Below are positions 1-63,440 of a stretch of 63,440 nt of DNA, piece by piece. The position numbers and the translations under genes are program-made. How positions within the stretch are numbered: position 1 is the stretch's first letter; every line of letters begins with the position of its first letter. The stretch is taken from positions 1 through 63,440 of the forward strand of contig JANMKN010000032.1 of assembly GCA_031372065.1 (NCBI GenBank). Direction: 5' to 3'. Origin of the DNA: Abditibacteriaceae bacterium (GTDB lineage Bacteria; Armatimonadota; Abditibacteriia; Abditibacteriales; Abditibacteriaceae). The notes beneath the pieces were generated by a model. The model worked only from the letters and a program-made list of their open reading frames with translations. It was not told the origin of the DNA and did no database searches.

Positions 1-498
1 ACTCACGGGCATTTCGATCACATTTTGGACAATCATTTGTGGAAAAGCGCCTTTGATGTGCCACTTTTGATGCATCAAGGTGATTTGTTTTTCGTTGAGC
101 GCCTTAAAGAGCAAGCGCTCTGGTTTGGTTTCTCCGCGCCGGAAGAAATTCCTCCCGATGCCTATTTTCAAGAAGGGCAAATTCTGACTGTCGGCAGCCA
201 AAAGGTTCATGTGCTTTACACGCCGGGCCATTCACCGGGGTCAGTTTCGTTTTACCTTGTTGAACAAGATGTTTGCCTATCGGGTGATGTCCTTTTCAAA
301 GGCAGCGCCGGACGCACCGATTTGCCGGGTTGCTCGGCAGAAAAATTAGGTAAATCTCTGCATCGCCTGCTGTCACTGCCAGAAACCACGCGTATTTTGC
401 CGGGGCATGGGCCGACCACAACTGTCGCTTACGAAAAGCGAACCAATCCGATTTATTTGTCGTTGCCTTCGGCAACAACAGCCGCCGTTTCGACATAA
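1..498 (+). CDS. MBL-fold metallo-hydrolase (glyoxalase II-like), 5'-partial
   Basis: Frame is open from base 1 and reads THGHFDH (HxHxDH); also TPGHSPG, SGDVLF, GRTDLPG, PGHG motifs. Confidence 0.9.
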   Translation, partial: THGHFDHILDNHLWKSAFDVPLLMHQGDLFFVERLKEQALWFGFSAPEEIPPDAYFQEGQILTVGSQKVHVLYTPGHSPGSVSFYLVEQDVCLSGDVLFKGSAGRTDLPGCSAEKLGKSLHRLLSLPETTRILPGHGPTTTVAYEKRTNPIYLSLPSATTAAVST

Positions 499-524
499 GA
501 GAGTTCAAGGAGCCAGCAGATTAC

Positions 525-1424
525 ATGGAAAAAGTTTCTTACGGCGGTTGGGACAATTGTTTCCGACTTTCCAACAAGTTAGTGGATTTAATCATTACAG
601 GCGATGTCGGCCCGCGCATTATTCGTTTTGGTTTCGTGGACGGCGCCAATGTCTTCAAGGAATTTGATGGCATGATGGGGAAAACTGGGGGCGAAGAATG
701 GCGAATTTACGGAGGCCATCGCTTGTGGCACGCGCCTGAATCCGAACCTCGCACTTACTGGCCGGATAACGTTCCGGTCAACATCGAAGACCACGGCGAT
801 TTCGTGCGCACGGTTCAAGAAGCCGAACCAACCACGCGCTTGCAAAAAGAGATGGATATTATTTTGTCGCCCGACAAAGCCGAGGTGAAAGTTGTGCATC
901 GCATTTATAATCATCACGAATGGGCCGCCGAATTTGCGCCGTGGGCTTTGTCAGTCATGGATGCCGGCGGAGTCGGCATCACGCCATTGCCGCCGCGCGG
1001 CACGCATCCCGAAAATTTGCTGCCCGCCAACACTTTGACACTGTGGTCATTCACCGCCATGAACGACCCCCGCTGGACATGGGGCGAAAAATATATTTTG
1101 CTGCGGCAAGATGTGGACAACGCGCGCCCGCAAAAAGTCGGCATGAAAAACACCTCCGGTTGGGCGGCTTATGCCAACGCTGGCAATTTATTCGTGACGA
1201 ATTTCGCTTACGATGCAAAAGCGACCTACGCCGACATGGGTTGTAATTTTGAAACCTTTACCAATGAAGCCATTTTAGAGGTCGAAACACTCGGCCCCTT
1301 AACGCGCGTCGAACCGGGCGAATGCGTCGAACATATTGAAACGTGGCAGCTTTTTTCTGGCGTGCCGTCGCCTCGCAGCGACGCCGATGTTGACGAACAC
1401 ATTTTGCCGTTACTCAAGAGGTGA
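525..1424 (+). CDS. Conserved hypothetical protein, galactose-mutarotase-like (DUF4380-like)
   Basis: 299 aa; GPRI, YGGHRLWHAPE and LEVETLGP motifs; AGGAG RBS upstream. Confidence 0.65.
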   Translation: MEKVSYGGWDNCFRLSNKLVDLIITGDVGPRIIRFGFVDGANVFKEFDGMMGKTGGEEWRIYGGHRLWHAPESEPRTYWPDNVPVNIEDHGDFVRTVQEAEPTTRLQKEMDIILSPDKAEVKVVHRIYNHHEWAAEFAPWALSVMDAGGVGITPLPPRGTHPENLLPANTLTLWSFTAMNDPRWTWGEKYILLRQDVDNARPQKVGMKNTSGWAAYANAGNLFVTNFAYDAKATYADMGCNFETFTNEAILEVETLGPLTRVEPGECVEHIETWQLFSGVPSPRSDADVDEHILPLLKR

Positions 1425-1429
1425 TTTTT

Positions 1430-1525
1430 ATGTCTCAATCGGGATGCGGCCCCGGCTGTGCCGGGATCGTGATGGGCATTCTGTTGTTGGTCGCCGCTTT
1501 AGCCGCCTTCGCACGCGGCTTTTGA
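1430..1525 (+). CDS. 31-aa small membrane protein (not in ORF track)
   Basis: MSQSGCGPGCAGIVMGILLLVAALAAFARGF*; GAGGTG RBS; fills the gap and its TGA abuts the ATG at 1526. Confidence 0.5.
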   Translation: MSQSGCGPGCAGIVMGILLLVAALAAFARGF

Positions 1526-3640
1526 ATGAAAAATTTGTTTCAACACAAAGGCCACAAAGAATACACAAAGATACACAAAGAAAAGGCGAAGAGACAGCCA
1601 TTATTCTCCCCTTTTTGTGTTCTCTGTGTATTCTTTGTGGCCTTTGTGTTTCCCTGCCTCGCCGATTGGCAGGCGCAAACAGTTGACTCGCTTCAAAAAA
1701 TAACCGCTCTCGCGCCCGGCGTGCTGGAAACCTACAAAAGCGAACCCGTTGTTTTGCGCGCCGTGCGCGGCGAATGGGAAAACTTTCAAATTGTCGTTCG
1801 TGCCGACGAAACTGCGCTTTCTGAAATTGACGTTTCGATTTCGGGATTACAAAGTCCCAACGGCGCTACGATTGGCACCGAAAATATTCATTTTTATTGG
1901 GAAAACTACGTTTATGTGCCACATCCCAGCGGCAACCGGCGCCTCGAAAAATTGTGGTGGCCGGACGCGCTAATTCCTCCCAATTTACAAAAAGATACTT
2001 CGATTGCGCCAAACCATGCGCGTGTTTTGTGGATCAATGTGCGCGTGCCGCAAAATACGCCACTTGGATATTATCAAGGCCACATTCAAATCCGCGCTGA
2101 TAACGAAACAAAAAGCGTGCCGTTTGCCGTGAGCGTCGGACGCGATAAAAAAACCGGCCTTGACACCCTGCCCGCGCCGACATTTCGCGCCAATGTCGCG
2201 GTTTATTATGATGTTTTGCGAGATTGGTATACAAAAAACGCCCGCCCACTTTCCGACGAAGAATTTGCACAACTCAAAAAAAATTACTACGATTTTTTGC
2301 TCGAATATCGCATCAACGCCTACGATTTGCCGGTTGAGTGGAAAAGCGACGCAGCGCAACAATATCTGCGCGACCCGCGCGTTTTGTCGGTGCGAACGCC
2401 GCCTTTAGATCGCCCTGATTTCGCTGAGGCTCTCGCCGCTTTCAAAAAAGCGGATGCACTCAAAAAAGCCTATTATTATTGGATTGATGAACCCGCGCCA
2501 GAACAATACGACGCCGTGAAAAGCGCTACAAAAAAACTGCGAGAACTCGGCATTGCGCATTGCGTGACGACGTTTCCCAACAAATCGCTGAAAAATGATG
2601 TTGACATTTGGTGCCCGAATATCGGCGATTTTTTTGGACTGAAGCATCTCGATTTCGCTTCATTAGCGGCTGAACGAAAAACGGGCGCTGAAATCTGGCT
2701 TTATACGATGGCATGGCCACGTCATCCCTATCCGACGTGGCTACTCGATGATGATGCCATCTCCATGCGAAGTTATGGTTGGCTGTGGGCGCAGAATAAT
2801 ATTACAGGTTTCGTTTACTCGATGGCACACGGTTGGGGGCCGAATCCGTTTGAAAACTTGCAATCTTTCGGTGAAACCAACGGCGACGGCACCTTACTTT
2901 ATCCTGCGGTTTTATTGGCTTCTCAAAATCTTTATCCGCTACCCAGCATTCGTCTAATGCTTTTGCGTGACGCCATTGAAGATTACGAACTGAGGCGCCA
3001 GCCCGCCAAAAAGGACTATGCATACAATTTTTTATTCGATACGCCCAATTGTAAAGATTCCAGAGCGCGTCTTGCGATTTACAGCGGCTCTTTGCCAAAA
3101 ATTAATGGCCGTTTGAATGATGCTTCGTGGAATAAAACCACGCTGTTAAAGCACGATTTACAAAGATTGCCGCAAGAAACGGCGCCCGTCTCAACGAAAG
3201 TTTGGATAAGTCATCATGATAAAAATCTATTAATTGCCGCGCGCTGTTCGCTCATGCCGCGCTCTTTGAAAACCGAAGTGAAAGGCGATTGGTTCGCCAT
3301 TGATTTGGCGACAAATAACAAGGAGCGCTTACGTTTTATCGTCACGCCAAGCGGCAAAGGCATCATCGAGAAACATACACGAGAAGGACATTTTCGCATC
3401 GAAGGCAGCAAATGGAAATTCGCCGCTCATGCTACGCGCGATTTTTACAACATCGAAATGCAAATTCCACTGGATGAAATCAATCTTAATAATCAATTTC
3501 GTTTTAATGCACGGCGACGTTTGCATGACACGCAATTGGATATTCACTATCTGCTAAATGCGTTTCAGGATGCCGAAGATGTCACTTTGATGCCAGTGGC
3601 CGAATTGTTAGAAGTTACAACAATTTTTTCCCGTTTTTAA
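1526..3640 (+). CDS. Secreted DUF4091/GH123-like glycoside hydrolase with CBM9-like C-terminal domain
   Basis: RGEWENFQ, WPDAL, YWIDEP, NGDGTLLYP, PSIRLMLLRDAIEDYE motifs; PKINGRLND..W in the C-terminal part. Confidence 0.7.
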   Translation: MKNLFQHKGHKEYTKIHKEKAKRQPLFSPFCVLCVFFVAFVFPCLADWQAQTVDSLQKITALAPGVLETYKSEPVVLRAVRGEWENFQIVVRADETALSEIDVSISGLQSPNGATIGTENIHFYWENYVYVPHPSGNRRLEKLWWPDALIPPNLQKDTSIAPNHARVLWINVRVPQNTPLGYYQGHIQIRADNETKSVPFAVSVGRDKKTGLDTLPAPTFRANVAVYYDVLRDWYTKNARPLSDEEFAQLKKNYYDFLLEYRINAYDLPVEWKSDAAQQYLRDPRVLSVRTPPLDRPDFAEALAAFKKADALKKAYYYWIDEPAPEQYDAVKSATKKLRELGIAHCVTTFPNKSLKNDVDIWCPNIGDFFGLKHLDFASLAAERKTGAEIWLYTMAWPRHPYPTWLLDDDAISMRSYGWLWAQNNITGFVYSMAHGWGPNPFENLQSFGETNGDGTLLYPAVLLASQNLYPLPSIRLMLLRDAIEDYELRRQPAKKDYAYNFLFDTPNCKDSRARLAIYSGSLPKINGRLNDASWNKTTLLKHDLQRLPQETAPVSTKVWISHHDKNLLIAARCSLMPRSLKTEVKGDWFAIDLATNNKERLRFIVTPSGKGIIEKHTREGHFRIEGSKWKFAAHATRDFYNIEMQIPLDEINLNNQFRFNARRRLHDTQLDIHYLLNAFQDAEDVTLMPVAELLEVTTIFSRF
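1542..1650. repeat. REP-like palindrome built from CACAAAG units, inside the 5' end of the CDS
   Basis: 26-bp perfect inverted arms at 1542-1567 and 1625-1650. Confidence 0.85.
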
Positions 3641-3883
3641 CCCTGAACCGCCACTTTTCAAGCCGAGAAGCCAGTTTTCAGCGTAAGTGCGTGATTTTCA
3701 AGCTGAGAAGCCATATTTCAATCGTGAGGATGCATATTTCAGACTGAGAAGCCATATTTCAGGCTGAGAAGCCATATTTCAGGCTGAGAAGCCATATTTC
3801 AGGCTGAGAAGCCATATTTCAGGCTGAGAAGCCATATTTCAGGCTGAGAAGCCATATTTCAACGGAAAAATGGCTTCTCAGCC
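3640..3883. repeat. 20-bp tandem array (AGGCTGAGAAGCCATATTTC), about 11 units plus one inverted partial copy
   Basis: Five identical units 3761-3860, degenerate units 3640-3760, inverted ATGGCTTCTCAGCC at 3870-3883. Confidence 0.95.
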
Positions 3884-3903
3884 AAAAAAACCGTTACTTA
3901 AGT

Positions 3904-5424
3904 CTATTGCTTGCCAAAAATGATGGGCAGTATCTTCTGATTGACAACCAAGCCAAACATTACCACGAAAAATAAGCCGGACAGCACAAGACCACATTGC
4001 TTGGCGCGCGAAGGACGCAATTCAGCGGGCAGAAAGCGCAAATTCACATAAAGTGTGTGAAAAATCGTGGCGGCGATGGCTAAATTCGCCATATTGCCCG
4101 CGATTTTCATCATGTCGGTGGCCGAAAGGCCGGGGAAAAACGTAAAAGCCGCTACGCCAAAGATGATAAACAGTCCGGCAAAGCCATAATAGATGAATTT
4201 CACATGATGCTTGTCCATCAAGCGCACGCGACGGCTACTACTCCAAACCACATCCGTCCAACGGCGCGCGGTGACATCTACCGCGTAAAACTGGCCGGGA
4301 ATCATAATAATGAGGCCCATCAGCAAAGTCAGATTGCGAAAAAGCTCGCCATGCACGGCGCCAAAACCTTGCGCCATTGCGGCGGCCCATTTCCAGTTGT
4401 CGCCTAAATCTTTGGCTTGCAAATACTGCGCGCCCAAAGTGCAAGGCAGCATCATGGCAATTAGCGAACCCGCCGCCCAAACCAAATATTGGTCAATCAG
4501 CAAATAACGCAACCAACCGCGAAAACGTCCTTTGGTTTCTTTGTCCACTTTGCACATCATGCCGATATGTGACAACTGAATATCATGCCCACCAATGGCC
4601 GAAGGAATGGCGCCCACCTTACTGCCCATGCCCCAGCCTTTTTCGCGCACAAAGTTGCTCGCCATGATGTTACCCAAGCCGCCGACGCCTGAATAACCCG
4701 CTAAAGCCGCGATCAGGCTCCAATCTACCGTAGCGTTGCCCTGTGCATCCAGCGGGAGACGCGTAAAATCGAAAAGACCGCCCCAAATTTCGCCCCAAGT
4801 CACCGCCGAAACGTAAAACACATTGACGAATATCATGAAAAACAGCGTGGCGAGGAACTTTCCGCCCATGACAATTTGCAAGGTGTTGTAAATCTTGCCG
4901 CCGAAAAGGGGCAGCAAGCCGCACAATATAAAAATGACGTAGCTCCATTGGCGCACGGCATCTTCGGAAATCACATCGGCGGGGCCTAATTTATGGATTG
5001 CCACCACGATAATCTGCGCGGCAAGGCCGGCCTGCGCGGGCCACCAACTGCCGACATCCAGCAACAGATAAATCACCGACCAAAATTTCGGGCCGGGTTT
5101 GGTGCGCATAAAGCCCGTCATAATCGGCTCGCCGGTGCAAAGCGTGTAGCGCATCACTTCGGTATTAAGCACCACTTGCGCGGCGATGGAAAGCAGCACG
5201 ACCCACATCAGCGCGCCATGATATTGCGCCGCTGTTTTCGGCCCCATCACCCATTCGCCGGTGCCGATAGAGCCACCCGCCAAAACCAAACCGGGGCCAA
5301 TAAGCGCCAACATCTTGCGCGCTTTGAGCGGCTCCGATTCGGGAAGTTCGCCGACATCCCACGCAGGCAAACAGCCGGGGTCAACAGTCTGACTTGCTTT
5401 TAAAACTTCGCTCTGACCACTCAA
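3904..5424 (-). CDS. Nramp/APC-superfamily-like membrane transporter
   Basis: IGPGLVLAGGSIGTGEW and RYTLCTGEP motifs; many hydrophobic helices. Confidence 0.75.
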   Translation of the reverse strand: MSGQSEVLKASQTVDPGCLPAWDVGELPESEPLKARKMLALIGPGLVLAGGSIGTGEWVMGPKTAAQYHGALMWVVLLSIAAQVVLNTEVMRYTLCTGEPIMTGFMRTKPGPKFWSVIYLLLDVGSWWPAQAGLAAQIIVVAIHKLGPADVISEDAVRQWSYVIFILCGLLPLFGGKIYNTLQIVMGGKFLATLFFMIFVNVFYVSAVTWGEIWGGLFDFTRLPLDAQGNATVDWSLIAALAGYSGVGGLGNIMASNFVREKGWGMGSKVGAIPSAIGGHDIQLSHIGMMCKVDKETKGRFRGWLRYLLIDQYLVWAAGSLIAMMLPCTLGAQYLQAKDLGDNWKWAAAMAQGFGAVHGELFRNLTLLMGLIIMIPGQFYAVDVTARRWTDVVWSSSRRVRLMDKHHVKFIYYGFAGLFIIFGVAAFTFFPGLSATDMMKIAGNMANLAIAATIFHTLYVNLRFLPAELRPSRAKQCGLVLSGLFFVVMFGLVVNQKILPIIFGKQ

Positions 5425-5515
5425 AATGTTCTTTCCTTTGGAGACAGTTTTCTGGCTTGCAGAATATCATACTTGATTCCGCTTGAACTCGAAAAACTTC
5501 CACAATCCCGCGAAC

Positions 5516-5553
5516 AAAAACTCCGCCCAATGGAATGTTGAGGCGGAGTTTTT
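5516..5553. terminator. Intrinsic terminator, probably for the minus-strand gene ending at 5565
   Basis: AAAAACTCCGCC...GGCGGAGTTTTT stem with A/T tracts on both sides. Confidence 0.7.
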
Positions 5554-5564
5554 CTATTTTTGAT

Positions 5565-6473
5565 TTAGCGCGAGGAGCCACGCACGCCGACAGTGTAACC
5601 AACACCAACAGGACTCTCTTCTGTAGTGCGGCGCGAGGAGCCACGCACGCCGACAGTGTAGCCAATGCCAATCGAAGGACGCGTGGAACGACTTTGGCCG
5701 TTATTAGCGATGCCTAAAAAGATTTTCAGGCTGCCCTTTGGCTGCCAGACAACGCCCAAAGCGTGCGGAGCGCGCACATCGGGCACATTGAGGCCACCAA
5801 TTGGGCCGTCCACGCCCATCCGCTGGCGCACTTCAGCAAAAGCGCGCAGATTCTTCAACAACTCCATGTCCAGCCCGACATAAGGCACCAACTCGCGGCG
5901 TTGAATGCCCCACAAATTGTTGGCATACATCAAACCCAAATGCAGATTCGCCGTTTTGCTGGCGCTTTGGTTTAACGCCGTGGCAAAGCGCGCGGCGATA
6001 AAGCCGGTTTCACCATCAAGATCGCCGCCACTGAGAAAATTGCCGCCAATTATCACGTCGGGACGCCCATCTACTTTGCCGCGCAAGAGACGCACTTTCA
6101 GCGAAGCACCATTTGAAGGATCGGCTTTGGCACCCGCTGTAGGATTTAGGCGCAAGTGGTTGATGCCCAATTCGATGTTCTCTGTCACGCCATAGGTCAA
6201 ACCATACGAGGCTAAAGTGCGATTGCCGCCAAGCGCACCGGGAGCATCTTGGGGAATCGCCAAGGCAGACGGCGTCAATTCGCCCTTTTGAGGCATCTCC
6301 GCCGTCGGATTGAGCAACAAACCGCCGGGGCCATAAATCGAAGCGCAGGACGGCTTTTCGGCCATAATTCCAGCCGAAACAACGACAAAAAAGACAACTG
6401 CCCGTTTATACGCAGCGCGAAAACCCGTTGTGATTGCGTTCAAGAGAGGCTCCTTGAATTTCAAGATAGGCAT
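5565..6473 (-). CDS. Outer-membrane beta-barrel-like protein (YjbH-like); start uncertain (ORF open to 6716)
   Basis: Signal-like segment followed by SIYGPGGLLLNPTAE; amphipathic beta strands. Confidence 0.55.
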   Translation of the reverse strand: MPILKFKEPLLNAITTGFRAAYKRAVVFFVVVSAGIMAEKPSCASIYGPGGLLLNPTAEMPQKGELTPSALAIPQDAPGALGGNRTLASYGLTYGVTENIELGINHLRLNPTAGAKADPSNGASLKVRLLRGKVDGRPDVIIGGNFLSGGDLDGETGFIAARFATALNQSASKTANLHLGLMYANNLWGIQRRELVPYVGLDMELLKNLRAFAEVRQRMGVDGPIGGLNVPDVRAPHALGVVWQPKGSLKIFLGIANNGQSRSTRPSIGIGYTVGVRGSSRRTTEESPVGVGYTVGVRGSSR

Positions 6474-6832
6474 AGTTCTACTGGTATTGGAAAGCGGTGT
6501 CAAAGAAGTCGTTGTTCCAGTGGCATCAAATGCGATGTTGTGCAGCGAGATCGCATGAGAATTTTTTGCCGCCATCCGTGCGGATGACAGCGCAACGACG
6601 GTTTGCGCGGACGGCGATGGAACAATCGGCTTTTGAACTTCAAAGTGCCCTGTGACTTTGGAGCGCACATTTGCCTCCGACACAGTTTTTAAGCTATCCT
6701 TATAAGCGCCCTTCAATGTGGGCGCTTTTCTGTTGTCTCGTTTAGTATCAGTCGCGCCCTGTCAGGTTTTTGCCGCACCGGTCTTGTTGTCCGCGTCGTC
6801 GCATCATCGCAGCCTTGGGCGAAGGATCGTCA

Positions 6833-8518
6833 ATGAAGTTTCTGAAGTTTCCCTCACTGTTGTCGCACACCACTGCGTCTCGCCTGCTGATTTTGCCGGT
6901 ATGGGGCGCAATCCTCATCGCGGCCCCGTTTTCGGTGCAAGCGAAACCCGCCAATCAACTCTTGGGAGGGCCGATTATGCCCACTCCCAAAGCAGTTGAA
7001 ACAACGCCTGCGCCTGCAAAAAGCACTTTTCCGGCTTCCAACGCCACGTTTGCCCAAGCCAGCGGGATTTTGGGCGGTGCATTATCCAAACCAGTCAATC
7101 CGGCAGAAGCAGGTCAAACGGAGGAAGCGACCTCCACGCAAAACACGCCAACAATTGATGTCAGCGCGATTCGCCGCTTGAAAGTCAGCGGCGCCGATGT
7201 GCCCGAAACGCCGATGCCCGTGGGAAAATTGGATATTTTGGCGCCGATTTCCACGCAATTTCAAAAATTGGGCATCACAGTCACACGCGCGGCCATCGAA
7301 AACGTGCCGGGGAACGCCCAAACGCCCACCGAAGACGTTTATTTTCAATTAAACCTGCCCGGCGACGACGCCAAACCCATTGTTATGGCTGTTGGCAAGC
7401 GCGTGGCTTACATAGATCAAGTCGAAAAACCACTCAGCGCACCGCCGTTTGTCATCAAAGATAAAGTCACCAAAGAAGACAAACTGTGGCTACCCGTTCT
7501 TTCTCTGGCGCCGTTGATTGGCGCTGCACCGCGTCTGGCGCCTGATGGCACGTTGTATCTCAATCCCACCATTCAAAGCGTGGAATTGTTCCTTGTCAAA
7601 GGCGTGCCCGCTTTGACTATCAAAACCTCGGCGCCCATTCCTGACGGTGGCCCGCTCAATGGCGGCCCGCAAATTGGCACAATAGACGACCCGGACCGCA
7701 TCTATATTGATTTTCCGGGTTACGCTTTGGGTTTGGATGCCATCAACACGCCTGCCCCGCGCGTGGTGGCGCCGGGCGTGGGCGATATTTCGCAAGCGCG
7801 CGCCGGGTTATTCCAACAATTCCCCGACACAGCGCGCGTAACGCTCGATTTGAAAACTCCGATGCGTTACACCTTGCAAACCATGCCGGATCGCACCATT
7901 TTCGCGATGGTGATTTTCGATCCAACGAAAACGGTGCAAGCGGCATCGCCCACCAATTTGAACGTTTCACTGCAAGGACTGACCATTGTCGTGGATGCCG
8001 GGCATGGCGGACACGATAGCGGAGCGCGCGGCAACCTGAGCGCCGAGAAAAATCATGCTCTGGATATTGCGCGGCGTCTTCGCGATGAACTTGATAAGCG
8101 CGGCGCGACAGCCTTAATGACGCGCGACGGCGACTATTTCGTGACCTTGCAAGGCCGCTGCGATTTCGCGAATTCCCGACAGGCCGACCTTTTCATTTCC
8201 TGTCACATTGACTCCGCCACAGCAGGCGCCACAGGCAGCACAACCTATTACACCACTGCGACCTCACAGCTTTTTGCCCGCGAAGTGCAAAATGAACTGG
8301 CTAAAGCCACCAGATTGCACAGCAAAGGCATTATTCAACGCGGTCTTTATGTGACACGCAACACAAATATGCCGTCCGTGTTGACCGAAACGTGTTATAT
8401 TTCAAATCCGCGCGAAGAGAAAATCTTGATGGATGCCAACTTTCGGCAACGCGTCGCTGTTGGTTTGGCGCAAGGCATTTCCAATTATATTGCGCGCTAC
8501 GGCAAACCCAAAAGATAG
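6833..8518 (+). CDS. N-acetylmuramoyl-L-alanine amidase (AMIN + Amidase_3)
   Basis: DAGHGGHD, EKN, FISCH, LTETCYISN Zn-ligand motifs; signal peptide; PDRIYIDF AMIN-like segment. Confidence 0.9.
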   Translation: MKFLKFPSLLSHTTASRLLILPVWGAILIAAPFSVQAKPANQLLGGPIMPTPKAVETTPAPAKSTFPASNATFAQASGILGGALSKPVNPAEAGQTEEATSTQNTPTIDVSAIRRLKVSGADVPETPMPVGKLDILAPISTQFQKLGITVTRAAIENVPGNAQTPTEDVYFQLNLPGDDAKPIVMAVGKRVAYIDQVEKPLSAPPFVIKDKVTKEDKLWLPVLSLAPLIGAAPRLAPDGTLYLNPTIQSVELFLVKGVPALTIKTSAPIPDGGPLNGGPQIGTIDDPDRIYIDFPGYALGLDAINTPAPRVVAPGVGDISQARAGLFQQFPDTARVTLDLKTPMRYTLQTMPDRTIFAMVIFDPTKTVQAASPTNLNVSLQGLTIVVDAGHGGHDSGARGNLSAEKNHALDIARRLRDELDKRGATALMTRDGDYFVTLQGRCDFANSRQADLFISCHIDSATAGATGSTTYYTTATSQLFAREVQNELAKATRLHSKGIIQRGLYVTRNTNMPSVLTETCYISNPREEKILMDANFRQRVAVGLAQGISNYIARYGKPKR

Positions 8519-8592
8519 TTCAAAGTGGCAAGTTTAAGGTTCAAATTCGTTATTTGCGAACCTTGAGCCTTGAACTTTGAACCTTGAACTTT
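8519..8592. repeat. Heptamer-based inverted repeat (GTTCAAR / YTTGAAC)
   Basis: ttcaaag..gtttaag gttcaaa mirrored by cttgagc cttgaac tttgaac cttgaac. Confidence 0.7.
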
Positions 8593-9306
8593 ATGAACGA
8601 TCCCGATCTCCGCGAGCCTGAACCCGTTTTAATGCCGTCCCAAATGTGGCAGCCTTGGACGCTTATCGTGCCCGCGATTTTGCTGCTCCCCTTGCTGGCT
8701 TTGGCCTTCTCGTGGCAAATTTCGCCATCCGATGATTCCGATTTGCGCCATCCCTCTTATCATCATCCGCGTGACACCCAAACGCCCGCACCGAAACCGA
8801 CAGCGCAACCAACACCAATTGCCAAGTTGCCCTCATCGAACAAATTTACTATGTTCGTGCCGGATGATAACGGTAAATTGGATTCCAAAACATTTCTGAC
8901 TATCGGCGGAGCGGGTAAAGCTGACTTCGTAGGTGCAGGCACGAACGCGCTGAAAAATCTATTTCCTGCTGCGCCGGAGTATTTTCCACCGGGCACGCAA
9001 CTGCAAAGTTTGTCGCAAGACGAATCCGATCCCTCGCAAGTGCGCGTTTCGTTGAACGAAAAATTCTGGAATTCCGAATATTGGTCGGGCACTTCGCGCA
9101 CCGACGCCGCTCTGCAAGCCATTGTGCACACGATTGAAGCCGCTTATCACCAAACCGGCGGCAGTGGCCCACTGCATATTCAACTTTTACGCGACGATCA
9201 GGAAATGGATGTTTTAGGCGAGTATGATATGCGCGAACCTTACACGTCCGACCCAGCCGCCCTTGCTGCTAAATCTTCCAAAATGGCGCCGGTGACGAAG
9301 CCTTGA
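8593..9306 (+). CDS. GerMN domain membrane protein
   Basis: N-terminal TM helix, FPPGTQLQSL, ALQAIVHTI; typical position before murI. Confidence 0.7.
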   Translation: MNDPDLREPEPVLMPSQMWQPWTLIVPAILLLPLLALAFSWQISPSDDSDLRHPSYHHPRDTQTPAPKPTAQPTPIAKLPSSNKFTMFVPDDNGKLDSKTFLTIGGAGKADFVGAGTNALKNLFPAAPEYFPPGTQLQSLSQDESDPSQVRVSLNEKFWNSEYWSGTSRTDAALQAIVHTIEAAYHQTGGSGPLHIQLLRDDQEMDVLGEYDMREPYTSDPAALAAKSSKMAPVTKP

Positions 9307-10151
9307 CCGTTGAAGTTTCGCCCGCGTCTTTCCCTCTTATTGGTATTCGTGACAGCGGCGTTGGCGGCTTGACCGTTGCCCGTTGTATTCGCCAATTGCT
9401 GCCCGATGCGCCGCAGTTGTATTTCGCGGATACAGCGCACGTTCCTTACGGAGACCGCACACCGCAGGAAGTGCGCCATTTTGCACTCAATATTTCGCAA
9501 TTCTTGATTGAGCAAGGCGCACAAATTATTGTGTTTGCTTGCAATACGACCTCGGCGCACGCTTTAGGCGCCGCACGCGAAAAATTTTCGGTGCCGGTTT
9601 TCGGCATGATCGAACCTGGTGCAAAAGCCGCCTTGCAAATCGCGCAAGGCGAAGATATTGGCGTTTTAGCCACACAAAGCACAGTGGACAGCGGGGTTTA
9701 CCCGGCGACCATCGAAAAATTACATTCCGGCACAAGGTGCTGGCAAATCGCCTGTCCCGAATTTGTGCCACTGGTAGAAAATGAACAAAGCGAATCCATC
9801 GCCGCGCGGCGTGCCTGTCGCTATTCCTTAAAGCCGCTACGCGAAGCGGGAGTGCGCACCGTCATTCTGGGCTGCACACACTACCCGCTTTTGCTGCCGA
9901 TTTTGCAGGACGAAGCGCCGGAAATCACTTTCGTTGACCCTGCCGAAGCCGTCGCCCACGAAGTCGCCTGTTTGTTTAAGGGAGTCGGGAGTTCCAGCGC
10001 GCCACAAGACGTTTATTTCGTCAGCGGCCTGCGCGAAGGCGTGCGCGATTGGATCGAAAAACTGATGAAAAATCCCGTCCCCGACATCCGGCGCGGCCCT
10101 GTTTTCGATTTGCCATTGACTTCTGAACACCAAAACTATGAGACCAGATAA
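9303..10151 (+). CDS. murI: Glutamate racemase
   Basis: [23 protein letters not shown]. Confidence 0.97.
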
Positions 10152-10878
10152 TCGCCGTCCTGATGAATTACGCCCGGTGCAACTCACGCGCGGTTGGGCT
10201 AAACACGCCGAAGGTTCGTGCCTAATCGAAGTGGGCGACACCAAAGTTTTATGCACTGCCACAGTGGATAATGGAGTGCCGCATTTTCTTAAAGGCAGCG
10301 GCACCGGTTGGGTGACCGCCGAATATGGAATGCTGCCGCGCTCGACGGGCACGCGAATGCAACGCGCCGCGACCAAAGGCAAAAACGATGGCCGCACCAT
10401 CGAAATTCAACGCTTAATTGGCCGCAGCCTGCGCGCTGCCATTGACACAAAATTGCTCGGCGAACGCACCGTCACTATTGATTGCGATGTATTGCAAGCC
10501 GATGGCGGCACACGCACAGCGGCTATTACCGGCGCGTGGGTGGCGCTGTGCGAGGCCTTAGCCAAAACCAAACGCGATGGCGCCTTGCGCCAATGGCCCT
10601 TAACCGACCAAGTCGCGGCGGTTTCGGTGGGCATCGTCAACGACAACGAAATTCTCGATTTGCGCTACGCCGAAGATTCAAAAGCCAGTGTGGACATGAA
10701 TGTTGTGATGACTGCCAAAGGTCATCTCATCGAAGTGCAGGCTTCGGGCGAAGGCGCCACCTTTTCGCGCGAAGAATTGGATCATCTTTTGACGCTCGCG
10801 CAAATCGGCATCAGCGAACTGGCGCAGTTACAACAACAAGCCGTCGCCGATATTTATCGGGAGTTAATTAGCCGCTAA
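10138..10878 (+). CDS. rph: Ribonuclease PH
   Basis: [24 protein letters not shown]. Confidence 0.98.
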
Positions 10879-10879
10879 G

Positions 10880-11497
10880 ATGCAACTTCTCCTCGCCACC
10901 ACCAACCCGCATAAAATCCGCGAAATCGAAGATTTGCTGACTGGCAGCGAAGTGACTTTGGTTTCCCTGCGCGATTTTCCTAATGTGGAAATGCCCGACG
11001 AAACGGGCACCACTATCGCCGCAAACGCACGTTTGAAAGCCGTTTATTGCGCCGAAAAAACAGGTTTGCCCTCGTTGTCCGACGATTCTGGCATCGAAGT
11101 GGACTTTTTGAAGGGCGAACCGGGCGTTTACAGTGCCCGCTGGGTCGAAGGCAGTGACGAAGACCGCACTTTAGCCATCCTTTCGCGTTTGGCGTCTGTG
11201 CCAGACGACGCGCGCACCGCACGCTATCGCTGCGTCATTTGCGTGGCCGCACCAAACGGCACGCTTCTCGAAACCGAAGCTACCTGCGAGGGCCGCATTA
11301 ATCACGCGCCGCGCGGCCAAAATGGTTTCGGCTACGACCCGATTTTTGAAATCACCGCCGCCACAGGCACCGCGCCCGCATGGATTGGCAAAACCATCGC
11401 CGAAGCGCCGCCCGAAGTGAAAGCGGGCGTCTCGCACCGCGCCCGTGCCCTGCGAAAAATGCTCGCCACCCTGCGCAATTGCCGCTTTCGACTTTAG
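10880..11497 (+). CDS. rdgB: Non-canonical purine NTP pyrophosphatase
   Basis: ATTNPHK, DDSG, PGVYSAR, GFGYDPIF, SHR. Confidence 0.95.
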   Translation: MQLLLATTNPHKIREIEDLLTGSEVTLVSLRDFPNVEMPDETGTTIAANARLKAVYCAEKTGLPSLSDDSGIEVDFLKGEPGVYSARWVEGSDEDRTLAILSRLASVPDDARTARYRCVICVAAPNGTLLETEATCEGRINHAPRGQNGFGYDPIFEITAATGTAPAWIGKTIAEAPPEVKAGVSHRARALRKMLATLRNCRFRL

Positions 11498-11499
11498 AA

Positions 11500-11688
11500 A
11501 TGGCATCTCCAACTACTGGAGTGCCATCTTCAGGTCAGGGAATGGCATCTTCAGGTCGGGAAATGCCATCTTCAGATGAGAAAATGCCGTCTTCAGATCG
11601 CGGAATGCCGTCTTCAGATCGCGGAATGGCATCTTCAGATGAGAAAATGGCATCTTCAGATGAAGAAATGCCATCTTCAGCACCGAAA
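11500..11688. repeat. 21-bp periodic array, 9 units: conserved ATGSCRTCTTCAG plus 8 variable nt
   Basis: Units start at 11500, 11521, 11542, 11563, 11584, 11605, 11626, 11647, 11668. Confidence 0.95.
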
Positions 11689-11816
11689 AGAGCGCCACAT
11701 CCCCAACAATCGCCCTTATCTTTCCTTCACAAAAACCTACAAACAATAGCGCAGGTTTCCCGTCTTTGCTCGCAGTTGGCCGCCCTGAAGATAAGCGGCT
11801 AAAAGGAGAAAAGAGC

Positions 11817-12299
11817 ATGAAAACCCTGAAAATCAACATCAATCGCTGGATTGCCGCCGGAACTTTGAGCGTTCTGACTTTAGGTGGCGCGCTGGCCTCT
11901 CAACCGGCCCATGCCGGTTCCAGCACATGGAAAAAAGTCGCCATTGGCGCCGCTGCTGTGACGGGCTACGGTTTGCTGAAGGGTAAAGGCAAAGTCGCCA
12001 CCATCGGCGCCATCGCCACTGCCGGGTCTTACTATATGTATGACCGCAGCAAGGACAAAGAAAAGAAGCAAGGCGGCTACGGCGACAGCGCGCAGAACAT
12101 CACTGTCGAAGGCACAGTTGTCAGCGACGGACGCGGCAACGCCTTCACTTTGCGCACCGCCAATGGTCAGCAGTTCTTCGTGCAAGTGCAAGGCGGCGAG
12201 CCTTACGGCCTGAGTTACGGCGACACAGTGCGCGTCTTCGGCGCCACCAACGGCAATCGCTTTTTCGCGAAATCCATGCGCATCTTGAGCAATCGCTAA
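11817..12299 (+). CDS. Secreted/membrane protein with glycine-zipper-like segment and C-terminal OB-fold-like domain
   Basis: AAAGGAG RBS; signal peptide ending PAHA; VEGTVV...GDTVRVFG. Confidence 0.65.
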   Translation: MKTLKININRWIAAGTLSVLTLGGALASQPAHAGSSTWKKVAIGAAAVTGYGLLKGKGKVATIGAIATAGSYYMYDRSKDKEKKQGGYGDSAQNITVEGTVVSDGRGNAFTLRTANGQQFFVQVQGGEPYGLSYGDTVRVFGATNGNRFFAKSMRILSNR

Positions 12300-12320
12300 T
12301 TCGCGGCTGCAAAGCAAAAA

Positions 12321-12349
12321 GCAGAAACCACATTTGGTTTCTGCTTTCT
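12321..12349. terminator. Intrinsic terminator
   Basis: GCAGAAACCA-cat-TTGGTTTCTGC stem followed by TTTCT. Confidence 0.65.
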
Positions 12350-12446
12350 GTTGTGTAAGACCACGAATTAGCGATAATTAATTTTGTTCTCTGGCATGAA
12401 AAATGGTGAAGTAACAGCGTTTTTCTATAGATTAACGGAGTTTTTG

Positions 12447-13379
12447 ATGGCGCAAATTTTGGATTCAATTATCATTGGCGGCGGCCCGGCGGGGCTATCG
12501 GCGGGCGTTTATTTGGGCCGCGCATTGCGCTCAGTGCTAATTTTAGACGCGGGGGAAGGGCGCACCAAATGGAATCAGCGCAACGATAATTATTTAGGTT
12601 TTCCCAATGGCATTCGTTCGGGCGAATTGGTGCGGCGCGGGCGCTTGCAGGCGCAGAAATTTGGCGTCAAATTTCAGAGTGGGCAAGTGCAAAAAATCAC
12701 GCACAAAAATAATATTTTTGAAATCGCGATTGAAAGGAAAAACCTCAAAGCCCGCACGGTGATTTTTGCCACCGGCGTCACCGATGTATGGCCCGCCTTT
12801 GCGAATGCGAAGCGTTATGTGGCGAAGTCGCTGTTTTGGTGCTTGCACTGCGATGGTTTTCGCGTTATCAACAAGCGCAGCGTCGTTTTGGGCAACAGCG
12901 ACGAAGCGGCAACTACGGCTTTGCAATTGCTCGATTTTACGCCGCACGTCGCGTTCGTTTGTGAAAACGCAATTTCGATTTCGCCCGAAAAGCAAGCGCA
13001 ATTGCGCGAAAATAACATCGTTTTGCATCAAAGCCGCATCGCCAAAGTGCGTGGCAAGGCAGGACAATTTGTGGCACTTTATCTGGAAAATGGCGAGTGC
13101 CTCGAACTCGATTATTTGTTCAGCGCGCTGGGACAAGTGCCCAATAGCCAACTCGCTGCCGGACTTGGTGTGGAATTAGGCGAAAGCGGTTGCATTAAGG
13201 TGAATGCCGAAATGCACACCAATATTCCCGGCGTTTTCGCGGCGGGCGATGTGACCAATTTACCGGCGCAGCAAGTCGCTACAGCGGTGCATCAGGGCGC
13301 GCTTGCAGGCGTCAACGCCAACTACTTTTTGCGGCCCGGCCAACAAAAACTCAAAGATGAAGCCGCTAAAGCCATGTAA
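12447..13379 (+). CDS. Thioredoxin-reductase-like NAD(P)/FAD oxidoreductase
   Basis: IIGGGPAG, FATG, CLHCDG, TNIPGVFAAGD. Confidence 0.9.
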   Translation: MAQILDSIIIGGGPAGLSAGVYLGRALRSVLILDAGEGRTKWNQRNDNYLGFPNGIRSGELVRRGRLQAQKFGVKFQSGQVQKITHKNNIFEIAIERKNLKARTVIFATGVTDVWPAFANAKRYVAKSLFWCLHCDGFRVINKRSVVLGNSDEAATTALQLLDFTPHVAFVCENAISISPEKQAQLRENNIVLHQSRIAKVRGKAGQFVALYLENGECLELDYLFSALGQVPNSQLAAGLGVELGESGCIKVNAEMHTNIPGVFAAGDVTNLPAQQVATAVHQGALAGVNANYFLRPGQQKLKDEAAKAM

Positions 13380-13417
13380 AATGAATAGGGCCGCGCTATA
13401 TTCAGTGGCAGCTCACC

Positions 13418-14995
13418 ATGCGCATTTCGTATTGCTTCGGAGAACAATTTGAAGTCTTTGAACGCGCTGTCGAAAGCGTTACCCTCGGACGGCGTCCTCC
13501 CGGCTCGACAAACGGGCCTGACCTCGATTTAAATCCCGATTTCACGGTATCGCGTTCCCACGCCCGTTTGTGGCGCGAAAACGGCAAATATTTCATTGAA
13601 GACACGGGCAGCACACACGGCACGCAAGTGAATGGCGAAGAAATCAAAGGCGCCGGGCCATATCAAATTTTCCCCGATGACCGCGTCCGCATCGGGGAAA
13701 CAATTTTGCAAATCGAAAGCACCGTGCCGGCTTCTGTTTCCACCCGTCGCGCCGCGCAAATTTTGTCGTCCGCCGAAATACAAGGCGAAGTGGGCACAGA
13801 AATGTCCGCCACCCACGATTTATTAAGTAGCGCACCTTCCGAAACGATACGTCGCTTTAGTTTCCTCTTCGATTTGATTTTGCAATGCGGCACCGCCACG
13901 CATCTTGATGAGTTGCTGCAACAAATGATTGAGCAACTTTTGGAAATGATTCCCGACGCCCAGCGTGGCGCGCTTTTATTGAACGGACGCGAAGGGGCTG
14001 GAAACGATGGCGCCTTGCTGCTCAAGGCTTTTAGCTCGGCACAGGGGCCGGTAGTGAGCGAAACATTAGCGCGCCGCGCCATGCAAAAAGGCACCGGTTT
14101 TATCTGGAAACGGCGCGATGACCAAGCCGATAATGGCGCCAGTATTGCCCGTTTTCACATCGAAAGCGCCTTATATGCGCCTTTGATGTGGCAGGGCGAG
14201 CCGCTGGGCGTTTTGTGCGTGGATAATCCCGGCTTGGCGAGCTTTGGCAGCGATGATTTGCGCTTGCTAATGACCGCCGCGCATTTTTTGGCGTTGGCTT
14301 TGGCAAATCAGAATTTGCAGGAAGAATTACGGCGCGAATCGGCTATCAAGGCGAATCTCTTGCGTCAATTCCCACCGCAAATGGCGGAACAGCTTTTGAC
14401 ACACGGCAAACCACAACTGTCGGGCGAACGTAGCGAAGTCACGATTTTATCGTGCGATATTCGCGGTTTTACGCAGTTGACGCAGCATATGCAGCCGATT
14501 GATGTGATGGAAATGTTGAACGATTATTTCAGTCGCCTCACGCCGATTATTTTCGCGCATGGCGGCATGGTAGATAAATATATCGGCGACGCAATTTTAG
14601 CCGTTTTCGGCATCCCTAAAAAAGACCCGGAACAGCATCTAAATTCTTTGCGCGCTGCTTTAGCAATGCAGGAAGAAATGGTGAAATCGAATCGCGCGCG
14701 GGCGGCCAAAGGCCGCGCTATTTGTCAGATTGGCATAGGCGTGCATTCCGGCGAAGTTTTGCACGGCATTATTGGCCCGGCGGAGCAAATTCAAACCACA
14801 GTTATCGGCGATACTGTCAATCGCGCCACGCGCTACGGCGACGCCGCCAAACCCAATGAAATTGTTCTCAGTCCGCAGGTCTATCAATGGGTTTGGAAGG
14901 AAATCGAAGTCGAAGCCACCACCATTGATACCAAACACGAGGGCGTTTTGCCCGGATTTAGGTTGCTGCGTTTGAAAGAAGCGCCAACTTCGTAA
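13418..14995 (+). CDS. FHA-GAF-class III adenylate/guanylate cyclase
   Basis: FHA motifs GR..SRSHA..STHGT; GAF region; CDIRGFT, DKYIGDA, GDTVNRATR. Confidence 0.9.
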   Translation: MRISYCFGEQFEVFERAVESVTLGRRPPGSTNGPDLDLNPDFTVSRSHARLWRENGKYFIEDTGSTHGTQVNGEEIKGAGPYQIFPDDRVRIGETILQIESTVPASVSTRRAAQILSSAEIQGEVGTEMSATHDLLSSAPSETIRRFSFLFDLILQCGTATHLDELLQQMIEQLLEMIPDAQRGALLLNGREGAGNDGALLLKAFSSAQGPVVSETLARRAMQKGTGFIWKRRDDQADNGASIARFHIESALYAPLMWQGEPLGVLCVDNPGLASFGSDDLRLLMTAAHFLALALANQNLQEELRRESAIKANLLRQFPPQMAEQLLTHGKPQLSGERSEVTILSCDIRGFTQLTQHMQPIDVMEMLNDYFSRLTPIIFAHGGMVDKYIGDAILAVFGIPKKDPEQHLNSLRAALAMQEEMVKSNRARAAKGRAICQIGIGVHSGEVLHGIIGPAEQIQTTVIGDTVNRATRYGDAAKPNEIVLSPQVYQWVWKEIEVEATTIDTKHEGVLPGFRLLRLKEAPTS

Positions 14996-15004
14996 ATCGA
15001 AATC

Positions 15005-16612
15005 ATGAGTGAGCCGCAGATTAAACGAAATCCGCCCTCCGATGGCAGCACCATGTCCATTGGTGCGACTAATAGCGCCCTGCCCACTCCGCCGCCGCGT
15101 CCGGCGGGGCAAATTGAAATCGCCGCACCTTTGGAAGAAGGCAGCCGCATCGGGCCTTACGAAGTCCGAGAACATATCGGCGATGGCGGCATGGCGGCGG
15201 TTTACAAGGTGTGGCACACCGGCTTGCATCGTTTTGAAGCCTTGAAAATCCCGCGCTATCAAGCCTCGCGCGGGCCGGAAGCCGATTTTTTGCATCGTTT
15301 GTTAGCCGAAGCGCGCACCGCCGCCAGTTTGCAGCATCCGAACATCGTTGCCATCCATAATGTCAGCGACGAAAAGTCCATTTTGCACTATTTTGCGATG
15401 GAATTCGTGGCTGGCAACGATTTAGCGTCGCTGATTGATAACGGGCCGCTTTCTTTTCACCAGGCATTAGAAATTCTGCGCCAAATCGGTAGCGCTTTGG
15501 ATTACGCGCACGAACATGGCGTGATTCACCGCGACATCAAGCCTGCCAATATTTTGCTGGAACAAACCGAAACCGGGCCACGCGCCCGCGTGGTGGATTT
15601 TGGCATCTCGCGGGCAGGCGAAGAAGATGGCAGCACGCGCCTAACGCGTAGCGGCATGATCGTCGGCACGCCGGAATATATGTCGCCCGAACAATCGGGC
15701 AGCGGCGCACCGGTAGATCGTCGCACTGACATTTACTCTCTTGGCATTGTCGCCTACGAAATGCTGTGCGGACAGCCGCCTTTTGTGGCGGGCGATGGCG
15801 TTAGTCGAATGTCGGTGTTGATGAAACAAATCAACGAAACGCCGCCGCCACTTGACCAATGTCGCCCTGATTTACCGCCTGTCGCAGCGCAAGCCGTCGC
15901 CAAAACTTTAAATAAAAATCCTGACGAGCGTTTTGCTTCGTGCGCCGAATTTTTGGAAGCCTTAGCCGCCGTGCCGCCCTTGGACGAACAACAATCGGCT
16001 GTGCTGGCAAGCGGCCCTGCGCTGCGTCGTCGCACCGTCGCGGCTTTATTCGGCACGCCCACTTTAGCGTCGGGCGACAAAGCGCGCACTTTGAATTTCG
16101 GTGATGAAACGGCGCATTTTATCGCGCCTTTGCCAGTGCAGATCGCGCGCGCCGTGACCAGCCCCGTTTCTTTAATCGCCGCTTTTATCGGCGTGATGTT
16201 GGGGGCGTTCTTCGTGTGGAATATGAGACAGCCGCCAAACGCCACGGCGCTCATAAAGCCCGAAGCAACTCCAATATCCGTAGTGCCCGTAGTTATAAAA
16301 CCGGCCTCAACGCCCACAAAAAAAACGAACCCGACGCCGACTAAGAAAGTCTCCGCGCCGGTTTTCGTAAAGCCCGAAACGACGCCCGCTAAACCCGTGA
16401 CGGCAAAACCCTTGCATAAACCTAAGCCGCGCCTGACAACTCGCAAGTTGATACCAAAGCCGATGACGCGTCGTCTCAGTGCAAGAAAACCAGCAGTTCG
16501 CAAACCTGTGGCGCGTATTAAGCGGCGCAAAACACCAAAACCAGTTTTCAAAAAGCGTGGCGCGCCACGCCGTTCAACTCATTCCAGTGGTGAAGCCGGA
16601 TTGCCACCATGA
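15005..16612 (+). CDS. Membrane-anchored Hanks-type Ser/Thr protein kinase
   Basis: GDGGMAAVY, HRDIKPANI, DFG, GTPEYMSPEQ; TM helix; basic Pro/Thr-rich tail. Confidence 0.95.
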   Translation: MSEPQIKRNPPSDGSTMSIGATNSALPTPPPRPAGQIEIAAPLEEGSRIGPYEVREHIGDGGMAAVYKVWHTGLHRFEALKIPRYQASRGPEADFLHRLLAEARTAASLQHPNIVAIHNVSDEKSILHYFAMEFVAGNDLASLIDNGPLSFHQALEILRQIGSALDYAHEHGVIHRDIKPANILLEQTETGPRARVVDFGISRAGEEDGSTRLTRSGMIVGTPEYMSPEQSGSGAPVDRRTDIYSLGIVAYEMLCGQPPFVAGDGVSRMSVLMKQINETPPPLDQCRPDLPPVAAQAVAKTLNKNPDERFASCAEFLEALAAVPPLDEQQSAVLASGPALRRRTVAALFGTPTLASGDKARTLNFGDETAHFIAPLPVQIARAVTSPVSLIAAFIGVMLGAFFVWNMRQPPNATALIKPEATPISVVPVVIKPASTPTKKTNPTPTKKVSAPVFVKPETTPAKPVTAKPLHKPKPRLTTRKLIPKPMTRRLSARKPAVRKPVARIKRRKTPKPVFKKRGAPRRSTHSSGEAGLPP

Positions 16613-17106
16613 TTAAATCTTTTGGAGCAGAGAAAATGAAATTTTCAGTCCCCTTTCTCGCATTAACAGCCCTGTTCGCCATAGCCAACATCGCACCCGC
16701 CGCCGCGAAAAAATCTGTCAAAAAATACACGGCCAAATCCGCGCCGAAGAAGAGTGCGGCGAAGAAAACTGTCGCGCGTGTTGCGGCTAAGTCAGCACCA
16801 CCGTCCAAAGCCACGCGCCCGACGGGTTATTATTCAGTTGTGGCGCACCAGCGGGCCATTGATTTGACAAAACAGGCCGCCGATGCCTATGGTCGCGGCG
16901 ATTACAACCAAGCCATATCACTCAGCAAAACAGCCAGCGACGCTTATCCGACCTACGCGCGAGCGCAAACGTGGTTGGGCGCGAGTTATCACAAACTGGG
17001 CCGATACGACGAAGCTCGCAGCGCTTATAAATGGGCAATGGCTTTAGCGCCCGGCACCGTAGACGCCGAACGTGCCGAACGCGGCCTTCGTGAAATCGGC
17101 GAATAA
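16609..17106 (+). CDS. Secreted TPR protein with Lys/Ala-rich N-terminus (alternative start 16636)
   Basis: Signal peptide; AQTWLGASYHKLGRYDEARSAY TPR pattern. Confidence 0.8.
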   Translation: MIKSFGAEKMKFSVPFLALTALFAIANIAPAAAKKSVKKYTAKSAPKKSAAKKTVARVAAKSAPPSKATRPTGYYSVVAHQRAIDLTKQAADAYGRGDYNQAISLSKTASDAYPTYARAQTWLGASYHKLGRYDEARSAYKWAMALAPGTVDAERAERGLREIGE

Positions 17107-17117
17107 AAATCCATCTC

Positions 17118-17154
17118 AAAAGCCCGGTCTTGGCAATTCAAGGCCGGGCTTTTT
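17118..17154. terminator. Intrinsic terminator
   Basis: AAAAGCCCGG...CCGGGCTTTTT. Confidence 0.75.
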
Positions 17155-17242
17155 CGTGTGTTCTCGCGGCATAATTTGCAACAAGCGATAAAATTCGCTT
17201 TCCAAACTTTGCGATGAAAACCAATTGCCAAAAAGGTGCGCT

Positions 17243-17935
17243 ATGTTGAATTCCGTCGTTCTGACAGGCATCGGCGCGGTGTTGCCGGCGCAAGGCGCAA
17301 GGCGCATCGAAGACTTCAAACTCGAAGATTACCCCTTGTCGCCGAAGACTTATCTGGATCGCGCCTCGGCCTTGGCGTTGGCCGGAAGCGCCTTAGCTTT
17401 GCGCGATGCAGAAATCGAATGGCCTGTTGAAAATGCCGACGAATTTGGCCTGACTTTGGGCACGCATTTGGGCTGCCTCGATACCATGAAGGTGTTTTGG
17501 GAAGACACAGTTACAAAGGGCGTGCGCCTTGCCAAGCCACTGCTGTTTTCGCATTCTTACATGAATTCGCCGATTTCGTTATGTGCGATTGAATTTGGCT
17601 TAAAAGGTTATCACGCCACCTTTTGCGCCGGACGAAACAGCGGCATCGAAGCGGTGCGCACCGCTTTCGATGCCATTCGTTTGGGCCACGCCGAGGCGAT
17701 GCTTTGCGGCGGCGTCGAAGCCCTTACAACCGCCCGCGAAATTTGTGAACCGGGCAATTTAAGCGAAGCGAGTGTGTTTTTTGTCTTGGAAAACCAAGAG
17801 CGCGCAGGTCAACGTGGACGTTTAGAAATTACCGATGATTGGTTAAATCAAGCCGCGCAAGACAAAAGCATTATCGAACGCTTCGGCGATTGCGGCGGCG
17901 CGACAAACACGCTGGCTTTGCTGCCGGTTTCGTAA
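17243..17935 (+). CDS. Beta-ketoacyl synthase N-terminal-like (chain-length-factor-like) protein
   Basis: VVLTGIG, PLLFSHSYMN, AIEFGLKG, MLCGGVE; usual ACASS Cys position reads GRNSG. Confidence 0.75.
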   Translation: MLNSVVLTGIGAVLPAQGARRIEDFKLEDYPLSPKTYLDRASALALAGSALALRDAEIEWPVENADEFGLTLGTHLGCLDTMKVFWEDTVTKGVRLAKPLLFSHSYMNSPISLCAIEFGLKGYHATFCAGRNSGIEAVRTAFDAIRLGHAEAMLCGGVEALTTAREICEPGNLSEASVFFVLENQERAGQRGRLEITDDWLNQAAQDKSIIERFGDCGGATNTLALLPVS

Positions 17936-18005
17936 AAATAACTCACGCAAAGGACGCACAGCGCGTAGAGAAAAGCGAACACACACCATCGCCCTCTGCG
18001 GCGAA

Positions 18006-19253
18006 TTATTTTTTCTCGGCAATACAATACAAATTTTTGTCGGTGCGAATAAATAAAGCATCATCGGCAACAGCGTAGGACGCTAAAGTGCGCTCTTCGT
18101 CAAACGAATTAGTCGCTAATTTTTTGAATTCCTTGCCGACGGCCAGCACCGTTCCCGTTCCGGTTTCGTTTTGCAGATAGATTTTGCCTTCGGCTGCGAT
18201 GGGCGAAGCCGAATAATTGCCGTCCACTTTTTCCTGCCAGTGAACCGTCCCGGTTCTGGCGTCCCAACAACTGGCTAAACCGGAATCGGCAACGGCGTAA
18301 AGCTCTTCGCCAATCAGCAAAAGCGAGGGCGTCAGCGGCGCGCCTTTGGTGGTGCGCCACGCAATATGCGTTTCAGTCACATCGCCTTGTCCATCGGGAC
18401 GAATAGCCAACAAATCGGCGCGATTAAAGCCGGTGCAAATGAAAAGCAAACCTTGCCCAACAACCGGACGCGGCACCACAGAATAACCGCCTTTGTAACG
18501 CACACGCCAGATTTCGCGGCCTTCTTTCGGGTCAAGCGATAGCACAACGCCGCTACCGGGACTGATAATTTGTGGTTGCCCGTTGACGTTAATCAAAAGC
18601 GGCGTGCAAAACGAAAACTTTTGATTGACATCGGCCTGCCGTGCCACTTTCCAAATTATTTTGCCCGTTGTTTTATCCAGAGCCGCGATAAATGGGTCGC
18701 TCGCGCCATCGGCGCTGTAAACAAGCTTGTCATCTACGATAATCGGTGAACCGCCATTGCCATGCACCGGCTCATAACCGAGGCTGTTATTGCGCCACAA
18801 AATTTCGCCCGCACGATTTAAACAAGCCGTTCCATGATGCCCGAAATGCACATAAATTTTGTCGTTTTCGATAAGCGGCGTTGGGCTGGCCTGACTGTTT
18901 TTACTATGAATCGAAGCGGGCTTGTTTTCGGCTGATGAAAACACTTCTTTGTCCCACAAAATCTTGCCCGTGGTGGCTTCCAAACAAAGCGCGTGCAGCG
19001 ATGGCCCGGCGTCATTGCCCAGCACACTGGTGGTCAGAAAAATTTGCCCTTTGCTCACTGCTGGCGATGCCCAACCCGCGCCAGGAATGGCTTGTTTCCA
19101 GCGCACGTTTTTGGTGGCGGACCACTCTGTCGGCAAATTTTTCGATGCGGAAAGGCCCTGTCCTGTCGGCCCGCGAAATTCCGGCCAATCTTCGGCCTTT
19201 GCTTGCGCGGCGAGTAAAATTGCGAAGGCGCAAAATGCGAATTTACATTTCAT
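18006..19253 (-). CDS. PQQ-binding-like beta-propeller (BamB-like) protein
   Basis: Signal peptide; DWPEFRGP, ASP, repeated TG..W blades. Confidence 0.9.
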   Translation of the reverse strand: MKCKFAFCAFAILLAAQAKAEDWPEFRGPTGQGLSASKNLPTEWSATKNVRWKQAIPGAGWASPAVSKGQIFLTTSVLGNDAGPSLHALCLEATTGKILWDKEVFSSAENKPASIHSKNSQASPTPLIENDKIYVHFGHHGTACLNRAGEILWRNNSLGYEPVHGNGGSPIIVDDKLVYSADGASDPFIAALDKTTGKIIWKVARQADVNQKFSFCTPLLINVNGQPQIISPGSGVVLSLDPKEGREIWRVRYKGGYSVVPRPVVGQGLLFICTGFNRADLLAIRPDGQGDVTETHIAWRTTKGAPLTPSLLLIGEELYAVADSGLASCWDARTGTVHWQEKVDGNYSASPIAAEGKIYLQNETGTGTVLAVGKEFKKLATNSFDEERTLASYAVADDALFIRTDKNLYCIAEKK

Positions 19254-19265
19254 TGCGGCCTTAGA

Positions 19266-19493
19266 CTATCCAATCAAGCGCGCCGCGTCGCGGGCGACGA
19301 TGATTTCTTCGTCGGTGGGAATGACCCAAAGCTGCACGCGCGAATTTTCGGTATGAATTGAGCGTTCAACAGGGCCAGAATTATTTTTCGCTTCGTCCAA
19401 TTGCCCGCCGATGCATTCCAATTCATGGCACACGGCAGCGCGCACGGCAACCGAATTTTCGCCGATGCCACCGGTAAAAGTAATGGTATCCAG
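19266..19493 (-). pseudogene. Orphan duplicated 3' end of acetate kinase
   Basis: Reads [14 protein letters not shown]...[20 protein letters not shown]; in-frame stop upstream at 19515-19517; matches 20872-21100. Confidence 0.9.
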
Positions 19494-19619
19494 GCTGCGC
19501 TCGCCAGCGATGATTCAATCAAGCCCAATACTTAAACTGAAAACTTTACCACCTATTCCTGCTACCAGTGTCTCAACCAGAGCCGATCAGGAACATCATG
19601 CTGACCGCAAAGGAATTTC

Positions 19620-20846
19620 ATGTCCAAAAGAATGGTGTTGGTGCTGCTGGCGATCGGTTTGGGCCTCTCTACAAATGCCTTGGCTGCGCCCAAAGGCGCC
19701 GTTTTAGAGGCTCAAGGCGTGGCGCTGAACGCCGCCGGCAAAACTCACGAAGCGGGCGACGCCTACGAGGCCGCAGCCAAGGCTTACTCCGCCGAAGGAA
19801 ATCAAGGCGCGGCGGCCAAGGCCTATGGCAAAGCCTCAGAACTCTTTGAAAAAGAAGCCGCTGCCCTGCTCAAAGAGCTTGACAAGCCCAAAGTGGCCAG
19901 GCCCGCACTGCCTGCTCATCCTGCCCCACCCACAACACTTGCTGCTCCGGTTACGGCCTCCATCAAATCAGTGACGCTGCCGCCACTGATGCCCAAAGCA
20001 GACCATATCGTGGGTCGTGTCATCGATGAAATGGGCGGCACAGTCCCCAATTTCACAATTAAATATTCCGGTTTTGAAGATGGCAAACCCATCTACAATC
20101 ATATGGAAAACGTGGGCGCTGATGTTAAATGCGGCGGTGGAACCTTCGCAATCAAAGTGCCGCCGGGCGCTTACCGTGTTTCGGCTTACGTGACTTACGT
20201 TTATCATGGCCGCACTTACAACTTTGAAGCTGAGCCGCTGAACCCACCAACAAAGCATGACTTCAACAGCCTCGGTTTGGATTACCTGAAACGTGGTTTG
20301 GTGCGCGATTTCGTGCTCAAAATGACCGCCAAAAAAACGGGTGCCTCGGAGGAAACCGAATCCGTTTATCGCAACGCCTACTACGGCGGCCTCCTCTATT
20401 TCGACTGTGGGCAGGTCGAACGGATTTTAGGAGGCGGCCACACCTTCACGCCGCCGCTGGCCGGTGTGGTAGGAACCGCCTACCCGCCTGATTCCCGGCT
20501 GCAAATCACTCTGACGCCACAAGGAGCGATGGTAGATGGCTCCGCAGGCCATATCTTTATAGCCGACCTGCGCCTGGGCGATTCAGGAACATACCAGTTC
20601 TGTAAGCGCGGCATTTTCCCCGGTGTTTACAGCGCCACGGCACTTTTAAAAACCCCGACCGGAGAAACAGTGCCGCTACGCCTGTCGCTGACGCGGGCGC
20701 GCACCATCCTCAAAGGATCGGCGGACGGCTATGACATGCTGGTCATGGACTGGAAACCGTCGCTCACCGTCGATTTTCTCCCCAGTGACATTGGCCCTAT
20801 ACCGCGTTACGGAGTAAAAGCTATCGAGTTGTTTCTGGGCAAGTGA
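19620..20846 (+). CDS. Secreted hypothetical protein: Ala-rich helical N-terminus, Pro linker, beta-sandwich domains
   Basis: 408 aa; signal peptide ending ALA; AAGGA RBS; VPPGAYRVSA. Confidence 0.7.
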   Translation: MSKRMVLVLLAIGLGLSTNALAAPKGAVLEAQGVALNAAGKTHEAGDAYEAAAKAYSAEGNQGAAAKAYGKASELFEKEAAALLKELDKPKVARPALPAHPAPPTTLAAPVTASIKSVTLPPLMPKADHIVGRVIDEMGGTVPNFTIKYSGFEDGKPIYNHMENVGADVKCGGGTFAIKVPPGAYRVSAYVTYVYHGRTYNFEAEPLNPPTKHDFNSLGLDYLKRGLVRDFVLKMTAKKTGASEETESVYRNAYYGGLLYFDCGQVERILGGGHTFTPPLAGVVGTAYPPDSRLQITLTPQGAMVDGSAGHIFIADLRLGDSGTYQFCKRGIFPGVYSATALLKTPTGETVPLRLSLTRARTILKGSADGYDMLVMDWKPSLTVDFLPSDIGPIPRYGVKAIELFLGK

Positions 20847-20871
20847 ACAAAAATGCACCGCCAAGAGCACC

Positions 20872-22086
20872 TCAAGCAACCAAACGCGCCGCGTCGCGGG
20901 CGATGATGATTTCTTCGTCAGTGGGAATGACCCATATTTGCACGCGCGAATTTTCGGCATGAATTGAGCGTTCAGCAGGGCCAGGATTGTTTTTCGCTTC
21001 GTCTAATTGCGCGCCCAAACATCCTAAATCGCGGCACACAGCAGCGCGCACGGCAACCGAATTTTCGCCGATGCCACCCGTGAATGTGATGGCGTCCACG
21101 CCGTTCATTTGCAGATAATACGCGCCGATATAATGGCGGATTTTGTGACAAAACACATCGAAAGCGAGTTTGGCGCGCTCGTGGCCCGCGTTCATCGCTT
21201 CTTCAATGTCGCGCATATCGCCGGACGCGATGCCGCTGATGCCTTTAAGACCCGATTCCTTAATTTCAATGCGATTATATTCCTGCGGTGAAAGGCTCAA
21301 GCGCTGCGAGACGTAATTGACTGCGCCTGCATCGTAGTCGCCGGGGCGTGTGGACATCATTGTTCCACTTTGCGGCGTCAGGCCGGACGCGATATTTTGG
21401 CTTTTGCCATCTTGCACACAAGCTACCGAAGTGCCACTACCCAAGTGACACAAAATAATTTTGCCTTTGTTGGGCGCACCCATCAGTTCAGCGCAACGCG
21501 CGGAAACATAGCGATGGCTGCACGAATGAAAACCATAACGCCGCACGCCGAGTTCCTGTTGCCATTCGTAAGGTAGGCCGTAGGTGTAGGCTTCAGGCGC
21601 GACGGTATGATGAAACCCGGTTTCGTAGCTGGCCGTTTGGGGCACACTGGGCAGAATTTTTTGGAAAATTTCGATACCCGTCAAACTCGGCGGATTGTGC
21701 ACAGGCGCTAAAGCCACCATTTCTCGGATGACGCCAATTTCTCGTTCGCCGAGCAGCGAGCAATCGCCGAGTTTCATACCATCGTGCGCGATTTTATGGC
21801 CGACAACGTTGATTTCATTCAATGTTTTCAACGCGCCATGTTCGGGCGAAACCAACTGTTCGCACATCCAATGAATGGCATTGTGATAATCGGGCGAAGG
21901 CAGTTCGGCGCGAATTTCTAAGTCGCGTTCGGGCAATTTATGGCGACACAAGCCACTTTGCCCGCCTAAGCGGTCAACATGGCCGACAGCCAAAACGCGC
22001 GTGGCCTTTTCGGCTTCGGGCATGGCATACAACTTGTATTTAAACGTGGCGCCGCCACAATTTACAACGAGAACAATTAAGGACAT
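20872..22086 (-). CDS. ackA: Acetate/propionate kinase family protein (divergent motifs)
   Basis: [32 protein letters not shown]. Confidence 0.88.
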
Positions 22087-22149
22087 GAGAGCAGTTTTAA
22101 CAGGAAGATAGTTTCATTTCATCCGAATACGGTTAAAATTAAATGTCTA

Positions 22150-22854
22150 TTGTCGAAAATGCTTTTAAAGACAGCCAAAAAAACCGCCTTCACACTCATC
22201 GAATTACTTGTCGTCATAGCGATAGTGGCTTTGCTGGCGGCCATTTTGTTTCCGGTTTTTGCCCGCGCGCGCGAAAACGCGCGCAAGTCGTCTTGTTTGA
22301 ATAATACGAAACAAATTGGTGTGGCTTTAACGATGTATGTGCAGGATGCCGACGAAACATATCCACCCGCTTATTATAATGGCGGCGGCATTCCATTGGG
22401 CGCGTGGCTGGAAAATTACAGCCGAAATCGCCAGATTTGGCGTTGTCCCAGCGACGGAGTCAACCGAACGGCTGTGCGGCCCGATTATTTGAATCAAAGC
22501 TACGCGTGGAATTCGTGGTATTTTAACAGCAACAACGGCAAATTTGGCCCTCAATACGTCCCCAAAAAGCTGTCCGACATCAAAAAGGTCGCCGATTTAG
22601 CCGCTGTTTGGGGTTCGTGGGCGGCCAACGGTTTTATCTTCGATCACCCTAACAATCCCGGCATTTGTTCCGAGCCACGCGCCCGCATCGAAGGCAGCCT
22701 CGATTGCGCCAATTCCACTGTGAGCCAAGGCCATCTTGGTGGCGGGAATTTCACTTTCGCCGATGGACACGCGAAATTTATCAACTCCGGCAAAATTATG
22801 GAACAGTTGGCTTTAGCCAACGCCGACCAAAGCAGCTTATTTGGCGAGTTTTAA
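22150..22854 (+). CDS. DUF1559 prepilin-type N-methylation / H-X9-DG domain protein
   Basis: [37 protein letters not shown]. Confidence 0.92.
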
Positions 22855-22856
22855 GG

Positions 22857-24185
22857 CTATTTCCGGCTTTCCATACGCTTCAAAAACGTTTCGACGGGCA
22901 AAGTCAGGCCATCTAAAAGCGGATCATCGCCATTGCGTCGCGTAACTTCGCTTTCGTGCCAATCATTCAAGCGCGCCGCCAATTCCTCGCGCATTTGCAA
23001 GTTTTCTTCAGCAAGATTTTGCGTTTCATGCGGGTCGTTTTCCAAATCAAACAAAAGTGGCGCCGTTTCGCGCGCTTTTCCATGAAAATCCGGCAAAGCG
23101 GCGCCGTTTTTATCTTGCAAAATGGGCTGAATAAACTTCCATTTTTCCGTCCGCAAAGCCAGCGAAGCCTGACGTGTCGCTTAGACAGCAAATATTTACT
23201 GTAGCGCCGCGCCTCCATTTAACGCGGGCACGAAACTGCGGCTCGTCATTTCGTAATTAGGTAAAGGCCAACCGGCTAATTCGCAAAGCGTGGGAAAAAT
23301 ATCTTCTGTGGAAACTAAGGCCTTGCTGCTATGCGGCGCCACTTCGGGCACGCGCATTGTCAGCACCACGCGCATGACGGCATCGTAAAGGCCGTGATGA
23401 TCGAAATGAAAACCGCCTTCGCCAAAGGCTTCGCCGTGATCGCTCATCAAAACAAAAATCGTCTCGTCCCACAAATTTTTCGCTTTCAAATGCTCGACTA
23501 AACGCGCGATTTGCGTGTCCACATACGAAATTTCGCCGTCATATTGCGCTACAATCCAGTCATAATCATCTGGATGCTTTAGCTTCATCTCGGCGATAAA
23601 ATTGTCGTAATAAGCGGGTGCGGGTGCTTTGATTTCTTCCACCGAAAAGCGATGACGCCCCGGATGATAATGCATTTCATCAAACGGCGGCGGCGGGCCG
23701 TAAGGCGTGTGCGGGTCCCATAAATGCGCGAACAAAAAGAAGGGTTGCTCGGCCAATTCATCTATAAAACTCAGCGCGCGATGGGTGAGTTCTTCACATT
23801 GATTGCTGAATGGCTTGAACAAAAACGCCGAGTAATAATCGAAGCCGCGCGCCATCCACGAGCCGCGCCCATTGCCTTGCACCGCCAAGTTATCAATGCC
23901 CGCTGTCGCCCAACCACCGCGATGTGCCATTTGCGGCAGGGTGAGCATACTTGGTTTCAAGCGGCGGTCTGTCAGGTGCGCCAAAATGCCGTGCCGATAC
24001 GGATGCTGACCGGTCATCAGCGTGGTAAACGAAGGCGTAGTAGGAATGCCGGGCGCAAAAGCGCGCTCGAAAAGCACGCTTTCTGCGGCCAAAGCATCAA
24101 TATTTGGAGAAGTCGGCAAATCGTAGCCGTAACAGCCCAAATGGTCAGCGCGCAGGCTATCAATGGCGATTAAAACAACGTTCAT
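22857..24185 (-). pseudogene. Sulfatase-like hydrolase interrupted by two in-frame TAA codons
   Basis: ORFs 23196-24185 and 22857-23156 share one frame; junction reads LQ*IFAV*ATRQ; DSLRADH, SDHGE, LFDLENDP motifs. Confidence 0.8.
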
Positions 24186-24262
24186 TGGAGATTGCCTCAG
24201 AGTTGAAACGACATTATAGTCCTATGCGCCATTCTACAAAGTTGCAAGAGTGAAATCCAATT

Positions 24263-25636
24263 TCAATCATCAAGCCAGTCACAAAAGGGCGTATCCAAAC
24301 CACTCGTTGTAAATAAATCTTCTCGTTTACCGGAATTTAAATCCACTTTGATTAAATGCGAAATTCCAGCATCTTTGGAAGTGGAAGCAACTTCTACACT
24401 TAAGAGCAGGCTTTTGCCGTTTGCAATTTTTATCGGAGTAAAATGAGGAATTAAGCGTGTGTCCTCTGGATTTGTTGCTTGACCTTTTTGCTCTAATCTG
24501 GATATTGATTTGAATGCATCCTCTACTGCATCATAAACAGAAAGACGACAAAAAGTGGTCTGCTTGCTATAGGTGTAAAAATTCTCAACTACATAGAGAA
24601 AACGCCCATCTTTCGACCAGAGTAAATCTGGGTATTGCTCGTAAATTCGCTTCACAATTTTGCTTTTCTTCGTATTTCTGTCATACACCGCCAAAGCCAC
24701 ACTTCTAACAGCAAAGCGACCTCCAAAACGCAGTTCTTCCAGATTCTTTTCTTTTTTGCTGGGGTCAATAAACGGCACAAAGACAGCTAAATGTTGGCGA
24801 TTAGGACTCATCAAAGGCCGATAGCCACCTGATTTTATCAGCGTAAGTTTTCCCTTCAGTTCGTTTTCATAGATGTTAGGATAGCCATAATTCTTGGTGT
24901 AATCAGCGTTTTTTGGAAACGCAGAATAGAGTATCGTGTTGTCCGGCGTCCATGAAAAAATTTCGCTGAGCAGGTCTTCGGATAGCATCTTTCCTTTACC
25001 CAGCTCATCAACAACTATCAAACGATAATAAGCTTCGTTCCAAGGTTCCGCTGTCCAAAAGGCATAATAATTCGCATCCGGTGATTCCAAGACACGATTT
25101 CCTGCAAATAAGCGATCCTCTCGTAAAGCACCAGTTTTCTGCTTTAAATCCAACTCATACAGTTGATGCTCTCCAACATCCGTTCCCGCGCGCATCACAT
25201 GAAAGAAGCACTTGCTTTGATTTCTAAATAAAGGGCTAACCATAGGGCCAATAGAGGCTGAATCGTAAGCAGGAAGTTCATAATTTTGCACTTGAATTAT
25301 TTTTCCATCGCTAATTTGGAATATTTGCAAAATCGGCGTGCGCATAGGCGCTGCTTTATTGGCCTTCGCGTTTTGTTGCGTAGTGAGATAACAAATTCTG
25401 CCCGCTAAACCTTCCAAACTACCAATGGACTGAAGTTTCGGAGCAACGGCAGGCTGCTCAGGCAACGCCTTAAATGTGAACCGCTTCCCATAAGCGGGTT
25501 CAGGCTCACTTGCATCCAAAGTTGCCTCATTAAAATGCGTTGAGATACGACGGCCCTGATAGGTCAGAATCAGAAAAATGCTAAGAAGGCAACCAACTAC
25601 GCACCACAAAATTTGTTTTGGTTTAACGCGTTTCAT
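24263..25636 (-). CDS. Membrane-anchored TolB-like beta-propeller hypothetical protein
   Basis: N-terminal TM; SPD, WTPD, SPN, WSKDG blade motifs; visibly AT-richer than neighbours. Confidence 0.6.
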   Translation of the reverse strand: MKRVKPKQILWCVVGCLLSIFLILTYQGRRISTHFNEATLDASEPEPAYGKRFTFKALPEQPAVAPKLQSIGSLEGLAGRICYLTTQQNAKANKAAPMRTPILQIFQISDGKIIQVQNYELPAYDSASIGPMVSPLFRNQSKCFFHVMRAGTDVGEHQLYELDLKQKTGALREDRLFAGNRVLESPDANYYAFWTAEPWNEAYYRLIVVDELGKGKMLSEDLLSEIFSWTPDNTILYSAFPKNADYTKNYGYPNIYENELKGKLTLIKSGGYRPLMSPNRQHLAVFVPFIDPSKKEKNLEELRFGGRFAVRSVALAVYDRNTKKSKIVKRIYEQYPDLLWSKDGRFLYVVENFYTYSKQTTFCRLSVYDAVEDAFKSISRLEQKGQATNPEDTRLIPHFTPIKIANGKSLLLSVEVASTSKDAGISHLIKVDLNSGKREDLFTTSGLDTPFCDWLDD

Positions 25637-25650
25637 AAAGAATCAAGTCA

Positions 25651-26436
25651 TCAATTTAGATTGTAATGCGGCAACAGAGCATCCGGCTCGATTTTGTCGT
25701 GCGGCCTTTGGTAGCGATTATCCGTCGAAACGCGCAGCAAGTTTTCGGTTCCATTCGGCAACGCTTTGTGAATGCAAAAAGAATGAAAAAACAAGGCATC
25801 GCCGAGGCCAAAATCGGTGCAATGCCATTCGGCGGCGCTTTCGTCAACGGGCACGCCGCGCCCGCCAACGGCGCCGGGAATGGTTTCGCTGTGTTCGATA
25901 AAACCGCGCTTATGCGAACCGCGCCAGACGGCCAAATTCCCCAGTTCTATCGGACATTCGCCCAGCGGAATCCAACACGAATAAGTTTCTACGGCGCCGC
26001 GAATGTAAAAGTGATCTTGATGCGCGGGCGTTGTCGCGCCAATGTTGTGCGGAAATGTCACGCGCCCGATGCGACGCGGATGCGTTAGCACCTCGCTTGA
26101 TTCAACATCCAAAATCTTTGCGGCGACTTGGCGCAGCGGCGGCAAATCGGGAAAAGCATGAAAAAGCGGCGTTTTGAGCAGCTTTCGATACATCGCCATG
26201 TAATCGGCCTTCCCTTCGCCCGTTGGCGCGATTCCGGGCCGCATTACGCCTTCCATCAAAGCCGCGTCCGCGTCGAGCCAACCCGCTTGGTCGCATAATT
26301 CCAGCGCGGCGTGGCGCACTTTTAACACTTCATCAGCAGGAACAAGCGCGCGAAAAAACAAGTAGCCGTTTTCCTGCATTTGGGCGCGCAGTTGATCGGC
26401 AGGAGCGGCGAAGTTGGATTCGATGAAAGGTTGCAT
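25651..26436 (-). CDS. Phytanoyl-CoA dioxygenase (PhyH) family protein
   Basis: ENGYLFF, HQD, WIPL, GSH, GDALFFH..H..N...R. Confidence 0.9.
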   Translation of the reverse strand: MQPFIESNFAAPADQLRAQMQENGYLFFRALVPADEVLKVRHAALELCDQAGWLDADAALMEGVMRPGIAPTGEGKADYMAMYRKLLKTPLFHAFPDLPPLRQVAAKILDVESSEVLTHPRRIGRVTFPHNIGATTPAHQDHFYIRGAVETYSCWIPLGECPIELGNLAVWRGSHKRGFIEHSETIPGAVGGRGVPVDESAAEWHCTDFGLGDALFFHSFCIHKALPNGTENLLRVSTDNRYQRPHDKIEPDALLPHYNLN

Positions 26437-26450
26437 AGTTTGCGGCGAAT

Positions 26451-27926
26451 TTATTCGCTGGGCTTCTCCACATAACCGTGCAAAGGTGTGCCGGTGTTTT
26501 CGTCGTGCGCGGTATTGTCGGGCGCTTCGACTGCATCCGATTTCAATTCTTCTTTCAATTCTTCGGGCTTGGGAATATCGGCGGCCACGGCGCCAACGCG
26601 CAAGTGCAAAGGCGTGGCGCCTGCGCCGACGGTTTCGTCTTTGGGCGTGCCGATGCGCGTGCCGCAGCGACTTTGCGCGGCGGCGGGGTCAATTTCGCGC
26701 CCGCTTTCTTGCAAGCGACGCGCGACATAAGCATCCAATTTGGCTTTGAGTTCAGCCACGATTTCAGGATGGCTGGCGGCGATGTTGTTTTGCTCGGTGG
26801 GGTCGGCTTGCAAGTCGAACAATTCCTGCATCGGGCGGCCATGATAATCTTGTTCGATGCTCTGAATAAATTTCCATTGGCCGTTGCGATAAGCGCGCTT
26901 GACTTGCCATGTCGCTTCGCTGAAAAACAGTTCTTCGTAGTTGCCGCGTTGCTCGCCCTTCAAACAGGGCACCAAACTTTGGCCTTCACAGCCCAATAAA
27001 TCGGGCAGACCGGCCAATTCAAAAAAGGTCGGCGCGAAATCGAGGTTTTCGATGAATCCCGGCACGCGATGGCCCGCTTTTAAGGCGCCGGGCCAGTAGA
27101 AAATGGCCGGAATATGAATATCGCCTTCATAGAGGCCGTGATGGTCATAAAAACCCAGTTGCTCGTCGAGAATTTCGCCGTGATCAGCCGTCAGAACCAC
27201 TAATGTTTCGTTTTGAATCGGCTTTAGCGCCTCGAAAACAAGGCGCAATTGGTCGTCCATGTAGCGCGTTTCGGCATCGTAAAGCGCGTTGACGTATTGC
27301 GAATCGGTGATGCCGGGCATCCATTCGTGAAAATACCATTTGAAGGTTTCATCGTTCCACGCGGCGTCCATCGAATGATTGTTCGGGTCATACGGGTCGC
27401 GGTCAGCCGGATAAAAGAGCGGGCGATATTCATGCGGCGGCAAATAGGGCGTGTGCGGATCCCAGTAGTGCAAAAAGAGGAAAAAGGGCTTGTCCTGCGC
27501 TTGCAATTGTTCAATCGCCGCCACAGCCATTTCCGTCACGGGTTCGGCGCGGCGCAAAACTGTCGGGTCGCTTCTGTCCCAGTTTGGCGTGTCATATTGA
27601 TCGAAGCCGCGCGGAAAATGACGGCCCATCGTATCCACGGCGTGAGTGCGCCAGCCGTTTTCCTGAAGCACTTCTTGAATCATCTTGATGTTTTCGTCCA
27701 GCGGCACGCCGCCGCCGATGTTGATGATGTTGTGCGTGATGGCTTCTTTGCCGGTCAGCATCGTCGTAAACGAAGGATGCGTCGGGATATTCGGCGCATA
27801 GCAACGCTCGAAAACGACGCCCTTTTCGGCAATCGAATCAATAAACGGCGAAGTCGGCTTGTCGTAGCCGTAACAACCCAAATGGTCAGCGCGCTGCGTG
27901 TCGAGCGCAATAAAAACGATGTTCAT
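26451..27926 (-). CDS. Sulfatase-like hydrolase
   Basis: DTQRADH, HYWDPH, TADHGE, ELFDLQADP. Confidence 0.9.
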   Translation of the reverse strand: MNIVFIALDTQRADHLGCYGYDKPTSPFIDSIAEKGVVFERCYAPNIPTHPSFTTMLTGKEAITHNIINIGGGVPLDENIKMIQEVLQENGWRTHAVDTMGRHFPRGFDQYDTPNWDRSDPTVLRRAEPVTEMAVAAIEQLQAQDKPFFLFLHYWDPHTPYLPPHEYRPLFYPADRDPYDPNNHSMDAAWNDETFKWYFHEWMPGITDSQYVNALYDAETRYMDDQLRLVFEALKPIQNETLVVLTADHGEILDEQLGFYDHHGLYEGDIHIPAIFYWPGALKAGHRVPGFIENLDFAPTFFELAGLPDLLGCEGQSLVPCLKGEQRGNYEELFFSEATWQVKRAYRNGQWKFIQSIEQDYHGRPMQELFDLQADPTEQNNIAASHPEIVAELKAKLDAYVARRLQESGREIDPAAAQSRCGTRIGTPKDETVGAGATPLHLRVGAVAADIPKPEELKEELKSDAVEAPDNTAHDENTGTPLHGYVEKPSE

Positions 27927-27932
27927 GGTGAA

Positions 27933-27994
27933 GGGGCTGGAGACTGGAGATTAGAGGCTGGGAACTCAGTCCTCAGCCTCTAATCTCCAGTCTC
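27933..27994. repeat. Heptamer-based inverted repeat (GAGACTG/GAGATTA type)
   Basis: gagactggagattagaggctg mirrored by cagcctctaatctccagtctc. Confidence 0.8.
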
Positions 27995-28060
27995 TTGATG
28001 TTCTCTGACAAGGATAAAGCAAATAGAAGGGGCTGTCACCGTTTTAGCAGAGATTGGCTT

Positions 28061-29503
28061 TCAATTCCTGTCGCCGGGCAGTTCCAGGATGGGTTGGCCG
28101 TCTCCATCGGCTAAAATGACCTGCCCACCTTCTTCACTGGCACTCAACACGACGTTGATGGTGCTGCCCGGCCCCGATACGGCCACCTGACCGTAATCTT
28201 CAAGCGTTGTCAAAGTGACGCGTGACACGCCCGAATCGCTGCACAGGTTGACTAAAGCGCCCTGTTCTCCTACGCCCGTTTGCAATTGTCGCGTGCCTTC
28301 GGCATTGTAAAAGTCCATCACGGCACCGAATTCCGTCGCGCGCAGCACGGCTTGCACTTCGCCCTTGTTATCAATGATGGACAGCACGCCACCTTCGGCA
28401 CCATGCTGCAAAGTGGCGACTCCATCCTCGCCGTGACAGATAAAAACGCGTCCGCCATCGTCTGTCGTATCCAGCAACAAGGACGCCTTACCGTCCTTGT
28501 CCATCAGCAAAACCGCGCCGTGATCTTGTTTCGAATGCAGCGAAACCGGCGAAGTGCCGTCTTGCTGGCATAAAATGACGTGTGAGCCAGTGGCGGAACT
28601 GCCAATCACTAATTTCTCGCGATTGGCACCTGTCATCACCAACTGGCCGCTTTGGGCCTCGGCTTGAAGCGAAATGTGTTCAACATCTTGGTTGTCATAC
28701 ATTTTCAAGCTGCCACCGCCGCCACTATACAGCATCACTTCCGGCTTGTGATGGCTCATTAAATCCAGTTTGCCGCCCGATTTGGTGGCTTTGAGATAAA
28801 CCGCGCTTTCTCCCCCATCGCACGCTACAATGCACTGCCCGCCTTGGTCGGTCGCTTGAATCATAATTTGTGGAAGCCTTTGGTCATCGGTAAAAACCAA
28901 AGTGCCGCGCCCATCAATCAAGCCCAACATGGCGCGCGTGCTGCGATTCTCGTCGGTAATAGCCAAAGTCGGGCCACCGGTCGCGTAAGCGAAGAATGAC
29001 AGGCTTTCGCCGTTGGCATCTAAAACTTCCCAACGTCCGCCATTCTCGTCCGAAAATAGCCCACCGCGCACTTCGTTATCCGGCCCATTGACCTGCAACG
29101 CGCCGCCGTCTTCTCTGGCCTCCACCGAAGCCATTACGCGGCCATCGGGCGCTCCGACCATCAGCGCGCCCCGGTCATTTGAGGTCAATAGCATCAAACG
29201 TGGCGCGTCATCGCTGCCCCAAAAGATTAAAGAGCCACCTTCGCCCGCATCGTGACAACTCACAAAAGCATGGCCCTTGGCGTCGCTCATTTGCAAAGCG
29301 CCGCCGTTGCTGGTGACCGTGAACTCCCCGACGACTTCATCGCCGTTTACCAATTCGATGCCGTCCACTTTCAAACGCGCCGGAATATGCTCCTCCGAAA
29401 GCGTCGCGGGCAAGCCCAAAGCGCGCGTAAGCAGCGTCATTTGAGCGCGTAGTTGCGCCACTTCGGTTTCCAAAGCGGCAATGCGTGTCTGGTTTTCGTC
29501 CAT
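28061..29503 (-). CDS. Hypothetical protein: N-terminal coiled coil plus about 19 repeats of about 22 aa
   Basis: Recurring GGxLxxxDxxG pattern; AAGGA RBS before MDENQ. Confidence 0.75.
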   Translation of the reverse strand: MDENQTRIAALETEVAQLRAQMTLLTRALGLPATLSEEHIPARLKVDGIELVNGDEVVGEFTVTSNGGALQMSDAKGHAFVSCHDAGEGGSLIFWGSDDAPRLMLLTSNDRGALMVGAPDGRVMASVEAREDGGALQVNGPDNEVRGGLFSDENGGRWEVLDANGESLSFFAYATGGPTLAITDENRSTRAMLGLIDGRGTLVFTDDQRLPQIMIQATDQGGQCIVACDGGESAVYLKATKSGGKLDLMSHHKPEVMLYSGGGGSLKMYDNQDVEHISLQAEAQSGQLVMTGANREKLVIGSSATGSHVILCQQDGTSPVSLHSKQDHGAVLLMDKDGKASLLLDTTDDGGRVFICHGEDGVATLQHGAEGGVLSIIDNKGEVQAVLRATEFGAVMDFYNAEGTRQLQTGVGEQGALVNLCSDSGVSRVTLTTLEDYGQVAVSGPGSTINVVLSASEEGGQVILADGDGQPILELPGDRN

Positions 29504-29543
29504 GGTTTCCTTTTTATACAGCAAAATGACGCTTCTTAGGCGC

Positions 29544-29746
29544 TGGGATCAGCCATCTTAATCAATAAGACGACTTATCCTGTTTGATAGGATGGTCCGT
29601 CCTAACCCTTAGGACGGCCTGTCCTGACCATTAGGACGGGCCATTCTGTGGTTAAGACGGGCTGTCCTATTCGATAGGACGGACTGTCCTGACCATTAGG
29701 ACAGGTCGTCCCATTGGTTAAGATAGACGATTCTTTTGATTAAGAC
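29544..29746. repeat. 22-bp periodic array TAGGAC-N5-GTCCTR-N5, about 9 units
   Basis: TARGAY starts at 29566, 29588, 29610, 29632, 29653, 29675, 29697, 29719, 29741. Confidence 0.9.
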
Positions 29747-29811
29747 AGTGAACTTTTCTTGTCAATTTGATAATCTAACACAGTGGTTTACTCTATTTAA
29801 AGGAGATTTTT

Positions 29812-30528
29812 ATGTCTTTTTCGCAGAAATACAGTTGGGCCGAGAGCGAAATGCCCAAATTAGTGCTGCAACTGTCGGCGGTTGGCCTGCAATTGGACTC
29901 GCCGTTAGCGGTGAGTTTGGGCGTGCTGCCCGCCGACGCCACGCACTGGAAAAGTGGCGCTGCGGTGCTGGCTTTCGCCGGAAACTACATTGGCGCGCTG
30001 CGGGGCTACGCGGTGGCCGTCACCCACTGGCGCGATAACTTTCTCATTGACCGCACACCAGAGCGCGTGGTGCTGCCGCATCTGACGCTGCCCTCCATTC
30101 CGCCCGATGTGCAAGCGGTCTTTGACGATCCGGCTTTCCTGACCGATTTTCTCGATTGGTGCAACGCCTTAGTGGCCCGCATGGAGAAAAACGGCCTGAC
30201 CGATGCCGATAGGAGTCAATTGGGCCTGCTGGTGCCACCGCCCCCGCCGCCCAAAGACCAAATGCAGGCCGTAGTGCGCTCGGTGCATGACCATCCGCAC
30301 GGCCTGATTGAAGTCAATGCCGACCGCAAAAATCAGCCGCAAGTCAAAGCGACGGTCACGTTAGACGACGGCACCGTGCTGGAAAAGACGCTGCCCAGTG
30401 CCAAAATCCCGTTCAACCTGCCGACAGATCGCATTCACAGCTTCACCGTGGTGGTGCAATACGCCGACAGATTAGGCAACCTCTATGGCCTACAGAGCGC
30501 GCCCTTCTCTGGCCGCAGCGAGTTGTAA
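29812..30528 (+). CDS. Hypothetical cytoplasmic protein: helical N-domain, poly-Pro linker, FN3/Ig-like C-domain
   Basis: AAAGGAG RBS; no signal peptide; QLGL-PPPPPP linker followed by beta-rich C-terminus. Confidence 0.7.
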   Translation: MSFSQKYSWAESEMPKLVLQLSAVGLQLDSPLAVSLGVLPADATHWKSGAAVLAFAGNYIGALRGYAVAVTHWRDNFLIDRTPERVVLPHLTLPSIPPDVQAVFDDPAFLTDFLDWCNALVARMEKNGLTDADRSQLGLLVPPPPPPKDQMQAVVRSVHDHPHGLIEVNADRKNQPQVKATVTLDDGTVLEKTLPSAKIPFNLPTDRIHSFTVVVQYADRLGNLYGLQSAPFSGRSEL

Positions 30529-30560
30529 CTCATGTTACGCAGTGCGCTATGGTAGGCACT

Positions 30561-30755
30561 GGAAAGAGCGACTTTGTCGCTCGTCCCCTCACCCAACCTC
30601 TCCCCCATTCGCTTCGCTGGGGAGAGGAGAACTTGACCACTACGCCCTTGCCCTATTCAGATGAGCAGAAGCGTATGAGCAACGCACTCCTCTCCCCAGC
30701 GAAGCGAATGGGGGAGAGGTTGGGTGAGGGGACGAGCGACAAAGTCGCTCTTTCC
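30561..30755. repeat. REPIN/MITE-like element with 69-bp perfect inverted arms
   Basis: 30561-30629 is the exact reverse complement of 30687-30755; 57-bp core. Confidence 0.9.
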
Positions 30756-30805
30756 TCCTAACACAAATCAACCGCTTAACATGAGTTGTAAGTAGTCCAC
30801 CAAAC

Positions 30806-30840
30806 AAAAGCGACGGGCCAAAATTGGCCCGTCGCTTTTT
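30806..30840. terminator. Bidirectional intrinsic terminator
   Basis: AAAAGCGACGGGCCAA...TTGGCCCGTCGCTTTT between convergent genes. Confidence 0.8.
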
Positions 30841-30851
30841 GCTTTCAAGGT

Positions 30852-31251
30852 CTAAGCAATTCCTTTACTCTCTCTTCTCACCTGCCAAACCCCGTATTTC
30901 CATAACACGATAAATTCTTCGTCCATCACGGGCGTATGATGATAAACGTGGACTTCAAAAGGATTTGCCCATGAAGGTGCCCCCAATTCTAATCCATTAC
31001 CGTGTTTACCTGTGACTTTATCGAAGTAGTCGTCGCCCGGCCCATCCATCGTAGGTGCAACCCTCGACAGCTTCCAAAACGCTATTGTGTTGCGAAAGCG
31101 TCCAAAGTTTGAAGCATAAAACAAGTCCCAACAGGCAAGGAATGGTAATTCTGGAAATGGTGAACGATTTGGCTCCGACGCCTTGCCCAAGGCAGTTAGG
31201 ACACTCCATCTCCGCCGATTCCATCTCATAGTGACATTTTGGGCAGATCAT
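30852..31251 (-). pseudogene. Probably frameshifted zinc-ribbon membrane protein
   Basis: MICPKC..CPNC plus TM in one frame (31018-31251); protein-like tail in another frame ending at 30852. Confidence 0.45.
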
Positions 31252-31279
31252 GACAAATTCGCTTTGATTACATCACGGC

Positions 31280-32578
31280 CTACGGCAGCAAATCGCCGAT
31301 GAGCATAATGCCGCCGACGCGCATGGCGGTGCCGTCGTAGCGTTTGGGATCGAAGCCGGGCTTGTTTTTTTCGATATTGGTCACGCTGGAACGGTCGGGC
31401 TGTTCGGGCAAAATTTCGACGCTAACGGTGTGTTCGGCATCGGGCAAGCCTTCGCCAATCCACAGCGTCGCCAAACGATGGTAGCTGCAATAGCTGTCGA
31501 AGCGCTGCGCGATGGATTCCTTGCCGTCCAAGGTGACTTTCACTTTAGCCCCATCCGGGCCGAGCAAGTCGTAGAGTTTGACGGCGCTGCCTTTGAAGCG
31601 AAACGAAATTTTCTCGCCGGGCGAAGTCGCTTCCCACATTTCCGGCATCCGGTTGGAAAAGTTTTTGAAGAGTTGTGACGCGGCGTCCAATTTCTTCCAG
31701 CCGGGCGTTAGCATATTCGGCTGCACGGGCGCGATCTTGGCGTTTTCCCAGTTGTCGGCTTGCAGCGGCGCTTTCAGGTCGTGCGCGCCGATGTTGTTGA
31801 GCGGTGCCATCGCTTGCACGGCGTCCGCCACGACATCGGCGTAAACCTGATGTGCGGCATCGAGCGGATGCGTGCTGTCCGTCGAAAAGAGCAAAATGCC
31901 TTCGGGCGTGGGTTTATCTTTGCCGTCCGCGTCTTTTTCGGGCACAACCCATAACTTGCCGTTTTGCAGCATCTCGTTCATTTTGAAAGCGACGCTAATC
32001 GAAGGAATGTTGTAATAATCGGCTAATTTTTCCATCGCCGAAGCCGAGCGCGGGAAATTGCCGTTTTTCAAATCGTTGGCCTGCCCGCCTTGAAAGGTGT
32101 AAACGTAGGCGATGTCGGTGGTCGGGTCGGCCTTCCACGTTTGGCGAACGATGCCTTCCATGCCGCGCCAAATGTTTTCCGGCGAGGCGCCACCATCGTT
32201 GACAGCGAATTCGACAAACACCAAATCGGGCTTGAAATTCAGCACGTCCTGCTGATTGCGATAAACGCCCAAATCGGAGCCGGTGCCACCAATCGCCGCG
32301 TTAATTTCGCTGATTTTCGCGTTCGGCCACGTTTTCTTGAACCAATCCAGTGTTTTAGGACGCCAACCATTGGCCGCCGTGATGCTGCCGCCAAAATAAG
32401 CGATTTTCACTTCTTTTCCGGCATTCAATTTCGCCAGCACATTCGGAATACCGCCGCGTGGACGAAACTGCGCCGCCGGGACAAGCGGGAAATTATTTTG
32501 CGCCTGCGCGCTACGCGATGCGCCATCCGGCGCGAACAATAAAGTCATGGTGATGCCGCCTAAAATCCAATTATTCAT
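31280..32578 (-). CDS. Secreted SGNH/GDSL hydrolase
   Basis: GGSIT, AIGGT, EFAVND, DSTHP blocks. Confidence 0.9.
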   Translation of the reverse strand: MNNWILGGITMTLLFAPDGASRSAQAQNNFPLVPAAQFRPRGGIPNVLAKLNAGKEVKIAYFGGSITAANGWRPKTLDWFKKTWPNAKISEINAAIGGTGSDLGVYRNQQDVLNFKPDLVFVEFAVNDGGASPENIWRGMEGIVRQTWKADPTTDIAYVYTFQGGQANDLKNGNFPRSASAMEKLADYYNIPSISVAFKMNEMLQNGKLWVVPEKDADGKDKPTPEGILLFSTDSTHPLDAAHQVYADVVADAVQAMAPLNNIGAHDLKAPLQADNWENAKIAPVQPNMLTPGWKKLDAASQLFKNFSNRMPEMWEATSPGEKISFRFKGSAVKLYDLLGPDGAKVKVTLDGKESIAQRFDSYCSYHRLATLWIGEGLPDAEHTVSVEILPEQPDRSSVTNIEKNKPGFDPKRYDGTAMRVGGIMLIGDLLP

Positions 32579-32754
32579 TTGTTCCTCTTTTTTACAGCCG
32601 TTTTGTAACCCCAAACAGCCGCAACTGCACCAATAATCATGGAAGAACCTTCAAAATCCTTCTTGGGAAAAGTAACGCCAACCCACATCACAAACATAAA
32701 CAAAGCTACAAATAACAGCAAAATTACCACGCCATCTATCAATTTCTGTTGCAT
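32575..32754 (-). CDS. 59-aa two-TM small membrane protein (not in ORF track)
   Basis: MQQKLIDGVVILLLFVALFMFVMWVGV...KKRNK*; ATGA overlap with the SGNH start; AAGGA RBS. Confidence 0.6.
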   Translation of the reverse strand: MQQKLIDGVVILLLFVALFMFVMWVGVTFPKKDFEGSSMIIGAVAAVWGYKTAVKKRNK

Positions 32755-32761
32755 TCCGAAA

Positions 32762-33589
32762 TTATCCTTTTACTGCGCCGGAAGTGAGACCCGCGATGAA
32801 CTCTTTTTGCAGCAGCAAGAACAGCACAACGACGGGCAGAATTGAAAGCAGCGTGCCTGCCATGAGCGCGCCGTATTGCTGTTGCTGCAAACCGACGAGG
32901 CTATTCAGGCCAATCGGCAGCGTGAAGTTGGAACCGGTGTGTAAAATAATTTGCGGCCACAAAAAGTTGTTCCACGCGCCCATGAACGAGATTAGACAAA
33001 ACGCGCCGACCATAGGGCGCACCACCGGCATCACGATGCCCCAGTAAATTTGAAATTCGCTGGCGCCGTCAATGCGCGCGGCGTGTATCATTTCGTCGGG
33101 CACCTGCGTCATAGCCTGCCGGAAAAGGAAAATGCCGAATACGCTGACCGCGCCGGGAATGATGAGTCCGGCGTGCGTGTCCATCAGGCCAAGGCGATAA
33201 ATTTGTTCATAAAGCGGCGCCATGATGACCTGTCCGGGGATCATCACCGTCGTCAGCATCAAAACCGTGACAACGTTGCGTCCTTTGAAGTCGTATTTCG
33301 CCAGCGAAAAGCCAGCCAGCGACGAAAAGAAAAGCTGAATAATCACTACCGAACTGGTGACAAAGGCACTGTTAATGACGTAAAGCCCAAACGGAATCGC
33401 CGCAAAAAGCGCCTTGAAGTTTTCATTCGATAGGCGGGGCGCAAAGAAATAATAACTCCAAAAATCGTCTGGATTTTTCGTAGTCGCCGCGATGAGCCAC
33501 ACCACCGGCGTCAGCGTTACCAGCGCCGCCAAAACCAGTAACGTGATAACCGCGCCGCGCGCTGCAATGGTGGAAGTTTTCGGTTTCAT
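32762..33589 (-). CDS. Carbohydrate ABC transporter permease
   Basis: EAA loop HAARIDGASE; WNNFLWP; GAVKG C-terminus. Confidence 0.95.
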   Translation of the reverse strand: MKPKTSTIAARGAVITLLVLAALVTLTPVVWLIAATTKNPDDFWSYYFFAPRLSNENFKALFAAIPFGLYVINSAFVTSSVVIIQLFFSSLAGFSLAKYDFKGRNVVTVLMLTTVMIPGQVIMAPLYEQIYRLGLMDTHAGLIIPGAVSVFGIFLFRQAMTQVPDEMIHAARIDGASEFQIYWGIVMPVVRPMVGAFCLISFMGAWNNFLWPQIILHTGSNFTLPIGLNSLVGLQQQQYGALMAGTLLSILPVVVLFLLLQKEFIAGLTSGAVKG

Positions 33590-33599
33590 TTCGATTCTT

Positions 33600-33674
33600 T
33601 AAAGACAAAGAGCATGAAGACACAAATCTGTGTCTTCATGTCTTTATTTTGTGTCTCCATGCTCTTTGTCTTTA
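33600..33674. repeat. Intergenic palindromic repeat
   Basis: taaagacaaagagcatg mirrored by catgctctttgtcttta. Confidence 0.75.
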
Positions 33675-33675
33675 A

Positions 33676-34575
33676 TCACTCATTCTTCAGCGCACCGGTC
33701 AATTTCAACTGCGCGAGGCTGATGATCAGCACGAAGAAGGCTAACTTCCAGCCGACAGTGGAAGCGTAGCCCAAATCGCCGGTCACAAAGCCGGTTTGGT
33801 AGAGATACATCACAACCGTGAGGCCCGATTTATTGGGGCCGCTACCCTGCCCCAACATGATGAAGGGCAGTTCAAATAATTGAAAACTGCCGATGGTGCT
33901 GGTCAGCAAAGTAAAAATCACCACGGGGCGGATGCCGGGCAAAGTGACGGAGCGAAACTGCTGCGCGCCGCTCGCGCCGTCCACTTGCGCGGCTTCGTAA
34001 AGGTCTTTGTCCACGGCCTGCAACGCCGCCAAAAAATAAACCATGTGGTGCCCGGCATACATCCAGAGTGCTGTCATGATGATGGCGGGCATCACCAGAT
34101 TTTGATCGGCCAAAAATTTGGTATCAAGCGGAAAGCGATCCGGCGAAAGCCAGTTCAGAAACTGCACGATGATGCCGTATTGCGGCACGAACAGCACCGA
34201 AAATAATACGCCCACAAAAACGCTGCCGACAAGTTGCGGCGAGAAAAACGCGAGCCTAAAAAAATCGCGCCCGCGCACCCATTTTTGCGACAGCAAAATC
34301 GCAAGGCCCAGCGCCACGGGCAGTTGCAAAAGCACCGAGCAAAACGCAAACGTCGCGGTGTTTTTGACCGCAATGAAAAAGTCGGGGTCGTTCAGCAGAA
34401 ACTGAAAATTCTTGGTGCCCACAAAGACCGCATTTTTCGGCCCCGCCGTGACGTAAAACGCCAACATCAAGCTCTTAATAATCGGCCACGCTTGAAACGC
34501 GGCGAATAACACCAGAAACGGCGCCACGAATATATAGGGCGCCATTTTATGTTGTAAGCGATGCTGGTTGTTCAT
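33676..34575 (-). CDS. Carbohydrate ABC transporter permease
   Basis: LYEAAQVDGAS; FQLFE. Confidence 0.95.
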   Translation of the reverse strand: MNNQHRLQHKMAPYIFVAPFLVLFAAFQAWPIIKSLMLAFYVTAGPKNAVFVGTKNFQFLLNDPDFFIAVKNTATFAFCSVLLQLPVALGLAILLSQKWVRGRDFFRLAFFSPQLVGSVFVGVLFSVLFVPQYGIIVQFLNWLSPDRFPLDTKFLADQNLVMPAIIMTALWMYAGHHMVYFLAALQAVDKDLYEAAQVDGASGAQQFRSVTLPGIRPVVIFTLLTSTIGSFQLFELPFIMLGQGSGPNKSGLTVVMYLYQTGFVTGDLGYASTVGWKLAFFVLIISLAQLKLTGALKNE

Positions 34576-34582
34576 GATCTTT

Positions 34583-34672
34583 AAACCACAGATGGACACG
34601 GATTGACGCAGATGAATTTTAGAGATTTGAAGTTTTCAAATCATCCGCGTCTATCTGCGTTTATCACTGGTT
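34583..34672. repeat. REP-like imperfect palindrome (CACAGAT/CGCAGAT units)
   Basis: aaccacagatggacacggattgacgcagatg mirrored by catccgcgtctatctgcgtttatcactggtt. Confidence 0.65.
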
Positions 34673-36021
34673 CAATAAGGATTCCTCGCGATGAGTGCCC
34701 GCAATTCGTCGCCGCTTTTTTTGAGGCGGGTGCGCGCGTAGCTTTCAAAGTTTTTATCGCCGTTGGCGCGGTAGTAAGTGATGCAATCCACCAACGCCTC
34801 GCCTAATTTGGCTTTGCCTTGTGCGATAAACGGACTTGTGACCTGCGCGGGCACATCGGGAGCTAAGGCCGAATACAAATTGCCCAGTTTTTGGCCGCTC
34901 CAGTATTCGCGTTTTTCGTCGAATTCGGGTTGTTTCCACGCGGCGCGCAGGGCGGGCAAGATGTTGGTGTCGTTGAAGCGTTGGCCAAGCTCTTTTTTGT
35001 CCAAATAAAGGTGCAAAATCAGTTGCCACGCTAAGTCGGGATGCTTGCACTGTTTGGTTATGCCAATCATGGTGCCGCCCCAAGTGCTGGTGCGACGCTG
35101 GCCCGGTGAAACTGCGGGAAGCGGCATCAATTTCATTTTGCCGCTCATGCTCGGAATGTCTTTTTCGATGGATTTCGAGCGCCAATCGGGGCAGACGAGG
35201 CACACGAAATACCCATCCTCAACAGCTTTGGTTAGAATCTGCCCGCCGCCCAGATTGTTGGCAATGCGGTCTTTCGCGGCGATGAGCGGCACGAACCACA
35301 ACATCGTTTTTACGCCGGTTTCGCCATCGAAAATTACGTTGCCTTTGATGTCAAAAAGCGCGCTATTGCGTTGAAAAAGGCACATCTCTAAATGCGCCGA
35401 GCGCGCTTCTTCAAATTCGATCATGTAACGCTTGTTGGGAATCGTCAGTTTTTTGCCGACGCGAATGAAATCGTCCCACGTTTTGATGGAATCGGCGTCC
35501 ACGCCTTCTTTTTTAAAAATCTCCGCGTTATACGCCAGCATCACCGGATGAACATCGTGTGGCACGCCAAAAATGTGGCCCCGGCTGGTGTAAGAGGTGA
35601 ACCGCGAAGCCACCATGCCATCCAGCAAACCGGCGGTTTTGACGCGCTCGGTGATGTCGAGAAAACCCACATCGTCAATCGGCCCGCGAAAATAACCGCC
35701 CGCTGTGTCAATCGGAATTTCGACGACATCCGGCAAATCCACACCGCTCCACATCGCGGCTTGAAGGCGCTGCGTCACAGCCACCCAACTGACTAACTGG
35801 TCTTCAATTTTCGTTCCGGGATGCTTCTTTTCAAAGGTGTCAAACGCCGATTGATACGCGTCGTAATGCTGTTTGGCAAACGTCCAAAATTTGATGTTCG
35901 TTTCGCTATGCGAAGCCGCCACGCGGGCATCGTGCGCCGTGAAATACAACCGCGCTGTGCCCGAAAACAGGCACAGCAACAAAATCCAAAACGCCGCGCG
36001 GCCAAAAGGAAAAGAAGGCAT
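34672..36021 (-). CDS. Carbohydrate ABC transporter substrate-binding protein
   Basis: N-terminal TM; LPDV, YNAEIF, TWDDF, WGG. Confidence 0.9.
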   Translation of the reverse strand: MPSFPFGRAAFWILLLCLFSGTARLYFTAHDARVAASHSETNIKFWTFAKQHYDAYQSAFDTFEKKHPGTKIEDQLVSWVAVTQRLQAAMWSGVDLPDVVEIPIDTAGGYFRGPIDDVGFLDITERVKTAGLLDGMVASRFTSYTSRGHIFGVPHDVHPVMLAYNAEIFKKEGVDADSIKTWDDFIRVGKKLTIPNKRYMIEFEEARSAHLEMCLFQRNSALFDIKGNVIFDGETGVKTMLWFVPLIAAKDRIANNLGGGQILTKAVEDGYFVCLVCPDWRSKSIEKDIPSMSGKMKLMPLPAVSPGQRRTSTWGGTMIGITKQCKHPDLAWQLILHLYLDKKELGQRFNDTNILPALRAAWKQPEFDEKREYWSGQKLGNLYSALAPDVPAQVTSPFIAQGKAKLGEALVDCITYYRANGDKNFESYARTRLKKSGDELRALIARNPY

Positions 36022-36025
36022 AAAA

Positions 36026-36101
36026 ATGCGGAATGCGGAATGCGGAATGCGGAATGCGGAGTGCGGAGTGGAAAATTCCGCACTCCGCATTTCACATTCC
36101 G
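36026..36101. repeat. Heptamer tandem (ATGCGGA)n with inverted copies
   Basis: Five ATGCGGA units, then GTGCGGA, then TCCGCAC/TCCGCAT. Confidence 0.9.
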
Positions 36102-36105
36102 TATT

Positions 36106-37269
36106 TTAAACAATCGCTTGTTCGGTTTCCTTGTCGAAGACATGCGCAGCGTTGGCGTCTAAAACGACATCCAATTCGCCGCCTTCTTTAGCTTTGGTTT
36201 CGGCGTCCACATCAGCGAGAAGCGTGTGCTGCCCAGCGGTCAGGTAAATAATCGAATTAGCGCCCATCGGCTCAACAACATCCACTTTCATGCGCGTGAC
36301 ATTGGTGGTGTCGGTCAAATTCGTCAGGGTTTTGTCGTGAATATCTTCGGGGCGCAGGCCCAAAATCACGGTTTTGCCAATGTAATTTTGCAAGGCCGCT
36401 GCTTTGCTTTCGGGCAGATGCACTTGAAATGCGCCCGCATCTACAATCGGCGCGCCGCCATTTTTGGAAACCGTCGCTTCAACGAAGTTCATCGAAGGCG
36501 TGCCCAAAAAGCCGGCCACGAACATATTCACCGGCTCATGGTAAAGTTTCAGCGGCGTATCGCATTGCTGCACAAGGCCGTCTTTCATTACCACAATGCG
36601 CTGGCCCATTGTCATCGCTTCCACTTGATCGTGCGTGACGTAAATCGTCGTAACACCAAGGCGGCGATGCAATTTAATCAGTTCGGCGCGCGTTTGCACA
36701 CGCAGTTTGGCATCAAGGTTGGACAGCGGTTCATCCATCAAAAACACTTCGGGATGGCGCACGATGGCGCGGCCCAAAGCCACGCGCTGACGCTGGCCTC
36801 CAGAAAGCGCTTTGGGTTTACGGTCAAGCAAATGCTGGATGCCCAAAAGTTCGGCGGTTTCCTGAATGTTGCGGTCAATATCGTCTTTGATTTTTTTTGC
36901 TTCAGCGGCGTGCGTCAATTGCCACGCCATGCCCGGCAACTGGCGCAGACGCAGGCCAAACGCCATGTTGTCGTAAACGCTCATGTGCGGATAAAGCGCG
37001 TAGTTTTGGAACACCATCGCAATGTTACGATCTCGCGGCGGCACATCATTGACAAGACGGTCACCGATGCGAATTTCGCCGCCGGTGGATTCTTCCAAAC
37101 CGGCGACCATGCGCATCGTGGTAGATTTGCCGCAGCCGGACGGCCCGACTAAAACCAAAAACTCGCCATCTTCGATGGTGAGATTGAAATTGTCCACTGC
37201 GCGGACTTCTTTTTTGGTCTGGGAATCGGTGAAAACTTTGGTGAGATTGCGAAGTTCAACTTGCGCCAT
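36106..37269 (-). CDS. Sugar ABC transporter ATP-binding protein (MalK/UgpC/MsmX family)
   Basis: GPSGCGKST, LSGGQRQR, DEPLSNLD, YVTHDQ. Confidence 0.97.
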   Translation of the reverse strand: MAQVELRNLTKVFTDSQTKKEVRAVDNFNLTIEDGEFLVLVGPSGCGKSTTMRMVAGLEESTGGEIRIGDRLVNDVPPRDRNIAMVFQNYALYPHMSVYDNMAFGLRLRQLPGMAWQLTHAAEAKKIKDDIDRNIQETAELLGIQHLLDRKPKALSGGQRQRVALGRAIVRHPEVFLMDEPLSNLDAKLRVQTRAELIKLHRRLGVTTIYVTHDQVEAMTMGQRIVVMKDGLVQQCDTPLKLYHEPVNMFVAGFLGTPSMNFVEATVSKNGGAPIVDAGAFQVHLPESKAAALQNYIGKTVILGLRPEDIHDKTLTNLTDTTNVTRMKVDVVEPMGANSIIYLTAGQHTLLADVDAETKAKEGGELDVVLDANAAHVFDKETEQAIV

Positions 37270-37365
37270 GCGTTTGTGACTCCAATTAAATGATCGAATT
37301 TGTGAATCGTGAGAATTGAGACAATTTTAGGCGCAGAGCGCGGCGCTGTCAAACGAAAACGGCCA

Positions 37366-38076
37366 ATGCGCGGCTATTTGGCTTTGCTAATGCTGCTTTT
37401 CGCCGGTTGCACGCCCCAAAAACCAGAGCAAAAACCACATGACAAACCGGCGTATTATCGTGACCCGCGCAGCGGGCGCGCCGCTTATGCGCTGCCCCGC
37501 ACCGCCGCGCCACTTTTTGAACCGAAACTCGCCAGGCGACTTTTGGACGACCCCAAACGCGCTCAATGGCAAAAACCACAGCAAATTGTGGATGCCTTGA
37601 AATTGCAAAACGGTGATGTAGTCGCCGATATTGGCAGCGGTTCGGGCTATTTATTGCCGCATCTCAGCCGCGCCGTCGGGCCGCGCGGCGCGGTTTTCGC
37701 CGAAGAAATTCAAAGCGATTATTTTCCGGCTCTCCAACGCCACGCAAAGAAATTTAAAAATATTCGCATGGTGCAAGGCACCTTCGACAACCCGAAACTA
37801 CCACAAAAAGTAGATTGCTTGGTTTTGCTGACAACTTATCACGAAGTCGAAAATCCCGTCGCCTTTTTGAAAACGCTAAGGCGCTACGCCAAACCAAAGG
37901 CAAGGCTGGCAATTATTGATTTCGATGCGGCGCGCCAAGGTTCCCCGCCCGCACCTAAAGGTCACGAAGTCGCGGATGTGATTGTCATCGCTGAAACCAA
38001 AGCCGCCGGTTGGGAATTGAAAACGCGTCACGAATTTCTTTCCAGTCAGTTCTTTTTAGAGTTCGCCGTTAAGTGA
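37366..38076 (+). CDS. Class I SAM-dependent methyltransferase with lipoprotein signal
   Basis: LLFAGC lipobox; VADIGSGSG. Confidence 0.85.
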   Translation: MRGYLALLMLLFAGCTPQKPEQKPHDKPAYYRDPRSGRAAYALPRTAAPLFEPKLARRLLDDPKRAQWQKPQQIVDALKLQNGDVVADIGSGSGYLLPHLSRAVGPRGAVFAEEIQSDYFPALQRHAKKFKNIRMVQGTFDNPKLPQKVDCLVLLTTYHEVENPVAFLKTLRRYAKPKARLAIIDFDAARQGSPPAPKGHEVADVIVIAETKAAGWELKTRHEFLSSQFFLEFAVK

Positions 38077-38299
38077 AATAAAGTCGCGATTTTTCCTGCA
38101 TTTCAAAAATAATTTAATTCTTTTTGATTGTTTTAACTAATGTTAGAGATTATGATGGCCCAGCTTTAAAAGGAGTGAATTGGGCGAATTTGTGAAAAAT
38201 AGCACAAAATCCTTGTGAAATATGCCACAAATGAAAAGACCTATTGACTGAACGTGATAATTATTGGATTTAGCAGCTTTATTTTGAGTTTTAATCTGC

Positions 38300-38328
38300 T
38301 TGACGAAACCGGTATCAATAGTTAGAAT
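38300..38328 (+). promoter_or_regulatory. Sigma70-type promoter of the atp operon
   Basis: TTGACG-N17-TAGAAT with AT-rich upstream region. Confidence 0.75.
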
Positions 38329-38354
38329 CGCAATGACCCGAAAGCAGGAATGCC

Positions 38355-38855
38355 ATGAATGATGGCTCAAAAGGCTCGCAGGACGGCCCGCCCAAGGGCC
38401 TCAGTTGGACACAAACCCGCTTGGTGCGCCTGACGCAAGGCGGACCGAAGGGAATGCAAGCCTCGGCTATTGGCTTTGTGCTGGCGGGGCCGATTGTCGG
38501 GGGATTTTTGATCGGTTGGTGGATTGATCAAAAATTTGGCACACAGTTTTGGGTTTTGATTTTGGGTTTGCTGGGCGTTTACAGCGGTTTTCGCGAAACG
38601 TTCGCTTTGCTGAAAAATTTACAGCCGACTCAATACGAGCGCACGCCACCGCCGGGACGCGACAAAATCGTGCCTAAAGCGCCGCCTACGCTGCCCGAAC
38701 AAACCGAAAGTGCGCCTCAACAGCGCTTGTTCAAAGTGCCACCGCCGCCGTTCATGGAAAGCGCCTCCCCAGAAAAATCCGAATTGCGACAGCCACAAAA
38801 TGCCGAAGAAGTGCTGCGCAAATTGATGGGAAAAGAAGACGACCAAAAAAATTGA
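38355..38855 (+). CDS. AtpZ/AtpI family protein
   Basis: GFLIGWWIDQKFGT two-TM motif; first gene of the operon. Confidence 0.8.
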   Translation: MNDGSKGSQDGPPKGLSWTQTRLVRLTQGGPKGMQASAIGFVLAGPIVGGFLIGWWIDQKFGTQFWVLILGLLGVYSGFRETFALLKNLQPTQYERTPPPGRDKIVPKAPPTLPEQTESAPQQRLFKVPPPPFMESASPEKSELRQPQNAEEVLRKLMGKEDDQKN

Positions 38856-39421
38856 TGAACAGTTTCCAAGTGCCCGCGCCGCCGCCTGCGTCGTTTGAAC
38901 AGCAAAAGTCAAACGCGGCGCAAAAATTGAATCGCTTGGCAACGGCGCCGCAAAAAAAATTTGCTCCGCTGGACGCCGAATTCTTGCAGCGCGTTTATCG
39001 CACCAATTTGCTCTTTGGCGCGCTGTTGAGTTTGGGACTGGGACTGATTTTGCACAGCATGGCAGCTTTGCTATCGGGAGCAGCGGGCGTTTTAAGCGCG
39101 CTTTTGGTGCTTAAAGCCAAAGAACTGTTCGTTTTGCGCGTGGTTCGGCCTTTAGATGCGGCGCCTTATGAGGGAACAGGAAAATGGTTGCCGCGCTGGG
39201 CGATTGGCATCGGAAAGTTTTTTCTGATCGGTGGCGGCATTGCGCTGCTACATCGTTATGAATTAATTAATTTCGTCGCGTTTGTCATTGGTGTTGCCAG
39301 CGTTCAGGTGATGATAATCTCGATGGCTTTGGGCAGACTGCTGGGCAATCGCGACGCCGGACGTTCTTTGCGCGACATTTATGTCACGCCACACAAAATT
39401 AAAAACACGCCTCATGTTTAA
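38852..39421 (+). CDS. ATP synthase protein I-like membrane protein
   Basis: Four TM helices; directly before subunit a. Confidence 0.65.
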   Translation: MMNSFQVPAPPPASFEQQKSNAAQKLNRLATAPQKKFAPLDAEFLQRVYRTNLLFGALLSLGLGLILHSMAALLSGAAGVLSALLVLKAKELFVLRVVRPLDAAPYEGTGKWLPRWAIGIGKFFLIGGGIALLHRYELINFVAFVIGVASVQVMIISMALGRLLGNRDAGRSLRDIYVTPHKIKNTPHV

Positions 39422-40487
39422 AACATTTCGCTTACTCTTTTTAACCCTTCTGCTGTGCTTTGCCCTGCCCGTTTTGGCGCAGGAAGCAGGTCACGATGGC
39501 GCAGGCGCAACGCATGAAACTACGGCGCCCGCTGAACATGGTGGCGGCGAGGCTGAACCAGATCGGCCTTTCAACGCCCATCAAGGAACATGGCTCAACC
39601 CGTTGGTGCGTAGTATTCTCGGCTTGGAAAAACCGCACGTTTCGATTCACGATGGCGACCCACACGTTTCGCCCGCTGAAAGTGTTCAATACGACTTTTT
39701 GTTTTTGGCGCTCGGCATTATGGCGTTACTGGCCGTTTTAGGCGTTTTAGCGGGCAAGCAAGTGAAAGTGCGGCCCGATGGCAAGCCCACTTCGATTGCC
39801 AATGCCGCCGAAGCCGCTGCCGAAGGCTATAAAAACTATCTCATCGGCATTATGGGGCCAAAACTGGCCGACAAATATACGCCGCTGATTGCGTCTTATT
39901 TCTTTTGCATTCTTTTCATGAACTACGCCGGTTTGATTCCCGGTTTAATGTCGCCAACGGCGAATCCTAACGTGCCGATTGGACTGGCGCTGGTTTCGTT
40001 TTTCGCAGTTCATATCATTGCCCTCAAAGAAGCAGGTTTCAAAAGTTGGATCATGCACTTTGTCGGCGAGCCTTTGTGGTTGGCACCGCTGAATTTCCCG
40101 CTGCATATCATCGGCGAATTCATCAAGCCCATCAGTTTATCGGTGCGCTTGCTGGGCAACGTGTTCGGCGAAGAGATGGTAGTTATGAAGTTGGCCGGTT
40201 TGGGCATTGGTTTACTGGCTGCGTATAGCATTCCCTTTGGCATTCCGTTCAACTTGCTGATGATGTGTTTGGGCGTTTTGTTTGGCGCATTGCAGGCTTT
40301 GGTGTTCTCGACGCTTGTGGCAATTTACATCTCGATTCTCAGCACACATCACGATGACCATGACGAACATAACGATCATGGTCATGTCGAACACGTTCGG
40401 CTGCATGGTCACGAGCAAATCGTCGGGCATCCTTCGGAAGCGACCATTGCTATGGTCGCGCATCCTGCGGAAGCGACGATGGGTTAA
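39414..40487 (+). CDS. atpB: ATP synthase Fo subunit a
   Basis: PTAN, KPISLSVRLLGNV, LQALVF. Confidence 0.95.
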   Translation: MFKTFRLLFLTLLLCFALPVLAQEAGHDGAGATHETTAPAEHGGGEAEPDRPFNAHQGTWLNPLVRSILGLEKPHVSIHDGDPHVSPAESVQYDFLFLALGIMALLAVLGVLAGKQVKVRPDGKPTSIANAAEAAAEGYKNYLIGIMGPKLADKYTPLIASYFFCILFMNYAGLIPGLMSPTANPNVPIGLALVSFFAVHIIALKEAGFKSWIMHFVGEPLWLAPLNFPLHIIGEFIKPISLSVRLLGNVFGEEMVVMKLAGLGIGLLAAYSIPFGIPFNLLMMCLGVLFGALQALVFSTLVAIYISILSTHHDDHDEHNDHGHVEHVRLHGHEQIVGHPSEATIAMVAHPAEATMG

Positions 40488-40548
40488 AACAACAATTCAC
40501 ACTTTGATATAACTTTCCGGCTACGCGCTGGAGAAAGGAGAAAGGCAC

Positions 40549-40842
40549 ATGATTTATTGGGGTCTTTTAGCATTAGCGGCAGGTTTGGGTTTGCCGATTG
40601 CGGCGATGGGTTGCGGCATTGGTCAGGGTATCGCCGTCAATGGCGCGATGCAAGGCATGGCGCGTCAACCGGAGGCCAGCGGCACCATCCAGACCGGTAT
40701 GATTATCGGTTTGGCGATTATCGAGTCGCTTGTCATTTACAGCCTGGTCATGTTTTTCATGCTTCAGGGCAAACTGCCGGGCATTGACGTCGTAAAGCCG
40801 TTAGTTGAAGCTGCGGGCAAGACGGCTGGCCTGTTGGGTTAA
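40549..40842 (+). CDS. atpE: ATP synthase Fo subunit c
   Basis: GIGQG, ARQPE, IESLVIY. Confidence 0.97.
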
Positions 40843-40848
40843 TCACCT

Positions 40849-40903
40849 TTCATGAATTCCGCCTCAGCTATGCTTTTGGTATGGCTGAGGCGGAAATTAT
40901 GAA
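40849..40903. other. Stem-loop between atpE and atpF (possible mRNA stability or partial termination element)
   Basis: ttccgcctcagc...gctgaggcggaa. Confidence 0.55.
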
Positions 40904-40970
40904 AAATTCGGAAAAATAGCAGAAAAATCCGGCGGTTGAAGTGGTTAAGTCTGTCGGTTTTTAGGAACAC

Positions 40971-41501
40971 ATGGGGATTTTAGAATTATTCGGGATTGAG
41001 CCAAAGTTTTTCCTGACGATCAGCATCGGTTTTCTGATTCTGTTCTTCATCTTGAAAAACTACGCTTTCGGCCCGATTTTCGGGATGTTGCAGGCGCGTC
41101 AGGACAAGATTCGCGGCGACCTCGACGACGCCGAAGCACGCCGCAATGAAATGGTGGCGCTCCAAAAACAATACGAGGAGCGTTTGGCCCAAATCGAAGA
41201 CGAAGCGCGCGACAAAATTCAGGAAGCAACCCGGCAAGCACAAGTAGCGCGCGAGGAACTTTTGGAAAAGGCCCGCAGTGAAGCGCAAGCCATTGTTGAA
41301 CGGGCGCGCGGCGAAATCGTGCGCGAACAAGAAATCGCCAATGCCGAGATGCGCAATCAAATCGCGCATTTGTCTGCGGTGGCAGCAGGTCGCCTTATCA
41401 AGCAAACGCTTGATCCCAGCGCCCACGCCAGCCTAATTGATGATGTCATTGCAGGAATTGGCGCCCAAAATGGCACGGTGGCTTCAGGAGGCACGCGCTA
41501 A
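40971..41501 (+). CDS. atpF: ATP synthase Fo subunit b
   Basis: N-terminal TM plus long charged helix; operon position. Confidence 0.95.
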   Translation: MGILELFGIEPKFFLTISIGFLILFFILKNYAFGPIFGMLQARQDKIRGDLDDAEARRNEMVALQKQYEERLAQIEDEARDKIQEATRQAQVAREELLEKARSEAQAIVERARGEIVREQEIANAEMRNQIAHLSAVAAGRLIKQTLDPSAHASLIDDVIAGIGAQNGTVASGGTR

Positions 41502-42052
41502 TGGCGGGCGATTATCGCGCGGCGCGGCGCTACGCGCGGGCGTTGTTTAATGCGGCGCTCCGATCAGGCGAAGTGGACGAAGTGGCTCAAAGTCTCGATT
41601 CCATCGCACAGGCGGCCCAAGGCTCGCCACAATTCATGAACGTGATGCGTCACCCGCTTGTCACACGCGAACGCAAAAAAGAATTGTTGCACAAGATTTT
41701 TGAAGGTCGTGTGCAGCCGGTCGTCGAGCATTTTCTGTTTTTATTGATTGAAAATGACCGCGCCGCAATTCTGCCTGATATTGGCGGACAATACAAGACA
41801 CTTTTGGATGAACATCGCCGCGAAATAGATGCCGAAGCCGTGTCTGCCGTGCCGCTGACGAGCGCTCAAATCGAAGCGCTCAAAGCGCGCTTGAAAGCCG
41901 AAAGCGGCTATACAGTGCGCCTGCAAACGCGCGTGGATGCCTCGCTGCTCGGCGGCCTGTTAGTGCGCGTTGGCGACCGCCTTTTTGACGGCAGCATCGT
42001 CTCGCAGCTGCGCCGTTTGGAAGAACAATTACAACAAGTTAAAGTGAGCTGA
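41501..42052 (+). CDS. atpH: ATP synthase F1 delta
   Basis: ARRYARALF, LLGG..VRVGD..DGS. Confidence 0.95.
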   Translation: MAGDYRAARRYARALFNAALRSGEVDEVAQSLDSIAQAAQGSPQFMNVMRHPLVTRERKKELLHKIFEGRVQPVVEHFLFLLIENDRAAILPDIGGQYKTLLDEHRREIDAEAVSAVPLTSAQIEALKARLKAESGYTVRLQTRVDASLLGGLLVRVGDRLFDGSIVSQLRRLEEQLQQVKVS

Positions 42053-42062
42053 AGCTCAAGTC

Positions 42063-42142
42063 ATGAGTTTTGAATTTTGAGTTTTGAGTTGATAAAGATT
42101 ATCTGCTTCAACTCAAAACTCTTAACTCATAATTCAAAACTC
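42063..42142. repeat. Heptamer inverted repeat (GAGTTTT / AAAACTC)
   Basis: Tandem GAGTTTT/GAATTTT units mirrored downstream. Confidence 0.85.
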
Positions 42143-42153
42143 TTGGAGGAAAA

Positions 42154-43677
42154 ATGGCTTTACGGCCCGAAGAAATTACCAGCGTTCTGCAACGCGAACT
42201 CGAAGGTTTCGATCAAGATTTAAAAATGGTTGATGTCGGCACCGTGCTGGAAATCGGCGACGGTATTGCACGCGTTTATGGCTTGCAAGGCGCTAAATAC
42301 GGCGAATTGTTGGAATTTCCCGTGTCGCCCGTCACCAATCGTCCGACGATGGGCATCGCGCTCAACCTTGAAGAAGACAACGTCGGCGTGGTTATCGCGG
42401 GCGATTACAACCATATTATGGAAGGCTCGCAGGTCAAAACCACGGGCCGCATTGCAGATGTTCCGGTGGGCAAAGCCCTTTTAGGCCGTGTGGTCAACGC
42501 GCTCGGTGAGCCGATTGATGGCAAAGGCCCGGTTGTTACCGACCAACGCGCTTTAATTGAAGTCAAAGCGCCCGGCGTGATGCAGAGAGAAGGCGTCAAG
42601 CAGCCGCTGCAAACTGGTATTAAAGCCATTGACTCGATGATTCCCATCGGGCGTGGCCAGCGCGAATTGATTATCGGTGACCGCCAAACTGGAAAAACTG
42701 CTATCGCGGCGGATACCATCATCAATCAGCGCGGCGGCGACGTATTCTGCATTTACGTCGCAATCGGCCAAAAGCAAGGCACCATCGCCGCACTCGTTGC
42801 CCAATTGGAGCAAGCGGGCGCCATGGAATACACCATTGTTGTTGTCGCTTCAGCCAACGATTCCGCGCCTTTGCAATATATCGCGCCGTTCGCTGGAACT
42901 GCGATGGGCGAATTCTTCCGTGACGATGGCGAACACGCGCTGATTGTTTACGACGATCTTTCCAAGCACGCCGTGGCTTATCGTTCGATGTCGCTGCTTT
43001 TGCGCCGTCCGCCGGGCCGCGAAGCCTATCCGGGCGATGTTTTCAACCTGCACAGCCGCTTGCTTGAACGCAGCGCAAAAATGCACCGCGATTTGGGCGG
43101 CGGTTCGCTGACTGCTTTGCCGATTATCGAAACGCAGGCCAACGACATTTCGGCGTATATTCCGACGAATGTGATTTCGATTACCGACGGCCAAATCTTC
43201 TTGGAGCCGGACTTGTTTTATGCTGGTCAGCGCCCCGCAATTTCGGTTGGTTTGAGCGTTTCCCGCGTTGGCGGCTCGGCGCAGATCAAAGCGATGCGCC
43301 AAGTGGCTGGCCCCTTGAAATTAACCTTAGCCCGCTACCGTGAATTGGCCGCTTTTGCGCAGTTTGCCAGCGATTTGGACAAGTCCACGCAAGCCCAATT
43401 GGCACGCGGCCAACGCTTAACGGCCTTGTTGAAACAAGCGCAGTTCAAGCCGATGCCGGTTGAGCAGCAAGTGATGATTATCTTTGCCGCGACCAACGGT
43501 TATCTCGATACCATTGATCCCGATGATGTGGCGCGCTTTGAAACCGAGTTCTTAGCCTTTGTCGCCGAGCGTTATCCTGATATTCCCTCAGCCATCGAAA
43601 AAGAAAAGGCCTTGTCGGATGAAACCTCTGACAAATTGAAAAGCGCCGCTCAAGAGTTCGTCGGGCAATTCAAATAA
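42154..43677 (+). CDS. atpA: ATP synthase F1 alpha
   Basis: [21 protein letters not shown]. Confidence 0.99.
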
Positions 43678-43749
43678 TTGACGGTTGTAGATTGACGGTT
43701 GGCGAAATTGAAATCGTCAACCGTCAATCTACAATCGTCAACCGTCAAT
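43678..43749. repeat. Heptamer inverted repeat (TTGACGG / CCGTCAA)
   Basis: ttgacggttgtagattgacgg mirrored by ccgtcaatctacaatcgtcaaccgtcaa. Confidence 0.85.
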
Positions 43750-43753
43750 TAAA

Positions 43754-44719
43754 ATGGCTTCATTAAGAGACATCAAGCGAAAAATTCGCGTTGTAAAAAA
43801 CATCAGCCAGATCACGCAGGCGATGAAAATGGTGGCGGCGGCGCGTTTGCGGCGCGTGCAGGAACGCGTCGAAAAAGGCAAGCCCTACGCCGAAACCATG
43901 ACCAACTTGGTCGGGCTTTTGGCGCCTAATGTGACAGAGATTTCGCATCCCCTGCTCGACAATCGTCCGTCGGGCGCGGTGGGCATTGTCGTCCTTGCGG
44001 CGGACAAAGGTTTGTGCGGTTCGTATAACACCAACATTTTGCGTTTGGCCCATCAATTCGTTGACCGCAAAACGCGCGAGATGAACGAAGGCGAGGCGCC
44101 CGGCCTGCGCAATGGCCGTGATGCTATCAAAATTGTTACGGTGGGCCGCAAGGCGACGGATTATTTCACTAAGCGCGGCTACAAAGTCAGCCAATCGTTC
44201 GCTGCGCCCAGTCCACAAGGGCCTTATGAAGAAATTCGCGCCATTTCGGAAGCGATCACCGGGATGTTTTTAAACGGCGAAGTGGACGAAGTTCATATCG
44301 CTTACACCGAATTCAAATCGGTTATCAGCCAGCGCCCGAAAACCGTGAAGTTTTTGCCTATTGAGCCGCCGGGCCGCGAAGAATCGGCCAGCACCGGCAC
44401 GGTTGAAAGCATAAGCGGCACTCAAAGCGTGGAATCGAAAAACGATAGCGGCGCCACCATGGATTTCATCTTTGAACCGGCAGCGCCGCAACTTTTGGAA
44501 GTGTTGTTGCCGCGCTTTGTCGAAACGAGGGTTTATCAATTGTTGATGGAAGCAGTCGCCTCGGAATTTGGCGCTCGCATGACCGCGATGACCAACGCCA
44601 CGAAGAATGCTGGTGAACAAATCGAATCGTTAACCTTGCTGGCAAACCGCACACGTCAGGCCGGCATCACCAAAGAACTGCTCGACATCGTCGGCGGCGC
44701 GGAAGCACTAAAAGGATAG
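43754..44719 (+). CDS. atpG: ATP synthase F1 gamma
   Basis: ITQAMKMVAA, DKGLCG, RQAGITKE. Confidence 0.98.
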   Translation: MASLRDIKRKIRVVKNISQITQAMKMVAAARLRRVQERVEKGKPYAETMTNLVGLLAPNVTEISHPLLDNRPSGAVGIVVLAADKGLCGSYNTNILRLAHQFVDRKTREMNEGEAPGLRNGRDAIKIVTVGRKATDYFTKRGYKVSQSFAAPSPQGPYEEIRAISEAITGMFLNGEVDEVHIAYTEFKSVISQRPKTVKFLPIEPPGREESASTGTVESISGTQSVESKNDSGATMDFIFEPAAPQLLEVLLPRFVETRVYQLLMEAVASEFGARMTAMTNATKNAGEQIESLTLLANRTRQAGITKELLDIVGGAEALKG

Positions 44720-44721
44720 TA

Positions 44722-44800
44722 GGAGTTTTGAATTAAGAGTTTTGAGTTGATAAGGATGATCTGATTTGACTCCTGATTCACAACTCCTAACTCAAAACTC
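44722..44800. repeat. Heptamer inverted repeat (GAGTTTT / AAAACTC), related to 42063-42142
   Basis: gagttttgaattaagagttttgagttgata mirrored by aactcctaactcaaaactc. Confidence 0.8.
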
Positions 44801-44805
44801 TCTGA

Positions 44806-46242
<1,437 letters not shown>

Positions 46243-46245
<3 letters not shown>

Positions 46246-46319
46246 CGATTAGCGATTAGCGATTAGCGATTAGCCTGCGGGCTACAAGCTAAAAGCTAAC
46301 CGCTAACAGCTAAACGCTG
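46243..46319. repeat. Heptamer inverted repeat (TAGCGAT)4 / (GCTAANN)n
   Basis: Direct reading of the atpD-atpC spacer. Confidence 0.85.
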
Positions 46320-46322
46320 ATT

Positions 46323-46739
46323 ATGGCTGGAATTTTCAATCTTCAAATTGTCACGCCGGAACGCGAAATCTTTAACGGCCCGGTGGAAATGGTGTCACTG
46401 CCCGGTCTGGATGGCTCGTTTGGCGTGCTGCGCAATCACGCGCCGTTGATTGCCGCGCTGGATGCTGGTGTAGTTTCAATTTTTGATCCTGACGGCGCCG
46501 AAGAAAAAATGGCGCTTGGCGGAGGATTTTTTCAGGTCGCTCAAAATCAAGCCATGATTTTGGCTGATTCTGCTGAGTTTGCGCACGAAATCAATCTCGA
46601 ACGCGCGCAGGAATCTTTGAACAACGCTCAATCGCGCATTGACGGTCAAGTAACCGACGATTTCAAAGAGCATCGCGCCGACGCCGAAAAAGCTCTCAAG
46701 CGGGCGCGAACCCGTGTAAAACTCGCATCAAACCGCTGA
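46323..46739 (+). CDS. atpC: ATP synthase F1 epsilon
   Basis: IVTPE, GVLRNHAP, GGF. Confidence 0.96.
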   Translation: MAGIFNLQIVTPEREIFNGPVEMVSLPGLDGSFGVLRNHAPLIAALDAGVVSIFDPDGAEEKMALGGGFFQVAQNQAMILADSAEFAHEINLERAQESLNNAQSRIDGQVTDDFKEHRADAEKALKRARTRVKLASNR

Positions 46740-47106
46740 TCTGGAGAGTTTTTGTGTAGAAAAGCATAAAAATTTGCCTTTTTTTGTGTCGAGGCGCAAC
46801 TTTTGGCAATTAAACAATTCTCTTTGCACTGAATTTGTGATAAACAGGTTTTAACCCATTGAAAAGGGCAGACGCCGGAGCCGTATCCGTAAGACGTATT
46901 CGACTCCACCGGCGAATGCCCTTTTTTCATGCCCTTTTTCAAATTGTTTTTAATGATGACGTGTCTCACCTGTGGCATAGAGCTGTTGCCCAGTTATGAG
47001 GCGGGAGCAGGCCGTTTGGCATCGCAACAACATCGCAGCCAACAAACGTAGCAAACATCACAGCATGACCATCACGAATCAATCGTGAGGTCGAACGGAG
47101 CTTCCA

Positions 47107-48513
47107 GTGGAACAAATGACACAACCCAAACTCGTGGCCGCCAATGCGGGCAGCCGGACACCTGCCACGTCCGAAGCAGCCAAATCTGCCCAACATGACA
47201 AATTGGTCATCATGGGCGGACAACCTCTGCGCGGAGAAGTCGAACTCTCCGGCTCCAAAAACTCCTCGCTGCCGATTTTAGCGGCAGCGCTCTTGGCCTC
47301 CAAAGGTCAATGCATCTTGCATAACGTGCCGCATATCAGTGATGTTGAAGCGATGTGCGATATGCTGCGCGCGTTGGGCGCCGATGTTCGTCGCGACGCT
47401 CATACCGTCTTTATTGACGCGCAAAACCTCAACAATCACTGTGCGCCGGACGCTCTCGTGCGCAAAATGCGCGCGAGTTTCTATGTCGCGGCTCCCCTGC
47501 TCGCCCGTCTTCACAAAGCCGAAGTGCCCTTGCCGGGCGGCTGCCTTTTAGGTGCCCGGCCTGTCAATTATCACATCAACGCCTTTCAGAAAATGGGGGC
47601 GCATATTGTGGTTGAACATGGCGCCATGCACGCCGAAGTGAAGCGCTGGCACGGCACCGACATTTATTTGGAGCCACGGCATTCTTCGGTTGGCGCCACA
47701 GTCAACGTCATGATGGCGGCCACTTTAGCCGAAGGCGTGACGACCATCGAAAACGCAGCGCGAGAGCCGGAAGTCGAAAATCTCGCGGATTTCCTCAACA
47801 AAATGGGCGCGAAAATCGAAGGTGCTGGCACCGCCACTATTCGCATCGAAGGCGTTCGGGAATTGTGTGGCACCGACCACACAATTTTCAATGACCGCAT
47901 CGAAGCGGGAACTTATCTCGCGGCAGCAGCCATCACGGGCGGCGATGTCACCGTGCGCGGATTGCCCGGCAAGCATCTGCCGATTTTCCTTGACAAGTTG
48001 GAAGAAGCCGGTGTTGAAATCACTACGGGTGAGGACTGGATTCGCGCCCGCGCTGTTGGCCCGCTTAAGGCTGTAGACACCAGCACCTCACCGTTTCCCG
48101 GCTTTGCCACCGATTTGCAGCCGCTACTTGTGACTTTGATGTGCGTCGCCAACGGACGGGCAGCAGTAGAGGAAACACTTTATGAAGCGCGCTTTGGCTT
48201 TGTGGATGAGCTTCTCCGTATGGGCGCGGACATCAAAGTGGCGGGCCAAACAGCCCTTGTCACCGGCGTGAAGGAACTGAGTGGCGCAGAAGTCGAAGCC
48301 AAAGATTTGCGCGCGGGAGCCGCTTTGGTGGTGGCAGGCTTAGCAGCGCCCGGACGCACGGAAATCGGCTATGTCAAATACATTGATCGTGGCTATGAAG
48401 ACCTGACCGGCAAGTTGAAGTCACTGGGCGCTCATATTGTGCGGCACAAAGGCACGAAGCGTCAAGTTCAACTCGAAAGCGCACAGCCAGAGCAAAAAGT
48501 TGTCAACGGCTAA
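47107..48513 (+). CDS. murA: UDP-N-acetylglucosamine 1-carboxyvinyltransferase
   Basis: SGSKN, KMRAS, LPGGC, DRIEAGT, PGFATD, DRGY. Confidence 0.98.
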   Translation: MEQMTQPKLVAANAGSRTPATSEAAKSAQHDKLVIMGGQPLRGEVELSGSKNSSLPILAAALLASKGQCILHNVPHISDVEAMCDMLRALGADVRRDAHTVFIDAQNLNNHCAPDALVRKMRASFYVAAPLLARLHKAEVPLPGGCLLGARPVNYHINAFQKMGAHIVVEHGAMHAEVKRWHGTDIYLEPRHSSVGATVNVMMAATLAEGVTTIENAAREPEVENLADFLNKMGAKIEGAGTATIRIEGVRELCGTDHTIFNDRIEAGTYLAAAAITGGDVTVRGLPGKHLPIFLDKLEEAGVEITTGEDWIRARAVGPLKAVDTSTSPFPGFATDLQPLLVTLMCVANGRAAVEETLYEARFGFVDELLRMGADIKVAGQTALVTGVKELSGAEVEAKDLRAGAALVVAGLAAPGRTEIGYVKYIDRGYEDLTGKLKSLGAHIVRHKGTKRQVQLESAQPEQKVVNG

Positions 48514-48565
48514 GTGCCAGCAGTTGTTCTCTCCTTGAAATCGCAGTTTTTCTTTACAAACACTC

Positions 48566-48606
48566 ATAGCCCCTTGCAGGTAGGCAAACCCACTGCAAGG
48601 GGCTAT
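48566..48606. other. Stem-loop between murA and mreB
   Basis: ATAGCCCCTTGCAG...CTGCAAGGGGCTAT. Confidence 0.5.
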
Positions 48607-48634
48607 GCTTTGTCTGACAGCTTTTACGAAAACG

Positions 48635-49663
48635 ATGTTTGGTCTCAGCAAAGATTTAGGTATTGATTTAGGCACCGCCAATGTCGTGATTTATCAGCGC
48701 GGGCGCGGCATTGTGTTGCGCGAGCCAGCGGTGGCCGCCGTTCATAAACAGTCCAGAGAATTAAGTGCCGTCGGTGAGAAAGCACGCCAGATGTTGGGGC
48801 GCACGCCAACATCCATTGAAGCCGTTCAACCCATCAAAGATGGTGTTATCGCGGATTTTACCGTCACGCGGCAAATGTTAGAGCGTTTTTTCCAACAGGT
48901 GCTGGGACGCCGCTTTTTGTTTAAGCCGCGTGTGATTATTTGCGTGCCTTCGAACGTGACAAAAGTAGAGCAGCGCGCCGTTTTAGACGCGGCCCGCGCC
49001 GCTGGAGCCAAAGAAGCCTATCCCATTGAAGAACCAATGGCCGCTGCCATTGGTGCAGGTTTGCACATCACTGAACCCGAAGGCAACATGGTGGTGGATA
49101 TCGGCGGTGGCACGACTGATGTCGCTGTGATGGCGTTAGGCGGCATAGTCGTTTCCGAATCGGCGCGCGTGGGTGGCATTAAGATGGACGAAGCTATCGC
49201 GCGGCACATTAAGCGCGAACATAATCTCATTATCGGCGAAACAACAGCCGAAGAAGTCAAAATCGCTATTGGCTCGGTGCGTCCGTTGGATGATGAACTC
49301 ATTGTCGCCGTTAAAGGCCGCGACATGATTAATGGTTTGCCGCGCACTGTGGAATTAACTTCTGAGGAAATCCGTGGCGCGATGATGGAAACCGTGCATC
49401 AAATCGTGGCCCGCGTCCGTGGTGTTTTGGAGCAAACGCCGCCTGAATTATCGTCCGACATCATCACTCGCGGCATCTGGCTGACCGGCGGCTGTGCCCA
49501 ATTGCGCGGCTTGGATGAACTGCTGGCGAATGACACAGGAATCCCCATTCACGTCGCGGAGGACCCGCTTTCCTGCGTCGCTATCGGCACAGGACGCGCC
49601 TTAGACCAAATTGATCTGCTGGCCGAAACGCACTTCGCTTTCGCTGGCATCGGGTCACGCTAA
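48635..49663 (+). CDS. mreB: Rod shape-determining protein MreB/Mbl
   Basis: IDLGTAN, EEPMAAAIGAG, VDIGGGTT. Confidence 0.95.
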   Translation: MFGLSKDLGIDLGTANVVIYQRGRGIVLREPAVAAVHKQSRELSAVGEKARQMLGRTPTSIEAVQPIKDGVIADFTVTRQMLERFFQQVLGRRFLFKPRVIICVPSNVTKVEQRAVLDAARAAGAKEAYPIEEPMAAAIGAGLHITEPEGNMVVDIGGGTTDVAVMALGGIVVSESARVGGIKMDEAIARHIKREHNLIIGETTAEEVKIAIGSVRPLDDELIVAVKGRDMINGLPRTVELTSEEIRGAMMETVHQIVARVRGVLEQTPPELSSDIITRGIWLTGGCAQLRGLDELLANDTGIPIHVAEDPLSCVAIGTGRALDQIDLLAETHFAFAGIGSR

Positions 49664-49666
49664 CCT

Positions 49667-50119
49667 TTAATTCGGCACATCGCCAGAGGCGGTGCCGTCA
49701 GTGACAACCCATTGGCCGTCGCGTTTTTCCCAATGGAGAGAGAAATCGCCGTCGTAGGAGTTGTAGCCAAAGCGGCTGCGCTCATCCGCTTTATAATGTC
49801 CTGAGGTCGAAGCGGTTGCCCCTTTGACTTCGGTGCGGGTGTTAAAAAAATTAACGCGCACATCGGCCTTCGACATGAGGCTGCCGATGGTTAGCTGACT
49901 GCGCATCTGGCTGCGACTTTGTCCACGAAATTTGGCGTCTTCGGCCATGTAGCCGAGTGCCCGATCCGTGTTGCCGTTTTCGAGCGACGAACGAATGTCT
50001 TCGAGATTGGCGGCGATTTGTTGGGTATCGGTCAAGGGAGGATGCGTGGCACGCCACCATAACCAGCCGCCGCCCAGCAACAAAACCAAGCCTGCTGACA
50101 AGATAATTTTTCGCGCCAT
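49667..50119 (-). CDS. Membrane-anchored NTF2/SnoaL-like protein
   Basis: N-terminal TM; WEKRDGQWVV C-terminal motif. Confidence 0.65.
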   Translation of the reverse strand: MARKIILSAGLVLLLGGGWLWWRATHPPLTDTQQIAANLEDIRSSLENGNTDRALGYMAEDAKFRGQSRSQMRSQLTIGSLMSKADVRVNFFNTRTEVKGATASTSGHYKADERSRFGYNSYDGDFSLHWEKRDGQWVVTDGTASGDVPN

Positions 50120-50196
50120 AAAATTTTCCTTTCGGATGTTATGAGGAACAAGACCGGCAAATCGTTCACCGTCCAGTTTAAACTGAGAGCGCACTT

Positions 50197-50928
50197 ATGA
50201 ACCAAAATCTCAAATACAAACGCATTTTGTTAAAAATCTCCGGGGAAGCCTTAGCTGGCCCCGCCGGTTACGGGCTGGACGGCGCGGTTTTGTCGCGCAT
50301 TGCGCAAGAAATCAAAGCCGTGACCCAAACCGGTGTTCAATTGGGCATTGTCTGTGGTGGCGGTAACATCTTTCGCGGCATGAAGGCCGCCACCGAACAA
50401 GGCATGGATCGCGCGATGGCCGATTACATGGGAATGCTGGCAACGGTGCAAAATTCGTTGGCTTTGCAGGATTATCTCGAACGCGCCGGCGTTATCACCC
50501 GTGTTTTAAGTGCCATCGAAATGAAAGAAATCGCCGAACCTTTTATTCCGCGCCGCGCCATGCGCCATCTGGAAAAAGGCCGCGTGGTCATTTTCGCCGC
50601 AGGCACCGGCAATCCGTTTTTCACCACCGACACCGCTGCCGTGCTACGCGCCACGCAAATCGGCGCCGAGGCGATTTTCAAGGCGACGGATGTGGATGGC
50701 GTTTTTGACCGCGACCCGCAAAAATTTGCCGACGCCGTGCGCTATGAACGCCTGACGCATATTCAAGTTTTGGATGGCGGCCTCAAAGTGCTTGATTCCA
50801 CCGCCGTTTCGCTTTCGATGGACAACGACCTGCCGATTGTGGTCTTCAACATGGAAGTGGACGGCAATATCATCCGCGCCTGTTGCGGCGAGGAAGTCGG
50901 CACCACGGTTAGCAGCGAAGTGCTTTAG
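50197..50928 (+). CDS. pyrH: Uridylate kinase
   Basis: [25 protein letters not shown]. Confidence 0.98.
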
Positions 50929-50948
50929 AGTCCTTCATCAAAACGAAA

Positions 50949-50988
50949 GAAGCGCCGCGCGATGATTATCGCGCGGCGCTTTTGTTTT
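50949..50988. terminator. Intrinsic terminator after pyrH
   Basis: AAGCGCCGCGCGAT...ATCGCGCGGCGCTTTTGTTTT. Confidence 0.8.
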
Positions 50989-51380
50989 AAACGAGCTAAC
51001 GCACTGCCCAATGAATTCCAGTTGCCGTTTTGCGGGACGGTTGTTTCGGCCTGCGCGCCGCCGGGCCGGAAGGTTAAAAGCGCGTTGCCGAGCGCCCGCA
51101 ACCAAAAAGGGCGCCTCCATTGGCGTTCGCGGGGCCGATCTTCTCGTTCGCGGCGCCACTATTTGCGTTGCGGGGGCATTAGGTTGTCGTGAGAAGCGCC
51201 AATCTAATGCTGTGCCAAACGGCCTTCGTAAATTACCAAACGCATTCCACTGAGCGCCTCGTTCTTACCCCACAGTCTGTTTTTCCACCGCGCGTTTCGG
51301 CAACAAATTTATCGAACGGATCGTTCCGCTTTATCTGAGCCGCGATGACGGCCAAATTTTCACGGCAAAAAGGCCAATAA

Positions 51381-51881
51381 TCAGCAATAAAAATCAGGCG
51401 CAAGCTGAAGTTTTATGTCGCTTCGCGGCCCCTCAAATTCTGTCCGAATTTCGACTTCGCTGCCTGTAACCTTCACTTGTATAGCAGTTGACAGGCTGGT
51501 GCCGCGCGGATTCGAGAGATTTTCCCATTTCAATCCGGTGCCTTTTTGCTGCTCGGCAATCGTTAGAAGTTCTTCAATGGTGCGCACGTCGCGTTCAATT
51601 TCCGCCACAAAGCGGGCAATATCAACGGCATATTCGCCGCCGCGCGCAATCTGCGTGATTTGACTGGTAGAACCGTGAATTTCAAGGCGCTTACAGCGCT
51701 TTTCCATGACTAAATGCCGAAAAACGCCGCGCCGCTCGGCCACAGTTTGCGGAAGCGGCTCATTTCGATACCAAAGCGCAAACAAAACCGCCGTGCCATC
51801 GGCGCAAATTTCGATGCCATCCATCAACATCGCCAGCAGCATCTCACAGGATGCCGGGGAATCAGAAACAAGTTCGCTCAC
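51381..51881 (-). CDS. Hypothetical protein
   Basis: 166-aa ORF co-oriented with neighbours; no motif recognised; start uncertain. Confidence 0.45.
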   Translation of the reverse strand: MSELVSDSPASCEMLLAMLMDGIEICADGTAVLFALWYRNEPLPQTVAERRGVFRHLVMEKRCKRLEIHGSTSQITQIARGGEYAVDIARFVAEIERDVRTIEELLTIAEQQKGTGLKWENLSNPRGTSLSTAIQVKVTGSEVEIRTEFEGPRSDIKLQLAPDFYC

Positions 51882-51944
51882 GGGAATAGATTATAAATTG
51901 CTTACCGGCCGACATTCCATCCGCCATCAGTTAACACTGTCTCA

Positions 51945-52574
51945 CTAACTTTTCAGCCAGAGAGCCGCTTCGTGAAAAGACTCATGGAGATGTGCTTTTC
52001 TGGCCTCGCGCACTGCTGAGTCAGAATGCCAAAAGGCCTGCCGACTGGTGTGATAGGTAGCGATTGCACGCAGTTTTCGTTCGGCGACCAGCGTCGGATA
52101 ACGCCGAATGAGACGTTTCCATCCATTCAAAGCGTCACCACCGTGCAGCATGATAACCTTGAGTTTAGGTATTTCGCCAATAATCTTCCTCAATGGCTCA
52201 ACACCAGCATCCAGTTCCTCGGCCTTAGGCGCGCGGTTTATATACCATGGATAGGCGTTCCACGGGATAATATCTTCCGCACCAATTCCAGCCATAGTAA
52301 ACAGTCCACAAAGAGTTTCGGCAGTCACGTCGTCGTTTTCCATGCAGAGAAAGCCGCTACCTATGTTGTCTTGGGTCTTTGGCCCCGGATCGCGTAGCAC
52401 GCTTAAAAGCCGGGCATTAACTCCGCCATACAGCGGTGCGATGTAGGGTGCCCAGCCTCGTTCTGGATCGCTGCGCAGTTCATCAACTATTCGGTTGAGA
52501 GGAGCGATGTGTTCGTCAAAGCGGTGTTCCCACTGGTCATTGCGAAATGTCGCATCAGCCATACGTCGTGCCAT
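51945..52574 (-). CDS. Uracil-DNA glycosylase-like family protein
   Basis: LRDPGP, PWNAYPW, TYHTS; GGGAGG RBS. Confidence 0.7.
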   Translation of the reverse strand: MARRMADATFRNDQWEHRFDEHIAPLNRIVDELRSDPERGWAPYIAPLYGGVNARLLSVLRDPGPKTQDNIGSGFLCMENDDVTAETLCGLFTMAGIGAEDIIPWNAYPWYINRAPKAEELDAGVEPLRKIIGEIPKLKVIMLHGGDALNGWKRLIRRYPTLVAERKLRAIATYHTSRQAFWHSDSAVREARKAHLHESFHEAALWLKS

Positions 52575-52587
52575 TGCAAACCTCCCT

Positions 52588-53340
52588 CTATTTCCCTGCA
52601 TTCCAGCCGCCGTCAATGATAAGGGCTTCGCCAGTGACGAAAGCGGCTTCGTCGGAGACTAAATACAAGGCGGCGGCGGCGATTTCATCGGGGCGTCCCA
52701 TGCGGCCTACGGGCTGCGTGGAACTCATATCACGATAGGCTTGCTGCGGGTCGGGATATTCTTTTAAGCGCGCCGTAACGAACGGCGTTTCGACGCGCGC
52801 CGGGCAAATGCAATTGGCGCGGATGCCTTGATGGGCGTGGTCAATTGCAATCGCTTTGGTGATGCCGACGACGGCGAATTTGGTGGTGCAATAGGCGAAA
52901 CGGTCGCGCACACCGGTGATACCTCCGATGGACGACATCGAAACAATGGCGCCGCCGCCGTTTTCAATCATCGAAGGCAAAAATGCTTTGCAGCCGTTGA
53001 AAACGCCGCGCACGTTGACGGCCAATAATCGCTCTAAATCGGCGCCTTCGCATTGTAAAATCGTGCCGACGTGCCCGATTCCGGCGATATTCGCCAGAAT
53101 ATCACAGCGGCCTTTTTCGGATAAAACCTGTGCGGCGATTTCGTCGTAAGATTTTTCGTCGCTTACGTCCAGTAGCACAAACGTGCCGCCAATTTCTGAG
53201 GCGACACGCGTGCCATTTTCTTCGTCGCGGTCAGCGCAGTAAACAAAGGCGCCCTGCGCGCCAAACGTGCGCGCGATAGCCTCACCGATGCCACTGCCGG
53301 CGCCGGTTACAAAAGCGATTTTGTTGTCAAGTTGGAACAT
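52588..53340 (-). CDS. SDR oxidoreductase (keto-deoxy sugar acid dehydrogenase-like)
   Basis: TGAGSGIG, YCTTK, QPVGRMG. Confidence 0.92.
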   Translation of the reverse strand: MFQLDNKIAFVTGAGSGIGEAIARTFGAQGAFVYCADRDEENGTRVASEIGGTFVLLDVSDEKSYDEIAAQVLSEKGRCDILANIAGIGHVGTILQCEGADLERLLAVNVRGVFNGCKAFLPSMIENGGGAIVSMSSIGGITGVRDRFAYCTTKFAVVGITKAIAIDHAHQGIRANCICPARVETPFVTARLKEYPDPQQAYRDMSSTQPVGRMGRPDEIAAAALYLVSDEAAFVTGEALIIDGGWNAGK

Positions 53341-53373
53341 AATTCTGTGGCGGTTAGTGAAAGATTCTGGTTG

Positions 53374-54411
53374 CTACTGTTTACCACCGGCATCGCGCAT
53401 TGCCTGGACGATTTTTTTGACGACCTCGGCGTCCAGAGCGCGACCAAATTTTACGTCGCAATAAATTGCCGTTTTTGCATCCATGTCAAAGTGCCACTGC
53501 TGCCGCGCCCAGTATGGCTCTTGGTGTAGCTCAAGTTTTTCGGGTGCCTCGGTGAATAGTCGAGCACCTCCATTGACGTAAACGTCTCCCTTTTGCAGTT
53601 CGATCACAAAACCTTTGCCTGTCGGCCCTAATTCCTCATGAGCATTCGGGCTGAACTCTCCATTCGGCCTGGAATAGTAGACCGTAAATTTTCGACTCAA
53701 ATAGCCAATACGCGCCTGGGTGGGATTGTCCCGTATCGTTTCGAGTTTTTCAATCGGCACTAAATCACGCAGCCGCATCAGCAGGCGCGACTCAACTTCG
53801 GCCATTGATGGTTCAAGAATTACTGGCGGAGTAGGAAGGCCGTATCGCTTTTGCGTGGCTGCAAAAGCGTCTGAAATCGCCTTTTCGATTTGCGGACTGA
53901 TGAGTGGGCCAAAAGTGCACCATACCCCTAATTTTTCTTGATTGCCTTTGGCTCCCCGAACCAGTGCTTCCCACGTTCTCACTTTCCAGTAAAGCCGAGT
54001 TTCCGAATTTTCTTTGACCTCCCGGAAACTCCAACCCGTTGCATCCTGCGAATTCGCCCCCAAATAAAAACCTTCAGCATCCGGCGAATTGGATTCAATT
54101 GCCTCTAAGTAACGCCCTTTCTTCGGATTTTTCTCATCCTTTTCCAACTGATGAAGCATGAATTTTCTGCTTTTGAAATTTACAGCGAGATCCTCTCGCT
54201 CGTTATAGCGGAACACTGTCTCCGGCGCTAAATTTTCAAGGGATGCGCGTAAGGTATCGTCAAAAAAAGCCAGTGCAGGCGAACAATTTTTTGGACGTCC
54301 GGCGGGGCGATTATCAGGCGGTTGTGCCCGCACCGACACGGCAAAACAAAGAACGGTAATCAAAGCGATTTTACTGGTGAGCGTAAACATTTTGATTAAA
54401 CGGGCAAACAC
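53374..54411 (-). CDS. Secreted hypothetical protein with an internally duplicated domain
   Basis: Signal peptide; SRKF...GF...YW...FG pattern occurs twice. Confidence 0.65.
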   Translation of the reverse strand: MFARLIKMFTLTSKIALITVLCFAVSVRAQPPDNRPAGRPKNCSPALAFFDDTLRASLENLAPETVFRYNEREDLAVNFKSRKFMLHQLEKDEKNPKKGRYLEAIESNSPDAEGFYLGANSQDATGWSFREVKENSETRLYWKVRTWEALVRGAKGNQEKLGVWCTFGPLISPQIEKAISDAFAATQKRYGLPTPPVILEPSMAEVESRLLMRLRDLVPIEKLETIRDNPTQARIGYLSRKFTVYYSRPNGEFSPNAHEELGPTGKGFVIELQKGDVYVNGGARLFTEAPEKLELHQEPYWARQQWHFDMDAKTAIYCDVKFGRALDAEVVKKIVQAMRDAGGKQ

Positions 54412-55607
54412 GAAGGGCCGATTGGCTCGAAGGATTTGTAAACCATGATGAACTCTTGATGACCGAGTTCTTCGGATTTGGTTTGCTGCCCATCGGCAAC
54501 GCTCAAAACCAAATCGTAAATCTCTTGGCCGACTTCATCCAGCGTCGCCGCGCCTTCCAAAACGCGGCCCGCGTTGACATCCATATCGTCTTCCATGCGC
54601 CGATAAGTTTCGGGATTTGCGCACACTTTAATGACCGGCGAAATGGCCGAACCGACAACAGAGCCGCGCCCTGTGGCAAACAAAATAACGTGCGAACCGC
54701 AAGCGATTAATTCGCCGATTTCCTGATTGTCGCTGATATTCGGGAAGCCAAAACGCACCGGGCCATCGGGCACTACATCCAATAAAAACAAGCCACCCTT
54801 GCCGGGCACATCGCCCGGTTTAATCAGACCCGCAATGGGAGAAGCGCCACTTTTGGCGTAGGCGCCCATGCTTTTTTCTTCTTGCGTGGTCAGGCCGCCT
54901 TCGGCGTTGCCCGGCGCAAAAGAACCATGCCCTAAAACTGTGTAATAATGGGCCGCTTTTGCAACCGAAGCGACAAGTTCATCCGCCAATTCCGGCGTGG
55001 CCGCGCGACTTGCCATAATATTTTCGCAGCCGATGAGTTCGCCGGTTTCTTCAAAAATCGTGATGGCGCCATCGGCGACAAATTGGTCAAACGCGCGCCC
55101 GATAGCGGGATTGGCCGTCAGGCCGCTGGTCGCATCCGAGCCGCCGCAAACGGTGCCGATAATCAAATCTTTGGCCGTCATGGTTGCGCGCGGCGTGTTT
55201 TCCAGTTCGCGCCGCGTGTTTTCAATCCATTCGCGCCCGGCTTTAATCGTCGAACGCGTGCCGCCATCGCGTTGAATAATCAGCGTTTCCACGGGCCGTC
55301 CCGATGATTCGACAGTTTGCGCCAGCGTTTTGCGATCCATGCTTTCGCAGCCGAGCGACACCAAAAGCACCGCGCCGACATTGGGATGTGTGGTTAGTTT
55401 TTCCAACATTTTCTGCGCGTAGCCGTTGGGAAAACAACCCGGAAAGCCGATGACATGAACGCCCTGTTCGCGCCACGGCGCGGCGATTTCGCTCGCCACA
55501 TGACGCGCGCATTCGACCATATACGCCACCACGATCACATTGCGAATGCCCTTACGCCCATCAGCGCGCAAGTAGCCTTGCCACGCGGTTTTTGCTTCAA
55601 TGTTCAT
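54396..55607 (-). CDS. UxaA-family (altronate/galactarate) dehydratase, large subunit
   Basis: GIRN, LGCE, CGGSD, EEKSMG, TGRGS. Confidence 0.93.
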   Translation of the reverse strand: MNIEAKTAWQGYLRADGRKGIRNVIVVAYMVECARHVASEIAAPWREQGVHVIGFPGCFPNGYAQKMLEKLTTHPNVGAVLLVSLGCESMDRKTLAQTVESSGRPVETLIIQRDGGTRSTIKAGREWIENTRRELENTPRATMTAKDLIIGTVCGGSDATSGLTANPAIGRAFDQFVADGAITIFEETGELIGCENIMASRAATPELADELVASVAKAAHYYTVLGHGSFAPGNAEGGLTTQEEKSMGAYAKSGASPIAGLIKPGDVPGKGGLFLLDVVPDGPVRFGFPNISDNQEIGELIACGSHVILFATGRGSVVGSAISPVIKVCANPETYRRMEDDMDVNAGRVLEGAATLDEVGQEIYDLVLSVADGQQTKSEELGHQEFIMVYKSFEPIGPSCLPV

Positions 55608-55905
55608 CTACAAAACGTCCTTTTTCACGGTCATACGTCGGCAAATAATCGCTTTGCATATTGTGCAAATGCACAATCTCACCGGCTCGAATTGCTTGCT
55701 TGGCCGAGCCAATCGGCGCGCCGTATTTGAGAATCTTTTCGCCCGCTTCAATATCGCGCGCCGCCACTTTAAAACCCAGCGGAATCGAATTTTCCACAGC
55801 GATAGTCGCGCCGTCAATCGTCAAATTATCGCCCGCCTTGATGCCGCAACGCGCCACGAAAATGTTGTCATCCGGCGAAAGTTGGAGAAGTTTGTCATTC
55901 AACAT
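55597..55905 (-). CDS. UxaA-family SAF-domain small subunit
   Basis: DNIFVA, KYGAPIG, VHLHN. Confidence 0.9.
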   Translation of the reverse strand: MLNDKLLQLSPDDNIFVARCGIKAGDNLTIDGATIAVENSIPLGFKVAARDIEAGEKILKYGAPIGSAKQAIRAGEIVHLHNMQSDYLPTYDREKGRFVDEH

Positions 55906-56480
55906 GGCAGATCACCTATACTGCGAATTAAAATCGAGAATCGAGTATCTTCGCCGTCAGGCCAAAGCCAAATACTGTAGCCGAGATAGCACTCGCTGTG
56001 AGGATAATTCATAGTGTAAACCTCAGTCACGTTATCCGGTGGGCCTGTATAAGTGGGAATGATAAAACCGCCAGATAATTTTTCCGGCTGGCGAGACTCT
56101 GCAATAACTTTAGTGACCTCATCTGGTTTAAGTTTATAAGGCGGATAAAAAGCAGTTGCTCTATCGCCATCATCGTCAAATACAGGCACTTGTCTCAATT
56201 GGTTTGCCCAAGCGAATGCAACATTCTTAGGGTGCCCATGACACCAGCCGTCAATAAATTGAATGTTTCTTTTATACATTCCAATAGGCACAAAACTAGA
56301 GCGGCTAACGCTCACTTTTGCTCCCTTAGGCAGAACAAAATCTTTTGGCAACGGCCAACGCCAAAAGATTTTGTAAAAGCCAATCCCCAACAAACAAACG
56401 CAGGCGACGAAAACCCGCGCAATAAATTTTATCTTGCGCGCAAGCCAACTTTGTTTTTCCGGTGCTTCTGCCATTCTCAT
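55899..56480 (-). CDS. Membrane-anchored hypothetical protein
   Basis: 193 aa with N-terminal TM; overlaps the SAF gene start. Confidence 0.6.
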   Translation of the reverse strand: MRMAEAPEKQSWLARKIKFIARVFVACVCLLGIGFYKIFWRWPLPKDFVLPKGAKVSVSRSSFVPIGMYKRNIQFIDGWCHGHPKNVAFAWANQLRQVPVFDDDGDRATAFYPPYKLKPDEVTKVIAESRQPEKLSGGFIIPTYTGPPDNVTEVYTMNYPHSECYLGYSIWLWPDGEDTRFSILIRSIGDLPC

Positions 56481-56512
56481 TTAACCTTTTCATCACGCTC
56501 TGACTATCATTT

Positions 56513-57643
56513 TCAATCAGTCAAAATCGAAGGATCGGTTGGCATTGGCGGCAGCGGGTTGGGGCGCACGAGTTGGCCGCCGGTTTCGTAGCTTTCGATA
56601 ACAGCGAAGGTTTGCTCCAAAACGGCAAGGGCGTCGCGGCCCGAAGCACGAAGGTCGGGTTTGGGCACGTTGTTGGTGATGTCTTCAAAAAAGGCGTTAA
56701 GGCGATTGGTAAATGTTTCTCCAAAATCAATAGTGCCCGATTTGGTGACAACTGGCGCGTCTTCGCTGCCTTCAGGATGGTGCGCCGGCTGGCCGGGGCC
56801 ACGCTTGTCGTGCGCTTTCCAATAACTTACTTGTTCCACGCAGTTTTCGATGCAAAACGTGCCTTTGGTGCCACCAACTTCAACGCTCCACCAACCGCCG
56901 AGGCCATAAGAAGCATCGCCGCGTTGCGAGAGCAAATAACCGACAGCGCCATTGGCGTATTTAAGGTGGATACTGCACGTTGAAAGCAACAAATCGCCCA
57001 CCGAGCGACGAAAACCGGGGCGATCCAAAAACGCTTGCAAATGCGTCACTTCACCGCAGTAATAACGCATCACACTGAGTGGGTGCGACATGAACGCTTT
57101 CATGTGAAAATACGGAAAATCTTTCACTTTGGCCGCGCCGGGCGCCTTATAATTTTCGGTTTCGCCGCCTTGAAAGCCCATTTTCGCCAGACAAAACACC
57201 AGTTCGCCGATTTGCCCGTCGTCTTGATATTGCTTGGCGCGTTGCGCTGGCTCCGTGAAATAATGGTTCAAATTGCAGCCCAGATAAATGTCTTTTTCGG
57301 TGGCTTTGGCGACCATTTCGCGCGCTTGGTGAATATCGCTGGAAAGTGGCTTTTCCACGAGAACGTGCTTGCCCGCTTCCATCGCTTCCATCGCTGGGTC
57401 GTAGTGCCAACTGCCGTTTTCGAGGCCACCAGTGCAAACGTCAATGACATCCAATTCTTCGTTGGCGAGCATTTCTTTCAAACTGCCATAAAACTTCGCG
57501 CCGTGTTTTTCCGCCATCGCTTCGGCGCGTCCCGGAAACGCGTCGCATACTGCCACCAATTCCGCCAAGGGATTGTTTTTGTAAGCGGGCATATGCGAAT
57601 TCGCAATGCCCCGAAACCCGACCATGCCGACTTTCAATGCCAT
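56513..57643 (-). CDS. Gfo/Idh/MocA oxidoreductase
   Basis: N-terminal Rossmann fold; GKHVLVEKP. Confidence 0.92.
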   Translation of the reverse strand: MALKVGMVGFRGIANSHMPAYKNNPLAELVAVCDAFPGRAEAMAEKHGAKFYGSLKEMLANEELDVIDVCTGGLENGSWHYDPAMEAMEAGKHVLVEKPLSSDIHQAREMVAKATEKDIYLGCNLNHYFTEPAQRAKQYQDDGQIGELVFCLAKMGFQGGETENYKAPGAAKVKDFPYFHMKAFMSHPLSVMRYYCGEVTHLQAFLDRPGFRRSVGDLLLSTCSIHLKYANGAVGYLLSQRGDASYGLGGWWSVEVGGTKGTFCIENCVEQVSYWKAHDKRGPGQPAHHPEGSEDAPVVTKSGTIDFGETFTNRLNAFFEDITNNVPKPDLRASGRDALAVLEQTFAVIESYETGGQLVRPNPLPPMPTDPSILTD

Positions 57644-57668
57644 GAGTTTTCCCTTTCTGCAAAGTTAA

Positions 57669-57711
57669 AATAGGAACGCGGATTTCAGCGTATGAAATCC
57701 GCGTTCCTATT
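57669..57711. other. Intergenic stem-loop
   Basis: AATAGGAACGCGGATTTCA-gcgta-TGAAATCCGCGTTCCTATT. Confidence 0.6.
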
Positions 57712-57726
57712 TATCGTATGGATTTC

Positions 57727-59640
57727 TTACTTCTGTCCGCCCAAATCCTGAGCGCGTTTGGCGAGTTTTTGGTCGCCAGTGGTTTTGACAACTTGTGTCA
57801 TGGCCTCGGCAACAATGGCGGGCTGCGTTTTCGACAATTGCTCGCCAATAGTGACAGCCGCTGAACTGGCTTCTTCTTTGAGCGCGGGGTTTGCCAAATC
57901 TTGCAGCACCAGCGCCAGCGACTCAGCGGTGGGGATGCCACTTAAAGCGGTGAGAGCCAGACGCTTTTCTTCGGGGCGTTCGATTAAAGCGAGCGTTTCT
58001 TTAACGCTTGCTAATTTTTGCTCCGGCGTGCCGGTTTGCAGCGGAATCAAACGCAAAGCGCCGCGCAAAGCGAGAACCTTGTTGGCCGAAGCGGGCGGCG
58101 CTTTGGCGATGGCTATCAAATCGGGCACGGCTTCGGGCGTGGGCCAATCATACAAGTTGCGAATGGCATTGTCCCGCACTTCCGTTGTGGTATCGGCCAT
58201 CGCAATGCGCGTTTGCGCTAAGGCTTGCGGCCCGCCCACGCGTCGCAGCACGCGCAAAAGCGACAACTTGGCGGGCGTTGAGGCTTTGGGCAGAGCAACT
58301 GAAATCGGCTCGACGATGGACGCATCACGGTTACGCGCATAAATCGCCGAAAGAGCGCCTTCGGCGGCTTGTGTTGAAGTGCCGTCCGTTAAAATTTTGA
58401 CCAAAGCGGGCGCGTCGGCATTGCTGCCAATTTCGCCCAGCGCGCGAATGCTGGCGTTAGCAACATCCGCATCGGCATTGGTGGCGCCCACCAAAAGCTG
58501 AGGAATCGCGCCGGTCATGCGACGCTGAATAACAAGGTCAGCGCCCACCAAGCGCGCTTTGTTGTTATTCGCTTGCAGCATGGCGATAATCGGTGCTTCA
58601 GCTTCGCGGCCCTTAAAACCGACCAAGCCGGCACGCGCCGTTTTCGCGGCGTCATCGTCGCTGGCGGCTGCGAATTCAACTAACAACGGTATCGCCGCAG
58701 CGTCGCCGATTTGCACGAGGGATTTCACTGCCGAAGCGCGCAATTCGCCTTCGCTTTTGCGGGCAAGGGCCATCAACTGCGGCGCGGCGACTTTATCGCG
58801 GCGTGTGCCGAGAACTTGAACCAGCAAAAGCTGGCGATCTGCCGCGAGTTTGCCGGATTCGATTTCGGTAGCCAGCGCTTTGGTTGCCCCAGCGCTGGTG
58901 GTTTCCCGCGCGGCTTGAATGGCCGCCAAAGTCAGCGCGTTGTCATTGCCGCGCAACGCTTCCATCAAGAGCGGCAAACCTTGCTCCTGCCGCGCGATAA
59001 TGGCGCTGCGCAGGGCTGTCATGCGAATTGGCTGCGGCGCCGGTGCTTTGCGCAGCGCATCATAAACCGGTGCCGCTTCTTTGCGTGGCAGCGATTCAGC
59101 AACACGCAACAAGCCATCGTAAATCGCGGGCGTTGGTTTCGCCATCGCCGCCATCAACACTTTGGCCGCAGCCGCAGTGCCGATGCGTCCCAGCGCAACA
59201 GCGGCGGCATCGGCCACGTCCGCATCGCCGCCGTTGAGAAATCCGGCAAGTGTGGCAATGGCCGCTGTGTCATGTTCCGCGCCGACGCTGCTGATAACGC
59301 CGACAAGTGGCATACCTTTGACGGTGCCCAGCGCTTCGCGCAAGGCATCTTTGGAAGCCGCGTCGGGAATTTCTTCCAAGGCATAACGCGCCATGTGCGA
59401 GAGTTTTTCATCGCCGAGCAAAGCCGCCAGCGCGGGCACGGCGTCTTTGGTGCCGCCTATCGCTAACGAGCGGCAAGCATCTTGTTTATCTTTGAAAGCC
59501 GCGTCAGATTTGAGAGTTGCAATCAGCTTCGTCTCGACATCTTTGGGAAGCGGCGAGCCGACTTGGGCATGCGCCACGCCAAATTCAGCGCTGAGTAGCG
59601 CGATGGCGAGTAAAAAAGAGAATCTTGTTTTGATGATCAT
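57727..59640 (-). CDS. Secreted HEAT-repeat protein
   Basis: Signal peptide; repeated A..ALG.IG units; ATGA overlap with the upstream gene. Confidence 0.9.
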   Translation of the reverse strand: MIIKTRFSFLLAIALLSAEFGVAHAQVGSPLPKDVETKLIATLKSDAAFKDKQDACRSLAIGGTKDAVPALAALLGDEKLSHMARYALEEIPDAASKDALREALGTVKGMPLVGVISSVGAEHDTAAIATLAGFLNGGDADVADAAAVALGRIGTAAAAKVLMAAMAKPTPAIYDGLLRVAESLPRKEAAPVYDALRKAPAPQPIRMTALRSAIIARQEQGLPLLMEALRGNDNALTLAAIQAARETTSAGATKALATEIESGKLAADRQLLLVQVLGTRRDKVAAPQLMALARKSEGELRASAVKSLVQIGDAAAIPLLVEFAAASDDDAAKTARAGLVGFKGREAEAPIIAMLQANNNKARLVGADLVIQRRMTGAIPQLLVGATNADADVANASIRALGEIGSNADAPALVKILTDGTSTQAAEGALSAIYARNRDASIVEPISVALPKASTPAKLSLLRVLRRVGGPQALAQTRIAMADTTTEVRDNAIRNLYDWPTPEAVPDLIAIAKAPPASANKVLALRGALRLIPLQTGTPEQKLASVKETLALIERPEEKRLALTALSGIPTAESLALVLQDLANPALKEEASSAAVTIGEQLSKTQPAIVAEAMTQVVKTTGDQKLAKRAQDLGGQK

Positions 59641-60962
59641 ATTTTCCATGGCTCCCGTGTCGGGCGCGACAGCATACGGTTGGCTTCGTCGTCGTTGACG
59701 AACAATTCTTTGGCCGGATCGAAAGTCAGCTTGCGATTCAACTTCCATGCAATAGCCGCCGCATGACAGGTGATGTGCGAATGGCGCATCGTTTTGGAGT
59801 TGGCGTTGGTCAGGCCGCGCGAACGAATGCACTGGAAGAAGTTGGAAGTATGCGTGCCCGGATCGGTGCCCGCTCCGGCGCGCTTGAGCGCCAGCAACTC
59901 GCTTTTGAGCGCCGCGTTTGACACTTCGATGTTGCCGCTATCGCCGGTTTCAACCCAGCCTTCGTCGCCTTCATAACGCACCGGGCAAGTGCCCATCGCC
60001 GTGATGTATTGCGGGCTGCGGTCACCAAAGGGGTCTTTGAGGAAGTCCAGCACCAGCTTCACGCCGTTGGCATAGCGGCAGACGATTTTTTCCGGCTCCG
60101 TCCAATATTCAACGGGCATAGTGTCGTCGGCGCCGTTGGCCCACTGGCACAAATCCACCGTATGCGAACCCCATTCATTGACGCCAAAGCCGCTATCAAA
60201 GTCATCGAAACCGCGCCAACCGCCGGACACATAGCCAGCATTATACGGACGCCACGGCGCCGCGCCGAGCCACAAATCCCAGTCCACTTCTTCTTTGGGA
60301 GGCAATGGCTGTTCGGGCAGCCACTGACGCCCGCCGCCCGGCCTGACGATTCCAGCGTGCAAAGTGTGAATCTTGCCTAATTTGCCGCTTTGTGCCAGAT
60401 TAACGGCTGTTTGAAAATTGTTGATACTGCGGCGCTGCGTGCCGACCTGAAAAACACGTCCGTGACGGCGCACGGTATCGTCCACGGCCTGCACTTCGGC
60501 AACGCAAGTGCCGACGGGCTTTTCGGTGTAAACGTCTTTACCGGCGCGCGCGGCGTAAATCGAACCCATGCTGTGCCAGCGGTCACCCGTGGCAATCAAC
60601 ACGGCGTCAATATCGGGGCGGGCCAGCAGTTCGCGCAAATCGCGGTAAGTGCTGCAATCGTTGTTGCCATATTTCTGGTCGGCTACGGCTTTGATGGCTT
60701 CGCGCTGCTTGCGTTGAATATCGCAAATCGCCACGAATTGCATACCCGTTTCGCGCAGCATCGCGCCCAAAACATCCATGCCGCGATGCTGGATGCCGAT
60801 AGCGCCCAAAATGATTTTCGAGTTCGGCGCCACGGCGCCATCCAAGCCCAAAACACGCGACGAAACGACCAGCGGAAAGGCCAACGCGCTGCCTGTGGCA
60901 AACGACTTGTGCAGAAACTTCCGACGCGAGATTTTTGGTGTCGCGTTCTCTTCAGATGTCAT
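59637..60962 (-). CDS. Tat-exported Gfo/Idh/MocA oxidoreductase
   Basis: SRRKFL; GKDVYTEKP; GTQRRS; DWDLWLG. Confidence 0.93.
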   Translation of the reverse strand: MTSEENATPKISRRKFLHKSFATGSALAFPLVVSSRVLGLDGAVAPNSKIILGAIGIQHRGMDVLGAMLRETGMQFVAICDIQRKQREAIKAVADQKYGNNDCSTYRDLRELLARPDIDAVLIATGDRWHSMGSIYAARAGKDVYTEKPVGTCVAEVQAVDDTVRRHGRVFQVGTQRRSINNFQTAVNLAQSGKLGKIHTLHAGIVRPGGGRQWLPEQPLPPKEEVDWDLWLGAAPWRPYNAGYVSGGWRGFDDFDSGFGVNEWGSHTVDLCQWANGADDTMPVEYWTEPEKIVCRYANGVKLVLDFLKDPFGDRSPQYITAMGTCPVRYEGDEGWVETGDSGNIEVSNAALKSELLALKRAGAGTDPGTHTSNFFQCIRSRGLTNANSKTMRHSHITCHAAAIAWKLNRKLTFDPAKELFVNDDEANRMLSRPTREPWKI

Positions 60963-61096
60963 ATTTCTCCTTCAAATTGGTGCGGCGAGGGGATACCCAA
61001 ATGATTTTCATTTAAATGTAGAGAGTTTTCAACGGCTTTTGTTGCCAGATTTCAACCGCTGTTTATTGGCTGCGACTCTGTTTTTGCTCAAACTGC

Positions 61097-61159
61097 AAAA
61101 AACCCCATCCCATCCTGCCCGCAAGTGGGCGCCCGCTTGCGGGCAGGATTGGATGGGGG
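61097..61159 (-). terminator. Long stem-loop terminator downstream of the FN3 gene
   Basis: CCCCATCC-ATCCTGCCCGCAAG...CTTGCGGGCAGGAT-GGATGGGG with a T-run on the minus strand. Confidence 0.7.
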
Positions 61160-61174
61160 TGTCAGATTAATCTT

Positions 61175-61780
61175 TTAAATCGTTAGTTGCGCGCTATTGG
61201 AAACCGGGCCATCGCCCGCGTCGTTGAAGGCGATCACGGCGATTTCCCATGTGCCGGTGGGCAGGTCGCTAATTTCGGCCTCATCGCGCGTCACGACAGC
61301 GTGTAATGTCCACGCAGAGGTGCCTTGAGCGCGGCGCATCAGTTTGTAACCCGCCGCTTTGCCACCACCGCGCGGCTTTTTCCAGTCGAAATCTACTTCG
61401 CGTCCGTTGATTCCAACGATTTCAAAATCGCCGCATTGCGCGGGTTTTTGCAACGCGGTCGGGGCGGCGCGCTTGCCCCATTTGATGAGTCTCAACTGGG
61501 CTTCGGTGATGCCGGGCAAGCCTTCGGCCCAACGCAACAGCGCCTTCATGGCGTCGGTCAGCGTGCCGAATTTGGCGTTTTTGGCGTTGGTTTTGGCCTG
61601 CGCGATGGCGATGGCCTGCGTTTGCTCGGCGAGCGCCGTGACGCACTCGCTATTGGTCGTGCGCAGTTGAGCGGGCGTGACGGGCGGGTTGGCGAAAACA
61701 GTCGGGTTGTTCGCGATGCCGTCGGCGATGTCATCGGCCAACTGCATGACTGCCGCGTCTGCGATGGGAAACTGGGGCAT
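61175..61780 (-). CDS. Cytoplasmic protein: helical N-domain plus C-terminal fibronectin type III domain
   Basis: FDWKKP, GY, L.TGTWEIAVIAFNDAGDGPVS FN3 pattern; AAGGAG RBS; no signal peptide. Confidence 0.85.
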   Translation of the reverse strand: MPQFPIADAAVMQLADDIADGIANNPTVFANPPVTPAQLRTTNSECVTALAEQTQAIAIAQAKTNAKNAKFGTLTDAMKALLRWAEGLPGITEAQLRLIKWGKRAAPTALQKPAQCGDFEIVGINGREVDFDWKKPRGGGKAAGYKLMRRAQGTSAWTLHAVVTRDEAEISDLPTGTWEIAVIAFNDAGDGPVSNSAQLTI

Positions 61781-61831
61781 GATTTTTCTCCTTCGGGGAT
61801 GTAATTCCGATTTTATCGTATTGCACGTTGC

Positions 61832-62048
61832 CATTCAATGCGCAACTCGTTTTGCCTCAGCTCAAGCTCAATCTGCTTCATAGTGAGCTTGATCCGAGGC
61901 AAAACGAAGTTAATCTGAGGCAAATGAAGCTCGATTGGAGGCAAATCGGGCTTGAGAAGGGGCAAAATGAGCTTCATCTGAGGCAAAACGAAGTTAATCT
62001 GCCTCAGATTAACTTCGTTTTGCCCCGTTTTAAGTTCGTTTTGCATCA
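61832..62048. repeat. 21-bp periodic array TG(AGG/CCT)CA-N4-RAGYTY-N4, about 10 units in both orientations
   Basis: Register 61853, 61874, 61895, 61916, 61937, 61958, 61979, 62000, 62021, 62042; perfect 19-bp stem 61982-62024. Confidence 0.9.
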
Positions 62049-62103
62049 AAAGCCCACCGCGCCAAGTGCCGATGATACGAATTCAGTATCTTCGTTTCAC
62101 CAT

Positions 62104-62937
62104 TTAATAAGGCGCAGGAATAGGCTCAAAAGTCATCTGATTAAAATCGTGTAGCATTGAAATGTCACCCATATCTTTTGGCCACAGACGCGCTGCAAAA
62201 AGTTTCCCATCCTGCGCCCAAACGATGCGTTTGCCATCCACTTCGGCCCATTCCCAAGCCAAACCATCAATTTTTTCGCCGGTTTTTATGTTTTCGAGTT
62301 CGTGCGTGTCGTTGTAGCAACCGCGCCCTTCAGGTGCATCCATTTGTGAGTTAGCGAATTTCCGCAAAATCCAAACGTCGTTATTTGGCTTCTCAAAGAC
62401 CGTTATTTGATGCTGTTTTGAAATAGATTTTTTGTATACCAGAGTCCAGCCATCGCGCAAAAGACGCAAATAGTAAACACCGGGACACTCTCCACCATAG
62501 TCTTGGAAATTGGATAATCCAGCGGATAACTTGAGTGGTGGCTTAGTCAACGGCTCCGGGACGTATCTTCCATTCAACCAATATGTGTCGTTGTCTACGA
62601 ACAAACCACCGCCAAACCAGCAATTTCCTTGGGGCCAAAAACCGACAGCTTTTAGATAAGGCGCACGCGAAATTGCTGACCATGAGCCTTTTGATTCCGA
62701 TGTCCACGCACCGTTCATAGCGAAATAGATCATGAGCTTGCCATCGGGTGACAAATCGCTCCGTCGTTCGTAAATGCGGCCTTTGAGCCATTGGCCGATT
62801 TGGAAGGTATCTTCTTCACGGTTCCAACCGATAGTGCAGACCTGTTTGGACGGCCCGCGCCGAATGACCACGCCATAAGGCGCTTCTTTAGCCAACAAAA
62901 CGTGAATTCGAGGCGCAAATTTTGGTTGTCCTGCCAT
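62104..62937 (-). CDS. Conserved-looking hypothetical protein, Trp/Gly-rich
   Basis: 277 aa; RRGPS, GQWLKGRIYERRSDLSPDG. Confidence 0.7.
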   Translation of the reverse strand: MAGQPKFAPRIHVLLAKEAPYGVVIRRGPSKQVCTIGWNREEDTFQIGQWLKGRIYERRSDLSPDGKLMIYFAMNGAWTSESKGSWSAISRAPYLKAVGFWPQGNCWFGGGLFVDNDTYWLNGRYVPEPLTKPPLKLSAGLSNFQDYGGECPGVYYLRLLRDGWTLVYKKSISKQHQITVFEKPNNDVWILRKFANSQMDAPEGRGCYNDTHELENIKTGEKIDGLAWEWAEVDGKRIVWAQDGKLFAARLWPKDMGDISMLHDFNQMTFEPIPAPY

Positions 62938-62938
62938 A

Positions 62939-63013
62939 TCACTTCACCGCCAACTTCCCCCCAGCGCGTAGCGTAACTGGGCCGATTAAGCCGGATTCCT
63001 GCAAGGAAGAATC
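62939..63013 (-). repeat. Duplicated 3' end of the upstream glycoside hydrolase gene
   Basis: Reads DSSLQESGLIGPVTLRAGGKLAVK* versus DSPLQESGLIGPVTLRAGTKLAVK* at 63187-63261. Confidence 0.9.
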
Positions 63014-63018
63014 TGGAC

Positions 63019-63177
63019 TCATTGTCGGAACACAAATTGTTGGCAATGGCTGCAACGATAGGCTTTAATTCCTGCCATTGATGCCAACCAATCCAGTGCT
63101 ATTCCGCGCCAACTTGGTTTTAACGTGCCGATTCCACATTTTGGACACGTCAAAGGTGCTGGGCTTTGGTTTTTCAT
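63019..63177 (-). CDS. 52-aa zinc-ribbon protein (not in ORF track)
   Basis: MKNQSPAPLTCPKCG...YRCSHCQQFVFRQ*; GAGG RBS. Confidence 0.65.
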   Translation of the reverse strand: MKNQSPAPLTCPKCGIGTLKPSWRGIALDWLASMAGIKAYRCSHCQQFVFRQ

Positions 63178-63186
63178 AAATGCCTC

Positions 63187-63440
63187 TCACTTCACCGCCA
63201 ATTTCGTCCCCGCGCGGAGCGTAACAGGGCCGATTAAGCCGGATTCTTGGAGGGGCGAATCTTTGCGCCAGTGGTGCCACGTTGTGAAGGTGTAGCGACC
63301 CGTCGGGCTGGGTTTGCCGTCGAGAACCCATTGCGGCCACGCTTTGAGGTGCATTCCATCCCATTCGCGGTCGTCGGGCAGTTGCTCATCGCCGATGAGG
63401 CGGTTGGGCCAGCCGTTGGTGACTTCAATTTCCAGATGAT
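63187..63440 (-). CDS. Glycoside hydrolase C-terminus (GH106/GH2-like); 5' part lies outside the window
   Basis: LEIEVTNGWPNRLIGD...SGLIGPV*. Confidence 0.8.
   Translation of the reverse strand, partial: HLEIEVTNGWPNRLIGDEQLPDDREWDGMHLKAWPQWVLDGKPSPTGRYTFTTWHHWRKDSPLQESGLIGPVTLRAGTKLAVK

Follow-up and report, generated by a model that had tools for sequence, protein, structure and literature searches.

Phased repeat arrays paired with genes for helical/FN3-fold proteins, and gene-less copies of those arrays, apparently form an undescribed system in an Abditibacteriaceae genome

Phased repeats next to the promoter from which their binding protein is expressed are familiar from parC, sopC and the Omega heptads. 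Repeats in which length is held and sequence is free have also been described: the accessible text of Subirana & Messeguer 2021 (PMC8161180) reports constant-size tandem repeats of 20-21 nt, present in many bacteria and left unexplained, notes 40-41-nt forms and two helical turns, and proposes a polymerising protein. Two further systems come close, each as given in the accessible part of its source: TIGR-Tas, where a 36-nt unit carries two variable spacers of 8-9 nt between box C/D repeats (PMC12045711), and REPINs, REP doublets whose movement depends on a tyrosine transposase (Bertels & Rainey 2011, PMC3116915).

Here we describe a system of gene plus array, accompanied by gene-less array copies, that is real and apparently undescribed. 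The starting point is one locus within the window (the whole stretch of DNA analysed, 63,440 nucleotides), and about 70 array-plus-gene units together with about 280 gene-less arrays likely mark an undescribed family of self-spreading elements. No paper on such a gene-array pairing was found in the literature outside subscription journals, and the accessible text of PMC6749651 holds nothing on 21-nt arrays. The locus comprises the following features.

29544..29762, no strand: non-coding array of 22-bp period, ten box-5-box-5 units, one of them (29632-29652) 21 bp long
29767..29794, + strand: weak putative sigma70-like promoter, TTGATA-16-TACTCT (7.7 bits; absent from the list of a stricter scan)
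29800..29805, + strand: ribosome-binding site AAGGAG, read from the sequence
29812..30528, + strand: P0001, a 238-aa gene whose product is modelled as a helical domain plus FN3 fold and predicted to form an antiparallel homodimer
30529..30790, no strand: dispersed hairpin repeat with perfect 69-bp arms (30561-30629 and 30687-30755)

An initial annotation had described alternating inverted hexamers ending 65 bp before a gene with a ribosome-binding site, and this description holds in each part. The units begin, all in register, at 29544, 29566, 29588, 29610, 29632, 29653, 29675, 29697, 29719 and 29741 (that at 29632 is one base short of 22), with a hexamer-5-hexamer-5 layout and boxes TAGGAC and GTCCTR; the final box ends 65 bp 5' of the ATG at 29812, with AAGGAG at 29800 in between. 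In 2000 shuffles, autocorrelation at lags 10-39 never exceeded 0.42; the array itself gives 0.56 (lag 22) and 0.51 (lag 44), and its consensus unit shows dyad symmetry (0.82, p=0.003). Over 27500-30590 the sequence is matched with zero differences by a contig of run X1, which is possibly the source data itself. What does not hold is the idea of variable 5-mer spacers: the 5-mers are degenerate versions of one consensus (e.g. ggcct/gggct/ggact), so that the entire 22-mer is the repeat. A coding heptad repeat is ruled out by the 22-bp period together with stops in all six reading frames. The gene upstream is oriented away from the array; an ORF of ~480 aa on the minus strand (28061-29524), divergent from the array, has repeated beta-rich units and no match in Pfam or NCBIfam.

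The hairpin had been proposed as a third part of the module, and here the evidence points the other way. It matches 64 places in the genome and follows 7/75 family genes, as against 21/4267 other genes, leaving 68/75 family genes without it; by eye it is absent after both other members of the 22-bp group (loci L023 and L024), and a short version lacking the long arms exists (at a joint in the run X1 contig, and on contig C7). It is thus enriched but dispensable: a separate repeat and a passenger, not a required part.

The model of P0001 (pLDDT 90) places helices at residues 14-137, one of them 39 residues long, and an FN3 fold at 145-238, of which residues 147-238 superpose on FN3 with Z 10.8 and rmsd 2.3 over 86 aligned positions. 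The protein has no match in Pfam, NCBIfam, PHROG or PADLOC (for the last, 0/18 members of group A3 match at E 0.01), a PDB profile search gives none under E 0.001, and the ESM Atlas yields leads under 0.8 only. Fold searches with the whole model return a list filled by FN3 matches, and the viral fold library likewise gives matches to FN3 only. With two paralogues as queries no relative was found in phage, plasmid or viral contigs; one paralogue matches the PHROG 'minor tail protein' across helix and FN3 (E 1.6e-6), and a relative 56% identical in protein is encoded in an Abditibacterium sp. record. The helical domains match no DNA-binding family in profile searches of Pfam, NCBIfam and PHROG and are neutral or acidic overall, with a net charge of -5 for residues 1-140 of P0001 and negative values for 8/10 domains checked.

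When two copies of P0001 are modelled together, an antiparallel pairing is predicted, with the interface at residues 49-115 and a score of 0.78 (best control 0.00); the mark set for this score is reached by 20/30 solved homodimers and 1/23 single chains, and at least 92% of contacts recur between runs, at pLDDT of at least 89. Fold and dimer are both products of prediction, and the pairing supports, rather than establishes, binding as a dimer. As a rough estimate from the model, a dyad near residue 65 would set the starts of the two long helices ~75 A apart, near the length of 22 bp of B-DNA.

A second module lies further along the window.

61175..61780, - strand: P0002, a 201-aa gene of a different family and equal layout (helical plus FN3, from structure model and profile comparison)
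61810..61838, - strand: sigma70-like promoter TTGAAT-17-TAAAAT, read by eye, between the second array and P0002
61884..62001, no strand: 21-bp array of P0002, core as delimited by TRF, with inverted blocks extending on both sides

The initial annotation had likened P0001 to P0002, had noted that the latter possesses a different array of its own, and had proposed structure prediction. The second array is indeed present, and both proteins model as helical domain plus FN3 (P0002 111-201 superposes with Z 15.0 and rmsd 1.5 over 91 aligned; the Pfam fn3 match, E 5e-5, is below cut-off). The likeness stands at the level of layout and goes little further: BLASTP finds no alignment between the two, and profile comparison relates their C-terminal halves at 87% and E 3.8e-6, or at 39% with in-genome profiles. 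P0001 and P0002 are different families of one layout and, judging from their sequences, probably remote relatives. Other repeats in the window include a second dispersed hairpin repeat 3' of P0002 (61080-61175; 14 genomic places), short TRF rows with 2-3 copies of a 21-bp unit (45069-45117 and 51110-51173) and heptamer tandem repeats (8558, 36025, 42064, 42110, 43715, 46243 and 46281), period-7 TRF rows being a second repeat class with 202 instances in the genome.

A family seeded from P0001 alone has nine members in the genome, eight of them with an upstream array and one at a contig edge. When all families are pooled (80 loci), the array is upstream of the gene at 59, weak at 2, downstream at 7 and missing at 7, the other 5 loci being at edges; the upstream rate for other genes is 198/3907, a comparison that is partly circular in that array-adjacent genes served as seeds for most families. 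In other genomes, 15 loci are well matched: an array is clear at 10 of them and absent at 1, and the remaining 4 give a marginal peak at 21/42 (this check took 21 of 30 found loci plus two earlier ones, partial matches being uncounted). The dispersed array-plus-protein module first suggested is therefore borne out, homologues being strongly enriched for upstream arrays. In a family of ~160-aa helical proteins (C234:5384, C43:343, C382:42588, C69:7917, C239:5613, C320:10486) the array lies downstream of the gene in 6/7 loci. A proline codon precedes the stop in 26/55 array-linked genes, against 305/3896 others, with paralogues not independent; such genes are spread over most of 11 family groups, P0001 and P0002 not among them, and Pro-stop slows termination.

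Paralogues that are 84-89% identical in DNA bear different array units, so any recognition must be loose or fast-changing. Ten paralogue pairs have mostly different neighbours, with the shared sequence often running from the far end of the array to the stop codon; two pairs additionally have upstream sequence in common. The sharp end of homology at stop codons was considered as an element end and set aside, given that ordinary orthologues diverge there too. In the pairs C201/C247 and C271/C277, residues 26-140 vary far more than FN3 (23/115 vs 8/91, 4/97); C184/C228 and C395/C5 show no excess change in that region over FN3. Truncated family genes adjoin some arrays (C275, C233, C298, C146 and C210). 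In genus g2, all 13 of 13 genomes hold a relative of one helical family, conserved and single-copy, with an array at 0/5 loci examined (L156-L160); this array-less relative is possibly a domesticated form.

Array period follows a clade of proteins. In the genome, 296 of 346 arrays have a period of 21/42, 33 of 41, 13 of 20/40 and 4 of 22/44, these being lengths equal to two or four helical turns of DNA; within it, a family of 306-313 aa has periods of 41 or 42, and two other families 42 only. P0001, L023 (genome G022) and L024 (G262, where the gene has an early stop) form one clade with support 100/99, and 3/3 of its members have periods of 22/44, every other tree member with a visible array being at 21/42. 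The clade's proteins are 33-57% identical and their units are three unrelated, dyad-like sequences: the units have been fully replaced and the period kept. Palindromy as a general rule for units was rejected, dyad symmetry over 109 units being 0.529 vs 0.498 when shuffled. In two scans of metagenomes no additional locus turned up, so that the 22-bp clade is represented by three loci with DNA, and a linked array simply inherited together with its gene could produce such a pattern. With 21-bp sisters in the same genome, the 22-bp clade would offer a 'natural experiment' on spacing versus sequence.

Sites resembling promoters bear on whether the array acts as DNA or as RNA. In a matrix scan, such sites of at least 8 bits were found at 22/57 linked loci vs 67/442 controls; 19 of the 22 fall 6-55 bp beyond the array end, and the weaker site of P0001 begins 5 bp past its array. 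With promoter-like sites downstream, the array is probably outside the gene's mRNA, favouring, on sequence grounds, a DNA element rather than leader RNA and weakening the processed-RNA option of the initial annotation.

Most arrays in the genome, 279 of the 346 (47 of these near contig ends), are unlinked 'orphans', with 67 linked to a gene. Two orphans lie in the window.

3696..3861, no strand: gene-less 20-bp array, a sequence sister to the one that precedes a family gene on contig C137
11522..11680, no strand: gene-less 21-bp array directly 3' of the stop of a Ham1-family gene, at a site without an array in genomes G001-G003

By single linkage on shared 12-mers, a grouping that can join nested arrays (C228/C116), an unlinked sister exists for 44/67 linked arrays, and a linked one for 107/279 unlinked arrays. 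Nesting is seen at C116:21174-21556, past the end of a WD40-like gene, where the stub of one array type encloses an array of another type. For the P0001 array no sister emerged from a profile scan with two units; one did with a single unit. Of 6.14 million positions, the one outside the array that best matches its 17-bp core is the end unit of a 22-bp orphan on C341. CATATG boxes are present in this orphan and in its sister on C90, one C341 unit retains the linkers ggcct and accat, and the two orphans appear, from their sequence, to descend from the lineage of the P0001 array, with the qualification that C341 starts at a contig end and a gene there may be missing.

Comparison between genomes suggests that orphans behave like lineage-specific insertions. 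Where their flanks are conserved in G002/G003, the array is absent in 5/5 sites; the P0001 and P0002 cassettes have no DNA match in G001-G003 either. Orphans lie in convergent gaps in 61/206 cases vs 403/2260 (p=8e-5), their ends are ragged, and neither target-site duplication nor a common end motif was seen. In the near-complete G004 a linked array matches five other places, 3/3 of those examined being 21-bp arrays without a family gene; a guessed sister in its locus L142 was not supported, and the fragmented assemblies of G022 and G262 contain no sister to their 22-bp arrays. Sampled density ranges from 21 arrays in 200 kb (G004) through 3 in 120 kb (G009), 2 marginal ones in 197 kb (G003) and 1, coding-like, in 140 kb (G012) to zero in G002 (200 kb), G011 (140 kb), G016 (100 kb) and G021 (100 kb). 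None of five family profiles finds a match in G002 or G011; at least five family genes are present in G003 and about five were found in G004, and since G003 has several genes yet few arrays, array number is not proportional to gene number. At two orphan sites, that of window 11497 in G002 and that of C219:20230 in G003, other small ORFs replace the array, which suggests insertion hot spots at gene ends. ORFs with an HUH-like motif lie at C343:2581-3120, adjoining a 21-bp array, and C57:2848-3345, and are candidate mobilisers.

Drawing these observations together, we propose a model in which array, promoter-like site and gene are likely one unit of a cassette family. The predicted antiparallel dimer would bind array DNA every two helical turns, with a spacing of 22 bp in the P0001 clade and 21 in most relatives, and a dimer bound there would likely control its own promoter; copies of the array likely reach the ends of unrelated genes without taking the gene along. 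DNA binding, autoregulation, the setting of the period and aid to array spread are all steps that we infer, and since searches revealed no catalytic motif, any copying would depend on enzymes of the host or from elsewhere. We incline, at a confidence just under even, to the reading of a cassette family whose array copies are non-autonomous and REPIN-like in behaviour, with no recognisable transposase and a dimer bound in helical phase. We hold more tentatively, as possible and on balance unlikely, a bolder form of this reading: a widespread class of intragenomic replicators, lacking any transposase of known type, whose helical dimers act as 'rulers', each setting how long the repeat of its cognate array is (20, 21, 22, 41 or 42 bp) and promoting the copying of that array to new sites.

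It may instead be that the adjacent protein never touches the array, its period being kept by a host nucleoid or transcription protein or by slippage and unequal crossing-over, with orphans being cassettes minus their gene. Acidic proteins, the turnover of units between close paralogues, truncated family genes beside arrays, one orphan that retains the start of a promoter region, and the conserved array-less relative of genus g2 all sit comfortably with this; but few gene fragments lie beside the 279 unlinked arrays, 0 of the 19 arrays listed in the G004/G009 samples adjoin a family gene, and family-specific periods coexist in one host where a single host ruler predicts otherwise, so that we judge it somewhat improbable. 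Slightly more doubtful is a single-stranded role, in which read-through RNA or ssDNA would form phased hairpins bound by the dimer, the hairpin form also being the one that moves. Perfect inverted arms of at least 16 bp do occur in 110/346 arrays, vs 2/200 random stretches, the P0001 array folds at z=-11.9, orphans are often 3' of stop codons, and 22 bp is two turns of an A-form helix; against this, good folding is expected of any palindromic repeat, 236/346 arrays are without such an arm, an Rfam scan returned generic microRNA hairpins and no family at gathering score, and both the position of the promoter-like sites and the orientation of the gene upstream of the P0001 array speak for DNA.

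Could the sister arrays be deliberate sites, each protein being a sequence-specific regulator or nucleoid organiser with a regulon or bridging network? Sisters do have the unit sequence of a gene-linked array, and the accessible text of PMC8161180 proposes proteins that polymerise on constant-size repeats and stabilise the nucleoid; yet orphans prefer convergent gaps to promoter regions, flank unrelated genes and are lineage-specific, and G002, of the same genus, shows no arrays in its sample, which leaves little probability to this explanation. Least credible by far, and very improbable indeed, is a guide-RNA system like TIGR with ultra-short spacers, a likeness that the initial annotation had raised. 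Its appeal is the motif/variable/motif/variable look, a small gene next to an array of between 5 and 15 units, and a predicted C2 dimer through long helices that recalls the TasR dimer, as far as the accessible text of PMC12045711 describes these. In contrast to TIGR-Tas, however, no Nop, RuvC or HNH match is found by Pfam, the unit is 22 bp and not a 36-nt dual-spacer unit, the 5-mers repeat one consensus and are not free spacers, the C-terminal domain is FN3, and the array lies upstream of a promoter-like site.

The cassette model can also be set against other described systems. Phased repeats beside a gene's promoter recall plasmid centromere and operator arrays, with the differences that here there is no partner ATPase or filament gene, that the copies are chromosomal and number about 80, and that unit sequence is not kept between close paralogues. 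With REPIN-RAYT, as set out in the accessible text of PMC3116915, the arrays have in common that they are extragenic, lineage-specific, non-autonomous repeat families with frequent inverted structure, and dispersed copies near a cognate gene are found here too; they differ in being phased tandem arrays of 20-22 or 41-42 bp with ragged ends, not inverted REP doublets, and array-linked proteins match no transposase family (Pfam, NCBIfam) and model as helical plus FN3. Should the protein set the period or spread the arrays, it would represent a selfish or domesticated element of a new kind and, at the same time, a compact ruler for DNA.

The constant-size repeats of PMC8161180 have shared features too, again as its accessible text presents them: a fixed period of 20-23 nt, variable sequence, several families per genome and a mostly non-coding position, and the arrays of the source genome likewise have a fixed period, variable sequence, several families and non-coding placement. 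That text names no adjacent gene family ('fibronectin' and 'upstream' each have 0 occurrences), whereas here arrays are tied to helical-domain genes, period tracks clade, and orphans trace to linked arrays. The P0001 locus names a candidate protein family behind the unexplained repeats of constant 20-21-nt length and, should the replicator form of the model be true, would supply their missing protein.
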